Source: Vairimorpha necatrix
Lineage: Eukaryota
NCBI GenBank assembly: GCA_036630325.1
Contig: CP142734.1
Coordinates: forward strand, 930,001-994,000
Reading direction: 5' to 3'
DNA: 64,000 nucleotides
Shown: piece by piece, positions 1 through 64,000 of the stretch
Layout of the letters: each line of letters starts with the position of its first letter
Numbering within the stretch: the stretch's first letter is position 1
The notes under the pieces: generated by a model
What the model was told of the DNA's origin: nothing
Seen by the model: only the letters and a program-made list of their open reading frames with translations
Database searches by the model: none
Program-made: the position numbers and the translations under genes

Positions 1-10228: not shown

Positions 10229-10862
10229 AAACTATTTCTTCTTCATTGTGTCCTACTTGCCAATCTGTATTCAAAACATAAGGATCACTAATATCAACAA
10301 GCCCTTTCTCTACTACTCCTATTTGTATTCTATTACTACTTCTACAACTTCTATAACACATAACAGTCATGGCCTTCTCAACAAGACTTATTGCTTCATC
10401 TCTTTCTAAATCTAAAACATTACAAGTTCTTAGAAAAGGAAGAGCAATCATATTTGATAACCCAGTACAAACAATATTATCTTCATAAAAATTTCCAAGA
10501 TGATTAACACAACTCACTAAAAAATCATCATCATTTACACCAACTATACTAACAGACACATTTAAAGGCTCAACACGACTTCTTTTATTGTAAAGAATTC
10601 CTTGTACTAAATTCAAATATCCTCTTGATGACATCTTGACGGGATCAGATTCATTGAGCTTGTTAAGCTCATTCATTAGGAATTGGATATCACTAATTTC
10701 ACCAGATAAAGAAATAAGAGTATTAGAAGAAAGTCTGAAAATACGACGGACATCATTGAACTTACATAAATTCCCATATGAGGCTTGTGTGTCTGTACAA
10801 GTAATAACACCATTTTTATATCTAAGAGAAATGACACCTGATCCTATTACAAAATTCTTCAT
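10224..10862 (-). CDS. PRE4: 20S proteasome subunit beta-7 (PRE4/PSMB4)
   Basis: GSGVISLRYKNGVITCTDTQASYGNLCKF matches the beta7 N-terminus; SGEISDIQ; LYNKRSRVEPL; TGLSNMIALPFLR. Confidence 0.9.
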   Translation of the reverse strand: MKNFVIGSGVISLRYKNGVITCTDTQASYGNLCKFNDVRRIFRLSSNTLISLSGEISDIQFLMNELNKLNESDPVKMSSRGYLNLVQGILYNKRSRVEPLNVSVSIVGVNDDDFLVSCVNHLGNFYEDNIVCTGLSNMIALPFLRTCNVLDLERDEAISLVEKAMTVMCYRSCRSSNRIQIGVVEKGLVDISDPYVLNTDWQVGHNEEEIVL

Positions 10863-10935
10863 TTGTTTTAGGGTGGAAAAAAAAATAAATGTTTCAAGAT
10901 TTTATAAAAAACATAAAAAATAAAAAAAAATAAAA

Positions 10936-13575
10936 ATGTTCTTTTGGAATGAAAATGAGGAAACTTCTAAAGAGACGGAACGTAAAAAAGAAGAGGAAAA
11001 AAAGAAGGAAGAAAAAGCAAATTTGAATGAAGAAGAAAGAAGAGAAGCTCAGGATAAAGCAAGAAAACGGGAAGATGAAAGGAGAAAAGCCGAAGATGTA
11101 GCTAGAACGAAGGAAGATGAATGGAGAGAGGCAAGTAATGAAGCAAGAAAACTCAAAGAAGATAAAAGGAAAGCAGATGAAGAAGCAAAAAAACAGCAAA
11201 AACTAAAAGAAAAAGCAGATTTAGAAGCGAAATTGCAACTGGAAAAACAGCAAGCAGCTGATATAGAAGCAAAGTTGCAGCTAGAAAAACAACAAAAAGC
11301 CGACGAAGAAGCTAAAAAACAAGCTGAAGAAAAACAAAAAGCCGACGAAGAAGCTAAAAAACAAGCTGAAGAAAAACAAAAAGCCGACGATGATGCTAAA
11401 AAACAAGCTGAAGAAAAACGAAAGGCAGAAGAGGAAGCTAAAAAACAAGCTGAAGCAAAACAAAAGGCAGACGAAGAAGCAAGAAAACAAGCTGAAGAAA
11501 AACAAAAAGCCGACGAAGAAGCTAAAAAACAAGCTGAAGAAAAACAAAAAGCCGACGAAGAGGCTAAAAAACAAGCTGAAGAAAAACAAAAAGCTGACGA
11601 AGAAGCCAAAAATCAACAAGAAAAGCAGCGGGCAGCAGACAAGGAAGCAAAAAAACAAGTTGAAGAAAAACAAAAGGCGGACGAAGAAGCCAAACGCCAA
11701 CAAGAAAAGCAACAAAAATCAGTTGAAGAAGCTACAAAGCAATCTGAAGCGAAACAAAAGGCAGACGAAGAAGCAAGAAAACAAGCTGAAGAAAAACGAA
11801 AGGTAGATGAAGAAGCCAAAAAACAAGCTGAAGCAAAAAAAAAGGCAGACGAAGAAGCAAGAAAACAAGCAGAGGAAAAACAAAAGGCGGACGAAGAAGC
11901 CAAACGCCAACAAGAAAAGCAACAAAAATCAGTTGAAGAAGCAAAAAAACAATCCGAAGCAAAAGAAAAGGCGGACGAAGAAGCCAAAAAACAAGCAGAT
12001 GAAAAACAAAAGGCAGACGAAGAAGCTAAAAATCAACAAGAAAAGCAACAAAAAGCAGACGAGGAAGCCAAAAATCAAAGAGAAAAACAACAGGCCGCTG
12101 ACGAAGAAGCTAAAAAACAAGCAGGAGAAAAACAGAAGGCAGATGAAGAAGCCAAAAATCAACAAGAAAAGCAACAAAAGGCAGATGAAGAAGCCAAAAT
12201 TAAAGAAACTGAAAAGTTAAAAGCAGATGCTAATGCGAATATAAAGGAAACTGAAAAGATCAAAGCAGATGAAGAAGTCAAGAGAAAAGAAGAAGAAAAA
12301 CAAAAAGCAGACGAGGAAGTAAAAAAACATGAAGATACTAAAGATAAAGCGAGCGAAGGAATAGATAATGTAGAAAAATATAATTTCGCAGAGGATAATG
12401 AGGATAGACTAGCCACTAAGAAATCTTTGGGGATCTTTTGTTTTATCAAGTTACTTGCGTCCCCGCCCATTATTGTATCAACTTTTTCATTGACGCACAT
12501 ATTACGAAAGGTTTCCTTGTTGCATTTATTTATTTCCATTTTCATTTTCTCGCTCCATTACATCTTTTCATATTGGTTGATTGATAAAATAATGGAGGGA
12601 GAAGATTCCAAAGAGTCCTCATACGGTTCCCTTGATGTAGATGGAGGAATATTTTCTCTATTGGTGAATTTATTTCTTGTTTTCGTGAAATTTATAACGT
12701 GCCTCTTTTTTATTGATATGTTATTAGAAACATTTTATGCTTCATTTGGCATAAAATTGGGCAACGTTGACTCCGGTCTTTGGAAGTATCTCATTATGCT
12801 GTTTATTGCTTTTGTCTTTTACATGTTTTATTCACTGTACAGAAGATATAAGTTCCTTGAGATAGTTTTCGATTCTTCTTTAGTCTTTGTCAGTTTTTTA
12901 TTGGCTGCTTTAGTAGCATTTAATAAAGAAGGCTCTGTTAGCATAAAAGACAGCTCAGGAGAGGCGTCTTTATGGACTACTAGTTTTTTCCTTATTTTTT
13001 CCTTCGTCTCTTTTTCTTTTGAAGTCACTTCTTGTTCTATTTCTATTTATGGTCCATCTAAATCCGGGTTGTTTCTAATATCCTTGCTTTCTATAGGTGC
13101 CTTATCTCTGTTTATGGGATTCTTCTTGTATTTTTCCAGCTGGCTTTGGGATATGAAATTAAGTGAGATAGTCTCGACTTTGTCCTCTAAAAATGCTACC
13201 TTATATTTTATTTGCCTTAGTGTTTACTCTTTCTTTGGTTTTTTACTGAATATGAATTCCTTAAGTAATTCCTTTGCAGATTTTTCTTCTGGGGTTATTA
13301 GGCCCAACAATCTGCTAGGCCTTTTGGTTTTAGGCTTTTTGGTCTTTTCTATTGTGTTTTTAGTAGTCTGGGGCGAGATTGGTAAATTTTTATGGATTAG
13401 TACCATGATAATTTTCATAGGCCTTCCTTTGTATTCGATGTTTCCTTATGTGACATTTATTTCTAAAAAGGGATTTAGTTTTGTATCCATGATTTGTGTT
13501 TTAGTTCTGTCATTATTTTTTGTTCTTTCTGTTTTACATTATAGCATTTTAGATCCCGTACATTTCCCCACATAA
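10936..13575 (+). CDS. 879-aa protein: K/E/Q/A-rich 14-aa repeat helix fused to a multi-pass (about 10-11 TM) membrane domain
   Basis: Long open frame; repeats of KQAEEKQKADEEAK; C-terminal ~380 aa strongly hydrophobic. Confidence 0.85.
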   Translation: MFFWNENEETSKETERKKEEEKKKEEKANLNEEERREAQDKARKREDERRKAEDVARTKEDEWREASNEARKLKEDKRKADEEAKKQQKLKEKADLEAKLQLEKQQAADIEAKLQLEKQQKADEEAKKQAEEKQKADEEAKKQAEEKQKADDDAKKQAEEKRKAEEEAKKQAEAKQKADEEARKQAEEKQKADEEAKKQAEEKQKADEEAKKQAEEKQKADEEAKNQQEKQRAADKEAKKQVEEKQKADEEAKRQQEKQQKSVEEATKQSEAKQKADEEARKQAEEKRKVDEEAKKQAEAKKKADEEARKQAEEKQKADEEAKRQQEKQQKSVEEAKKQSEAKEKADEEAKKQADEKQKADEEAKNQQEKQQKADEEAKNQREKQQAADEEAKKQAGEKQKADEEAKNQQEKQQKADEEAKIKETEKLKADANANIKETEKIKADEEVKRKEEEKQKADEEVKKHEDTKDKASEGIDNVEKYNFAEDNEDRLATKKSLGIFCFIKLLASPPIIVSTFSLTHILRKVSLLHLFISIFIFSLHYIFSYWLIDKIMEGEDSKESSYGSLDVDGGIFSLLVNLFLVFVKFITCLFFIDMLLETFYASFGIKLGNVDSGLWKYLIMLFIAFVFYMFYSLYRRYKFLEIVFDSSLVFVSFLLAALVAFNKEGSVSIKDSSGEASLWTTSFFLIFSFVSFSFEVTSCSISIYGPSKSGLFLISLLSIGALSLFMGFFLYFSSWLWDMKLSEIVSTLSSKNATLYFICLSVYSFFGFLLNMNSLSNSFADFSSGVIRPNNLLGLLVLGFLVFSIVFLVVWGEIGKFLWISTMIIFIGLPLYSMFPYVTFISKKGFSFVSMICVLVLSLFFVLSVLHYSILDPVHFPT
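11284..12200 (+). repeat. Coding 42-bp tandem repeat (KQAEEKQKADEEAK)n
   Basis: About 20 degenerate copies of AAACAAGCTGAAGAAAAACAAAAAGCCGACGAAGAAGCTAAA. Confidence 0.9.
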
Positions 13576-13731
13576 ATTGTGAGTAAATAAAAAATAAATT
13601 AGAATTAAATGATATGTTTTCTTATACCTTACAAAATTATCATATATTAATATATTTCATAATTTTCTAATATACGCTGTAAAAAAATGGATGTTTCAAT
13701 AAAACACTCTAAGTTTTTTAAAAAGATGTTT

Positions 13732-15630
13732 TTATTTAAAATGTATTTCTGATGCTATTAAATCTCCGTATAAATCATCTGTCATAAATAAATATTTTTG
13801 TAAATCTTTTATCACTTCCTTATTACTCACCTTTTTTTCTATACAGAAATCCATAATTTCCATGATAAATTCTATGTCTTTAAATCTACCACATTCTTTT
13901 ATGACCTCGCACAGTTTATTTTTATATTTATTGAACATTGTCTCTTTATTTTCTGTTTCTTTTAGAATGTAATATATTAATTTATTATTACTAGTTACTA
14001 CCTTATCATATTCTTTATTCTTTAAATGTATATTATTATTTCTACTAATAACATCTTTATAAGATTTATATGAGACTATCTGATTATTAGTACCTACTAA
14101 TATATTAGTGACGTCATTTTCAATATTCCGGGTTTCTAGAGACCAGACGTCTCCGCCTACTAGGACATTGTCACTACAAATACCTTTTTTAGTATCAAAA
14201 ATCTTAATAAGTCCGCCTACTCCACAACTGACGACTTTTTTGTCTTTATTAAATAATCCTACACACAAGATACCTGTTTCATGACCAGATAAGACGCTGA
14301 TACAGTCAAAATTATAATTATAAACTCGTATTGTTTTATCAGAACTAGCAGTACAAAAATATAAAGAACTGGCGTGTACACTCATGACACTTTTTTTATG
14401 ATCAGAAATGATTTTTACAACCTCCAAATTAAAATTCAAAATTTTGCAAATTTTGTCAGTACAAGCTAAAAAGATCAATTTCTTACAAATTGATACACAA
14501 TTTATATCTTTTTCGTTTACTTTTTGTATTATTAATTCTTCTTTGTCTAAATCTCTGATTTGACAAAGAAGTCCATCATCTCCGCCCATGACACACATAT
14601 TCTCTGATATACAACTAGTATTCATAATACCAGTAGTATATTTCCTTATTAATTTATAATCTTCTTCTATTGAATATAAAGACGCGGTCTCGTCTCTAGA
14701 AGTAGTCAATAAAAATTTTGTATCATACGAAATACTCAGAATTGTATCAGAATGATTTTTTCTTAATTTACCCGCACACGCAAATGACAAATTTACTGGA
14801 TCTTCAAAATTTATTGAAGGTTTAGCGCAAATCACAAGTTTATTACCAGTAGAAAAAACGAGATTATTTCCGATTTCTTTGACGTCTAAAACTTCGTCCA
14901 AATTTCCTATAATAATTTTATCTTCAATTTGCATATTAAAATCACTGTCATATAATAAATCATTATTAACAAATATTAATTCATTATAAGTTTCTATTAA
15001 TTCGAGATTAGTAGAATATTTAAATGTTTGTCCATTATTTTGTATATAAAAATGTGTACTAGTAGTCTGTATATGGTCAATATTAATATTTAATATTCCA
15101 TTAGGATGATGTATAAAATTTTTACAAAAAACAAACAAATTCTCACCTATAAAAAAAATTTTCAAAATTTTTACTGTTTTTTTTATAGTTGACATTTCTA
15201 AACTTTCCAAATCTATTTTATACACATTTTCACTATCAGAAACATACAAATTCTCGTTTTTTACTACGTATGACGTATAATTCCCTTTAAAAATGACCGT
15301 ATTTTCTAGTACTAGTTCGTTTTCATAAATTAAAATTAAACTGTCATTAATTTTAATAACGTCTTTTATAACGGAATTTTTGAAAATATTTAGTTTCTCA
15401 GTTATCCTTGTTTTTAAGTCGTATTTGTAAATATCAGTGTTGTAATAAAATATTGATTTTTCTATTAAATTAAAATTAAATATTTTGTCTTGGATTATAG
15501 GAACAGATTCGAGAGTAGACAAGTTTGTAGAGTAAAGTGTGTCATTGAAAAGAGAATACAATGTGTCGTTGTGTAGAAAAGGAGAATTTTTATTAAAAAT
15601 AGAAATTATTTTAAAATTCTGAGATATCAT
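13732..15630 (-). CDS. UTP13: WD40-repeat protein, probably U3 snoRNP/SSU processome Utp13 (TBL3)
   Basis: IIGNLDEVLDVK, HSDTILSI..LLTTSRDETA, KDINCVSI, HKKSVMSV..TASSDKTIRV and GHETGIL follow the Utp13 repeat order. Confidence 0.7.
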   Translation of the reverse strand: MISQNFKIISIFNKNSPFLHNDTLYSLFNDTLYSTNLSTLESVPIIQDKIFNFNLIEKSIFYYNTDIYKYDLKTRITEKLNIFKNSVIKDVIKINDSLILIYENELVLENTVIFKGNYTSYVVKNENLYVSDSENVYKIDLESLEMSTIKKTVKILKIFFIGENLFVFCKNFIHHPNGILNINIDHIQTTSTHFYIQNNGQTFKYSTNLELIETYNELIFVNNDLLYDSDFNMQIEDKIIIGNLDEVLDVKEIGNNLVFSTGNKLVICAKPSINFEDPVNLSFACAGKLRKNHSDTILSISYDTKFLLTTSRDETASLYSIEEDYKLIRKYTTGIMNTSCISENMCVMGGDDGLLCQIRDLDKEELIIQKVNEKDINCVSICKKLIFLACTDKICKILNFNLEVVKIISDHKKSVMSVHASSLYFCTASSDKTIRVYNYNFDCISVLSGHETGILCVGLFNKDKKVVSCGVGGLIKIFDTKKGICSDNVLVGGDVWSLETRNIENDVTNILVGTNNQIVSYKSYKDVISRNNNIHLKNKEYDKVVTSNNKLIYYILKETENKETMFNKYKNKLCEVIKECGRFKDIEFIMEIMDFCIEKKVSNKEVIKDLQKYLFMTDDLYGDLIASEIHFK

Positions 15631-15918
15631 TTTGGGGGAGAAATTGAACAGAAAACTAAGCTTGTTTTTTCTACTAAGATTTAAAAAAAATATTTAATCT
15701 ACTAAAAAAGCTCTAAAAACTAGAAATGATTTTATATTTGTAAGAAAATGTGCTTTATGTGTAAGAAATTGTGCTTATTTTGTAAAAACAAGAGCTTACT
15801 ATGTAGAACACGTTTATAAGACCAGACATGTTTTACTTAAACTAGAAGTGCCCTAAACAATGAAAAAATAATCATTTTTTAAAACATTCTAGACATTTTT
15901 TAAAATAAATATTTTTAT

Positions 15919-16632
15919 TTAGAAAGTTTCTGCCTCAACTGTCATTGGGTGTCTCTCTTCTCTTGCTTTCTTAACTGTCTTTACTTTTATTACGCAGCAA
16001 TTCTGCAAAGGATAAATTGCACTACCAGCTTTCTCAATATTTTTACCAATAACTTCTTGAGATAATTTCTTCATAATTTTACTAATATCTTGATCTTTTA
16101 ATTCTTCTTCAATAATGTCAAACATTACTTTACGAATCCTCTTCTCGTCACTGCTCTTACAGTAAACCCTCTTAGAAGTACAAGCAGGTGTTTTCTTAGT
16201 AACCGCATTAACAAAAACTCTCAAAATTGCACCATCTTTAGTGACAATATCCTTTTCAGCCTCAATGAGAGTATGCCATTTACGGACTATCCCTTTAATC
16301 TTATCACTGGTCATATGCATACCATCAAATACACCAATACAATCTTTTCCACGAACTTCATTTACTCGGAATGAAAACTTTCTGGCGTGTTCTTCCAAAT
16401 TGCCAGTCAAATCGGCTTGATTAACTTCGAATTTTCTACCAATAAGAAGTGTAGACAAATCTTGTTTATTACTTGTTCTTGTGGCCATAGTCTTGCCGCA
16501 GACATTGTTAGGAAATACGGAAGGGGCTTTAAGATTGTACCACTCTTTCTTAGTGAAATTGTCTATTTTTTGGTTCTTTTTTGAGCCCTTTTTGTTTGCT
16601 TTAGCGTAACTTCCTGGTGGTTGAATGGCCAT
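15919..16632 (-). CDS. RPS3A: 40S ribosomal protein eS1 (S3a)
   Basis: [42 protein letters not shown]; true ATG at 16632 follows an ACCCC motif. Confidence 0.96.
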
Positions 16633-16795
16633 TGTTTTAAGGGGTACAAAAAAATTAAAATAAAAAAAAATCTGAAACTGTTTCAAAAAATGGAAAATAA
16701 AAATATTGGACTATATTTTAAATCACAAAAAATTGATAAATTATGTTTTTGTAAGTTTACTTATGAATATTTGTTTATACTTTTTACTATTGCAA

Positions 16796-16878
16796 GGTAA
16801 CGTGGCCGAGCGGTTAAGGCGGTGGACTTAAGATCCATTTATCATATGATAGCGTGGGTTCGATCCCCACCGTTACCA
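16796..16878 (+). tRNA. tRNA-Leu (anticodon UAA)
   Basis: Acceptor stem GGTAACG/CGTTACC+A; D-arm TGGCCGAGCGGTTAAGGC; anticodon loop CTTAAGA; long variable arm; T-loop GGTTCGATCC. Confidence 0.95.
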
Positions 16879-19788
16879 AATATTTTACATAATAAAAAAA
16901 TATCATTTATTTCATCTGTAGGATAATAGTAACGACACACAATTTATCATTAAAAATAGTTCTTGTTTTAACAAATATTACGAAAACAACGAGGTAGCTT
17001 CAAAAAACCTTCTCTCACTTATAGCTAAACTAAGAAAATTAAAATAAAATCTAGTTTGTGTATTTAATTACATGTTCATCTTTTCTGTTGAACTTGAATC
17101 TCCTTTTGGCATTATTAACATTTACTGGATTTGATTTTTTATATAATTGGTTCATTTTGATATTTAGTTACTTATAGTTTAATAAACACAGAGATGAAGG
17201 TCTTACGATTATAATGCTTTTTGTTTCTTAAAATGTTTTATAAACATTTCGCTTTTTTTATGTTCTTTCTTTGTGAACAAAATGTGTGTCAAAAAGAGGA
17301 GCTTGAAGGTGACAGAAATTAATGACCACTTCTGAGCTAAAAATGCAAGATTTTTATAAAATTTTATTTATGATTTGAAATTAAATCGAGAATTACTATC
17401 ATGTTGAACAAAAGTATAAATTATGCTTTTTACTTTGTTTATTATTAGATATTTTTGCTAAGTTGTAAAGGTATTAAGAAAAAACTACTTCCAAGTTATT
17501 AATGTTAAAAAAGTATTAGTCGTATATAAAACAGTTAAACACATGTTTACAATATAATGATGTTTACATCAGGTGAAAAATTATGCAGAATTAGTTTTTT
17601 TCAAAATAGGTTGATATGCGTCTAGTAACGGACCTTTTTTTTTGTTTTATTATATGTGTATTCTGGATGCATAATATTAAAAGTAGTCGTTAATTTTTCT
17701 TTCTCCTTATTGCTCTCTCGTTTTAATTTTGTTTTTAAAATATAAAATGAACTTTCTAAAAAGCTTGTGAGTATGACTCTTACATAGTACAATTTACAAA
17801 AGAATTTGAACCTAGAGACATCTTAGTTCTAGTTCTTTCATAAGTGATTGTCAAAATTACTTTCTAAAGCACACAACATTATTTTTTTATACTATGTACA
17901 AAAAAAACTAACTGGAAATTTTTTTGCTATGTTCAATATGAGTGCCTTAGTAGGGATATGTTACTGTTTACGTTATTAACGACGAGTATATTGACAAGCT
18001 AAATATTAAAAAGAGCAATCAGATATTTTAAACCTACAATCCTAAATTTAATTAATGTTTTTTTTTTAAAAGATGCTTTACATCATTGTCTATATATTTT
18101 AATGTGAGATTAGGTGAATAAACAAAAGCAAATCTTCCAATAAATAACATAGAATAATTTATTATGTACATAGATGAAATATTGTATTTAATAGCTAAAA
18201 TGGGTTGTATAACTTATTCCCTGGGTATTTTTTTCCAAGAAATATTTTTAAAAAGAACTTTTTAAAGCAAAGGAACTTTTTTTTTATTTTAAAGCAAAAG
18301 TTATAGAAGAGCTGAAAGGGCGATTCATAGACTCTAGAATCGCGAGTTCTTGATTCCTCCATCTCCGAACATATTCTTTTATATGGCCTTCATGTAGACC
18401 CCTGGTATTACTTTTTTCGTTTGCTGTCATTTATAAATTAGACATACATTCTATTGAATTAGTGTGATCCCTATCAACATTGGCAAATCTTCTTCATATT
18501 TCGAGTTTATGTTCTCTGTCAATCACAACAACGGCATTTAATATAGACCTGTGTTTAATAAATTAAATAACAGGTTTAGAGACAATACTAATCAATAAAT
18601 AGAAAAGGAATTTTTTTTCTGTTTGGTTTTACCTTAAGAAATAGTATTTTGGTTTATTAAACAACATCGATCAAAAAGTAGCTTTACTGATTCAAACATA
18701 CACTAATTGTGGTTATTTTGCAAGTTTTCTTTGATTATAACTTTTTAGTTTACTTGTATTAGATCTGACCCTAATATCTTTAATATTTTATTATCTTCAG
18801 AAATTTCTTCTATTAACGTCTTTTTTATTCTCTTTATAGTATTTATGATAAGGTGTATTTTTATAATTATTTTATGTCATAAATTCATTATAAATAAGTA
18901 TTCGCATGATCTACCAACGGATTGCTAATTTTTTTGACCTCAAAAACTGTTTTGATTTTTTACACGATTAGTTAGAAAATTTTAATCGAAAACTGTTACA
19001 ATAGAAACATTGTGATTTAAACTCATTTATAATATTTTTGACATAATTTGCTTTCTTCAAGCAAGCCATTGCTGCTGTATAGAAGAAAAATTATCTGATC
19101 TAGTATTTTTTGTTCCTTTGTAATCTTTTTTTTTTTTTGGGGGGGGGGGGCTGTAAAAATTTTAGTTTAGGGCATCCCCCCCAAAAAAAAGCGTATTTTT
19201 GCATATAACTCCGAAAGATAGTATATGGCGCAAATCGATTACCTTATACTATATAAAATTATAGATACAATCTCATTATACGTTCACGAACATATGATCA
19301 GAGATATTGCGAGGAAGAAGTGAAAATAACTGTAGTTTACTAGCTGAATAGGTAGCTGTGGATGAATTGTTGTGTATAAAGAATGCTGTTAACAATTTGG
19401 TGAGATATAGCAAACCCAAACCCCTATTCTTTTAGAGCTAATTTTATGAGCAAAAACACACTGTCTATAATCTAGATTTATACTTTATCTTCTGAAATTA
19501 ACCAGATAAATATAACTATAGTAAAAAAAAATTAGAAAATTTTATTGTTCGTTCAAATACATCATAACCAAATGTCAATTATTTGAAATTATATACAATA
19601 AATTTTGCCGCTGTTTGTTTTGGACCATGTATATAGGTATATCATTTCAGCAATCTTAATTACGCTGAAATGTTCATGGTTATTCTCAAAAAAAATTTAC
19701 ATAAATCGTTTTAGTAAGTCGTTTGTTTTGATTTTGTCCAAAATAACTATCTATATTTAGTTATTTAATGTTCTTTATCAGTATTTAT

Positions 19789-21330
19789 TGTGGCGCGCGA
19801 GCGTTGACGTCTAAATTTCCACCCCGCGCAAGCATTGAACCCTAGGACATCCCCCCATGCAAACATTAACCCCGAGTTTTCCCTATGGAAAGCCCCGTCT
19901 AAATCATATTTTAGTTAGATAAAAAACGTTTTAAGTTGAAATCGAATCCACGGCCCATGCGCAGGAAACTCTTCAGCATGCCACCAAAAATGACAAATTA
20001 AAAAAATCATAAAACTATTGATAAAACACTCGTATTATGCAATTTGATAATCAATATAAATTTTTAACCCTTAAAAATGATTCTTTTTTCCAAAAATGCT
20101 ATTAATTACGATATGTTACATTAATCTTACAAGGCAGGGATAATTAAGTTGTTTTAGAAAGGCTACAAAAAAAACGGTATAAACAAAAAGCCGTCAATTC
20201 CCTTCTTATAGTTGTGGCATATATTTAAGGGATGAGTCCTATGAAACCACTTAAAGGTTTATATAATGAACATTTTGAAGCCATGGAAGTTGAATGTATG
20301 CTTTCCGCCAGCAGATAACGGGGACTTTGACAGATTTGAAGCATCACGCAAAAGGTTTTTTTATAAACCCTAAGGAAGCTATTAAGAAAAGTCGTCTCGA
20401 ATGCATCGTATGTAACAATCGCAACCATTTAAAAAAAAAGAACGTTTGTCTATATTACGGACTCTAAACCAGTGGAAAGAATCCTGATCGAGTTGGTCGT
20501 TTTGACGCGCTATTAAAAGTTTAACAATTGATGTTTTTGTGATTTTTACAATAATAGATGTGTATTTTAAGTTTGCCGGGCCTTTTTTTCAAAAATTAAA
20601 CGAAAGAATTAGTTACAATCAACCTAATATTTTTATTACAATATGAATGCCTCATCCATGATCTTATAAAGCGATAATGGACAGGAATTCTGTAATTTCT
20701 ATATAATAAACTTTGTGCAGCCTTTGTTATTGTTCAAAAACATAGTAGCCCGCTTCTCCCACAATCAAATTGCAAATAGAAAGGTTTAACCAGCTTTAAC
20801 TTGTACTATTCAAAACCATTTTTTTGGTAAAATTCGCTTGCCGTTGGCAATTTTAGAACCAAAGATGAAAAGGAATGGCTTAAGCATGTCAATAAAGTTG
20901 TATACAGCTATAATTTAGCCTAACATAGTGCGACAAACCAGGTTCCCTTAAACCTATTTTAAAAAATACCAGATTTTAATTCTGTTTTTTTACGTAAGTG
21001 TGGAACAAGTCTTCAAATAATACCATAAAAGAAATTTAATTCATTCTTAAGACAGAAAATAAAAGAGATGGATCGATTAGTGGTCTTGGAGAACATCCCC
21101 CCCCCAAAAAAAAAACTGGTAGTTGATGCAAATTACTTTGCAAGAATAGATCGTCATTCATTGGTGCATATCATAAACTAACTAGTTAAATGGGGGACAA
21201 GGTCATTTAGCTAAAGGCTTTGATTATAATATCAAAACCAAACAGCTAAAATTATCATTCTTTTTTCTAAAGAAGTTACAATTACAAAATTTACTCAAAT
21301 AACAAAGTGAAATATGAGACTGAAGAAGGT
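19789..21330 (+). mobile_element. Decayed Ginger-like (rve integrase) DNA transposon
   Basis: Broken frames encode C..C, KPVERILIEL, TIIDVY.KFA, SDNGQEF (20670-20690), HSSP..PQSN..IERFN and YSYN...HSAT; TGT-initiated GC-rich end at 19789 with three imperfect GC.AGC.TTGA repeats; no right TIR found. Confidence 0.7.
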
Positions 21331-21342
21331 TCACAAATCCCA

Positions 21343-23372
21343 TTATGTTATGGCTTCAAAAATTTTAATATTTATCAATCGGTTTAAAAAATTTAATTGT
21401 ATTCCTTTTATTTCTTTTTGTTTACGTTTCAAAAGGAGGCAACGCTCGTGCTCATTTATTGTACATAATTTCATTTTAGACAATTTTTTAGCTTTCATTT
21501 TGGTTATTTTGAATTTCTTCTTTTTCCTAAATGATAGAACAAAGTATTGTTTTTCTAAATCTAAAATCAATACTTACAAATATTTATCCTAAATATATTT
21601 AAATGCATTTAGACCATAATGTTTAATTTTCTTTTTTTTAGATTTCTGCGTTTTTTCCTTTTAATTTTACAATGAACTCGTTTGCATTTTTTTCTAATTC
21701 ATTTAAGTCGAGATTGAATTTTTTAACAACTGTTTCCTTGTAAATTTTATTTTTTTCGATTAGTCCTTCCCCCTTATATTCATAGATATTTATAAAGCTT
21801 AGATCAGTAAATAAAGCAGTTGTCTTAATGACCATTTCCGTAATTTTTTTATTGTATATTTCTAAAGTATCTTCGTACAAAATTACTATTCTTCGAGTAT
21901 TTCGTACAAATTTATTTTTTTTCAGTGATACTCGTATCGTCTTAGTAGAATTATCTTCTTCAGCAATAATATCACCAATTCCTTTTAATGTTTTACACAA
22001 TTTATCATCATACAAATTATCTTCTTGCATGTATGTTTCTGCTTCGATCATTAAACAAATAATCATTACATAAAGATCAAGGCCACAGTGCCTATTTTCT
22101 ATATCTTCGGTAATTTCATTAATTAATTAGATTCTTGTAGTTTCATTGTCTTCTTTATTTCCAGTCTTAAATCGATAAATACAATATTTTGTGTCCGACT
22201 CATGCAAATGCCAAGCAAAAATCATAATCAAAACAGATCCTGGTTTGTTAAAATTCTTTCGACAAAGAATTTTTGTTATGATTTTTAATAAAACATAAAA
22301 CAGCTCAATTTCTTTTTTATTGTCTATATCAATAAATCTAGAAAATTTTCAATGAAATTCCATGTCATTCTTGCCTATGTAATCTTTATTTTTATCTTTG
22401 GGCATAAAAAACTAAACAAAAAACATAGTTTTATCATATTCTGCCACTAAACTACCTTTTCTGATTCAATAAAAATGATATAATCATGATCAATATTTCT
22501 TAATTTTATATAACTGCTATCGAAATCTACAGCTTGTTCAAAATCATCTATATACATTTAAAGATTTTCTTGTGATAACTTATATATATAGAATATATAA
22601 TTTATTTGGGTATAATATTCGGCTTATTAATTACTTTTCACAAGTTACGCTTACAGTCTCATCTGGCAGTTCCAGGACTTCCTTCTGAGATTCACTCATT
22701 GAGCTCTCGAATACCCCTTCCTGATCTGTATCAAGCCCATGTCTGGCTGACATAGTTAGGCTTTCTAAAGTCATTTTAAGGACTCTTGACTGTATATATG
22801 CTTCCGTTCTAAGTTCTAATCTGAGCACTTTGATATGCGTACGATAAGAATTAGTTACTATTCCATCCCACGTCATCACTTATATATATATATCAAGAAT
22901 TTTCTGCAACATTTTTTCCTCAATACTCTCATCTTCATAAACTTTCAGTCTACTTTGTTATATAGTTCATCGATACAAAAATTAAAGAAATATAGAACAT
23001 CTAATCTGTCGAAAATTAACAAAATAATTTTCTTCTGAGTCTCTAAATCATTTTAATAACATATTGAAGATTGTGATTCTGCAATAGACTCATTTTAAAA
23101 ATTTACTATTTTTGAGATTATTTTTTGTAGTATACCATTTTTATGACAAATATTTTCATAGTAATTTTCTGTATTCTTCTTACGACATTTATTTCATTGA
23201 GGTTAAATGATAAATCTTGATTATTCAAAAAAAACTCTAACAATGTGTGGTAAAATATATATGTGTACTCATGCGGATCATTCGATATTTTTTTATGCTG
23301 TCTTCAATTTTCTTTATAATATCATCATATGATTTATTTTCTTTTATAATTGTGAATTCCTTAATGCATCTT
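21343..23372 (-). pseudogene. Possible fragmented Lys/Glu-rich gene interrupted by a non-LTR insertion
   Basis: Co-oriented ORF fragments (21343-21570, 21638-22066) and coding-like sequence up to a CCC-preceded ATG near 23368; no family recognised. Confidence 0.3.
22591..22877 (-). mobile_element. 5'-truncated non-LTR retrotransposon 3' end (RLE family 1)
   Basis: Encodes MTWDGIVT..EAYIQSRVLKMTLESL; TSD ACTTATATATATA at 22578-22590 and 22878-22890. Confidence 0.88.
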
Positions 23373-25243
23373 AATTTACAGGGGGTCCTCTTATTAAATT
23401 TAATACTATATTTATTACGATAAAAATCTGAATATATATATATCTATGTAATTATTATCTTGTCTTCTGTCACAAAAATGATAATTTTCCGTTTTAATTC
23501 TTTGGAAAAGATCATTTCTCATTATTTCGATTAATTTTTTAGTTTGTGCAAATCCAAACATAACCACAAAAAATGCTTTCAAGCGATTCATAATTGGAAA
23601 AAGCATTAAAATTATTTTTATACTAAACTTTTATAAATATATTGCATCATTTTTATAGATATAACAACAAACAAAATATTTGTATTCTAGATTATAACTA
23701 TTTTTTTTGTTTCTTTGAAATGATCATATATTTGAATTCTCTTTTATAAAACATACTAAACAATTTCAATAGTATTTCATTTATGTTCTTTAATTTTGAA
23801 ATATTTGAATGCAACTATAAAATAAACTAATGTCCGAATTTTTATTTGTAATTTTGAATTTCAATTTTTCCTTGTTCTGAGAAATTTGTAAAGGACAAAT
23901 CTTCTTCATTTTTATAAATCGTCTATTCATTAGTATATTATTCATACCAGTGCTATATTACTGTTTGTCTTATTTGAAAAAAAATGAGGTTTGATTTTTT
24001 TAATAATCTCTAAAAAAACGATCTTTTTTAATTTATCAGGTGACGTATTCATTTTTCTGAATTAAAAAATTAAATTTCCTTGAATAAATTTTTACGATTA
24101 TCTGAATAAATTAAAATAGAACACACAGAACATACAAAATGATATAGAACTAAAGAAGTAAAACAGGTAATAATACTTTTTATAAATATTCTTTGATTTT
24201 AGATGATATTTATATATGATTAATTAAGAAAGAATTTGAGACAGATGTTGTTTATTTTATTTATCTTAAATTAATACTTCTATGTTGTTTGTACTGATTT
24301 TAGTTGCTATTAGTTTTTTTATTGCTACTAATTATAGGATATTATGTATAGTGTCTTTGCTATATTTTTTTGATTTTAAATGTCTTTATTACACGGTATT
24401 TTTAAATACTATCTTGCCAAATGATTGAGTTTTGTTCTTAAATCACAATATAATCATATGATCTAGCACAATTGACAAATTATTATATTATTATTTTATT
24501 AAATATTTTTTACAATCGAGATTTTTATTGTTCTTTCAAATTTTTATTAATTCATATTTTTGTTTAAATTGTGTATATATGAATTCTTTTATAATTATAT
24601 AATAATAACAAAGATAATTTATAAAACAACCATTTTTATTTACTTTTTCTAAGCAAAATTCTAAACTTGTTTTGAGCTATTTGCTAAAATTGTTAAAGCC
24701 TTTTTTGTATTGATTTATACGCATAGTGATGAAAGTTTATTTTTTTTCTTTTTTGACAATAAAATTTTATCATATATTAAACGCTTTCATATCGTTATAA
24801 CATTCTTTATAATTTTAATCCTTTTATTTAAAGGATAAGAATTCAAATTGTATACTAATCTAACAACTACCAAAAATAATCACCTTTTTTTGATTTAGTG
24901 TAAAATTATGTTCTAGTACAATAGTTAACTCATAATCGTCAGAAATTAATATTATAAAATTGTACTATGATTCTAATTAACAGAATTACATAAAAAATTA
25001 TTTTTGTGTTTTTGTAAGTTTTTATATAAGTGTTTTATTTTTTCGACTTTCATAAATTATCTTTGTATTGTTTGCCTTAGTTTATTGTAATATGAAAAAT
25101 GTTGTTAACTAGCCATTTAAAAAGTATTTTCAAAATGACCACTTATGGTCATTCGAAAATGCTTATTATCTATAATTTCCATATATTTAGCTGCCCATTG
25201 TGTATTGTTCTTAGAACTTTCCAAATGCAAAATTTTTATCAGC

Positions 25244-28200
25244 TGTTATATATTTAGATATTTTGACCCCTCATTATGATAAATAAATACATGGGGCCCA
25301 GCCTAATGATGAGTTGACAAGAGTTGACTGTGGACAAGAGTTCAGAAATCGTAGTGAGTTTGAGAGGATAATGCATGAGTTAAGATTAGAGCAAATGGAA
25401 GAAGGATTATGGAAGAGAGAAGTCTACAGAAGAGGAAGTGAAGATTTGAAAAATTTTATTGTTTTGAATGTTCCGATTGAAGGAGGAGTCGAAGAAATAA
25501 GAAAAAAGTTGATTACAGAGAAAGAAAGGAAGAAAATGAAAGTGAGAAAGGAAGAAGAGATAAGGAACATGACATTAATGATTACGGAAACAGTTAAGAA
25601 AGCTATGGAAGCGGAAAGTGCAGAAAGAACTAGATTTAAGAGAAAACTTTTTAGATGTTATGAGTGTGGGCGAACAGGACATATTAGTAGAAATTGCCAA
25701 TATAATAGGTTTAATAAATGGATTCAAGTATTTAGTTTTTAAAAGGTCAGCGATAGATCATGAAGAATGTTTAAGTGAGGATAATTATAAGAAGGGTAAA
25801 AAAGAGCAGGAAGAGAAGAGAAGCAGAAGGATTATAGATGCGAGTGTTGAATATATGGGATTAGATGGATTGAGAAGGAAGTATCATGAGGTATTTTCGG
25901 ACGAAGAGGAGGAAATTAAATATTGTAAGTTGGAAAAATACCGAATTAAAACCGAAGAGGGAAAGGTCGTAAAGAAGAAAGGACAAATGGTTGAACAAGC
26001 GCTTATTGCGGATACAGTAGAACATATTAAGATTTTAGAAAGAAGGAAAATAGTTAGAAGATCAATATCGGAATGGCGGAATCCAGTAAGGGCGCTTAGG
26101 AAGCCAAATGGAAAGATAAGACTGGTAAATAACTTAATGGCTTTAAATGATATAGTTGATAAGGATCCATATGAATTGGCACGAATTAGAGATGTAATGC
26201 GGGGAACGCAGGGATCAAGGTTTTTTACTGTGATGGATATTAAAGACAATTTTTACCACATTGAGATTTGCGAAGAGGATAAGCATAAAATAGCTTTTGA
26301 ATTCAATGGGAGAGTTTACGAGTGGAATAGTATGGTAATGGGGTTTAAGAATTCGCCCCAAATATTACAAAGAACAATGAATACGATTTTTGACGACCTG
26401 TTAGGAGAAGGAGTAGAGGTGTATATGGATGATGTAGTAATTCACGCAAAAACGAAAAGAAAGCACGATGAGCTGGAAAGAAGTTTTAAAACGATTTAAG
26501 AAAAATAATATGAAAATAAATATCAGCAAGATACAATACTGTAAAAAAGAAGTAAAGCTATTAGGGGTGACACTGAATGAAGAGGATTCACAGGCGTGCG
26601 AAATTAAAAAGAATGAGGCTTTAGAATACCCAGCACCAGCAAATGTATCAGAATTAAGAAGATTTTTGGGATTAACTGAATGGTTTAGAAATTTTATTAA
26701 AGATTTGCAAAGTTGACATACCATTTAACAAATGCGCTTAAGGGAAATGGGAATAACTTTAAGTGGATGGAGGAAATGCAAAAAGAGTTTGAAAGTATGA
26801 AAGAATGTTTAAGAAATTTGAAAAGTTTAAAGATAACTGATTATAGTAAAGAATTTTTGCCGAGAACAGATGCGAGCAACGTTGGCATGAGAGCTGTGTT
26901 TTTGCAGAGAAACGGATTGAATGAGTGGGTTCCGGTACAGTTGGCTTCAAAAAAGTTTACGCCAACGGAAAGAAGATACGCTATATCAGAAAAAGAAATG
27001 TACGCAGTATTCTGGGGAATTAAAAAGTTTGAATACGAACTCAGAGGAAGAAAATTTAAGATTGAGACAGACTATAAAGCTTTGAGTGAAATTAGGAATA
27101 AGGCAAATTTTAATAATGATAAGATCAATAGGTGGATAGAGAAGATACAAGAATTTGACTTTACGATAGAATACAGAAAACCGGAGATAATGGTTGTTGC
27201 AGATTCATTGAGCCGCATATATACAAAGAAGATAGTAAGAAGAAACAGATGTAAGAACGTGCAATTAAGCAACAGGAAGGTATGTGGAATAAGCATGTAA
27301 TCGTAGAGAATGGTTTGAATTATTGGAAATTTGATGATAATAAAATGGCGCAAATCCCTGAAGAAAAAGACAGGCTTAAATTGATAGAGAAATATCATGA
27401 ATTGAAAGGACATAGAAGTATGATAAGTGTGTATTACGAGATGAAAAGCAAATATTATTGGCCTTGGATGAAAAAGGATATAGAAGCCGAACTTAGTAAA
27501 TATTAGGTGTGTCAGATTAATAATAGAAAGAAATCCGGGGATGTGATTTTGTAGCAACAAGCCGATATTTAGAAAAGGTAGCATTGGATTTGGTTGAGTA
27601 TAGAGAAGAAAAAAAATACATCGTTGTAGCTATCGACTATTTTACGAGAAGAGTTTGGAGCAGAGTAATTGACGCTAAGGCAGGTAGAAGATTGTTGCAT
27701 TTGTTAAAGAAATGTGTGTCCAGGGGAAGAAGCCCGAAGAAATAATTACGAACAACGGTAAGGAGTTCGTTAACGAAAGGTTTAGACACCTAAGTAAAGT
27801 TCTAAGTATTGAGCACAGGAAAGTAAATACAGAAGCTCATAGGAGCAATAGAAGAGTTGAGAGGGTTATTGGAACGTTGAGGGAGAGTATAGCCAAATCG
27901 AAGGTAAAACATCCGAGGAAAGAGTGATGAAGAGCATAGAGATTTATAATTAAAGTTTCCATAGTGGAATAAAATGTACGCCGGTAGAGGCTGTTCAAGA
28001 TACATCGGGAAAGATAATGATTGAAAACGGAGCTGAAGGAACATACGCGAAGAGATTTGTTGCAAGGAAAAGAGAAAAGTTTTATAGAAATCAGATTGTC
28101 CGTGTTGCGAAAAAAGAAAATTTAGGAGGTCAGACCAAGTATATGAAAGGAAGATTTGTTGATTTGGGAATGATATTAGAAGTATGCCCCAGTGACTTGT

Positions 28201-28352
28201 ATATTGTTAGGCTTGAAAACGGAAGGATAATTAAGAAGAGGCCATATGATTTAAAAGATATAGAGAGGTGGGAGTAAAGTGAGACTAACCGTCTGGAGGG
28301 GGGATGTTATATATTTAGATATTTTGACCCCTCATTACGATAAATAAATACA
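25244..28352 (+). mobile_element. Ty3/Gypsy LTR retrotransposon with 48-bp LTRs (frameshifted)
   Basis: LTRs TG..CA at 25244-25291 and 28305-28352 (1 mismatch); TSD TCAGC; PBS TGGGGCCCAGCC; PPT GGAGGGGGGA; order gag-RT-RNaseH-integrase. Confidence 0.95.
25291..28277 (+). pseudogene. gag-pol remnant: CCHC knuckle, RT (YMDD), RNase H, integrase
   Basis: CYECGRTGHISRNC; MGFKNSPQILQR..VYMDD; TDASNVG, SEKE, ADSLSR; H...GH..C zinc region; NGKEF..VER; several frameshifts and stops; no DTG protease motif seen. Confidence 0.9.
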
Positions 28353-28658
28353 TCAGCTTTATATTCCTCCTAAGCAACTATAAAAGTTTATTAATCGCTT
28401 GTCAATTTTATTCATAGATTTATAGTTGCGATACGCTTCATAGATATTTGCAAAGTTACTATATTGTGTTTTACTGTATTATCGTTTGAAAAAAAAAAAT
28501 TTAATGATTATTTATTGATAAAATTACATATATTTTGTTGCGATAATATTTTCTTCATGCCAAAATAATACTATTTATGTTTCCATTTTTTTGCTATTAT
28601 ATTTTACAATTTTTACAATTGTAGTAACTTATTTTTTCACTCTTTATATTATTTTCTC

Positions 28659-29649
28659 GGCAAAAGAGAACTTAAGGTCTTAATTTTTGAACTAGGGTTT
28701 TTTATTTTTCTTTGTCCTTTTTTAAAAAAAATGAAGGAAAGAATTCGAACCAGATAAGAATTAGAAATCTACTACAATCCACTAAAATGCAAAAACAAAA
28801 TCAGTACTGCAAAATAAATAATGCAAGAATGCGAATAAAACGTAAAAAAGAGTGTTTGCTTATATGTACTTGGCAAGGTTGTAAAAGAGCTATTTCTATT
28901 TGGCATGATACTTTCTTTTGCAAAATTAAACTTCATTACATATCTCGTTATTATTACTGTATCTGTGGATTCAAGAGTATCCCAGTAAGTATATTTGTCA
29001 AATTTTAGGATGTAAAAAATCTAAAACTTTATTATTAGAAAAATTAAACGAAATGGACATCTACAAAAAGTATTTGAATTCTCTGAACATTATGCGGTAA
29101 AAATGTAATAGTAGAAATTGACTAGGCAAAGATTGGTAAAAATAAATACAATAGAAGCAAATTAGTGAAAGGATTACGGTGGTTTGGCATGGTAGAACGG
29201 ACACAAGAACGTAGAATTATAATAGTTCATATTGAAAAAAAGGATAAAAACTCTTTCTGATCTTTTATTAAAATATGTAAGTAGAAATAGCATTATATAT
29301 AGTGTATGTGGAGATCCTACCGTTCTTTGAAAACCATATTTGGACAACACCATATGGTCAATCATTCATTGCATTAAGTTACTCAATTACAAGAGTACAT
29401 ACCAATACCATAGAAGATAATAGCGATTCCCTCAAAGCTTCTATTCCAAATAGAAATAGATCAGTGGAGAGTGCAAAACCTTAATTGTTTAGGTATATGC
29501 TTCAAAGTAATTCTTTATAATTCTGTATTTGTGGCATTATTAAATTTATAATTTTAATTTTTATTACTTCCTCAGCATTTTTTTTAAAAGGGGGGAAAAA
29601 AATAAAAAAACCGTGGTTCAAAAATTAGGACCCAAAGTTCTCTTTAGCC
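28659..29649 (+). mobile_element. Degenerate Merlin transposon related to 36909-37930
   Basis: Imperfect TIRs GGC.AAAGAGAACTT..GGTC.TAATTTTTGAAC; remnants VVEID, GMVERT and VHTNTIE; TSD eroded. Confidence 0.85.
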
Positions 29650-30870
29650 TAATTTCGTTATGTTTTTAAAAAAAGCGACAATATCTTAATCTTAAATATA
29701 CAAAGTCATATTTCGATAATTTTTTATTTCCGATGATTACACAAAATCTACTTCTACTGTAAATTAAGGAATTTTATTTATAATTTTCCCCATCCTTTTA
29801 ATGGATTTAATTTATCAAAACTGTATATTTTGATGTTTCTTTTCAATCCAATAGTAAGTGAATTTGATTACTAAATTTGACTACAATGATTAGGTGGCCA
29901 TTTTTTTTACTTTTTAAACGTAAAACTAAGTATCTAAAAAATGTCAAAATCGGGGTTTAAATTTTTTTTACCATTTATCAAACATTTTTCAAAAACATTT
30001 AACATCTAAAAATACTTAAACATATCATTTTAAAGCATTCGGGATTTCCTTATTGGATCATATATAATTATTAGATATAAATTTTGCGTTTTATTTTTGC
30101 ATAAAAATAGAGTATCTTTTTGTTAAAGATCATAGTCATTCTTTTTTAATTCTTTCTTATAAATAGCTTTCAAGACAAAACAAAAACAAATCAAGTCAAG
30201 TCAATTCCGTTTTTTAAAGGGGAGGCATGCTCCATTGTACTATAAAAAGGTTAGTTATCCTAAAAAGTTTTGCAATTGAGCATTGAATTCATGTAGAAAA
30301 AAATTTAAAAAATTTCTATGAATTTTTTATTTAGGATAAGCATTGTTTAGTTAAATTTTGAATTTAATAAACTTTAGATTCAAATGTTTTTATTATTCTT
30401 GCAAATTATATGAACTATATATATCTCTTATGTTTATAACATTTAGAATCTTATGTTAGTTATTTTTGTCATTTCCTTTTGTCGTAGTATTCATTTTATA
30501 TTTTTAGTATATAATTTAAATATATTAAAAAAAATTTATATTGTTGATATATAGATTTTTTTGAATATATTTCCGTTGTTTATTGATGTGAACATTAGTA
30601 TTTACATCTAACCTTTCAATTTTTTCAAAAAGTTTTTTGTGTCTTATTTCTTATTAACCATAAAGTTCTTCTATAACAAATAACGATGCTACATAAAAAC
30701 AATTATTTAATGCATTAATTTTTTATGTTTGATTAACTATTAATATTTGTCTTCCTTGCAAGATAAACTCAAAGAACATAACATAAAAGGCATATTTTTT
30801 CTTTTTTAAAAAACTATTTATTAAATAATATTTTCGGTTTTTTAGTGCTTAAGAAAAAAATTACCCCTTT

Positions 30871-31776
30871 ATGTTTCAATATTTTTTATTGGTTTTTAGT
30901 ACTAGTCTAGAAAACAGTGAAAATAATTTACTGAGAATAAAAAGGAGTCCGACAAAAGACAAACTTGATAGTCTACATGAAAAAAATAACGAACATTATA
31001 AAACAAAAGCTGAATCTTTTAAGAAAGGATTCTTTCCATATGAAAGAATAACAGATGCAAAAAGTAAAAAATCTATAAAGAAAACGCAAAAGAATAAACT
31101 TCAATTGCTAAAAAATTATGTATTTAATCTACGACAACTTAATTCGATGTTAAATGTAGCAGCAGAAAATATTGATCCATATAGTATTCGTTTACTACGT
31201 TTTGATGAACTTTTGCACGAGTGGGAAAATGAGAAATTGGCAACGAAATTTGATCAAATTGAAATCAAGCTAACCGAAGAACAATACGATGTTTTTAAAA
31301 AAAACTACTACTATTGCATAAACTGGTTATGTAATTATCGACTTATTTTACAAAATTATTTGCCAAAGAGTAAAATAGAAATAGCGCAATCTTCAATGGG
31401 AGAAGACTATAAACAATTAATAATAGCATCTATGAATTCAATAGAACGAGCTATGAGATATTATGAAAAATTAAATCCCAAAAACATAACATACAAATAT
31501 CATCATAAAGAAATGATATTTTATGGTACCTTGCTAAGTGAAAGATTCCCATATTTGTTTAATCATTTCGATTTGGGTGGTAGATTTATAAACATGTATG
31601 AACTGATAATAAAACAGTTCAAAAAAATAGACGAGAATGATGATAACATGATTACAACATTATACATGATGCCAAAAAAAATAACATTCTTAATAAAACA
31701 TGTCGCTACGTATCTAGAGAATACCAGAAAAAAACTAATTTGTTTGAGAACAAAAATTAATAAAGTAATTTATTAA
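30871..31776 (+). CDS. Putative secreted protein, family B copy 1 (301 aa)
   Basis: MFQYFLLVFSTS signal-like N-terminus; CCC motif; paralogous to 40934-41824 (SIERAM.YY.KLN, ER.PYLF.HFDLGG.FI). Confidence 0.82.
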   Translation: MFQYFLLVFSTSLENSENNLLRIKRSPTKDKLDSLHEKNNEHYKTKAESFKKGFFPYERITDAKSKKSIKKTQKNKLQLLKNYVFNLRQLNSMLNVAAENIDPYSIRLLRFDELLHEWENEKLATKFDQIEIKLTEEQYDVFKKNYYYCINWLCNYRLILQNYLPKSKIEIAQSSMGEDYKQLIIASMNSIERAMRYYEKLNPKNITYKYHHKEMIFYGTLLSERFPYLFNHFDLGGRFINMYELIIKQFKKIDENDDNMITTLYMMPKKITFLIKHVATYLENTRKKLICLRTKINKVIY

Positions 31777-33830
31777 TTTTTATAGATAAAATCATGCAAT
31801 AAAATATGAATATTCATTGTATATAAAAAATTTATAATTGTCTTGTAGTTCTTTTCATGTTATTGCAAAGAAACTTGTTTTCTTTAATTACAAAATAAAA
31901 AATCCAATCAAAAAGAATTTTTTACAATTTAATCAAATGAAAAATTTCCAATCACATACTTTATATAGATTCCCCCTTTTAAATAGGGCTATGCTAGGTT
32001 CGCTCACATGTCGTTTATATTCACTATTCTTGTAATCTTAACATATTATTTCTATTTGTTTCATACTTTGACTTATTTTTACAAGATCATGGTTATTGCA
32101 TAAAAGACATCTTTTGAATATCAAATGCTTACTTATAGATAAATTTTAAATATTAAGGTTTCGTAAGTCCGGTAGTATTGATATAATTTATGGTGCAGTT
32201 AGCAAAAATACTATCCTATGACATGATTATTATATATTAGCATATTTGTTATAGATTGTAAATACAAAATTCATTTAAGATATAATTTAAAGAAGAAATA
32301 CTTATTTAATGAACTTATTTAGAAAAAATATTACTATTATTGTGTAAAATCTCAATAGAGGGTTCTATAATTCATTAGGGGGTTCTTGAGTTTTTTGGCC
32401 TTGAATAAAATGAAATTTTTTTACTGAACAACTGTCAATCGAATTATTTTATTTAGAATTATTAATTAATCTATATCATTTTTTGATATTTTTCTACTCC
32501 AAACTGTAAGTGGTTAATTCATACTAATCTTTTTAAAAAATTTACAAAGTAAATTTGTCTTTCGTTGTGTAATTAGTGTTAATATTACGAATAAATAAAA
32601 TTTAAATGTTTTTTTAAAAAAAGAAACTGTCTAGAAATCGCAATATAGACAAAAATTTCTTGCTTTTATAAGCTCTAGATTTTTCTTTCTAATAAAAGTG
32701 TATATTATAATATAATGTTTTCGTCTACTTGATAAATATACTTTTTTTTTGGACGATGATACTACTAACTGATTCGCATTTATAAATATCAAATTTTCAC
32801 AAAAAAATATTTGGTGTTCCATAATGCTGCTACAACACTTGAAATTTTAAAAAATATTTTTCGTGTAAAAAAATAAATTTTACTTAAAACCTCATATATA
32901 GTTCTATATAAAGTTTTGACTTATAAGTAATAGCGATAAAAATAATTTTTATACTGTGAATGAGCTATTGTAATTAAAAATTTGCATATTATATTTTAAT
33001 CAAAGTTCTAAAATATTTTCCATTGGCATTTTAGTTGTATGTGTTCTTTTTTAGCTAGCCACAATTTACGATTTTCTTTGTGTAATCTTTTGACAAAAGG
33101 CCTTCACTGTTTTTATTTGTTCTGACTTTAGGCTCAGATCGTATGAGGGTAAATTTTTTCGAAAAGCATAATCATAGGTTGCAATTATACAAATTAAGTT
33201 GTAATTTATCAAAAAAAATTTGAGTCATTATTTATTTTTTTAAATTGTCTTTAAAAACATTTTGCCCCTATGATTCAACTAAAACTACTTTATACTACAT
33301 CAAAAACATTTTAAAATACACTAGAGGTAATATAATGACTATTAAAAAGGTTATAGCAACAAACTTAGTAAAATATACATTTGTAACAAAAAAAATAATA
33401 TTAACTAAAAAATTATAGTACATTGCTCGGTACAGATACAGTGTATATAGTAACTAAGTTATTAACTTTATATTTAGTTTGGTAAGTTTAAAAATAACAG
33501 AAAACTTATAGACCTACTCTTATTATTTTTTCACTAAAAAATAGTCACATACAGCATAAAAGAATACTATCAGTAAAGGCTTCTTCTGGCTAGAGAGCAC
33601 GAATAACGATTATTGAAGCACAAAAAAAATCAAGCAATAACACAGCACAAAAGAGGTAATGTAGAGCCCCTACAACTAATAAAATGCTAAATCAAAAGTA
33701 ATTTGTTAAATACTAATTCCAAAGAACTATTGGTTTTAGAATTAAATTTGTCGGTAATGTAATAAACGTACGAATTATGGAATAAGAATTAACATAATAT
33801 CTCTTTAAAAATCGACTTAAAACTAAATTT

Positions 33831-34930
33831 TGTACATGACCGTTTGAAAATCGATTTGAAAATTTAAGGACCCCCCACTTCAAAATTTGGCACGATTGAC
33901 AAAACAAATTTTGTTGAAGGAGATGAGCTTTTTAGTGATGATGTTTTTGAACATAGAAATTAATGAAATTTTTATTTTGGAAACATTTAATGATGCTGAG
34001 ACAGCGTGTATCTTTCTGGCACGCAGTTCATTAATAAAAAACAACTTTTTTTTGTACTGTATGCAACTCTGAAAGGCCAATGACATTGATTAGAAGAAAA
34101 AAACTTTTAGACAAATATGTTTGGAATTGTACAAAACCTTATATGGCTTCTAAATCTGTGAGAAAGGATTTTATTTTTGAAAATACCATTTTAAGTTTTT
34201 ATAAAATTATAAGAATGATACATAAGTACATCAAAAAAGTTTCCTTCCTCGATATATTAAATGATCTTGATCTAGACAGAAAACCCGCAAGTATATATGG
34301 TTTGCTCTGCAGATATAGCATAATCGAGGAAGTGACCAATAATAGTCAAAGGTAAGGAGGTCGTGATGTGTTCGACATCTTTAAAGTAGTGGAGATCGAC
34401 GAGAGTTTATTATTCCGTCCAACTAAAATCGTGGTAATCATACCATAGGCCAGTGGTATGTAGGAGGAGTGGAAGGAGGTTCTAAAAAGGCCTTTCTCGT
34501 CCCTGTAGCTAGTAGAAATACTGTTTTTCTTCTCGAGGTAATACAAGATAATTTAATGCCTGGTTTTATTGTGATCACTGATCAATGAAGAGCATATGGT
34601 GCCGCATTAGAAAATCACAGGGATGGAGCAAGGGACTGTGAATCACTCTATCAATTTCGTAAATCCTAACGATGCCGAGACACTTACTCAACAAATTGAA
34701 GGATTTTGGTCTCTATCAAAGAGAGATATTCGGTCTAGACATGGAATAAACCAGGACGACCACTATTAGTAAATTTTACAGTTTCTATGGTCTTATCAAA
34801 TACCAAAAAAGCAATAGAATAATCGACTTTTATATTATTCAAAACAAATTGTTAAGTCTCTTTTTTTATAATTTTTTTTATTTTTTCCTTTTTTAAAGTT
34901 TTCAAAGCGGGTTCCAAACGGTTATGTATC
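33831..34930 (+). mobile_element. Degenerate Merlin transposon
   Basis: TIR (G)GTACATGACCGTTTG..; 8-bp TSD CTAAATTT at 33823-33830 and 34931-34938; remnants VVEIDES, ITDQ*RAY, VNHSINFV and TQQIEGFWS. Confidence 0.9.
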
Positions 34931-36179
34931 CTAAATTTCAATTGTATAAAAAGTTAATTTCATACTCTATTTTGAACATAATTACTGCCTAAGACAGCCG
35001 ATAATATAGAAGAAAAGCTGCATTAATGTTCTTGTTGAAAATTTATAAAAAATGCCGGAGTAATGTTTAGTAATAAGAGGTGTATGTCTAGATCTTAAAT
35101 GTGATGTTATTCAAAAAAAATGAATCAATAAAGTTCGAATGTTAAAATAAGAAAAAATTTACAAGAAAAAAAATTAAAATTTAAAACATATTAAATTGTT
35201 AAGTGAATTTCAGACTTAAGTACGAATTTTCCCTATAATATAAACCGATACATCAATTTTTTTTTAATTGTCACTTCTCAAGAGAAGTTAGCTAATGGCC
35301 TGACGCATTATCTCTCTTATTTTTGGTTGTATAGTATAATATAAAAATTAAAATTTTTTAATGATGCTTATAATATGCACTTGATACGATTTTACTTGCT
35401 AGCTCCTCGTCGGTCTGAATATAATATATTTTTACAACATTAAAATTTTCTAATTTCTATCTTGCCTTGTAAATTTATAATACAACCTCCTCCATTAATA
35501 ATTAAATAGTTTAGCTTTCAGCTTTAATTTTATTTATAAAATGACAGGATATTGTTATTTCTTTGCTTGGAATATTAATTTAAGTGAAATTTTTTTTTTG
35601 CTATAACTACTTCTATTAACAATGGTAATAGAGAAATTGTTGCCTGCGAGAGAGCCAATAAAAGATTGTTTTATAGAGAAGAATATTATTTGGCTTCCTT
35701 ATTTGGAAAGTTCTTTCTAAATGCTATTGTTTGTTAATCTGTAAGCGATAGCAATAGACAAACAATAAAAAATATGCCGAGGAAGGAACTAGAGCCTAAT
35801 AACAAACGGATAAGATATACCCGGTAGCAAAAAAGTTTAATCTGCCAAGAAAAATAAATTTTAATGGATTTTGCTCTACAAAAATTTGTGATTAATAAAA
35901 AGTAATCCAAAAATAAACAATTTTTCTCGTGTCTTCTTATATAGAGAGTCGTATTTCCCTCATTAATAGTAGTAGTTAGATAAATAGTTTTTACTGTGCG
36001 AAATTTCTATATTTACCCATATATATTTTAAAGTTACTTTACATATCTCCTCGGGTTGTTTGCAAAAAACGTTCTTTTTTATTTTAATGGCTCCGCCATA
36101 TTTAAACTTGATATCCGTGGAAATAAGCCACAATTTTTAAGATATTTTAAGAGGTGCAGGAAGGATGTCTTAAAAAAAT

Positions 36180-36800
36180 ATATAAATATAATAAGGTATG
36201 CTTAATGTGATTTATATTTCTAGTGTACTTCGGTATTTTACGCGTTAGCGCTCCAGCTTGTAAGTAGATTCTATTCTCCATGGTCTTTTTCATATCGGCT
36301 TCGTTTACTCTCATATAGTAGTCCAAATAATTGCTTTCTTGGCGGGTGTCATAACGTAACCCACTGGATGTACGCTTAACCTTCCTAGAGATTCCAAGTC
36401 TCTAATATTTGATTTGTGAAATTTAGTCACTAAAACGTTCAATTGATTACGTAGATAATTATTTCTGTTTTAACCATAAATTAGGGTCAGTTGTTCGCAG
36501 GGCAACATCCTAACTTAACTTATCGTTTTTTAGCGGCTGTAGATTTTCCTGTGACGTGACACCTTTTTCTATTATTCTGATCATTTTGTTTTTTTATATG
36601 CACGACAATTTCCGCATATCATATTATATCCTTATGTCTGTTTACAGTCATGTCGGTTCTTATTTCCACGTCTTTGTTTGCAAATATCTGTCGTATTAAT
36701 TGGTTTATTGGTCTCTTTTGTTAGGCTGCACTTTATATTTTTCACACAGTAGTAAGTGTGTGCATTTAAAAATTTCATTATAAGGATATACTATGCTATT
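36180..36800 (-). mobile_element. Non-LTR retrotransposon remnant with restriction-like endonuclease domain (RLE family 2)
   Basis: Broken minus-strand frames give NEI.KC.HLLLC, EIRTD, EIVVH.KK..IRIIEKGVTSQENLQ and KTEII.YV; homologous to 49321-49614. Confidence 0.7.
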
Positions 36801-36908
36801 ACCAATTTATAAATTTGATTCCTACATTTTAATATTGCAAAAAACTTGATTTTGTTCTTTGTCTTAAATTATAGTTATTTACGTATGTCCTACCACGTTA
36901 AAAAAACA

Positions 36909-37930
36909 GGCTAAAGTGCACTATAGGAATATTTTTTGAACTAGGGTTTTTTTGTTTTTTTTTGCCCCTTTTTTTGAAAAATGGAGGAAGGAATCAAAAC
37001 AAGAGAAGAATTAGAATTTATATATAATGAACTGATAAGAGAAAAAACAATAAATATTTGTAATCAATGTGGAGGTAAAATACGTAAAGTAAGTAAGAAG
37101 GAGTATTTATTAACTTGTACTTGAAAGGGATGTCGAAAGACAATTTCTATTTGGAATGACACTTTCTTTAGTAATTCTAAACTTAGTCATTTACTAACAT
37201 TACAAATACTTAATCTGTGGATTCTTGGGTATCCCAGTATGTATATTTGTCAAATTTTACATTGTTCGAAAAAAACTATATCTACAGTATTAAAAAAACT
37301 AAAAGAAATGAACATTTACGATAAGTATTTGTCATCAATGACCATTATTGGAGGAGAGGACATAATAGTAGAAATTGATGAGACGAAGATAGGAAAAAAT
37401 AAAAACCACCGAGGCAAGCTAGTGAAAGGATTTTGGTGTTTTGGAATGACCGAACGTACGTTGGAACGTAAAATAATACTAGTACATATAAAAAAAGGGA
37501 TAAAGAAACTCTAACAGCACTTTTATTAAAATATGTAAGCACAAAAAGTATCATACATAGTGATATGTGGAGAGCCTATAATTCTTTAGGTACTTTATTT
37601 AGCCAACACCATATGGTTAACCATACATTACACTTTAGAGACCCAATCACGGGAGTCCATACCAATACCATAGAAGGTAATTGGCGTTCTCTAAAAAATT
37701 CTATACCTAATAGAAACAGATCAGCCAATAGTGCAAAACTATATCTGTTTAGGTATATGCTTCAGCGAAATTCTTCTACTTCAGTCTTTGCTGCTTTATT
37801 AAAACTTTTATTCTACTTGTTAATTTATTTTCTTCCTCTCCATCTTCCTTCCTCCATTTTTCAAAAAAAGGGGCAAAAAAAAAACAAAAAAACCCTAGTT
37901 CAAAAAATATTCCTATAGCGCACTTTAGCC
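36909..37930 (+). mobile_element. Merlin transposon with ~85-bp near-perfect TIRs; transposase disrupted
   Basis: TIR GGCTAAAGTGC.CTATAGGAATATTTTTTGAACTAGGG..ATGGAGGAAGGAA; TSD AAAAAACA at 36901-36908 and 37931-37938; VEIDETK, SDMWRAY, VNH..HF.DPITGVHTNTIEGNW; TGA near 37122 and a frameshift near 37495. Confidence 0.95.
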
Positions 37931-38637
37931 AAAAAACATATTAATACTTTTAAATTCTCGTTTTCTACTTCCTCTTTCTAGCTTCTTATATTTATTTGAT
38001 CAGTGTTCTGCATAATTTAAACTTGCTTTCTATTTTTTCGCTTTTTTTTTAATTCTGTAATCTAAATAAATTTTTATCTCTTCGATCGTTTTTTCTTTTT
38101 TATATCTTAGCAATAAATTCAATTATCTATGCTATATCAAACAAATTAAAATTTTTATTTCTCAAAATTGATGCTTTAAACTCGTATATATTATTAAAAA
38201 CATATTTCTTTGTATATTTTCACACATACACGATTCTTACTTGTAACTCTTTCTTTGATATCACCACAACAAAAGAGCTCGACACGATGCAATTAATAAA
38301 AACATTTAATATTATCTATCAAGTGGAATGTTTCTAAAAATGAATTTCCTTATTTTTTGTATTTATTTTTAAAATCTCGGAAATTTAGTTCCTATTGTGT
38401 GCCATAACTATTTTTTAAAAAAAAAATTTTCTCATTTGCCGATATTCCGTAATTTTATGTTTTAAAAAGATTATTTATTTTCTTCTTGTTTAACCATTTA
38501 TATTTGTCGTATCATGAGGTCTTAAATAAAGGAAATATATAGACGAAATGTAAATCTTTGGAAAGTGTGATAGATCATAAAAAAATTTACAAGATGAAGA
38601 CTCTAGTTTTTGAATACAAGAATCTTTTTTACCCTTT

Positions 38638-39520
38638 CGTGTACCTATATTTATTATTAGATAAATAGCTAGTCTAGAGATTAATGAATAAAATTGCAGA
38701 TTGAATTGGGAGATCGAACAAACTTTGAAATTGATTATTATTGTTTTTAAAACAACAAGAAAACTAAGGTCAAAACAAAATTGGCAAATACAAGATATTT
38801 TTCTTATAACATAGGAATAAAGACATCAAATATTACATCTTCCGAACAAACAGAGAGAAAAAATTTTAAGTTATTAAGGAACTATTTTTTAAAATGAAAC
38901 AATATAATGAGATTCATATGTCATGACTGAAAATTTTGGTTCTTATAATCGCCGTATTGAACGGTTTGGGGTACTTTTTCACAATGGGATGAAGAAAGAT
39001 ATATAGTGGAGGCGAACACTTTAGAAATCGACCTCAACAAATAACAGCACATTGGACACTTGAAAAGGGAGAAATTTTGTAAAAATTGATATTCTGATTT
39101 TAGAATTATATTACAAGTTTGTTTACGAAAGAGTAAAGAAGATATGGAAAAATCATCATTGGAATACTGATATAACCAACAAATAAAATTTCTAATAAAT
39201 ATAATAGAACGAGCTATGGAATATTTTGATAAATATTATCCTAAAAAATTATCATACTTCCATCTTAAAGGCAAATATTCGACGGTAATTTAATAAGTGA
39301 AAGGTTGCTATATTTAATTGATCATTCCGATTTAGCTTAGGATTTAATAAAATTTATGACTTGATAATAGAAAAGTCTAAAACATTGACGACAACAATGA
39401 TGTATAATTAGAACATTGATGTAAGATGTCTAAAAATTGACTTAATCAATAACACATGCTATTTAGTATTTAGAGAACCCCGAAGAAAAAATCAAATGCC
39501 TATGATTCAAAAATAATAAG
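38638..39520 (+). pseudogene. Pseudogene of secreted family B
   Basis: ATAGAACGAGCTATGGAATAT, GGTAATTTAATAAGTGAAAG and GATCATTCCGATTTAG align with both intact paralogs; many stops and frameshifts. Confidence 0.8.
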
Positions 39521-40933
39521 TACAATAGAAATATATAATTGTTCAATTTTCTTTTACTCCCCTATTTATACTAAATACTAATTTTTAAATCAAAATGTTA
39601 AAAAACAATTTACTAGTACGCAAAAAATACTTTCATATAGATTTATTTTTATCAATTTACAGAAAAGTGTTTAATTTAAATTTATTTTGATTTTCTTTTT
39701 TACTATGTTGGTGTCTAGTAGATGTTCGAATACATAATAACATCTATGTAATTTCACGTTCTTATGTAGTATAAAGTTAAAATTGTATGATATAATTTCA
39801 TCTTTATTGCATAGTTTGCGGTAGTTTCTATTATATTTTTTTTCAATGAAATAAAAATTAATTTTTGCTTTTTTTAATTCATTGGCTTTTAAAGATATAT
39901 TAAGAAGTAAAATTCATTCATATGTCTTATATGCCTTTATTGTAAACTAAGCATGTTTTCACTTTTAAAAGATTTTTTATTTAAGTATTATATATTTCCT
40001 ACATATTTTATTTTGAGAAAAAAAATTATTATAATATATTCATTTTTGGACGTTATGCTGTTTTGTTTAACCTTTTTAGTTTATTGTTCTTCTTCCAAAC
40101 CCAGCCGCTTCGACATTAGAAATCAAAGATAAACTAAAAAATGGACACATAAGATAAAGGTATTAAGGAAATTACCCTAAATTTTTATATTAAACACCAA
40201 AAATAAACACATGACTTGAAGATATAAATGATATTTTTATTATGATCTATTTTGTTATTAGAAATTTTTACTTATTTTTTTTACGTGCAATGAGCTTTGT
40301 AAAAAAAGTTTAGACATTTTTAAAATTTGATTTTTTTATGACTATTATATTTGCGTAAAAATAGAGAGTAATTTGGTCGCTAGAAATTTTGAAGAAGTAG
40401 CAAAATATGTTTTTGTATTTTACATATTTTAAATTAAAGAATATAAATTTATAACACATTTAATTCAAATCTCATACATTCTCGAACTTTAAATGTTGTA
40501 TATATTTTATGATTTAATTATTTACGTATTATGTGGTAATTTGCTATTTCTTAACGTTTTTGTTTATTTTAAAATAAAAAATTTATTTAATAATATCAGA
40601 AAATTTTATAGTTTTGCCATTATATTTTTCTATAAATATATTTATTTTGATTTTTTGATGTAGGATTTTTTATTTATATTCTTCTTAATTTTTGTAAATG
40701 TCTTTTTTGAATCTTATTTAATACTAACGATTATGTTCTTTTTGAAATACAAGATCGTATAGTATTCTTATTGTATGCAATATTCTTTTTTGACGAACTA
40801 TTAGTATTTGTCATGCCTCACATCGGAAATTCCAAATATCTATATTTATGTCTTTATTTTTTAAATTCGTATATAAAACTACAAAATTATTTTTCAGTTT
40901 TTTGTTGTTAAAGAAAAAAATTTTACCCCTTTT

Positions 40934-41824
40934 ATGTTGCAATATTTTTTATTAGTTTTTGGTACTAGTTTAGGAAACAGTGAAAATGAAATACTGAGAT
41001 TGTGGGGGAGTCAGACAAAAGATGAACTTGAAAATCTACATGAAAAAAACAATGAACAGCATAAAGTCATTAGTAATTCTTTTAAGAAAAGGTATTCTCC
41101 TTATAAAATTAAAACGGAGATATCAAGTAAAATATCTCCTGAAGAAAACCCAAGAAAGAACATGAAGTCGCTAAGAAGATATGTTAATAAAATTAAGCAA
41201 TATAATCATGAGTTGAATGTTCAAAATCGAAAGTTCGATACTTATGGTCATCGTTTAATAAGGTTTTATGAGCTTTTGCGCGAGTGGGAAGATGAAAATT
41301 TAGTAACTAAAAGTCATCCTATAGAAATTGAACTAAGCGAAGAACAACGGAATAGTTATAGAAAAAAAGACAAATTTTGCTGTGAATGGTCGCTTGTTTT
41401 TATGAGTATATTGCAAGATTATTTGCCGAGGTGTAAAGATAAGATAAGAAAATCATCAATGGAAGACGAAAATAAACAATTAGTTATATTTACAATAAAT
41501 TCAATAGAAAGAGCTATGGAATATTATAAAAAATTAAATCGTAAAAATATAAGATATAAAACCCGTTATTACGAAAAAATATTTTATGGTAATTTGATAA
41601 GCGAAAGATTGCCATATTTATTTGATCATTTCGATTTAGGCGGAATGTTTATAGAAGTTTATGAGCTGATAATAGAACAATTCGAAAAAAATGGCGACAA
41701 GGATGATGATACGATTATAACATTAAGAGATATGGCCGAAAAAATAACTAGATTAATAAAATATGCTCGCGAATATTTAGAAAAAACCGAAGAGAAACTT
41801 AATTTGCTTGAGAACCAGAAATAA
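40934..41824 (+). CDS. Putative secreted protein, family B copy 2 (296 aa)
   Basis: MLQYFLLVFGTS N-terminus; upstream TTACCCCTTTT as in copy 1; collinear with 30871-31776. Confidence 0.82.
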   Translation: MLQYFLLVFGTSLGNSENEILRLWGSQTKDELENLHEKNNEQHKVISNSFKKRYSPYKIKTEISSKISPEENPRKNMKSLRRYVNKIKQYNHELNVQNRKFDTYGHRLIRFYELLREWEDENLVTKSHPIEIELSEEQRNSYRKKDKFCCEWSLVFMSILQDYLPRCKDKIRKSSMEDENKQLVIFTINSIERAMEYYKKLNRKNIRYKTRYYEKIFYGNLISERLPYLFDHFDLGGMFIEVYELIIEQFEKNGDKDDDTIITLRDMAEKITRLIKYAREYLEKTEEKLNLLENQK

Positions 41825-42369
41825 TAAATTTTTATTAATATCTTAAATATTAAATCATTTGCATATAATATGATTTATTTGTAATTATTGTAAGGTTAGT
41901 CGCCAAACAAAAATTTATGGGTTTTATACGTTACGTTTTATTAGTAAATTGTTCATTTTTATAATACTTCCTTGTAGCAATTTGCTTAATTACACGTTTG
42001 CGAGTATTTTTAAAGTGCTCTATTTTTAAGGAAAATGGAAAGATGAAATGTTATGGCGTATCTGTAAAATACATATTCAAATCATAATTGTTTGTACACT
42101 AAAAAATGTCAAATATCTCAATTGTCTCCGAATGTCATAATTCTTCTGTTTGAAAATTTATGATGGGTAGCGTAGATTTTCCGAATAATAGTATTGATAA
42201 TAGAAAAAATTTTCATGTTATGTAATACATAAAAATTTGTTAAATGTTTAAGTATTTTTAAATGTGAAAATATAATAACATCAAAAAATAAACAAAAATA
42301 ACTCTTTTTTATAGAGAGAAAGAGGTCTTTTACCACACGATCAAAAAAAATTTTAAAATAAACAGATAA

Positions 42370-43050
42370 AATGATCACGCCGCTATAAACCAGTATATAC
42401 TCCAGATAATGTCCACTCGTTGTGATCTTATTCTAAACATGATTATATAAGACCGACTGTGGGAAGCCGGACAATAATCAACTAAAGTTTTGTTAAGCGT
42501 TCGCTATTTTATGTTTAAAGAATTGAAAATTACACTGACAAGCATGTCAATAAACGAACAGGTTGAAAAACGTGTCTGACCCCGGATATCATAAAGTATA
42601 ATATACATGTATACTAAATATAAATGAATTGAACAACCTTAATTATTCTAAAGAGACAATACATTTTTTAAAAAATCTTTGTGCGGTAAAAAAATAGAAA
42701 AACAAATATGCTTGCTGAAATTTTTCATGCTTTCTGCTAACTCTTTAAGTCACAAAACACTTCATGATGAATATTTGGGACGTTTGTGACTAGTTTTAAT
42801 TGTAAGCACACCTGGGTTATAATTCTTGCTTCCAATTAAAGCATATTTACCGAAATGAGTACTTAAAATGATTCGGAAAGTCTAATTGGGCCATGATGTT
42901 ATGGGCTTGATACTGGTCAGAAAGGGCAATCGAGAACCCAAAAGAGAATGGTAAAAAAAATTCTAGCTTGCCCATGGAGAAAGTTAATGTATTCTGTGAA
43001 AATAACGCTAGTTTATGCTTAACCGAATTACATTAGTCAAAAAATAAACT
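42370..43050 (+). mobile_element. Old non-LTR (RLE family 1-like) remnant
   Basis: Broken frames give STRCD..HDYIR, NEQVEKRV, WD..T, VLKM..ESL and GLDTGQKG, ending like the family 1 3' end. Confidence 0.65.
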
Positions 43051-44503
43051 TTGCATGAATTAAATTATATATTCCAATACAATAAAAATATATTAAAAAG
43101 TACTCTTCTTTTCGTTTTCGTGTCGCTTATGGCTTTCTGTGCTTGAATTAAACATCCTTCCGTTTTTTCACAGTTAATATTATCAGCTTCCTTTTTAGGC
43201 CGTTTTTGTTAGAAATTCATCAAATGTAATTCAGTATCTTATTTGTCTCTATAAATTGAATTTAAGGTTTATTGTAGTGAAACCCCTCCATGCTATCGTA
43301 TAATATATGGGGTGTTTTTTCTAAAACCTTCTTGAAATATCTTATACATATATATGTTCTCAAATTGAAGTGTATTTGAACATACATAACTCCTCTAATG
43401 TTAAATTTTGAGAAAAAAGCAATTGTCAATCAACCTTAGATAATGACATAGTTTTTAATAACGCCCATCGTAATTAATCGTGGTCTATAAACCATTTGAG
43501 CTTTTGAATAAATCATGTAGAAAGAGAAAATGTAAATTTTTCGTTTTAATTTTTATAATATCAACTCTTTTTGCCTTAAAATATTAGCATTATATATACA
43601 TCTTTTGTCCGCGATTATTTACATAGTTAAGAAATAAGTAATAATTATTATTCACGATTGAATAACAATTTACAATTTATATTCGCCATTGTTAAGTTAT
43701 TTTTTAATAATAAAACGAATCTTTGCAAAAAAACATTTTGGATAATAAAAATTTTTAGAAAACAAATCGGATAATAATTAAAATATTTTCGCTCAGTATT
43801 TTACATTGCTGATATAAGTATATGTAGAAATAATAAACTTTTGAGTGTACATTTTTGTAATGTTTTCGAACGAAAAGATAGTACATTAATTCTTATATTT
43901 TTAAAAAGTTTATCTGTTTCAATAAAACAGTTAATGTATCACATGACATATAAAAGACCATATTTGTTTTTATATAATCGAAAAATATATTTCAAATACT
44001 TTACACCATACGAAATTTTGCAAAATTTTTATTAAATAAATCATTAAAATAGAAAAAATAATTTAAATGTGTAGATGCATTATTAGAAAACCAATCCGTA
44101 TATAAATTATTTAAGAATTATAATAATTTATCGTTTTGGTTTTTATTGGTCTCGTTTTGTCTTTTTTCTAAGATCTTTATGTATAAATAATTTTTAATCG
44201 CTTAAAATGGGAAAAAAATAAACATAGAATTGTGGTGCCTTATAAAAGTCGCATGAAATTACATTAAACAATAATTTTTACTATTAACAAAAATATACGT
44301 ATAAAAAATCAATAAAATTTATTTATAAATAGAAGCGTAATAAAAAGCAAAAAAAAATTTAGAGCTAAGTTTGTATTTAAAAAATAAATAGTTAAAGTAG
44401 CTCTTTAAACTTTTACTGGGGTTCTTTTTTAATCTTTAATTTACAAGTTTTTTTATTATTAATCATTTCTTAGCTTTCCTAGAGGCCGTCCTTGATCGAT
44501 CCT

Positions 44504-45421
44504 TTAAGCAAAATGATAGAATCCATTTTTAAATTCTTGTAAACTTTTAGTATTCAAGTTATATCTTTCAATTATAAATTTATCAATCATATTTATCAAT
44601 TTATAATAATATAATCCACTTATATCATCCGTTATATAGAAACTATTAAATATATTATATGACACAATAATCTCAATAGTTCGAAATCTAGAAATATGAA
44701 ATAATCCTATCAACAATCTAATTAAATTAGGAGTTGTCTTCATTTTTACAATAAACTCTCCAACATAAGTAAAAAATAAATTTATAAATTCTTGGTCACT
44801 TTTGACCAGTACATTAAGTATCCCTTCATTCAACAAATACAACTCTGTATTTGCAGAAGACATATAAGCATTAAAAAAATCTTTGATATCAAGTTTAGTT
44901 ATTGTGTGACTGTGGTCATACAATAAATATCTGTAGAAATAAGGATATAATTTAAGAGCTTCATGTATATCTAGACCACTTTTTAGTATATCTGGTAGAG
45001 TTAAATTTGGGACATTATTTATTAATGGTAAGTCGTACGTAAAAATATTAGAAAACAATCCTAAGTATTTTTTAGGATTTTTCAATTCTGTAATTTTATG
45101 CGAAAAACTTATTATATCCTTTTTGATTTTAAGTTTGTTTGTTTTAACAAACAAACAGTTAATGCAAAATATACTTTTAAAACAATTGCAAATTGGAATA
45201 CTAAAGGGGTCAAATTTCTGACTTTTGATAAAATCTATTAACTTATAAAACTCTATTTGATGTTCTTCATTGTCAAATTTTACATTATAATTCTGATCAT
45301 ATATATCTATAATTAATCTTTCATTAGATTTATAGAATATAATGTAATTATAATAACAAGCTTCTAAATATAATTCCTGAATATTTGAAGTTGAAACATT
45401 CTCAAGTTTTATTTTTATCAT
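44504..45421 (-). CDS. Hypothetical protein (305 aa)
   Basis: Long ORF with ACCCC upstream of the ATG; no family recognised. Confidence 0.7.
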   Translation of the reverse strand: MIKIKLENVSTSNIQELYLEACYYNYIIFYKSNERLIIDIYDQNYNVKFDNEEHQIEFYKLIDFIKSQKFDPFSIPICNCFKSIFCINCLFVKTNKLKIKKDIISFSHKITELKNPKKYLGLFSNIFTYDLPLINNVPNLTLPDILKSGLDIHEALKLYPYFYRYLLYDHSHTITKLDIKDFFNAYMSSANTELYLLNEGILNVLVKSDQEFINLFFTYVGEFIVKMKTTPNLIRLLIGLFHISRFRTIEIIVSYNIFNSFYITDDISGLYYYKLINMIDKFIIERYNLNTKSLQEFKNGFYHFA

Positions 45422-45718
45422 TTTACAGGGGTTGGAAAAAAGCGAATTGTAGCATTCAATTGTAATAATTTTGCATAATTGTTTTATCTCAACTTAAAAT
45501 TGCCTAGCACTTGTTTACAATACATTACAAATGGAACTTATACAAATACGCTTTAGAATATATTTTTTGATCTTTTCTGGCTTGACGTTTTTAGTAGCTC
45601 TTGATTCTTTAGACACTTTTGTCTTCCGGCAAACCTACGCTGATCATAATAATTTCCCAATATAAAGATTTTCGGCAAAAAACAAATGAAATGTTTGACA
45701 TGTTTTTGGTATACAAAC

Positions 45719-48145
45719 TGTGGACTGATGGTTTCCCATCAGTCATAGAAGAATGTTTTAAACTATAATTTTTATTGTTCTTCATCTTCATACCCCAAGG
45801 GTATGATTTTCTTTTATATTTATAGGCGGGAAAATATTGTACATTTTCCCTCCATAAACATAGTTTGGTAAAGGAGGAGAATACTTATAGAATAGTATTC
45901 TCTAGTCTCCAGGGTAATCTTAGGACCACTGGAGATCTGTCACTTGACACTCCCCCCTTCTTTAGAGGCTCCTAGGTTACCATTTGTTGACGCGTCTTCA
46001 AGTACTTCCAGTTAATAGCGGATGCGTCATTATTTAGGCTATATACTTTATAGACTCCCTCTATTCCAACCGTAGGGATAGTATATGACTTTTTCATTTT
46101 GTCAATTCCTTTCTTCTGAATGCTTATCGGTGGTTTTCGCTTTCGTACTACGTCCCGAACTCTATGAACACTTAATTTCACATTGTCTTTAACTTTTTCC
46201 TTTTCATTTCTTGGTTTCTTCCGCGAGTAAGCGATAGATGTATAACGAAGTATTTCTTTTTCGTCGGAGTCTTTCCGCCATCCATTTATCATTTTAATAG
46301 ATCTAAATTGTCTATTTATAAACTCCGGCAGCATACTGCCCCTGTAAATTTTTTTCCTCCTTTTTTTGTGAGGTATATGTTCTCTGCCTTTCCCCCAGGT
46401 ATTTAGATGTAGGTATTTTAACTCCAATTCAAAGTTTGTAAATACGGGTGGATCATGTAATTTTTGTATTAAAGGATGTGGGTAAAACTCTTTTTTTTTA
46501 CTTCTGTTAAGTTTTCCCTTGTCATTACAAATTACCATGTCACTGAAAGATGCTTTGATTGGAACGACCGGGAGAGTAAAGGTCGATACAGTTTCTTCCT
46601 CTCCAGTTTTACTCAAAAGCACTTTGGGCTTGACTCTTATCGCTTCCCTTTGACCTAATGGTCTCCTATGTTGGATGCACTTAAATTCCGGACAATCCTT
46701 TAGCTCATCTATAACATTGCTACTACTAAAGCTTAAGTTTTGGTCTTTAATATGGAAAGCCTTCGAATGTACTATGGCAAGTTTATAACTTTTTTCTTTT
46801 CCTTCTTGAAAGTAATTTTCTTTTACAATGTCTGTTAGATGTGTTTCGGATATTTTTCCCGTTGTGCAGACAGATTTCGTTGTTATAGCGCCATCTATTT
46901 TATCAAACCTTTTGAGCAGATTTAGTTTCTTGGCATCTACTATGCCAATTATAAAGTCTTCCGGTAATTTATCTATTACGTAAGCCTCGATCATTTCATT
47001 TTTCTTGATCTTGGGCCTCTTTATAAAGACTTGTATTTTTCCTCCTGATTTGACCTGGCCCCCTATTCCTTCAACCGTAAGAGTTTCTTTTGTTGGTTTT
47101 AATTTCAGTTTTTGAATCATTGTTTTACTAATGAGATTCACTTGAGATCCGGTATCAATAAGAGCGGAAAATTTTATCGTTCCCGAATATAGATTTATCC
47201 TCGGGCGGATATCTTGTAGTTTAGTAGTCGATTTCATTTCTCCTATCCTTAAAAGCATGGCAGAATTTACTTGTTCTGCCTTTTCTCCACAAATTTTATT
47301 ATCTTTTTTTTCTCGTGAGATAGCTTCATAAGATGGTTTTCTACTAAATGTTTTCTTTTTGTTTAAATGATAATTTATAAGAGTTTGTTTGTTCTCAACT
47401 AATTCCAGCAATTCCAACCAATCTTTCGTTTCTTCAATAGGCTCCTTCAACTTATCAGGGGAGTTCCTTCCTATAGAAATCTTTGATCTGGCAAAATATT
47501 CAGGGTTTCCTTTTGCATATCTTTTGAGGTCATAAGCGTAACTTAAAATGTCGCTTTCCTTTGGACCTTCCACATATAGATGCATGAACCTATCTGCTAT
47601 ATCTTCTGTTAGTTTCTCTTTTAAATACTTTTTTTTAAACTGGGTTTTGAATGAATCATAGTCTGTAATTTCATCACCCTCGAACGCTTTGAACCATGTT
47701 AACGCCTTGCCTTTAAGTTTAGATTTGGCAATATCTAGCGTTTTATCTTGCGTATACACATCCTCAATTTCGCGGAACTGAGTTAAAAAATCTTCGGCTT
47801 GTTTTAAAGTTTCGCCGTTAAATTCTGTCCACCTATTGCTCAGACATATTTTTTTCATGTGCGTGATGAGACTATTAAAGTGATCGTTCAAATCCTCTTC
47901 ACCGTTACCACCAATGTGGACTGATGGTTTCCCATCAGTCCGAGAAGAATGTTTTAAACTATAATTTTTATTGTTCTTCATCTTCATACCCCAAGGGTAT
48001 GATTTTCTTTTATATTTATAGGCGGGAAAATATTGTACATTTTCCCTCCATAAACATAGTTTGGTAAAGGAGGAGAATACTTATAGAATAGTATTCTCTA
48101 GTCTCCAGGGTAATCTTAGGACCACTGGAGATCTGTCACTTGACA
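45719..48145 (-). mobile_element. Non-autonomous LTR retrotransposon with 231-bp LTRs and a single gag-protease ORF
   Basis: LTRs at 45719-45949 and 47915-48145 differ at about 2 nt; TSD CAAAC; PBS 47900-47913 matches tRNA-Leu(UAA)+CCA; PPT AAGAAGGGGGGAG. Confidence 0.96.
45972..47987 (-). CDS. Gag - aspartic protease - degenerate RT polyprotein (671 aa)
   Basis: F.GE..QAEDFL..F and LKGKALTWF gag motifs; ALIDTGSQVNLI..FIIG protease; RT-like S.F..PVVPIK..C.D..KLN..K..YP.P; no YxDD, RNase H or integrase. Confidence 0.88.
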   Translation of the reverse strand: MKMKNNKNYSLKHSSRTDGKPSVHIGGNGEEDLNDHFNSLITHMKKICLSNRWTEFNGETLKQAEDFLTQFREIEDVYTQDKTLDIAKSKLKGKALTWFKAFEGDEITDYDSFKTQFKKKYLKEKLTEDIADRFMHLYVEGPKESDILSYAYDLKRYAKGNPEYFARSKISIGRNSPDKLKEPIEETKDWLELLELVENKQTLINYHLNKKKTFSRKPSYEAISREKKDNKICGEKAEQVNSAMLLRIGEMKSTTKLQDIRPRINLYSGTIKFSALIDTGSQVNLISKTMIQKLKLKPTKETLTVEGIGGQVKSGGKIQVFIKRPKIKKNEMIEAYVIDKLPEDFIIGIVDAKKLNLLKRFDKIDGAITTKSVCTTGKISETHLTDIVKENYFQEGKEKSYKLAIVHSKAFHIKDQNLSFSSSNVIDELKDCPEFKCIQHRRPLGQREAIRVKPKVLLSKTGEEETVSTFTLPVVPIKASFSDMVICNDKGKLNRSKKKEFYPHPLIQKLHDPPVFTNFELELKYLHLNTWGKGREHIPHKKRRKKIYRGSMLPEFINRQFRSIKMINGWRKDSDEKEILRYTSIAYSRKKPRNEKEKVKDNVKLSVHRVRDVVRKRKPPISIQKKGIDKMKKSYTIPTVGIEGVYKVYSLNNDASAINWKYLKTRQQMVT

Positions 48146-48263
48146 CAAACAATTATTAATAAATTTGTGTTCTACAGGTTTTATTCTCTTTATTTTTGCA
48201 AAAATGGTAAATTTCGACGGGTATTAAGAATGAGTTTAACAAATATCAAGAAGTGTAAATGAA

Positions 48264-48502
48264 AATATATAATTTATTTGGGTATAATATTCGGCTTATT
48301 AATTACTTTTCACAAGATACGCTTACAGTCTCATCTGGCAGTTCCAGGACTTCCTTCAGAGATTCACTCATTGGGCTCTCGAAAACCCCTTCCTGATCTG
48401 TATCAAGCCCATGTCTGGCTGACATAGTTAGGCTTTCTAAAGTCAATTTAAGGACTCTTGACTGTATATATGCTTCCTTTCTGGGTTCTAATCTGAGCAC
48501 TT
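48264..48502 (-). mobile_element. 5'-truncated non-LTR retrotransposon 3' end (RLE family 1)
   Basis: Perfect 15-bp TSD AGAAGTGTAAATGAA at 48249-48263 and 48503-48517; near-identical to 22591-22877. Confidence 0.92.
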
Positions 48503-49269
48503 AGAAGTGTAAATGAATAATAACTATTTTCTGATAAATCCGTTTTTCTTTGAATCCATAATTTCTTGTCGAAATAAATCTCTAAATAACTTTCTCTCAC
48601 AAAGTCGATTCAATGGCAAGAGTATATATATATGTCTTAACAGTTGTTATTAGCTGAGCATTTTATTGTAATATTGGTCTTTGTTTCTGGGCGAAACTCT
48701 CGATCTTAGACTTAATATATCGTATAATGCTATATGCGACGATTAAATGCAAAATTTCCTGATATCCTTTTGTTTATCTGTATTATGACATTTCGAGTCA
48801 AATTGTATTGAATATTGTAACAAATTGTCACTGTTATGTTCGATTCATTTTATGTTAAAATTTTATTATATAAATTAATAACAATATATTGTTTTTTTAT
48901 ATAAGAGATAATTTTATCGAGATTGTAAATTCTGATATTTAAAAGAATTAAAGATGCAGCCTGAGTAGTTGTAAAAGTGGCTTTTATTGAGGTTAAAAAT
49001 AATAATTCTAGTGGTTGCTTCTTTATTGATAATGATCAAGACATGTGACAATATACAGTCAAAAACTATATATAACACGTTCGAGTATAAGATAAATGAG
49101 GCATCTAATGCAGATTCTCTATTAACCTTTAATGCCAAGGTTTAAGCGGAAATATAAGTTAAAAAATGTAAAACATCGTTTAAATTTAGCCTTTGTCAAT
49201 CACGCATATAATTTACGTATATAATGTTCATATATTTTATAATAATTAAAAAATAAAGAAATAATATAT

Positions 49270-49617
49270 ATTCAAAAATAAAAAAATTTAATTGGGGCAT
49301 GCTTATTGTAATTTATATGTTTAGTTTAACAAAATAGGTTCCGCGTTGTTGTCTCCTGCTTGTAGGTGGCTTCTCGTCTCCATAGTCCTTTCCACATCGG
49401 CTTCGTCTCCTCTCCTTCGGTAGTCCAGAGAAATGCTCTCTAGCGTCTTCTTTAGCGTGATCATCTGGATGTACGAATCTACCTTATTAGGGATTTTAAG
49501 TCTTGTGGTATAAGATTTGTGAAACTTAGTCACTATACCGTCCCAAATGATTACGTAGGGAATTATTTCTGTTTTAAACCCCATATATTAGGCCCAGTTC
49601 GTCGCGAGGACATCATA
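49270..49617 (-). mobile_element. 5'-truncated non-LTR retrotransposon 3' end (RLE family 2)
   Basis: ELGLIYGFKTEIIPYVIIWDGIVTKFHKSY..YIQMITLKKTLESIS, the C-terminus typical of RLE-type elements. Confidence 0.8.
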
Positions 49618-50647
49618 AAAGTATTTTGCCATGTTTTCCATTCGGCTGTCGCTTGAGATTCTTACTCACTAAAAATTCTTTCATTATATACGCGGAATCA
49701 AACATCGGCTTATTAATTTTGATTTGGCTTCAGATAAATCGCCCAAAATTTATACTTATTTCGCTTCCTGAGACCAATAACAGATATGATTTTCGGGTAC
49801 AGTAGGTTAGCCTGAGAAAATGAGGCATCTTATCGAAAGGGAAAGACCCTATTATCAATGCATCTTGAACATTTTTAATTCTGGATTTAATGAGCTGCGA
49901 CGATCAATTCCCCAGGTCTCGCCAACTTGTTGTAAATCGTTGCCATACGGGTTACGATAATACTATCCTATACTTCTTCAAGTTCCATAATTTGGCTCTA
50001 TAAATCCCAAATTTAATAGCACCCAGCGTTTTTACAAGTCATACGATAGTTTAAGTAAAGAAGAGAAGCATTGAACTACTTTATATGATACCTATTATTT
50101 TTCCTCATTTATACGCAATATCTCCTGTGACTAAAGCACACAATGTCTAAAAATCAATTTCTAGATTATTTTACACAATATATCATCAGGAAGACCCAAC
50201 ACATCTTATAGCAAAAATTATGTGTGTATCATATCTAACTCTATTTGAAATTTTCAAACACATTTCTGCCGAACACGGAGGCACAGGCAACTTGTGGCAT
50301 ATATATATTACGACATTTATATGTGGTGTCATTTTTAGAGAGTACTTTTTCTATAAATATTTTAAAAGGAAATATGCAATACAATAAACATATTCCTTAA
50401 AGATTTTTTCATTTTGTTTTAATCAAACCTAATGTGCCTATTTTATTTATATTATGCATCATAACCCTTCTCTGTATATAAATTTTATTGGTTTATACAA
50501 CATTTATCAACAAATTAGTATTTTTATATAATGCTGTACGACGATTGTCGAAGATTATTAATAGCAAAACCAATAAAACATATTATTTTATTGTATTTAT
50601 GTATTATCTCGTAAATTACGTTCTTCCAGCAAATTTGGGTTTGTTAT

Positions 50648-53600
50648 TGTTGATTAAAAAATAAATTCATACATAATGATAAATTTATATTTGAACATCA
50701 TAGTGGAGAATTGTGAACAACCCAGTATTAACATAAAAAATCTAACACAAGAACTTTTGAGGTACTAAATATTTAGATGGTTCAAAAAATTGGAGTCGTT
50801 GGATAGAATTGAATATTTTCTGAGAAAAGCCAGTTACGGTATAATTGAATGGCACTCTAAATTTATGGAACTGACAATAAGTTCCTTTCTAGCATATGAC
50901 AAGTGAAAAGAAGCACCATTGAACGAATTTAGGGAAGAAAGAATTGAAGTAGTATATATATAACGCCTTTTCCAGAAAAAGGATCAGAACGCAAAGGAAT
51001 TCATCGAAAAAGTAAAGAAGAAATCGAAAGTAGTAAAAATGGACTCTAAAGAAACTTTAAAAATTATTACGCTAGAAAAAAGAAGAGAATTTCTGCATTT
51101 GAAGGCTTACATAACGAGCTGTTGTTTTTTAAATGATAACGAACCTAAGCAAGTTTTTATAATGGAAAAAATTGACAAAGAATTGAACGATAAGATAAGA
51201 ATTGAACGATAAGATAAGAATTGTTATGGGAAAAATGAAAAAAGCAATAAGAAAGTTGTTCGTAATGGTCCTAAGGAGGTTGGAAATAAGGGATCAAAGC
51301 CTAAATACAATAACAAAAAGCTGCTTCAAATAAATGAAGTCTTAAAAGAATTAGAAGAGATTATTAAGAAGAAAATTTTGTATACATTGAGAACAAAAAA
51401 ATTATGAAAGTTTTTGATACAGGATCTATCAACAATTTCATTTCTAACACAGTTAGATTAAAAAAAAGTTTAAGAAGAAAAAAACCATGCCAATTAAAGT
51501 TCAAAACTTGTCTTGAGAAAACCTTTGAGGTTAAGTATCATGTCTTATGTAAGTTTTTTTTACAAGAATTTAAAATTTTGTTAAAGTTTTTTTTTTTATT
51601 AAAAGTATGTAAAGAAAAAAATTTGATTGCAAAAGAAGGAATTGAAATAATGATAACTTCAAAAGATCAGTATGAATGTGAAATAAATACTCAAAAAGAT
51701 GCTATGGTTGTAGAGAAAGTATATAGCTTTCCCGAGAAGTTTGAATCCTGAATGGAAGTCTTGATAAGAAATTTGATAAAAATGATTTATATAAGCTATT
51801 TAAATCTACATGGCTAAATAACATTCGACCAGTAGTAAAACCAGATAATAGTATAAGAGTAACACTTAATTTGGTTGCACTAAACAAATTGGTAGAATTA
51901 GACAGATATAGCCTACCAAAAATTGAACATTTAGTAGCAATTCGAGAGACAAAGAATTCTTCACGATTTTGGATTTAAAAGATGGTTTCTTTAACATTCC
52001 GCTAGCGAAAAAGGACCAACATAAAACTGCTTTTTGATTAAAGCATTTCTTGTATGAATGGAAAGTAATGCCGATGGGATTTAAGCATGCTCCTGCCATA
52101 TTAAAGCGATACATAGATCATGTTCTATAAGATGAAATAGGAAAGGCGTGCATAGTTTACGTAGACGACATCTTAATTTATGAAGAAACAAGTGAAGAAC
52201 ACGATAGAAACTTATGCAGAATAATGAAAATATTAAAGGACAAAAATCTTAATATTAACGAAAAGAAAACTATTTTAAAAGCCAATCGAATAAAATTTTT
52301 AGGATACAACAATAAAAAAAAATAAATATCGGCCGAAAATCGAGAATAGAAGCAATAAATAAATTTCAAAATCCAGAAAACAAGAAAAAACTTCAAGAAT
52401 TTTTAGGAATGATAAATTACAAAAGAAATTTGATTTGAAACTGCGCAATGTTATGTGGGCCTCTATACAATCTTAAAGCAAAAAGTAAAATACATATGGG
52501 CAGAAAACCCCCTGACAGCTGTCAAAAGTTAAAAAAAAATTTTAGTAAACGAATAGAACTCCACCAGCCGAATTATAACCTTGAATTTATCTTGAAAAAA
52601 GACGCTTCAACAAAGGCTTAGGTGCCATATTGTCTCGGCCTGACGAGGGACAAGGTTCCGATCGCATATGCTTTAAGAAGTCTAAATCGACAGAAATAAA
52701 TTATTCAATAAGTGAAAAAGAATGCTTAGCTATGCTATGAGGAATGGAACATTATAAATACTATTTATATGAAAGGAATTTAAGACCATTACAGATCATA
52801 AGGCCTTGGAAACACATAATAAGGGAGAAATTAAATCTTTGAGAATTTACAGATAGCTTGATCGACTTAGTAATTTCCATTTAGTAGATTTATAGAAAAG
52901 GTGAAGAAATGTCACACGTAGACGCCTTCAGTAGGAGCTTTGAAGAAACAGAAAATAGCGTTAACGAAGTGACGAAAAATGAACCCTTATCAAAACAAGA
53001 AAAAATTAAAATAATATTCGAAAAGCATAAAAAAAATTCCACATAGAGATGCAAACCCAATTTTTTATAACTTAAAAAACGAATATAATTGGCCTGATAT
53101 TAGCCCAATAACTTTATAGGCGATAGATGGCTGTACTGTATAAAAGATGTATAATCTGAAAAAATAAATTTATATTCGTAACAGCTTATTCTCCGGGCGA
53201 AAAGGTGGAAATAGACATTATAGGCCCTATAAACAAAAATTATATAATACCAGGATTAGATTTTTACACCAGAAAGGGATTTGCAAGGTGTATTAACAAT
53301 TGGTCCGGACAAAAAGTAGCCTATTTATATAGGAAATAAATAAAACGATACCGATAAAACGCTTTTTCCGGACAGCTCAAAAGAAAATTAAACCAACAGC
53401 GTTAAAACTGTTGCAAATACAAATAATATTAAGTTACATTACACGACACCATTTTATCATCAATTGAACTGGAGAGTGGAAAGGTTTAATAGAACTCTAC
53501 AAGAGATGGTGAATAAAAACGATGATGACAAGTTTTGAAAACAAAAGTGCAGGAAGCCATTTTAATATATAATAACTCTTATCACGTAGGATTGGGATAC

Positions 53601-53969
53601 ACACCAACCAAAGCATTAGATAAAAAATATGAAGAATTGGTTAAAATAACACAATTTAATATATATTACAATATTTAAAGGTACAGATAAGATGCTAAAA
53701 GAAGAAGTCTTTACTGTTGGGGATACGGTTTTAATAAAGAACGAAAACGTGACAAAGGGCAAGCCGCACTATTGGAAAAAAGGATTTATCCAGTAATTTG
53801 GAATGAAGTTCTTATTTAATTAAAATTGGTACTAAGTCTCACAAAAGGCATGCCTTGCAATTAAAAAGACTAGTGGACGAGGAGCTGATTCGAAAAGGGG
53901 AGGGATGTTGATTATAAATAATAAATTAAATAAATTCCCATTGCATGATAAATCCATATTTGAACAGCA
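50648..53969 (+). mobile_element. Degenerate Ty3/Gypsy LTR retrotransposon with 53/64-bp LTRs
   Basis: LTRs TGTTGATT..TTTGAACA(T/G)CA at 50648-50700 and 53906-53969; TSD GTTAT; PBS-like TAGTGGAGAAT; PPT AAAAGGGGAGGGA; FDTGS protease, YVDD RT, DAS/SEKE RNase H and integrase remnants. Confidence 0.9.
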
Positions 53970-55135
53970 GTTATATAAGTCTCTTGGCTCCAATGTTCTA
54001 TACTAAACAACATTTTTTTAAAAAAAGCTTTAGTACTATAATTTTTAGATACTTTTTATCTCTATAGTTATGTTTTTTATATATTACTGGCCCCGATACA
54101 TACATTCACAAAGAATATGTGAGATAATCGATTTAATTGAACACACTTATTTATATAAAAATCAAATTATTTGTTTTCTATTCAAATTGTTGTTAGCGAA
54201 GCGGAAAAAATCTGAAGAAGAAAATAAAAATCTACACAAGACAAAAGTGTTCTCTTTGATTTACCTTGAACATGAAACATAATAAAATTGACAATAGGGC
54301 GTCTAGATAATCTTTTTTACAATATAGGTGCTTTGAATTTGTCATAATATCATAAGAGATATTTGTTTTCATGTATCTATTGTTTACTGAGATTCTTAAC
54401 ATTTTATAAATATAATACGTAGATTATAATGTTTGTGGTTTATAAATTCCCATTTATATAATATATACTTTAATTTGTACTTTTTAATAATTCATTGGTC
54501 TTTAAAGACAAAGAAGAAATAATAATTCGATTTGTGATCTATAAAAGATTTATTTGTCAAAATAAGGCAAATATACAAACAATGATTGATCATTTTTTCG
54601 AATCAAAATCTCATCTATTAATACAATTATTGTCCACATATTTACATTAATGTCAGCGTAATTTACTTTTAAATATATCCATTATATAGAAATTCAACAA
54701 AATTTCTAATATAATGCATTAAAATGTATGGTAAAGAAAAGTTTTGATTAACTAGATGGTTGAAGTAAATATTTGAAATAACAAAAATCGTAAAAAATAC
54801 ACAGGTAGCGCTATTTATATTTTACGATTTCATATTGATATTTAACGGCTTCTCTACGTTCTCTTTGACTTGTGTAAAGCAGAACAAACGGTAAAAATTG
54901 TGTTGTTTGTATAAGCCTAGGGTGGGTGGATAATTGAAAATTCTCCTTTTTGCTTATTTTGTAATAACCCCGAATTTGGTTAATGTTTCTAAAAAAAATT
55001 AATTAAACTTTTACACAAAGTATATTTTAGGAAATTTTGAGTTTTGTTTTATTTATTTTTTATATAAAATATTTCTATGGTTAGGAGTTTGACCAATGAC
55101 AATTTAGCTCCTAATTATAAAAAATTTTAATATCA

Positions 55136-55828
55136 ATGCCTCATTCATTTATGGGCAAAAAAATTAATATTTTGGTCTGTTTAATATTACTGAGTTTACC
55201 AGTAATCTTATATTTATTCTTTTTTACTGGTAAAGGTAATTATGAAGATCTTACTGATAAAAATATTGATAATCTTAATGCTAAAGTTAAGTATGTCTAT
55301 TACATCGGTAAGCTTAATATTAATGAAACATTGATAGTATTGGAAGACCGATATCAGAATTTTTCTAAAAAACAAAATGAAAATATATTGATGGCCCTGC
55401 GTGTATATTCTGATGTAAGAAGTAATTGGTTTGATACACATGAAAACGTGGAACTATTTTCAATAAACATGAGTTTTTTAGACAAATTTATGTCTTCTTT
55501 ACATGAATATATGTTTTCTAAGGAAAATGGGATAAATGAAATTTATAGTGGCCGTAATTGGAATTTGAAACTAATTGAAACATTATTACAGTTGTTATTT
55601 ACAATTGATGGTACAGAAAAGTTTGATATATACAATGATGAATTCTATAATGGACTATTTGCTACATTAAAAAGTAAAGCGGAAAATAATTGGGACGAAA
55701 AGATCAGAAAATTACTGCATCAATGTACAATAAAGGTTGTATATAAAGGAGAAGAAAAAACAGTAAATATTGGGGACCATGTTTGGGGGTGTATCTTCGC
55801 TATTTTAAAATACTTTCAGAACTTGTAA
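55136..55828 (+). CDS. Family A signal-anchored protein, copy 2 (start may be the Met at 55151)
   Basis: KKINILVCLILL anchor; LTDKNIDNLN, LMALRVYSDVR, KENGINE, HVWGCIF. Confidence 0.8.
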   Translation: MPHSFMGKKINILVCLILLSLPVILYLFFFTGKGNYEDLTDKNIDNLNAKVKYVYYIGKLNINETLIVLEDRYQNFSKKQNENILMALRVYSDVRSNWFDTHENVELFSINMSFLDKFMSSLHEYMFSKENGINEIYSGRNWNLKLIETLLQLLFTIDGTEKFDIYNDEFYNGLFATLKSKAENNWDEKIRKLLHQCTIKVVYKGEEKTVNIGDHVWGCIFAILKYFQNL

Positions 55829-57097
55829 AATCTACTGCACAAACAATAAGAATATATTTAACGCCTATTTAAGTGTCAAGTAGGCTTGTTCAGTTTCTCT
55901 AGAATATGAATTGACACAAAATTTCTTTTTGATTGCTTAGATCAATCAGCACCAACAGTAGAAAAATGGTTTAATTTTTTAAATATAAATGATATTCTTT
56001 ATAGTTTTCTATTATATTTTCCTAAGATTTAAATAAAATTTTTTATTTATACAAACTTTAGATCTTTTCATTTTTCAATCACGAACAATTCCTATAAAGT
56101 GTAACATAAATGTGAATTAAAAACATAAGAGACAACATGTTATACTTTAATACGCAAAAAACAACTTATTATATATCTTCAAAGCCTCTATATTTAATCA
56201 GAGATACAAATAATAGTCCAATTTTAATAAATACATCAAATTACAGTTTATTAAGGACAATAAAGGCTATCATAATCAACATAAAATGATAACGTATGAA
56301 TTATACTATTTATTTCTATAATTCGCACATGTAAAATTTATTTTTTTCAGAGTCTTAAATAAAAAAATAAAACATTGTTTACATGGTTCGTCAAACGATC
56401 TTACCTCGAAATTTATTTTTTTAATAAACTTGGTCAGAATATGTAGGACATTCGCGTAAGTTAGGTTCTTTTGATCTTGGAATTTTTGCTTAATTGATTA
56501 TATTTTTATAAGTTATCTATTATAAAGGCTAGTGTAATCCGCCTATCATAAATATTTTATGCAAAATAAATTATTTGTAAACCTACACGATTGCTGCGTT
56601 TATCAAAACTTAAAAAGCTCAAATCAACCCTTTTATATACAATTTATAGTGCAAGCGACTACAGTATTTACATTCTTTATTGTAAACTAAATAATTTGTC
56701 TCTTTTTAACTGAACATAAAACGTGAAGAAAATATTGTAGCCTTTTTGTAACTTTTAAATTATATTTTTAATACAATTATTGCTCTGATGTAAAGACGAT
56801 ATTTATCATTCGTCGACCATTTTTCATAACTTAAGGCCCAAGCTACCTCAAAAACTAACTAAAAAATCCTTAGCGTATCTGTATTGTAAATATAGGCAAT
56901 AGTACCATTTCTTATATCGAAATTTTTTTTGTATTATGTCAAAACTACTTTAAAATGCGTTATAATATAGGAAGAATTCTTAAGTTTGCTGTTTTGTACT
57001 AGATTTATGTATTTTATCTAAATTTTAGATATTATAAAGCTCAACAAAGCAAAATGGTTTTAAATGAACGTATATGTTTTTTATTGGGGTCGTTTTT

Positions 57098-57706
57098 GGT
57101 ACATGACCGTTTGGAACCCGCTTTGAAATTTAGAAGGACCCCCTTCCAAAAAATGGCAAAAGTGGCAAAAACAATTTTTATTTGGGTAGATGGGCTTTTT
57201 AGTGATGAAATGTATTTTTACATGGAAAACAAAGAAAAGTTTATTTTGGAAACATTTGATGCTGAATCGGCATGCGCCTTGCTCGTTTCTGTAACTAGTA
57301 AAATACTGCTATTTCCTTGAAGTACTTATAAATAATGTATAAACTGTTTCTATTATGATCTCTAATCAATGAGTAGCATACAGGCCACATTAGACAAGCA
57401 AAGGTATGGAGCCCAGTACTATGAATCATTCCATCAATGCTGCAACCCCTAGCAATTCTGAGACACAATCCCGAATGATTTATTTGATTTTGGCTCATTT
57501 CTCAAAGAGATATTCGATCTAGACATAAACAAAGACGAACACTATAGGCATCTTTTACACTTCCTCGAGGATTTCCAAATTTCAAAAAATCACCGGATAA
57601 ATTGTCTTTTTTCATATTAAAAATAAATCGTTGAGTCCCTTTAATTAAATTTATGTTTTATTCTCTTTTTTTGAATTTTCAAAGCGGGTTCCAACGGCCA
57701 TTTACC
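57098..57706 (+). mobile_element. Internally deleted, non-autonomous Merlin derivative of the 33831 family
   Basis: TIR GGTACATGACCGTTTGGAACCCGCTTTGAAA with an imperfect right copy; both ends align to 33831-34930 with about 500 bp missing. Confidence 0.85.
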
Positions 57707-58403
57707 CATTTTTTGTGTAAATACTAATTGTTATATCATGTGAATTAAATTAATATTCAATCGTTAATTTTTTATGGTAAAATAAAAGCTATTTTCATTC
57801 AAATATAGTTATAGTGCTAAGCTGCAGATGTAATTAAAATTTCGACTTAGGATGATTAAAATTTGTTAAAGGTAATGTGCACAAATTTCTGTCTCTCAAT
57901 ATTATAAAAAAATACGTATATTGATTTTAAAACGTCTGTATTAAGAACCGATAGAATTATAATGCACTAAAAAGGTGTATATTCTAAATTTAAAATTTAA
58001 AAATTTTTTCACTAAATTTTATTTATGATTTAATTAGAATCTGATGAAAAGATTGATTTAATCACGTTTTCCCCTAAATTATTTTGTTCTTTAATTTGAT
58101 GTTTTAAAAAAATACAAAAAATGTTTATTATTTTGATAAATTGTAACTCTCTTATTTTATTATATGATTTCTTGTCATTAATAGGTATTGATTAGAACAT
58201 ATTTAGAGCATATTTTTAATTCAAAAGCAGAACCAAGCAATACGAATTTATAAGCCCTCCAGTTTAAGTCGTTTATGAAAACCAATAAGCATTACCGATA
58301 GTAATCGATTTTGAGAATTTAATTTTTATAGGATCGTTTTTAGATGTTCCAAATAAATAGTACTTATTTTATTAATGAATAGTTTTTTTATACCATCCCC
58401 TTA

Positions 58404-59075
58404 ATGAGTAGAAAAATTATTGTTGTTGTAGGATTGTTAACATTAAGTTCTGCGGCAATCATACTTTTATTATCATGCTCTCAAAAGATCGGCGTTGCTG
58501 TCATAACTGACCAGTATATTGGGAAACTGAATATCGACGATGCAGTGAAAGAATTAGCAGCTAGATTTCCCGGACACACTCAAGAGCAATATAAACTTAC
58601 ATTAATAGCGCTAAGAATATATTCTGACGTAAGAACTAGCTGGCTACGTGATGACGAGGCAAACACAAATTTCTGTATGGATAAAAATGTAGTTGATAAT
58701 TTTTTGTCTTCGCTGGGCAAAGATATTTTTTTGAAAGAAAATGGAATAAAAGAATGTTTTAGTAGCAGTAGAGATGTTCGTTTCGAATGTATCAATCGAT
58801 TATTTTATTTATTATTTCAAAACGACGATATTCACAAACTAGTTGGTTCAATGTGGAAATATCATAAAGAACCATTTGCATCATTGAAAAGATTTGTAGA
58901 AAAAAAATGGGACGAAGATTTTATATTAAGACTTCACGAATATAAAATAAAACATGTGTGTAAAGGAAAAGAACGAGATGTGGGAGTCGATGATTACGTT
59001 TGGGGAGTTTTATTTGCGTTTTTAAGCTTACTTAATGTTAAAAATACTGCAAAGTTTTTTAATTTTGAAAGTTAA
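58404..59075 (+). CDS. Family A signal-anchored protein, copy 3 (223 aa)
   Basis: CCCC upstream; RKIIVVVGLL anchor; ITDQYI..LNID.AV.EL, LIALRIYSDVR, KENGIKEC, YVWGVLF. Confidence 0.82.
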   Translation: MSRKIIVVVGLLTLSSAAIILLLSCSQKIGVAVITDQYIGKLNIDDAVKELAARFPGHTQEQYKLTLIALRIYSDVRTSWLRDDEANTNFCMDKNVVDNFLSSLGKDIFLKENGIKECFSSSRDVRFECINRLFYLLFQNDDIHKLVGSMWKYHKEPFASLKRFVEKKWDEDFILRLHEYKIKHVCKGKERDVGVDDYVWGVLFAFLSLLNVKNTAKFFNFES

Positions 59076-60277
59076 ATACTTTAAGTAAAAGTTTTATTTA
59101 ATATTATGTGTTTGTGTTTGAAAGAGTATTTTATCAAATTTTATATTGTTTTATAAATGCATTTTCAATTTTTTGTTATTATTAGCTTTTTGCTTCTAAA
59201 CACTTATTTTAATAATGTTGATTTTAAATACTTTCGCACTAATATGTATTTATTACAATATATTTTATATATTTCGTAAAGTTTTCTACGCAAATTATTT
59301 GTAAAAATACATATATTTCATTCTCATACAGTTTCACTAATCTAAAAAAACATCGTGGTATGCACATAACGTCTCTAGTTTTATTTGTAAACCAATTCAT
59401 CTCATCCTTATCAAATTCAATTATTTTTAGGGTATTATGACAATTTATTTATTGGTTTTTATTGTACGACGAATAGCTTTTGCCTATTTAAATTCAAAGT
59501 TTCAATATAAAACAAAGCGTGACAGTTCAGCTTGACTCTTATGTAAACTTTGTATTTTCCTAATATTTAACTTAAAATATTTCCAGGAGTTTTAGATTCT
59601 AAATAAACTTTTGAGACATTTTTATAATTAATAACAATTTATTAATTAAGCTTTTTAAAATATTTTCAAAAACTTATTGATAACAATCAAAATTTTTTAT
59701 GGATTTTTGAAGTATTTAATACATTCCTATGATCATATATCATCATCTAATATAAAAAGAAAAATATTAAAGTTAGAGTGGGGGTGTTGACAACTTTATT
59801 GTGTTGGCATGACAATCAGCTTAGAAAGGATCGTCTTATAATATCTTTGTGATATTTTACGCTAAGATGATTTATTATTATTGACTTAACGTTAAATTTA
59901 TTATACATAAATAGTTATTCAAAGATTCTTATTATTTTTTTTCATTTTTGAACAAACAAAACATGTTTTAAAAATTTTCACGTATAGACGTTTTACTGTA
60001 TATTGATTGCATATTAGTATCTTAATCGTTCTTTAACCCTTTCAAAAAAAATTTAAAATTCTTGAATACACATAAAGCAAAAAATATACTTCAACCACTT
60101 TACTTTACAATCGTAAATTATAATAATTTTTCTTATTTTATACTGTAAATCTAATTGCGCATTATTCCGTAAGGAATAATCGCTTTTTCCTGCGTATTCT
60201 TCAGAATGATCTCAAGAATAACTTTCGATTATTTTTTTTTAATATACTCTATCTTGTAGCAAATATACAATTAGTAA

Positions 60278-60508
60278 TGTCAAGTGAAAAATCTCACGTG
60301 GACCTAAGATTACCCCGGAGACTAGAAAATACTATTATAAGTATTCTCCTTCTTTTGCCAATTATGTTTATGGAGGAAAAATGTGTAATATTTTTACGCC
60401 TTTAAACATATAATAAATTCATCAAGAGAGGCATGAAGATGAATAGAAATAATAAATGTTTTAAGTACAAACCGTCTTCTCGGACTGAGGGAGAACCATC
60501 AGTCCACA
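60278..60508 (+). mobile_element. Solo LTR related to the 45719-48145 element
   Basis: 231 bp, TGTCAAGTGA..CAGTCCACA; TSD AGTAA at 60273-60277 and 60509-60513. Confidence 0.92.
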
Positions 60509-62840
60509 AGTAATGTTGTTCTTTAATGTAATATCAATAAATCAAGGCTATATATCGAATTAATATCGCTTATTAATTTTCCTATTTTGGCATTTACTTT
60601 TTTGTTGAAACCACCAATTGTTTGATGCTACTAACAAATTTATATTAATCATTGTATTATATCAATGCCATTTTCATTATAAAATTACTTTCATCTAGAA
60701 ATACAATAATCCTGTGAATGAACTAATTCAAATCTAGAATTTGAAACAATATAACCCGATTTTTAATGTCATATAAATCGATAATCGGAAGTTAAAGGTA
60801 AATACTGACAATTATAGAACAATTAAGATAGTTGTTCATAACTTATAAAGCCTAAAATTTAGACTTAAATAAACACGTATAAATAATTGAGACAGAATAA
60901 TTAAAAAGTATTAAATACATGAAAAATATAAAAATTTTAATTTTACGAATAGCTTTTTGTTATTTGACACTCTCATGTATAGTCTAGATATTAAAAATAC
61001 TACTTCCAAATTTATAATTCGATAAGAGTTTTCGTCTTGTTTTCGAGGTATTTTTTGTGTTGTTTTAAACGTTATTTATTGTTACTGTTCTTTAAATTCT
61101 CGATAACTGCTCTTTTTATATGTAATCGTGATATTTTTGCGAAATGGTGCCATTTTTATTCTCATTTTTAATCTCATAAAAAAAAAATTTAAATATTAAT
61201 TATAGAGGTAATTTGCATTAATAAAGTTATTGGGATTATATACTTTATCGTATCTATACTAAAACTTAAAATTCTCAGTAAATTTTAACTTTCATTTAAG
61301 AATAAAATAAACATTTAAAAAAATATGTAAACATCATATCATCAATGTTTAATAAAATTGTGCGATGTGTGCGTCTAATGTTTTATTATCTTGTTTTACT
61401 ATTTACCACATTCAATACAGTACATAAAGTCTTAATTATATTGTTTTTTATCCGTATAATGATTTTTAAAATTCATATACTATGGTGTGTGTCTCTAATT
61501 ATTCTATATGATATTTCAGTCTTTATTATGCCTATTTTTTAAATATATTATAGAGAATACATTTTGTATCTATGTTATAATAATACAACTAAGATGCCTT
61601 AATTTCTTATATATAATGTTAAAATTGCCTATATTAATGACAAAAATGTTTTCTTATGGTCCTTTTTATTTTTACAAATATCTCTTATTAAAATCACTTT
61701 ATTATACACTTTGCCCCCGTAATTCTTAAAATTCCTTTATGTTCTACTAGTCATCAAATTTTCTGATTGGTTTCTGCGATTTTTCTTTTTGGTCGGCATT
61801 GGCAGCATATAATGTTTAAATAATGAGAGAAATAAAGTCTTTGTTTTACATTTACAAAAATATTATGCACTATCACCATGCCTATTATGTATGTTATATA
61901 GTTAAGAAATCCTACAATATAAATGAGTTAAAAAATTTTGAAAGTGATTATAATAGACAATTATACTAATATTTTAATACAATCAGTGGAATAACGACCG
62001 TTTCAATTCTATTTTTATTGTATTATGTTTATCTTTCAGTGAAAATAAAAAAAAATTTACAATATATTGCATAACCAACAAATTTTAACTTTTATATCTT
62101 TCATGTAATTTGTACAAATCAAGCCTTTCCGAGAACTTTTACGTAAAATTTAATCAAGTCGATTTTTAAAATTTTTGCATGTTTTAATTCAAAAAAAATG
62201 TTATTTTTTATTTACCTGTTTTTACTTTCGTACTAAAACGCTGGTTGCCCATCTTTCTGGACTATATAAATGTTTTTCAAAGTCAAATTTAGATATTTAA
62301 CTGCATCTTTGAAGATTAGACGGTTAGAAGTTTTTAACAACTACTTTTTGATGTATTCGTTTGAATATTTTGATAAAACAAAGTACACTAATATTCTAAA
62401 TTGCATAGTTTTGAAATAATAACTGAACTCAAATTGTTGTTGCGTACAATTACAAGATGTAATATATCAATGAAAAAAGATTAATTTTATAATAGCAAGA
62501 ACTTTGCATTCTCATTTAATAAAGTTAAAAAATTTATTTAAATTAAAGATTTGTCGAGATAATCAATTCATCTTTTAAATTTTTTTTAATATTTATAAAT
62601 TTAGATTAAATTTTATATATACGTATTTTCTACCTTAAATTTTTATAAGACAACAAAATCTAAAAAATTTACACTGTTTATTTCAAAACTCTCAAATATT
62701 GCTATATTTTTTTTGATGTTGAAGTTTAAAAATAATTTAAACACATTTGTCTTTTTTAAAACCATTATTTTTCATAATATTTTGAAGTATATTACATTAT
62801 AACTTTACAAAAATGCTCATGTAATTTTTTTACATATACT

Positions 62841-63362
62841 TTATTCACTATTATTTTGTAAAGTATTATAATACGCTATAGTACTATGTAACAATGATTC
62901 TCCTCTACTAGTATACTTTTTAAACACATAAGAATTAACTCTACTCATAATTTCCTCTCTATTTACACTTTCACTTATTTTTTTAAATTCTTCACAACTT
63001 GATTTTTCATATCCAACAAGTGACAATAAAGGTTTATCACTCAGATTTGTAAAATACTTTTTGGCGAATTCAATTCCTTCTTGTACTTTGTCATTAGATA
63101 TGAAGTCTATAAACGACAACTTAGCCAATTTAACAAATAGCTCGTCTTCACATGACAGAAAATCTTTCATGTATAGGAAGGCGTTATGGGACTCGTTGTT
63201 TTTTATAAAAAATATTAAGTTCCGCCTTGTTGACATGTCGTTTAATACCTCTTTATCTTCTTTGTTGTTAAGAAGAGTAAAAGTGGTTTCTGAACAAGAG
63301 AAATGAAGATGATCTTGGATGATCTTTTTTAAGACTAGTTTGATTTCTTTGTGTTTTTCCAT
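62841..63362 (-). CDS. LisH/CTLH/CRA protein, GID8/TWA1-like subunit of the CTLH (GID) E3 ligase
   Basis: LKKIIQDHL (LisH), RRNLIFFIKN...AF (CTLH), LFVKLAKLSFIDFI...EGIEFAK..LSLVGY..REEIMSRVN (CRA). Confidence 0.75.
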   Translation of the reverse strand: MEKHKEIKLVLKKIIQDHLHFSCSETTFTLLNNKEDKEVLNDMSTRRNLIFFIKNNESHNAFLYMKDFLSCEDELFVKLAKLSFIDFISNDKVQEGIEFAKKYFTNLSDKPLLSLVGYEKSSCEEFKKISESVNREEIMSRVNSYVFKKYTSRGESLLHSTIAYYNTLQNNSE

Positions 63363-63625
63363 TTGAGCGAAGGGCAGTTGAAAGATAAAAAAATATATGA
63401 AAAAATTATAAAAAAATTATTTTTGTTAATTTTATCAATTAAGGTAATTTATAAAAAAAAATATTTGTTTTGTTTTTTTATAGAATATGATCTGTAATGT
63501 AAATATATTCGATAAGATATATTAAAACATTATTGATTTACAGTAATACATTTTTTATACTAGTAATAATTATTAACATTCATTTTATAAAATATTATTT
63601 ACAAATTATTATTAATTATTGTTTA

Positions 63626-64000
63626 TTAAATTACTTTTGATAAATATGTAAATAAACTTCCCCACACTACTTCACAAGCACTCATGTCTTTATTTATATC
63701 GTTTATAGTTACCGCCAGCATAGTTTTGTTTATAGTTTCTATAACATCTTTATATTTTTCTTCGACTTTCTTTTTTAATAGTGCAAATGGTTCCCAAGTA
63801 TATTCTTTGAAATCATTAGGAAGGTTTATTCTCTCAGAAGGCGTTATTAGTAAATTTAAATATTCCTTAACAAACTTATATGATTCATCTTTACTTTCAA
63901 GACATTCTTCAATTCCATTCTTCCTTGAAAATACAAAATTATTCAGCGACAACATAAAATTATCAATTATTATCTTTTTTATTGGTAATTCGTTTTCTAT
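63626..64000 (-). CDS. Family A protein, copy 4 (5' part runs off the window)
   Basis: IENELPIKKIIIDNFMLSL..KNGIEECLESK..VVWGSLFTYL; closest to 1908-2570. Confidence 0.8.
   Translation of the reverse strand: MENELPIKKIIIDNFMLSLNNFVFSRKNGIEECLESKDESYKFVKEYLNLLITPSERINLPNDFKEYTWEPFALLKKKVEEKYKDVIETINKTMLAVTINDINKDMSACEVVWGSLFTYLSKVI

Follow-up and report, generated by a model that had tools for sequence, protein, structure and literature searches.

The segment at positions 25244-28352 of the window (the whole analysed stretch of Vairimorpha necatrix DNA, 64,000 nucleotides in length) is probably a decayed copy of a compact (~3.1 kb) lineage of microsporidian Ty3/gypsy elements, in which the long terminal repeats (LTRs) are truly ~40-65 bp long and contain a host-type CCCC promoter and the start of the open reading frame (ORF). 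This element, designated here as element 1, is a variant of a known element type (Ty3/gypsy) set apart by its tiny LTRs, an assignment made independently of the Nbr and Repbase descriptions.

Borders and Terminal Repeats

Element 1 is bounded by two 48-bp direct repeats of the TG..CA type, which the sequence-only reading had described and which indeed differ at one position (T at 25277, C at 28338); the similarity of the repeats ends precisely at the 48-bp borders. The other structural claims of that reading were also confirmed: the 5-bp duplication (TSD) TCAGC is present on both sides, TGG of the putative primer-binding site (PBS) lies directly 3' of the 5' LTR, the purine tract (PPT) abuts the 3' LTR, and each LTR contains both CCCC and AATAAA (Table 1). 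Within 48 bp, the modules follow in the order of the TGTT.. left integrase end, an A/T-rich TATA-like tract, CCCC, ATG, AATAAA, and the ..ACA right integrase end.

With up to three mismatches, the 48-mer is found in two places in the window and in none in each of 100 shuffles. A scan for direct repeats of 24-110 nt with TG..CA ends, located 1.5-9 kb apart and flanked by a 4-6-bp duplication, returned the pair of element 1 as the sole match in the window, and 100 dinucleotide shuffles gave two weak matches in total. Neither the whole 48-mer nor either of its halves (up to three mismatches), nor a blastn search with the element, revealed further copies or solo LTRs of element 1 in the window.

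The sole tRNA gene in the window encodes tRNA-Leu (16796-16878). Comparison with this gene, the only one used, gave no match for the PBS-like sequence TGGGGCCCAGCC of element 1 or for the PBS of element 2, a relative described below. The primer of element 1 may be a tRNA with discriminator C, such as tRNA-Pro. The PBS of element 3, another LTR retroelement of the window, is an exact complement (14/14) of the 3' end of this tRNA-Leu plus CCA.

Table 1. Coordinates of elements 1, 2, and 3 and of their features in the window.
Feature	Position	Strand	Remarks
Element 1 (Ty3/gypsy-type)	25244-28352	+	3109 bp
TSD TCAGC, left copy	25239-25243	+	same letters as 28353-28357
TSD TCAGC, right copy	28353-28357	+	same letters as 25239-25243
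5' micro-LTR, 48 bp, TG..CA	25244-25291	+	direct repeat of 28305-28352, 1 mismatch
CCCC after A/T tract, putative core-promoter/start-site-proximal motif	25267-25270 (3' LTR copy 28328-28331)	+	putative function
ATG within 5' LTR, 5 nt past CCCC	25276-25278	+	reads M-I-N-K-Y-M; ACG in 3' LTR
AATAAA, poly(A)-signal-like hexamer, 4 nt short of LTR end	25282-25287 (3' LTR 28343-28348)	+	putative signal
PBS-like TGGGGCCCAGCC, adjoining 5' LTR	25292-25303	+	begins TGG; inside reading frame
gag-like region with CCHC zinc knuckle (~25653-25697)	25287-25739	+	Pfam zf-CCHC, E=4.3e-05
Reverse transcriptase (RT), two frames	26098-26575	+	Pfam RVT_1, E=2.5e-20 and 2.3e-04
RNase H	26764-27156	+	Pfam RT_RNaseH, E=2e-28
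Integrase (IN) zinc-binding domain and catalytic core, three frames	27363-27819	+	Pfam Integrase_H2C2, E=1.4e-08; rve, E=5.9e-04 and 6.1e-03
Integrase C-terminal region	27954-28274	+	no Pfam match; 51% identity to L001 ORF end, 91% to P0059 (Vairimorpha necatrix)
Polypurine tract GGAGGGGGGA, adjoining 3' LTR	28295-28304	+	kept in L001 and element 2
3' micro-LTR, 48 bp, TG..CA	28305-28352	+	47/48 identical to 5' LTR
Element 3, LTR retroelement, 231-bp LTRs	45719-48145	-	5-bp TSD, PPT
Element 2, second, older gypsy-type element	50648-53969	+	3322 bp; RT ~39% identical to element 1
Element 2 TSD GTTAT	50643-50647 and 53970-53974	+
Element 2 5' LTR, 53 bp, TG..CA	50648-50700	+
Element 2 PPT, adjoining 3' LTR	53892-53905	+
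Element 2 3' LTR, 64 bp, TG..CA	53906-53969	+

Coding Content

The 3.1-kb gag-RT-RNase H-integrase element claimed earlier was recovered in the Pfam search, with zf-CCHC, RVT_1, RT_RNaseH, Integrase_H2C2, and rve found in this order. The pol order RT-RNase H-integrase (RVT_1, RT_RNaseH/RT_RNaseH_2, Integrase_H2C2, rve) is likewise that of the intact 911-aa ORF of a related contig, L001. The coding region of element 1 consists of eight frame segments, with approximately seven frame shifts and at least two stops, and this copy is dead. At least two of the frame shifts are in G runs, and these may therefore be errors of the assembly. It can be noted that approximately seven frame shifts against just one LTR mismatch is a somewhat uneven picture.

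The domain order, the CCHC motif of gag, the TG..CA LTRs, the 5-bp TSD, and the PPT are features of microsporidian Ty3/gypsy elements (Metaviridae) and bear out the Ty3/gypsy identity proposed by the sequence-only reading. The nearest named proteins belong to Nosema granulosis, Vairimorpha apis, V. necatrix, Enteropsectra breve, and Nematocida minor. The Nbr elements of Nosema bombycis are microsporidian Ty3/gypsy LTR retrotransposons (Xu et al. 2006, as cited in PMC2685015 and PMC3614468). The clade of element 1 differs in its 48-bp LTRs (38-64 bp in relatives), its lack of a recognisable protease, and the ORF start in the LTR, a comparison in which Nbr is represented by its citation alone.

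The linker between gag and RT is 100-150 aa long. For an aspartic protease between gag and RT, a Pfam search with E values of up to 10 allowed gave no match in element 1, L001, or the related protein P0036. Among the matches listed, none of P0030-P0098 has a precomputed protease domain, and more distant matches have one. The D[ST]G motif is absent between the zinc knuckle and YxDD in 37 of the 39 close-family proteins (P0030-P0094) in which both landmarks were found. As judged from these searches, the clade of element 1 is without a recognisable protease. A DTGS motif in the right place of element 2 is a candidate protease motif, for which a Pfam search at E up to 10 gave no support.

Predicted Opening of the Reading Frame inside the LTR

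The ATG of the 5' LTR is shifted by one base relative to the gag frame in the present copy, and the second Met codon of its reading spans the LTR/PBS junction CA/TGG. Among 29 relatives with an identity of 40% or more and a length of 985 aa or more, 14 start with M-x(2-6)-M-[AG], a pattern which the junction codon fits, and six more with M-[AG]. The LTR of element 1 reads MINKYMG; relatives from Vairimorpha necatrix start with MINNYMGA.. and MENKYMGA.., and another relative starts with MINKDM... These similarities support the prediction that the polyprotein of intact relatives begins at the LTR ATG. The conserved first Met could also reflect conserved nucleotides of the LTR end together with the calling of the longest ORF as the gene, and not real translation.

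Promoter-Like Layout of the LTR

The layout of the LTR is ..GATATTTTGA, CCCC, TCATT, ATG, which corresponds to the core-promoter layout of microsporidia, an A/T-rich tract and then CCC at most ~20 nt ahead of the start codon. In the window, CCC is present in the 20 nt before the ATG of 12 of the 15 host ORFs (first ATG, at least 150 aa), mostly preceded by a T/A run, against a background of 5.3-6.1%. CCC or GGG beside the start site and very short 5' UTRs have been reported in Encephalitozoon and Nosema (PMC2803860, PMC5499648). The succession of CCC(C) and ATG is common to element 1, the 3' LTR of element 2, and L001. The sequence-only reading had proposed that the minimal promoter let the LTR shrink to ~50 bp; both the agreement of the LTR layout with the 12 host ORFs and the starts of relatives at the LTR ATG lend this indirect support, and we infer that the promoter may have permitted the shrinkage.

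The same reading placed U3-R-U5 within ~50 bp. The short LTR agrees with this claim, and its U5 part is doubtful: only 4 nt separate AATAAA from the LTR end, which probably puts the cleavage outside the LTR and may leave no distinct U5. Such a position of AATAAA misfits the classical U3-R-U5 arrangement with the poly(A) site inside the LTR.

Relatives with Short Ends

Element 2 has lost CCC from its 5' LTR, and its 3' LTR retains CCC(C) followed by ATG. Elements 1 and 2, both located in the window, are the only two short-LTR elements with both LTRs visible. A contig scan of bacterial and archaeal genomes revealed three loci, all on contigs binned in bacterial MAGs, and none of the three has both LTRs on one contig. 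For the related contigs L001 and L002, each with one end per contig, the LTR lengths were taken from the motif pattern and not from a repeat pair. The L001 end contains a near-identical PPT and then TGTT.., CCCC, AATAAA, ATG, and ..ACA inside ~38 nt, and that of L002 runs from TGTTAT.. to ..CACA, followed by TGG, inside 47 nt. The putative LTR of L002 has the in-frame reading M-I-G-N-D-H-M-A and is devoid of CCC.

Much longer LTRs in relatives, the observation that the sequence-only reading had named as telling against it, were not encountered in the part of this survey that was run, where the LTRs of element 2 are 53 and 64 bp and the single ends of L001 and L002 are ~38 and 47 nt. Thus, the tiny LTR is recurrent and not a one-off.

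The small size of contigs was considered as a bound on LTR length and rejected, because a de Bruijn assembler breaks at the LTR borders whatever the LTR length. The contigs of 20 of the 29 near-full-length relatives do not exceed 3400 bp, and 18 of the 29 have no more than 100 nt outside the ORF. Given that the output of such an assembler is the internal region plus k-1 on each side, these sizes show only an internal part of ~3.0 kb that is almost wholly coding.

Comparison with Other Short Elements

Mag, a gypsy element of animals, has an LTR of ~77 bp. In the Mag C training set, the mean LTR length is 174 bp (PMC3601003, Table 1). Element 1 resembles Mag-type short-LTR gypsy elements in its TGTT.. 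and ..ACA integrase ends (PMC3601003, Table 3) and in having LTRs that are short for gypsy, whereas its LTR is shorter still, its lineage is microsporidian, and it is without a protease. In the texts covered by our literature search, which included the supplement of PMC4202319 (0 occurrences, one file excepted), the LTR length of microsporidian elements is nowhere stated, and no LTRs shorter than 77 bp are reported.

Element 3 encodes gag and protease, with no Pfam match to RT or IN. TATA-like, CCC, and GGGG motifs precede the start of its ORF, which is located within the LTR, and the frame continues across the PBS. It shares the 5-bp TSD, the PPT, and the ORF start in the LTR with element 1 and differs in its 231-bp LTRs, its protease, and the lack of Pfam matches to RT and IN. 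The presence of such LTRs in the same window indicates that short LTRs are a trait of the lineage, which the host promoter type permits and does not force. The TRIM and SMART elements of plants are non-coding and non-autonomous, have LTRs of roughly 100 bp or more, and tend to escape default LTR finders. Element 1 is like them a very small LTR element; unlike them, it carries a full, though decayed, gag-RT-RNase H-IN set.

Proposed Replication Cycle

Transcription would start a few bases past CCCC, which would leave a U3 of ~28 nt and an R+U5 of at most ~20 nt. In intact relatives, the polyprotein ORF would open in the LTR, cross the PBS, and end at or inside the 3' LTR, with almost the entire element being coding. 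The AATAAA of the 5' LTR is proposed to stay unused because it is too near the RNA start. The 3' cleavage would occur at the LTR end or just beyond it, at a putative poly(A) site, and minus-strand transfer would consequently proceed on ~17-20 nt of homology, the presumed length of R. Integration would then create the 5-bp duplication.

Alternative Explanations

The 48-bp repeats might be thought a chance or low-complexity match beside a retrotransposon fragment, as the G+C content of the window is 23-35% and short A/T-rich repeats are common. This reading is refuted by the shuffles, none of which contained the 48-mer, and by the micro-LTR scan; a full gag-pol with TG..CA ends, a TSD, and a PBS and PPT in these positions was found at element 1 only. 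It is also quite improbable that the LTRs of the family are normally at least 100 bp long and that the present copy was shortened by a deletion followed by conversion between its two LTRs. The window, with just one complete copy of the family and no other copy or solo LTR, leaves room for such a history; however, the TSD lies exactly at the outer borders of the 48-bp repeats, and the PBS and PPT adjoin them on the inner side, as integration leaves them. The same TSD-flanked short-LTR state is seen independently in element 2, the single ends of L001 and L002 hold all LTR modules in 38-47 nt, and the ORFs of relatives begin 4-7 codons ahead of the junction Met.

A rather unlikely reading, though one of more weight than secondary shortening, is that the micro-LTRs are true termini of the element, used as integrase sites and as the strand-transfer repeat, and lack a promoter. 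In that case, the element would depend on read-through transcription from neighbouring genes, and CCCC-ATG would be a start-codon context. In E. cuniculi, overrun of transcription and overlapping transcripts have been described (PMC2803860), a promoter would have very little space in 28 nt, and CCC is missing from the putative LTR of L002. However, the same short signal seems to suffice for 12 of the 15 host genes in the window, and element 1, the 3' LTR of element 2, and L001 all have CCC(C) ahead of an ATG. Moreover, rebuilding of the LTR in each cycle needs an RNA 5' end inside the LTR, which a start outside it fails to give. We therefore favour a short LTR with its own host-type promoter.

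Possibly, and here we are much more tentative, this applies to a whole microsporidian Ty3/gypsy clade, which would replicate with LTRs of ~40-60 bp, the shortest functional ones of any autonomous LTR retrotransposon. The integrase ends, the CCC promoter, the start codon, and the poly(A) signal would all be packed into them, strand transfer would take place on at most ~20 nt, and the clade would have no protease of its own. In that case, Gag-Pol would work unprocessed or be cut in trans, for example, by elements encoding only gag and protease, such as element 3.

Implications for Element Detection and Genome Compaction

The settings '-minlenltr 100' and '-l 100' appear in the methods of 10.1101/137141, in agreement with the claim of the sequence-only reading that LTR finders use a minimum of ~100 bp, which is a threshold of the tools and not a biological definition. 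The LTR of element 1 falls below this minimum, being approximately half of it. N. apis, for example, was screened with LTR_FINDER defaults (PMC3726280). Should 40-60 bp be the usual LTR length in the clade, finders with a 100-bp minimum will miss the full-length structure of what is possibly a main LTR retrotransposon lineage in microsporidia of the Nosema/Vairimorpha type, which would distort the counts of elements, their insertion ages, and the solo-LTR estimates. The clade would also indicate how small an LTR can become in nature (~28 nt of U3 and no more than ~20 nt of R+U5) and provide a natural test of the least repeat homology for minus-strand transfer. Genome compaction would then have shaped a selfish element just as it shaped the host genes: the 5' UTR would be absent, the promoter would occupy a few tens of bases, and ~97% of the element would be coding.

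Structure and Decay of the Micro-LTR Element

The terminal features that the sequence-only reading had assigned to element 1, a 3109-bp retrotransposon, are all present where it had placed them, namely the 48-bp LTRs with their TG..CA ends, the target-site duplication (TSD), the primer-binding site (PBS) and polypurine tract (PPT) in their positions, and the CCCC and AATAAA motifs. The two LTRs differ at a single position (T at 25277, C at 28338), and their similarity ends precisely at the 48-bp borders. A purpose-written scan for short direct repeats with TG..CA ends, a spacing of 1.5–9 kb and a 4–6-bp duplication returned this pair as its sole result in the window, and 100 shuffles gave two weak hits in total. 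The 48-mer itself had no match in 100 dinucleotide shuffles. Searches of the window with the 48-mer and with the whole element revealed neither a second copy of the family nor a solo LTR.

Coordinates and features of the three LTR elements in the window
Feature	Position	Strand	Size	Remarks
Element 1	25244–28352	+	3109 bp	
Element 1, 5' LTR	25244–25291	+	48 bp	TG..CA; direct repeat of 28305–28352
Element 1, 3' LTR	28305–28352	+	48 bp	TG..CA; direct repeat of 25244–25291
Element 1, TSD	25239–25243 and 28353–28357		5 bp	TCAGC; identical, flanking both LTRs
Element 1, PBS-like sequence	from 25292	+		TGGGGCCCAGCC; begins at the first base past the 5' LTR
Element 1, purine run	28295–28304	+		GGAGGGGGGA; last base directly before the 3' LTR
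Element 1, CCCC	25267–25270	+		present in both LTRs
Element 1, AATAAA	25282–25287	+		present in both LTRs
Element 2	50648–53969	+	3322 bp	
Element 2, 5' LTR	50648–50700	+	53 bp	
Element 2, 3' LTR	53906–53969	+	64 bp	
Element 2, PPT		+		GAAAAGGGGAGGGA; adjoins the 3' LTR
Element 2, TSD				GTTAT; both flanks
Element 3	45719–48145	minus		young LTR element

Pfam domains were found in element 1 in the order CCHC zinc knuckle, RVT_1, RT_RNaseH, Integrase_H2C2 and rve; this is the Ty3/gypsy order and bears out the identity proposed for the element. Its reading frame is broken into eight segments spread over three frames, which implies about seven frame shifts, and contains in-frame stops at 27504 and 27951; this copy is dead. 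At least two of the shifts are located within G runs (25292–25296 and ~27540–27546) and can thus possibly be explained by homopolymer assembly error, while others lie outside homopolymers. The G+C content of the window is 23–35%. The nearest named protein is P0059, an 895-aa "endonuclease" of Vairimorpha necatrix with 75–94% identity over most aligned segments and 59% in one low-scoring overlapping piece. Further relatives were found in Nosema granulosis and Vairimorpha apis. Together with the base composition, these relationships place the source among the microsporidia of the Nosema/Vairimorpha group.

Just to the right of element 1 lies the first copy (28684–29421) of a dispersed repeat several hundred bases long, which recurs ~8250 bases away at ~36933–37681. 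A separate short repeat family is located at ~31440, 39194 and 41494.

Short LTRs in Related Elements

A tblastn search with pieces of element 1 revealed element 2, an older, heavily decayed gypsy-type element. Its LTRs both begin with TGTTGATTA and end with CA, and their alignment comprises 48 matches, 5 mismatches and 11 gap positions. The level of RT identity with element 1 is ~39%; element 2 belongs to a different family and was inserted independently, and it has the same design. A DTGS motif is located at the expected protease place of element 2, without Pfam support.

Scanning of bacterial and archaeal genome contigs yielded three plainly microsporidian-like contigs from bacterial MAGs filed as Clostridium sp. 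and Turicibacter sp. They carry the microsporidian-type gypsy elements L001, L002 and L003 and are probably eukaryotic DNA mis-binned into bacterial MAGs. L001 has an intact 911-aa ORF with an open 5' end; its PPT region is nearly identical to that of element 1 and is followed by TGTT.., CCCC, AATAAA, ATG and ..ACA within 38 nt. L002 shows, at the opposite end, TGTTAT.. to ..CACA over 47 nt and then TGG. The second LTR lies off the contig in both cases, and these lengths are read from the pattern rather than from a repeat pair. The expectation that relatives would also have short LTRs thus holds for the 53/64-bp pair of element 2, and L001 and L002 agree with it at one end each. The contig sizes of relatives were considered as a bound on LTR length and rejected, since a de Bruijn assembler splits contigs at the LTR borders however long the LTRs are.

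Standard pipelines use a 100-bp LTR minimum ("-minlenltr 100" and "-l 100"; 10.1101/137141), and the N. apis genome was screened using LTR_FINDER at default settings (PMC3726280). A full-text literature search, with Nbr1-8 (Xu et al. 2006) and Repbase outside its coverage, returned no microsporidian LTR lengths and no LTRs so short; there is a real chance that tiny LTRs have already been tabulated somewhere.

Putative Host-Type Promoter Signal and ORF Start inside the LTR

With elements 1 and 3 left out and ORFs counted from the first ATG, the window has 15 ORFs of at least 150 aa; in 12 of them, CCC is located within 20 nt upstream of the ATG, mostly after a T/A run, e.g., "tttttttaCCCccaaa ATG". 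The background is low: CCC occurs in 5.3–5.5% of all 20-mers and upstream of 6.1% of all ATGs. The element 1 LTR (..GATATTTTGA CCCC TCATT ATG) has the layout of the host upstream regions. The proposal that a microsporidian minimal promoter (A/T tract plus CCC) lets the LTR shrink gains indirect support from this layout, matched by 12/15 host ORFs, and the transcription start is a prediction from it. In E. cuniculi, RACE results locate CCC or GGG beside the transcription start and give 5' UTRs of <7 nt (PMC2803860), and the same signals are described for Nosema (PMC5499648). Besides element 1, L001 and the 3' LTR of element 2 show CCC followed by ATG; L002 and the decayed 5' LTR of element 2 lack this layout.

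The T/A run with (A)CCC(C), located 1–9 nt before the ATG in 12 of the 15 large ORFs, can conveniently serve to check start codons when the genome is annotated. A perfect T-run plus CCCC signal precedes the 576-aa ORF at 8108–9838, which has a weak SWIM zinc-finger match and is possibly derived from a transposase.

From the LTR ATG of element 1 (25276), the translation is M-I-N-K-Y-M, with a second Met codon formed by the last LTR base and the first two PBS bases; relative to gag, this reading is shifted by one base. Its intended frame would be the one that the N-termini of intact relatives show: MINKDMANT in P0035, MINNYMGAIPN and MENKYMGAIPN in P0083 and P0075 of V. necatrix, and MGAQPNKDELTNVDCGQE in P0036 versus ..HGAQPNDELTRVDCGQE in element 1. 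In 29 relatives of at least 985 aa and at least 40% identity to the L001 ORF, the N-terminus is M-x(2-6)-M-[AG] in 14 and M-[AG] in six more; A|TG-G.. at the CA|TGG junction encodes Met and then Ala or Gly. On the 3' side, L001 and P0047 have ORFs that continue across the PPT and into the 3' LTR. Given both ends, an intact element is almost a single uninterrupted ORF, which opens inside the 5' LTR and extends to the 3' LTR.

Absence of a Recognisable Protease

No protease Pfam match was obtained for element 1, the intact L001 ORF or the intact protein P0036 at E up to 10, and no precomputed protease domain exists among the matches listed as P0030–P0098; more distant gypsy proteins among the matches listed do carry one. 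In the 39 close-family proteins (P0030–P0094) in which both landmarks were found, 37 lack D[ST]G in the interval from the zinc knuckle to YxDD, and P0033 and P0044 have one each. On this evidence, the clade is gag-RT-RH-IN in ~3.1 kb. Such ~1000-aa polyproteins without a recognisable aspartic protease (L001, P0030–P0094, window 25740–26050) occur in Nosema granulosis, Vairimorpha necatrix, Enteropsectra breve, Nematocida minor and on many other contigs.

Putative Replication Cycle

U3 would comprise ~28 nt, made up of the integrase end, the A/T tract and the CCCC motif. Transcription would begin a few bases past CCCC, and at most ~20 nt would be left for R and U5. Since AATAAA ends 4 nt short of the LTR end, cleavage most likely occurs at or past the border, and a separate U5 may therefore not exist. 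The RNA would then include the whole 3' LTR, and the short minus-strand strong-stop DNA could anneal to the entire part of that LTR downstream of the start site; in retroviruses, strand transfer can proceed on roughly a dozen bases of homology in R. The 5' AATAAA, within ~15 nt of the cap, would be left unused, and promoter-proximal poly(A) sites are ignored in retroviruses.

An Element with Ordinary LTRs in the Same Window

Element 3 has 231-bp LTRs (~99% identical), TSD CAAAC, a PPT, and a PBS complementary at 14/14 positions to the tRNA-Leu 3' terminus with its CCA (gene at 16796–16878). Its single 702-aa ORF opens within the LTR, beyond TATA-like, CCC and GGGG motifs, and continues across the PBS; it encodes gag and an aspartic protease and gave no match to RT or IN. 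Element 3 could be a non-autonomous partner of the protease-less elements; its LTR ends and PBS differ from those of element 1. Its detection indicates that the methods used can pick up LTRs of ordinary length and PBSs that match a tRNA. Given its 231-bp LTRs, LTR shortness belongs to a single lineage; the host promoter type allows it but does not impose it.

Follow-up and report, generated by a model that had tools for sequence, protein, structure and literature searches.

Results

Anatomy of the element

The window analysed in this study is a stretch of 64,000 nt of Vairimorpha necatrix (GCA_036630325.1, CP142734.1, positions 930,001-994,000, forward strand). At 45719..48145 it contains an LTR element which, judged by its sequence, is a recently inserted Ty3/gypsy-type retrotransposon that has kept Gag and protease and lost the copying enzymes. 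The features of the element, together with two related features elsewhere in the window, are given below.

16796..16878, plus strand: tRNA-Leu(TAA) gene (ARAGORN), likely primer tRNA of the element
45714..45718, no strand: target-site duplication, left copy CAAAC, same as 48146-48150 (sequence reading)
45719..48145, minus strand: LTR element, ~2.4 kb, Ty3/gypsy-type
45719..45949, minus strand: 3' LTR, 231 bp, sense TGTCAAG...GTCCACA, direct repeat of the other LTR
45950..45963, minus strand: putative polypurine tract, sense AAAGAAGGGGGGAG, adjoining the 3' LTR (assigned by position and composition)
45972..47987, minus strand: ORF P0001, 671 codons and stop (Gag, protease, RT remnant, basic tail)
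45975..46394, minus strand: C-terminal tail, aa 532-671, basic, without significant match
46395..46691, minus strand: RT remnant, aa 433-531 (hhalign and RT profile)
46893..47210, minus strand: retropepsin protease domain, approx. aa 260-365 (Pfam, AF2, Foldseek)
47343..47900, minus strand: Gag capsid-like region, approx. aa 30-215 (Pfam, helical model)
47900..47913, minus strand: primer-binding site TGGTGGTAACGGTG, 1 nt past the 5' LTR and within the ORF
47915..48145, minus strand: 5' LTR, 231-bp direct repeat
47967-47972, minus strand, within the 5' LTR: AATAAA, candidate poly(A) signal by its motif
47985-47987, minus strand, within the 5' LTR: ATG of P0001, start of the ORF
48009-48020, minus strand, within the 5' LTR: TATA-like box, candidate promoter element by its motif
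48146..48150, no strand: target-site duplication, right copy CAAAC (sequence reading)
60278..60508, plus strand: solo LTR of a related subfamily, ~79% identical (blastn and alignment)

When the two LTRs were aligned they were identical at 229 of 231 positions, the sole differences being two adjacent bases, and both had TG..CA ends. The 5-bp duplication CAAAC was perfect on both sides of the element. The near-identical LTRs and the perfect duplication named in the first-pass annotation were thus recovered, and together they support the recent insertion that had been proposed from them. Reverse-complemented, the 14 nt of the primer-binding site read as the final 11 nt of the tRNA-Leu(TAA) gene followed by CCA, and this 14-nt sequence occurred once in the window against 0.01 occurrences expected. 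From this match tRNA-Leu(UAA) is the likely primer for the element.

The open reading frame, Gag and protease

The first codon of P0001 lies at sense position 159 of the 5' LTR, from where the frame crosses U5 and the primer-binding site and continues to a stop codon 21 nt short of the 3' LTR, encoding a polyprotein of ~78 kDa. A single 671-codon ORF filling the interior of the element had been described earlier; the ORF was found as such (47987..45972, minus strand), open over all 671 codons with neither stop nor frameshift, but the interior is too narrow a description as translation would start inside the 5' LTR. In all six relatives that were aligned, the start of the ORF coincides with M1 of P0001.

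The Gag region matched Pfam Retrotrans_gag with 28.3 bits (cut-off 24.1) and was modelled by AF2 as all-helical with a pLDDT mostly above 90. A pattern scan of the P0001 Gag for a CCHC zinc knuckle found none. The protease region matched Pfam Asp_protease_2 with 32.8 bits (cut-off 24.3), contained the motifs DTG at aa 278 and IIG at aa 346, and was modelled with a pLDDT above 90. In Foldseek this model matched Ddi1 and the HIV and rickettsial retropepsins with a TM to target of 0.5-0.7. The DTG protease noticed earlier in the sequence is accordingly present, and by sequence and model it is an intact-looking retropepsin.

A long intact ORF in which Gag and protease are confidently folded by AF2 would also be expected of a host gene that was domesticated from a retrotransposon and is no longer mobile. 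PEG10, RTL1 and Ddi1 are examples of such domesticated genes of the gag-protease type. However, the ORF is enclosed by near-identical LTRs and a perfect duplication and is accompanied by a polypurine tract and a primer-binding site for a local tRNA, which indicates a recent insertion and not an old fixed gene. We consider domestication highly improbable.

The RT remnant

The protease is directly followed by an RT remnant, in the order of a Ty3/gypsy element, and the linker ahead of aa 433-531 as well as the remnant itself are colinear with full gypsy polyproteins. In hhalign aa 433-531 matched RT with Prob 94.9 and an E-value of 4.7e-8. Positions 13-115 of the 320 positions of the RT profile matched P0001 with 29.3 bits, solely in its own frame, whereas the equivalent piece of the other RT in the window scored 63.1 bits. 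The remnant covers the fingers up to motif A, and all the RT motifs noted in the first-pass annotation were located: PVVPIK (473), CNDKGKLN (487), YPHP (502) and VFTNFEL (515). Its description as heavily substituted was also confirmed, since 14 of 25 conserved columns were kept and 11 were changed. Among the nine columns that are invariant in 10/10 homologues five were changed, including K479A, R485V, R491G and I463E. The catalytic Asp of motif A is replaced by Glu (E520). Judged by polymerases in general, such an exchange of the motif A Asp for Glu would kill the RT, and from its sequence we regard the RT remnant of P0001 as dead.

The similarity to RT ends shortly after motif A. HMMER alignments with full polyproteins were colinear from the protease to aa 513-536, in one case to aa 569. 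When 10 long polyproteins were searched by tblastn, all eight matches extending from the protease into the RT N-terminus ended at aa 512-528, and the polyprotein P0038 gave a separate RT N-terminal match ending at approx. aa 525. No significant tblastn match was found past these ends in any frame of the 10 polyproteins. Pfam gave no match to RVT_1, RNase H or rve in P0001, and no [YF]xDD occurs anywhere in it, in agreement with the absence of YxDD, RNase H and integrase that had been noted before. A Pfam search of aa 441-671 with E-values up to 10 returned zero families, BLASTP against the other RT of the window gave a best E-value of 1.4, and phmmer found no retroelement among the PDB sequences. 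Thus P0001 has neither the complete RT with the motif A Asp and YxDD nor the RNase H and DDE integrase of an autonomous member.

The state of the RT remnant bears on the possibility that the element is a one-off, 'dead on arrival' copy, generated by an internal deletion during reverse transcription of the RNA of an autonomous parent and integrated by the machinery of that parent. There would then be no self-sustaining lineage, and an in-frame deletion together with the youth of the copy would be the sole reason for the open frame. Such an origin would agree with the single copy in the window and with a breakpoint-like drop of similarity at approx. aa 530, before which 14 of 25 conserved RT columns are kept and after which 2 of 10 are. 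It would also agree with the position of the stop codon, 21 nt from the LTR beside the polypurine tract, like a native pol end. Many new copies of wheat LTR elements may be 'dead on arrival' according to PMC9744471. However, the RT piece should then come from a working parent, yet it carries Glu at motif A, lacks three invariant basic residues and reaches less than half the score of a genuine RT piece. The 99% identity of the LTRs leaves no time for such decay after insertion. In addition, none of the RNase H or integrase parts of the 10 polyproteins was matched by the tail, whichever frame was used. For these reasons we find a one-off origin improbable.

The C-terminal tail

The tail, aa 532-671, is strongly basic (K+R 28%, pI 10.6, net charge approx. 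+26). It contains no in-frame stop, whereas the other two sense frames contain 12 each and 10.5 would be expected from composition; of the possible single substitutions in the tail, 7-8% would introduce a stop codon. In a neutral-drift simulation of aa 401-671 the probability of no stop was 0.062 at K=0.05 (K being substitutions per site) and 0.008 at K=0.1, and no run out of 1500 remained open at K=0.2, although the simulation is rough in that it assumes that the whole tail and the RT piece have been neutral over the same length of time and takes the consensus as ancestor. This rough drift model suggests that the open frame of the tail may be under selection.

Several candidate identities of the tail were examined, and none gained significant support. 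As the rest of RT, it gave a local hhalign score that was reached by 28 of 200 shuffled sequences; as a trimmed C-terminal half of RT, the score was reached by 10 of 100 shuffles in global and 39 of 100 in local mode. The integrase C-terminal (SH3-like) domain, represented by a profile of six sequences, gave a score reached by 17 of 150 shuffles. This profile chose the same alignment that had been guessed by eye, but it was not significant. Weak and non-significant matches between '...NNDAS' of the tail and the start of RNase H appeared twice and are leads only. The earlier statement that about 300 aa resemble RT was thus an overestimate: it holds for aa 433-531, while aa 532-671 did not exceed the shuffled controls.

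In the full-length AF2 model aa 497-671 had a pLDDT below 50, and a model of aa 401-671 built with 10 RT-bearing homologues had a mean pLDDT of 37. A profile and structure check of aa 400-671, suggested in the first-pass annotation, yielded the hhalign match to RT in aa 433-531 but no confident AF2 fold in aa 497-671. When the full-length model was used for a fold search, PR-RT polyproteins were superimposed with an rmsd of 20-29 Å throughout. In the ESM Atlas the scores were 0.85 for aa 430-671 and 0.79 for aa 532-671, both within the range reached by shuffled proteins; the clusters listed with a Pfam family were all of the retroelement pol type.

These data can be read as selection on the tail itself, either because translation to the 3' end aids the RNA, by stabilising it or through the nascent protein acting in cis, or because the RT fingers and the basic tail have acquired a new role such as binding nucleic acids, nuclear targeting or docking with the enzymes of a helper. 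The lack of in-frame stops and the low probability of an open frame in the simulation at K=0.1 point in this direction, as do the weak score and changed columns of the RT piece and the combination of a basic tail with a Gag lacking a zinc knuckle. A precedent is the mouse IAP 1-delta-1 element, whose gag-pol fusion protein helps retrotransposition in cis according to the portion of PMC6466679 that deals with it. On the other hand, the window contains one full copy only, the amount of drift is uncertain, and the simulation presumes neutrality throughout and a consensus-like ancestor. The other microsporidian RT of the window, inspected by eye, also deviates at several 'conserved' columns. A single-ORF parent that undergoes an internal deletion also has an open frame at once if the deletion is in frame, for which the chance is approx. 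one in three. Moreover, the tail has no match to any Pfam family and aa 497-671 no confident fold. We consider selection on the tail possible but less likely than not. A specific form of it, in which the RT stub and the basic tail are a selected adaptor that replaces the RNA binding of a zinc knuckle or docks the Gag-protease particle onto the RT and integrase of a helper, appears unlikely.

Other copies and relatives

By blastn the window contained one full copy of the element and one diverged solo LTR. The latter is flanked by its own 5-bp duplication AGTAA (60273-60277 and 60509-60513) and retains the ATG and an open start of 25 codons; no internal part of the element was found near it. A solo LTR with its own duplication shows that the group to which the element belongs has been active in the V. 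necatrix genome. No autonomous partner whose LTR ends and primer-binding site match those of the element was found within the 64-kb window, and the other Ty3/gypsy element present there, at 25244-28353, is unrelated and frameshifted.

The protein databases contained nothing more than 33% identical to P0001, and a word-based protein search with the whole of P0001 among proteins of similar lengths gave no match. Among the 10 closest matches is P0002, a JGI record named 'predicted aspartyl protease' that is represented by two contigs, the longest of 2735 nt. Another relative is P0038, 'POL2 [Enterospora canceri]', a full gag-PR-RT-RH-IN polyprotein of 1343 aa from another microsporidian. P0038 has gag and pol in one polyprotein with the same domain order, and it aligns with P0001 from aa 18 onward through Gag, protease and the RT N-terminus at ~23% identity. 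The similarity stops at RT motif A. In contrast to P0001, P0038 has a complete RVT_1, RNase H and rve as well as a CCHC-like knuckle region.

Discussion

We propose, with a probability of about 0.7, that the element derives from a single-ORF Ty3/gypsy retrotransposon of microsporidia and is now semi-autonomous, probably as a member of a lineage that moves in trans. One polyprotein ORF is the organisation given for microsporidian Ty3/gypsy elements in the relevant part of PMC4202319. The element would be transcribed from its 5' LTR and translated from the ATG inside this LTR, as its sequence signals indicate, to a polyprotein made up of a capsid-like Gag, a retropepsin protease, dead RT fingers up to motif A and 140 basic residues. 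Its RNA would supply what is needed in cis, i.e. the tRNA-Leu(UAA) primer-binding site, the polypurine tract and the LTR ends. Having lost RT, RNase H and integrase, the element must borrow the copying enzymes, presumably those of a related autonomous element at another place in the genome.

Because the LTRs are identical at 229 of 231 positions, the RT defects must predate the insertion; the element was probably already RT-defective when it inserted recently and generated the 5-bp duplication. Nearly identical LTRs around an RT remnant that was already dead imply that the element most probably moved while defective, with enzymes provided in trans, and insertion in this state makes it most likely a member of a lineage that moves in this way. 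The idea of the first-pass annotation that capsid and protease are self-made, with RT and integrase borrowed, thereby stands as a deduction from the missing part after motif A, E520 and the similarity of the LTRs. As the window contains one full copy, the lineage itself is something we infer and did not observe.

The open frame of the tail would most simply be inherited from the single gag-pol ORF of the parent family. Translation to a native-like stop beside the polypurine tract may add a benefit that reinforces the open frame. A new protein function of the tail is not needed to explain the observations.

Although the genomes of microsporidia serve as models of extreme reduction, some of them contain many Ty3/gypsy elements. 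With the semi-autonomous reading, the 'division of labour' between autonomous and semi-autonomous elements of cereal genomes would also arise in a very small eukaryotic genome. Should the tail be selected, the element would be a compact natural case for why non-autonomous LTR elements gain from translation, the candidate gains being a protein that acts in cis, protection of the RNA, or a newly acquired domain; if the tail acts as an adaptor, the RT stub would be a working part of the parasitism and not a relic. At present the value lies in a clean annotation of the element and its primer tRNA and not in a new principle, and the element is most likely a further example of an already known kind of non-autonomous element.

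Among the systems described in the portions of the sources cited here, the closest known parallel is formed by the 'semi-autonomous' GAG-Pro elements of wheat and not by TR-GAG. As described there, RLG_Sabrina_SA and RLG_WHAM are Gypsy families whose sole ORF encodes GAG with the protease directly downstream, RT and INT being absent, and they are thought to supply Gag and to rely on the autonomous RLG_Wilma (PMC9744471). The V. necatrix element likewise has an intact Gag and protease ORF without RT and INT. It differs in size, 2.4 kb compared to 6.6-8.3 kb for the wheat elements (PMC9744471), and in number, as the wheat elements have thousands of copies and a named partner whereas one copy was found within the 64-kb window. 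Unlike the wheat ORFs, as far as they are described, the V. necatrix ORF starts in the LTR; past the protease it reads on without a change of frame into an RT remnant and a basic tail, and it ends close to the polypurine tract.

The TR-GAG elements of plants are presented in the pertinent section of PMC4350172 as non-autonomous LTR elements of less than 4 kb with typical LTR-element features and a single ORF. The comparison with TR-GAG that was made initially is apt in that both are short, non-autonomous and have a single ORF, but TR-GAG has gag only and is known from plants, while P0001 also contains a protease and an RT remnant. The mouse IAP 1-delta-1 element resembles the V. necatrix element in having an internal deletion and one fusion-protein ORF, and it is a tested precedent for keeping a frame translated (PMC6466679, in the portion cited). 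It is a mammalian endogenous retrovirus, however, and its deletion is a different one that covers parts of gag and pol.

Element structure

A 671-codon ORF fills a young LTR element in which near-identical LTRs and a perfect CAAAC duplication were confirmed as described in the first-pass annotation. All protein motifs quoted there were also found in the ORF, and [YF]xDD is absent throughout.

Features of the Ty3/gypsy-type element at 45719-48145
45719-45949 and 47915-48145, minus-strand sense: LTRs, direct repeats of 231 bp, TG start and CA end
45714-45718 and 48146-48150: target-site duplication CAAAC, 5 bp, identical on both flanks
47987 to 45972, minus: ORF, 671 codons plus stop
One base past the 5' LTR: primer-binding site TGGTGGTAACGGTG, exactly complementary to the terminal 11 nt of the tRNA-Leu(TAA) gene together with the added CCA
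16796-16878: tRNA-Leu(TAA) gene, source of the primer-binding-site match
Abutting the 3' LTR: polypurine tract AAAGAAGGGGGGAG

The LTRs were identical at 229 of 231 positions, the sole difference being two adjacent bases (sense 204-205, CG vs AT). The 14-mer of the primer-binding site occurred once in the window, with 0.01 occurrences expected. The ORF stop codon was located 21 nt upstream of the 3' LTR, and its ATG at sense position 159 within the 5' LTR, about 30 nt downstream of a TATAAATATAAA stretch and 15 nt upstream of AATAAA; the frame then crosses U5 and the primer-binding site. The ORF was aligned with six close relatives (database proteins P0002, P0003, P0005, P0011, P0019 and P0028; 22-33% identical). 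The predicted N-terminus (M-K-K/M-L/K...) was found at the same place in all six, as was an I-G-D/G motif (G-D in one relative) at the residues for which the LTR end and the primer-binding site supply the codons in the ORF. Because both are kept in 6/6 relatives, M1 rather than M44 is the likely start, and translation appears to begin inside the LTR (47915-47987). Since the Gag motif encoded by U5 and the primer-binding site (...IGG/IGD...) is conserved in relatives, the primer-binding site would serve a double duty, coding and tRNA pairing. Ty1 Gag likewise begins within its LTR.

Coding content of the ORF

Pfam identified Retrotrans_gag at aa 86-137 (28.3 bits, cut-off 24.1) and Asp_protease_2 at aa 269-348 (32.8 bits, cut-off 24.3), and no RVT_1, RNase H or integrase in the ORF. 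The Gag lacks a CCHC knuckle. An AlphaFold2 model with 53 homologues as input comprised an all-helical Gag (approx. aa 50-215) and the protease (approx. aa 260-365), mostly with pLDDT >90. A Foldseek search of the PDB gave 26 matches at E ≤0.001, to retropepsins (Ddi1, HIV-1, EIAV and a rickettsial enzyme; TM to target 0.5-0.7) and to PR-RT polyproteins, the latter aligned over 260-366 columns, yet with an rmsd of 20-29 Å.

About 300 aa after the protease had been read as RT-like. We found support for approx. 100 aa of RT, preceded by an ordinary protease-RT linker, with a sharp drop in conservation at about aa 530. An RT profile built from nine RT segments of HMMER matches was aligned with aa 433-531 by hhalign with a probability of 94.9 (E 4.7e-8). 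Against the six frames of the element the same profile matched the ORF frame only (profile positions 13-115 of 320, 29.3 bits); the corresponding part of the genuine RT found elsewhere in the window scored 63.1 bits. In the structure model, pLDDT was 52-67 for aa 442-496 and <50 for aa 497-671. In a Pfam scan of aa 441-671 alone no family was found at E up to 10.

When 1.84 billion representative sequences were scanned with HMMER, 59 matched, the best being 33% identical to the ORF; the best 10 of the 59 (145-536 aa) covered Gag and/or protease only. Long polyproteins (P0013, P0030, P0031, P0058, P0060 and others) were colinear with the ORF from the protease to aa 513-536, and the P0032 alignment extended to aa 569. 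When 10 long polyproteins were used in tblastn, eight matches spanned protease and RT N-terminus, all ending at aa 512-528 (element coordinates 686-734). With P0038 the RT N-terminus was matched separately (E 0.002), up to coordinate 695, approx. aa 525. Past these ends the 10 polyproteins had no significant match in any frame. Of the conserved RT columns (≥80% agreement among ≥8 homologues) the ORF kept 14/25 in aa 434-521 and 2/10 past aa 531. Between aa 463 and 520, five of nine columns identical in 10/10 homologues were altered (I463E, K479A, R485V, R491G and D520E), D520E being a change at the motif A aspartate. The RT stub is predicted to be unable to polymerise, because motifs B to E are missing and the motif A Asp is replaced.

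The final 140 aa (aa 532-671) is an unexplained basic segment (K+R 28%, D+E 9%, pI 10.6, net charge approx. +26). In a MAFFT alignment it fell alongside the thumb and motifs B to E of RT, without significance. In profile comparisons no similarity exceeded that of shuffled controls: its score against the rest of RT was reached by 28/200 shuffles, against a trimmed RT profile by 10/100 (global mode) and 39/100 (local mode), and against an integrase C-terminal profile by 17/150. Matches to the start of RNase H were weak and non-significant. In a language-model look-up, the listed clusters with a Pfam family were all retroelement pol clusters, but the scores (0.85 for aa 430-671, 0.79 for aa 532-671) lie in a range that is attained by shuffled proteins too.

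Probable mobilisation by enzymes encoded elsewhere

Judged from the near-identity of the LTRs (229/231), the perfect duplication and the intact primer-binding site and polypurine tract, the coding defects must predate the insertion. We infer, tightly from this order, that enzymes which the element does not itself encode carried out its reverse transcription and integration. The proposal of a trans-mobilised gag-protease element is well supported, by the missing RNase H and integrase, the dead RT stub and the near-identical LTRs.

Within the 64-kb window no helper (autonomous partner) was found. Further LTR features noted there:

60278-60508, plus: solo LTR, related subfamily (79% identity to the element LTRs)
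25244-28353, plus: second Ty3/gypsy element, in at least six ORF pieces

The solo LTR is flanked by a perfect AGTAA duplication (span 60273-60513). Its ATG is retained and the first 25 codons are open; relative to the element it differs in length by 3 nt, which leaves the frame intact. With its own duplication, it shows more than one bout of activity of this group in the genome. The second element is bounded by 49-nt direct terminal repeats (98% identical, 3061 nt apart) and is unusually compact and broken. Its gag carries a CCHC knuckle and its RT a YMDD motif (RVT_1 73.5 bits), and pieces resembling RNase H and integrase are also present; no protease was seen in it. It was rejected as helper, being broken and sharing nothing with the gag-protease element.

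The nearest described kind is that of wheat RLG_Sabrina_SA and RLG_WHAM, "semi-autonomous" Gypsy elements that encode a GAG-protease protein only, without RT and INT, and with which the autonomous RLG_Wilma co-evolves (PMC9744471). TR-GAG elements carry gag alone (PMC4350172). In the open-licence PubMed Central and bioRxiv literature we found no description of a microsporidian element of this sort, and the main text of PMC4202319 has no occurrence of "non-autonomous" or "nonautonomous". A known kind of element is found here in an unusual host group, the microsporidia.

Chance or selection in the open tail

According to PMC4202319, Ty3/gypsy elements of microsporidia encode a single polyprotein instead of separate gag and pol. 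P0038 (1343 aa, POL2 [Enterospora canceri]), a full-length relative from another microsporidian whose alignment with the ORF begins at aa 18, combines gag, protease, RVT_1, RNase H and rve in a single ORF. From such a single-ORF parent, an open gag-protease-stub frame is the default result of any in-frame deletion. The alternative is that selection keeps the tail open. In aa 532-671 there are no in-frame stops, compared with 12 in each of the two remaining sense frames and 10.5 predicted from base composition; by this measure the segment is coding now, or was until very recently. Given the AT bias of the genome, a stop would arise from approx. 7-8% of single substitutions within the tail. We simulated drift with a simple model (substitutions only; K, substitutions per site).

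Probability of no stop in the drift simulation
K = 0.05: aa 433-531, 0.37; aa 401-671, 0.062
K = 0.1: aa 433-531, 0.155; aa 401-671, 0.008
K = 0.2: aa 433-531, 0.037; aa 401-671, 0 of 1500 runs

A residue change of 37-49% needed a K of 0.2-0.3 in this model. The modelled outcome on stops would favour selection, with the ancestor sequence assumed, with the other microsporidian RT in the window, read by eye, also deviating at several "conserved" columns, and with the final 140 aa perhaps never having drifted, should they derive in frame from the parental pol. Selection acting on the tail is a plausible possibility. For the idea that the frame is kept open to keep the mRNA translated, the mouse IAP 1-delta-1 deletion form is a tested precedent: according to PMC6466679, which cites Saito et al. 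2008 for it, this form required gag and pol in trans, and its gag-pol fusion protein acted in cis, favouring its own retrotransposition.

Genomic setting

G+C content is low across the window (23-35% per 2 kb), and its genes are compact, seemingly without introns.

Other features of the window
15919-16632, minus: eS1 ribosomal protein gene
543-1493, minus: 316-aa ORF with an ISXO2-like (IS1595-type) DDE transposase domain, 49.8 bits
8108-9838, plus: 576-aa ORF with a weak SWIM zinc-finger match, slightly under cut-off
10936-13575, plus: 879-aa ORF
30871-31776 and 40934-41824, both plus: paralogous ORF pair, each approx. 300 aa, 10 kb apart

The eS1 protein matched PDB 6rm3 chain SB0, from the Vairimorpha necatrix ribosome, over all 237 residues (522.9 bits); the next-best matches were other microsporidian ribosomes (7qep, 6zu5). 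By these matches the DNA is microsporidian, and its source is probably V. necatrix or a species very near to it. The 543-1493 ORF is a DNA transposon gene within a eukaryotic parasite genome. Poly-N and a run of "NENGIK/NEHDSK" repeats lie within the 576-aa ORF, which may be the relic of a MULE-type transposase. The first approx. 430 residues of the 879-aa ORF form a long K/E/A/Q-rich repeat (ADEEAKKQAEEKQK...), the second half is hydrophobic and multi-membrane-spanning in appearance, and no Pfam family was found. Neither member of the paralogous pair had a Pfam family; their hydrophobic N-termini are alike (M-F/L-QYFLLVF-S/G-TSL), and the two may be members of a lineage-specific family of secreted proteins.
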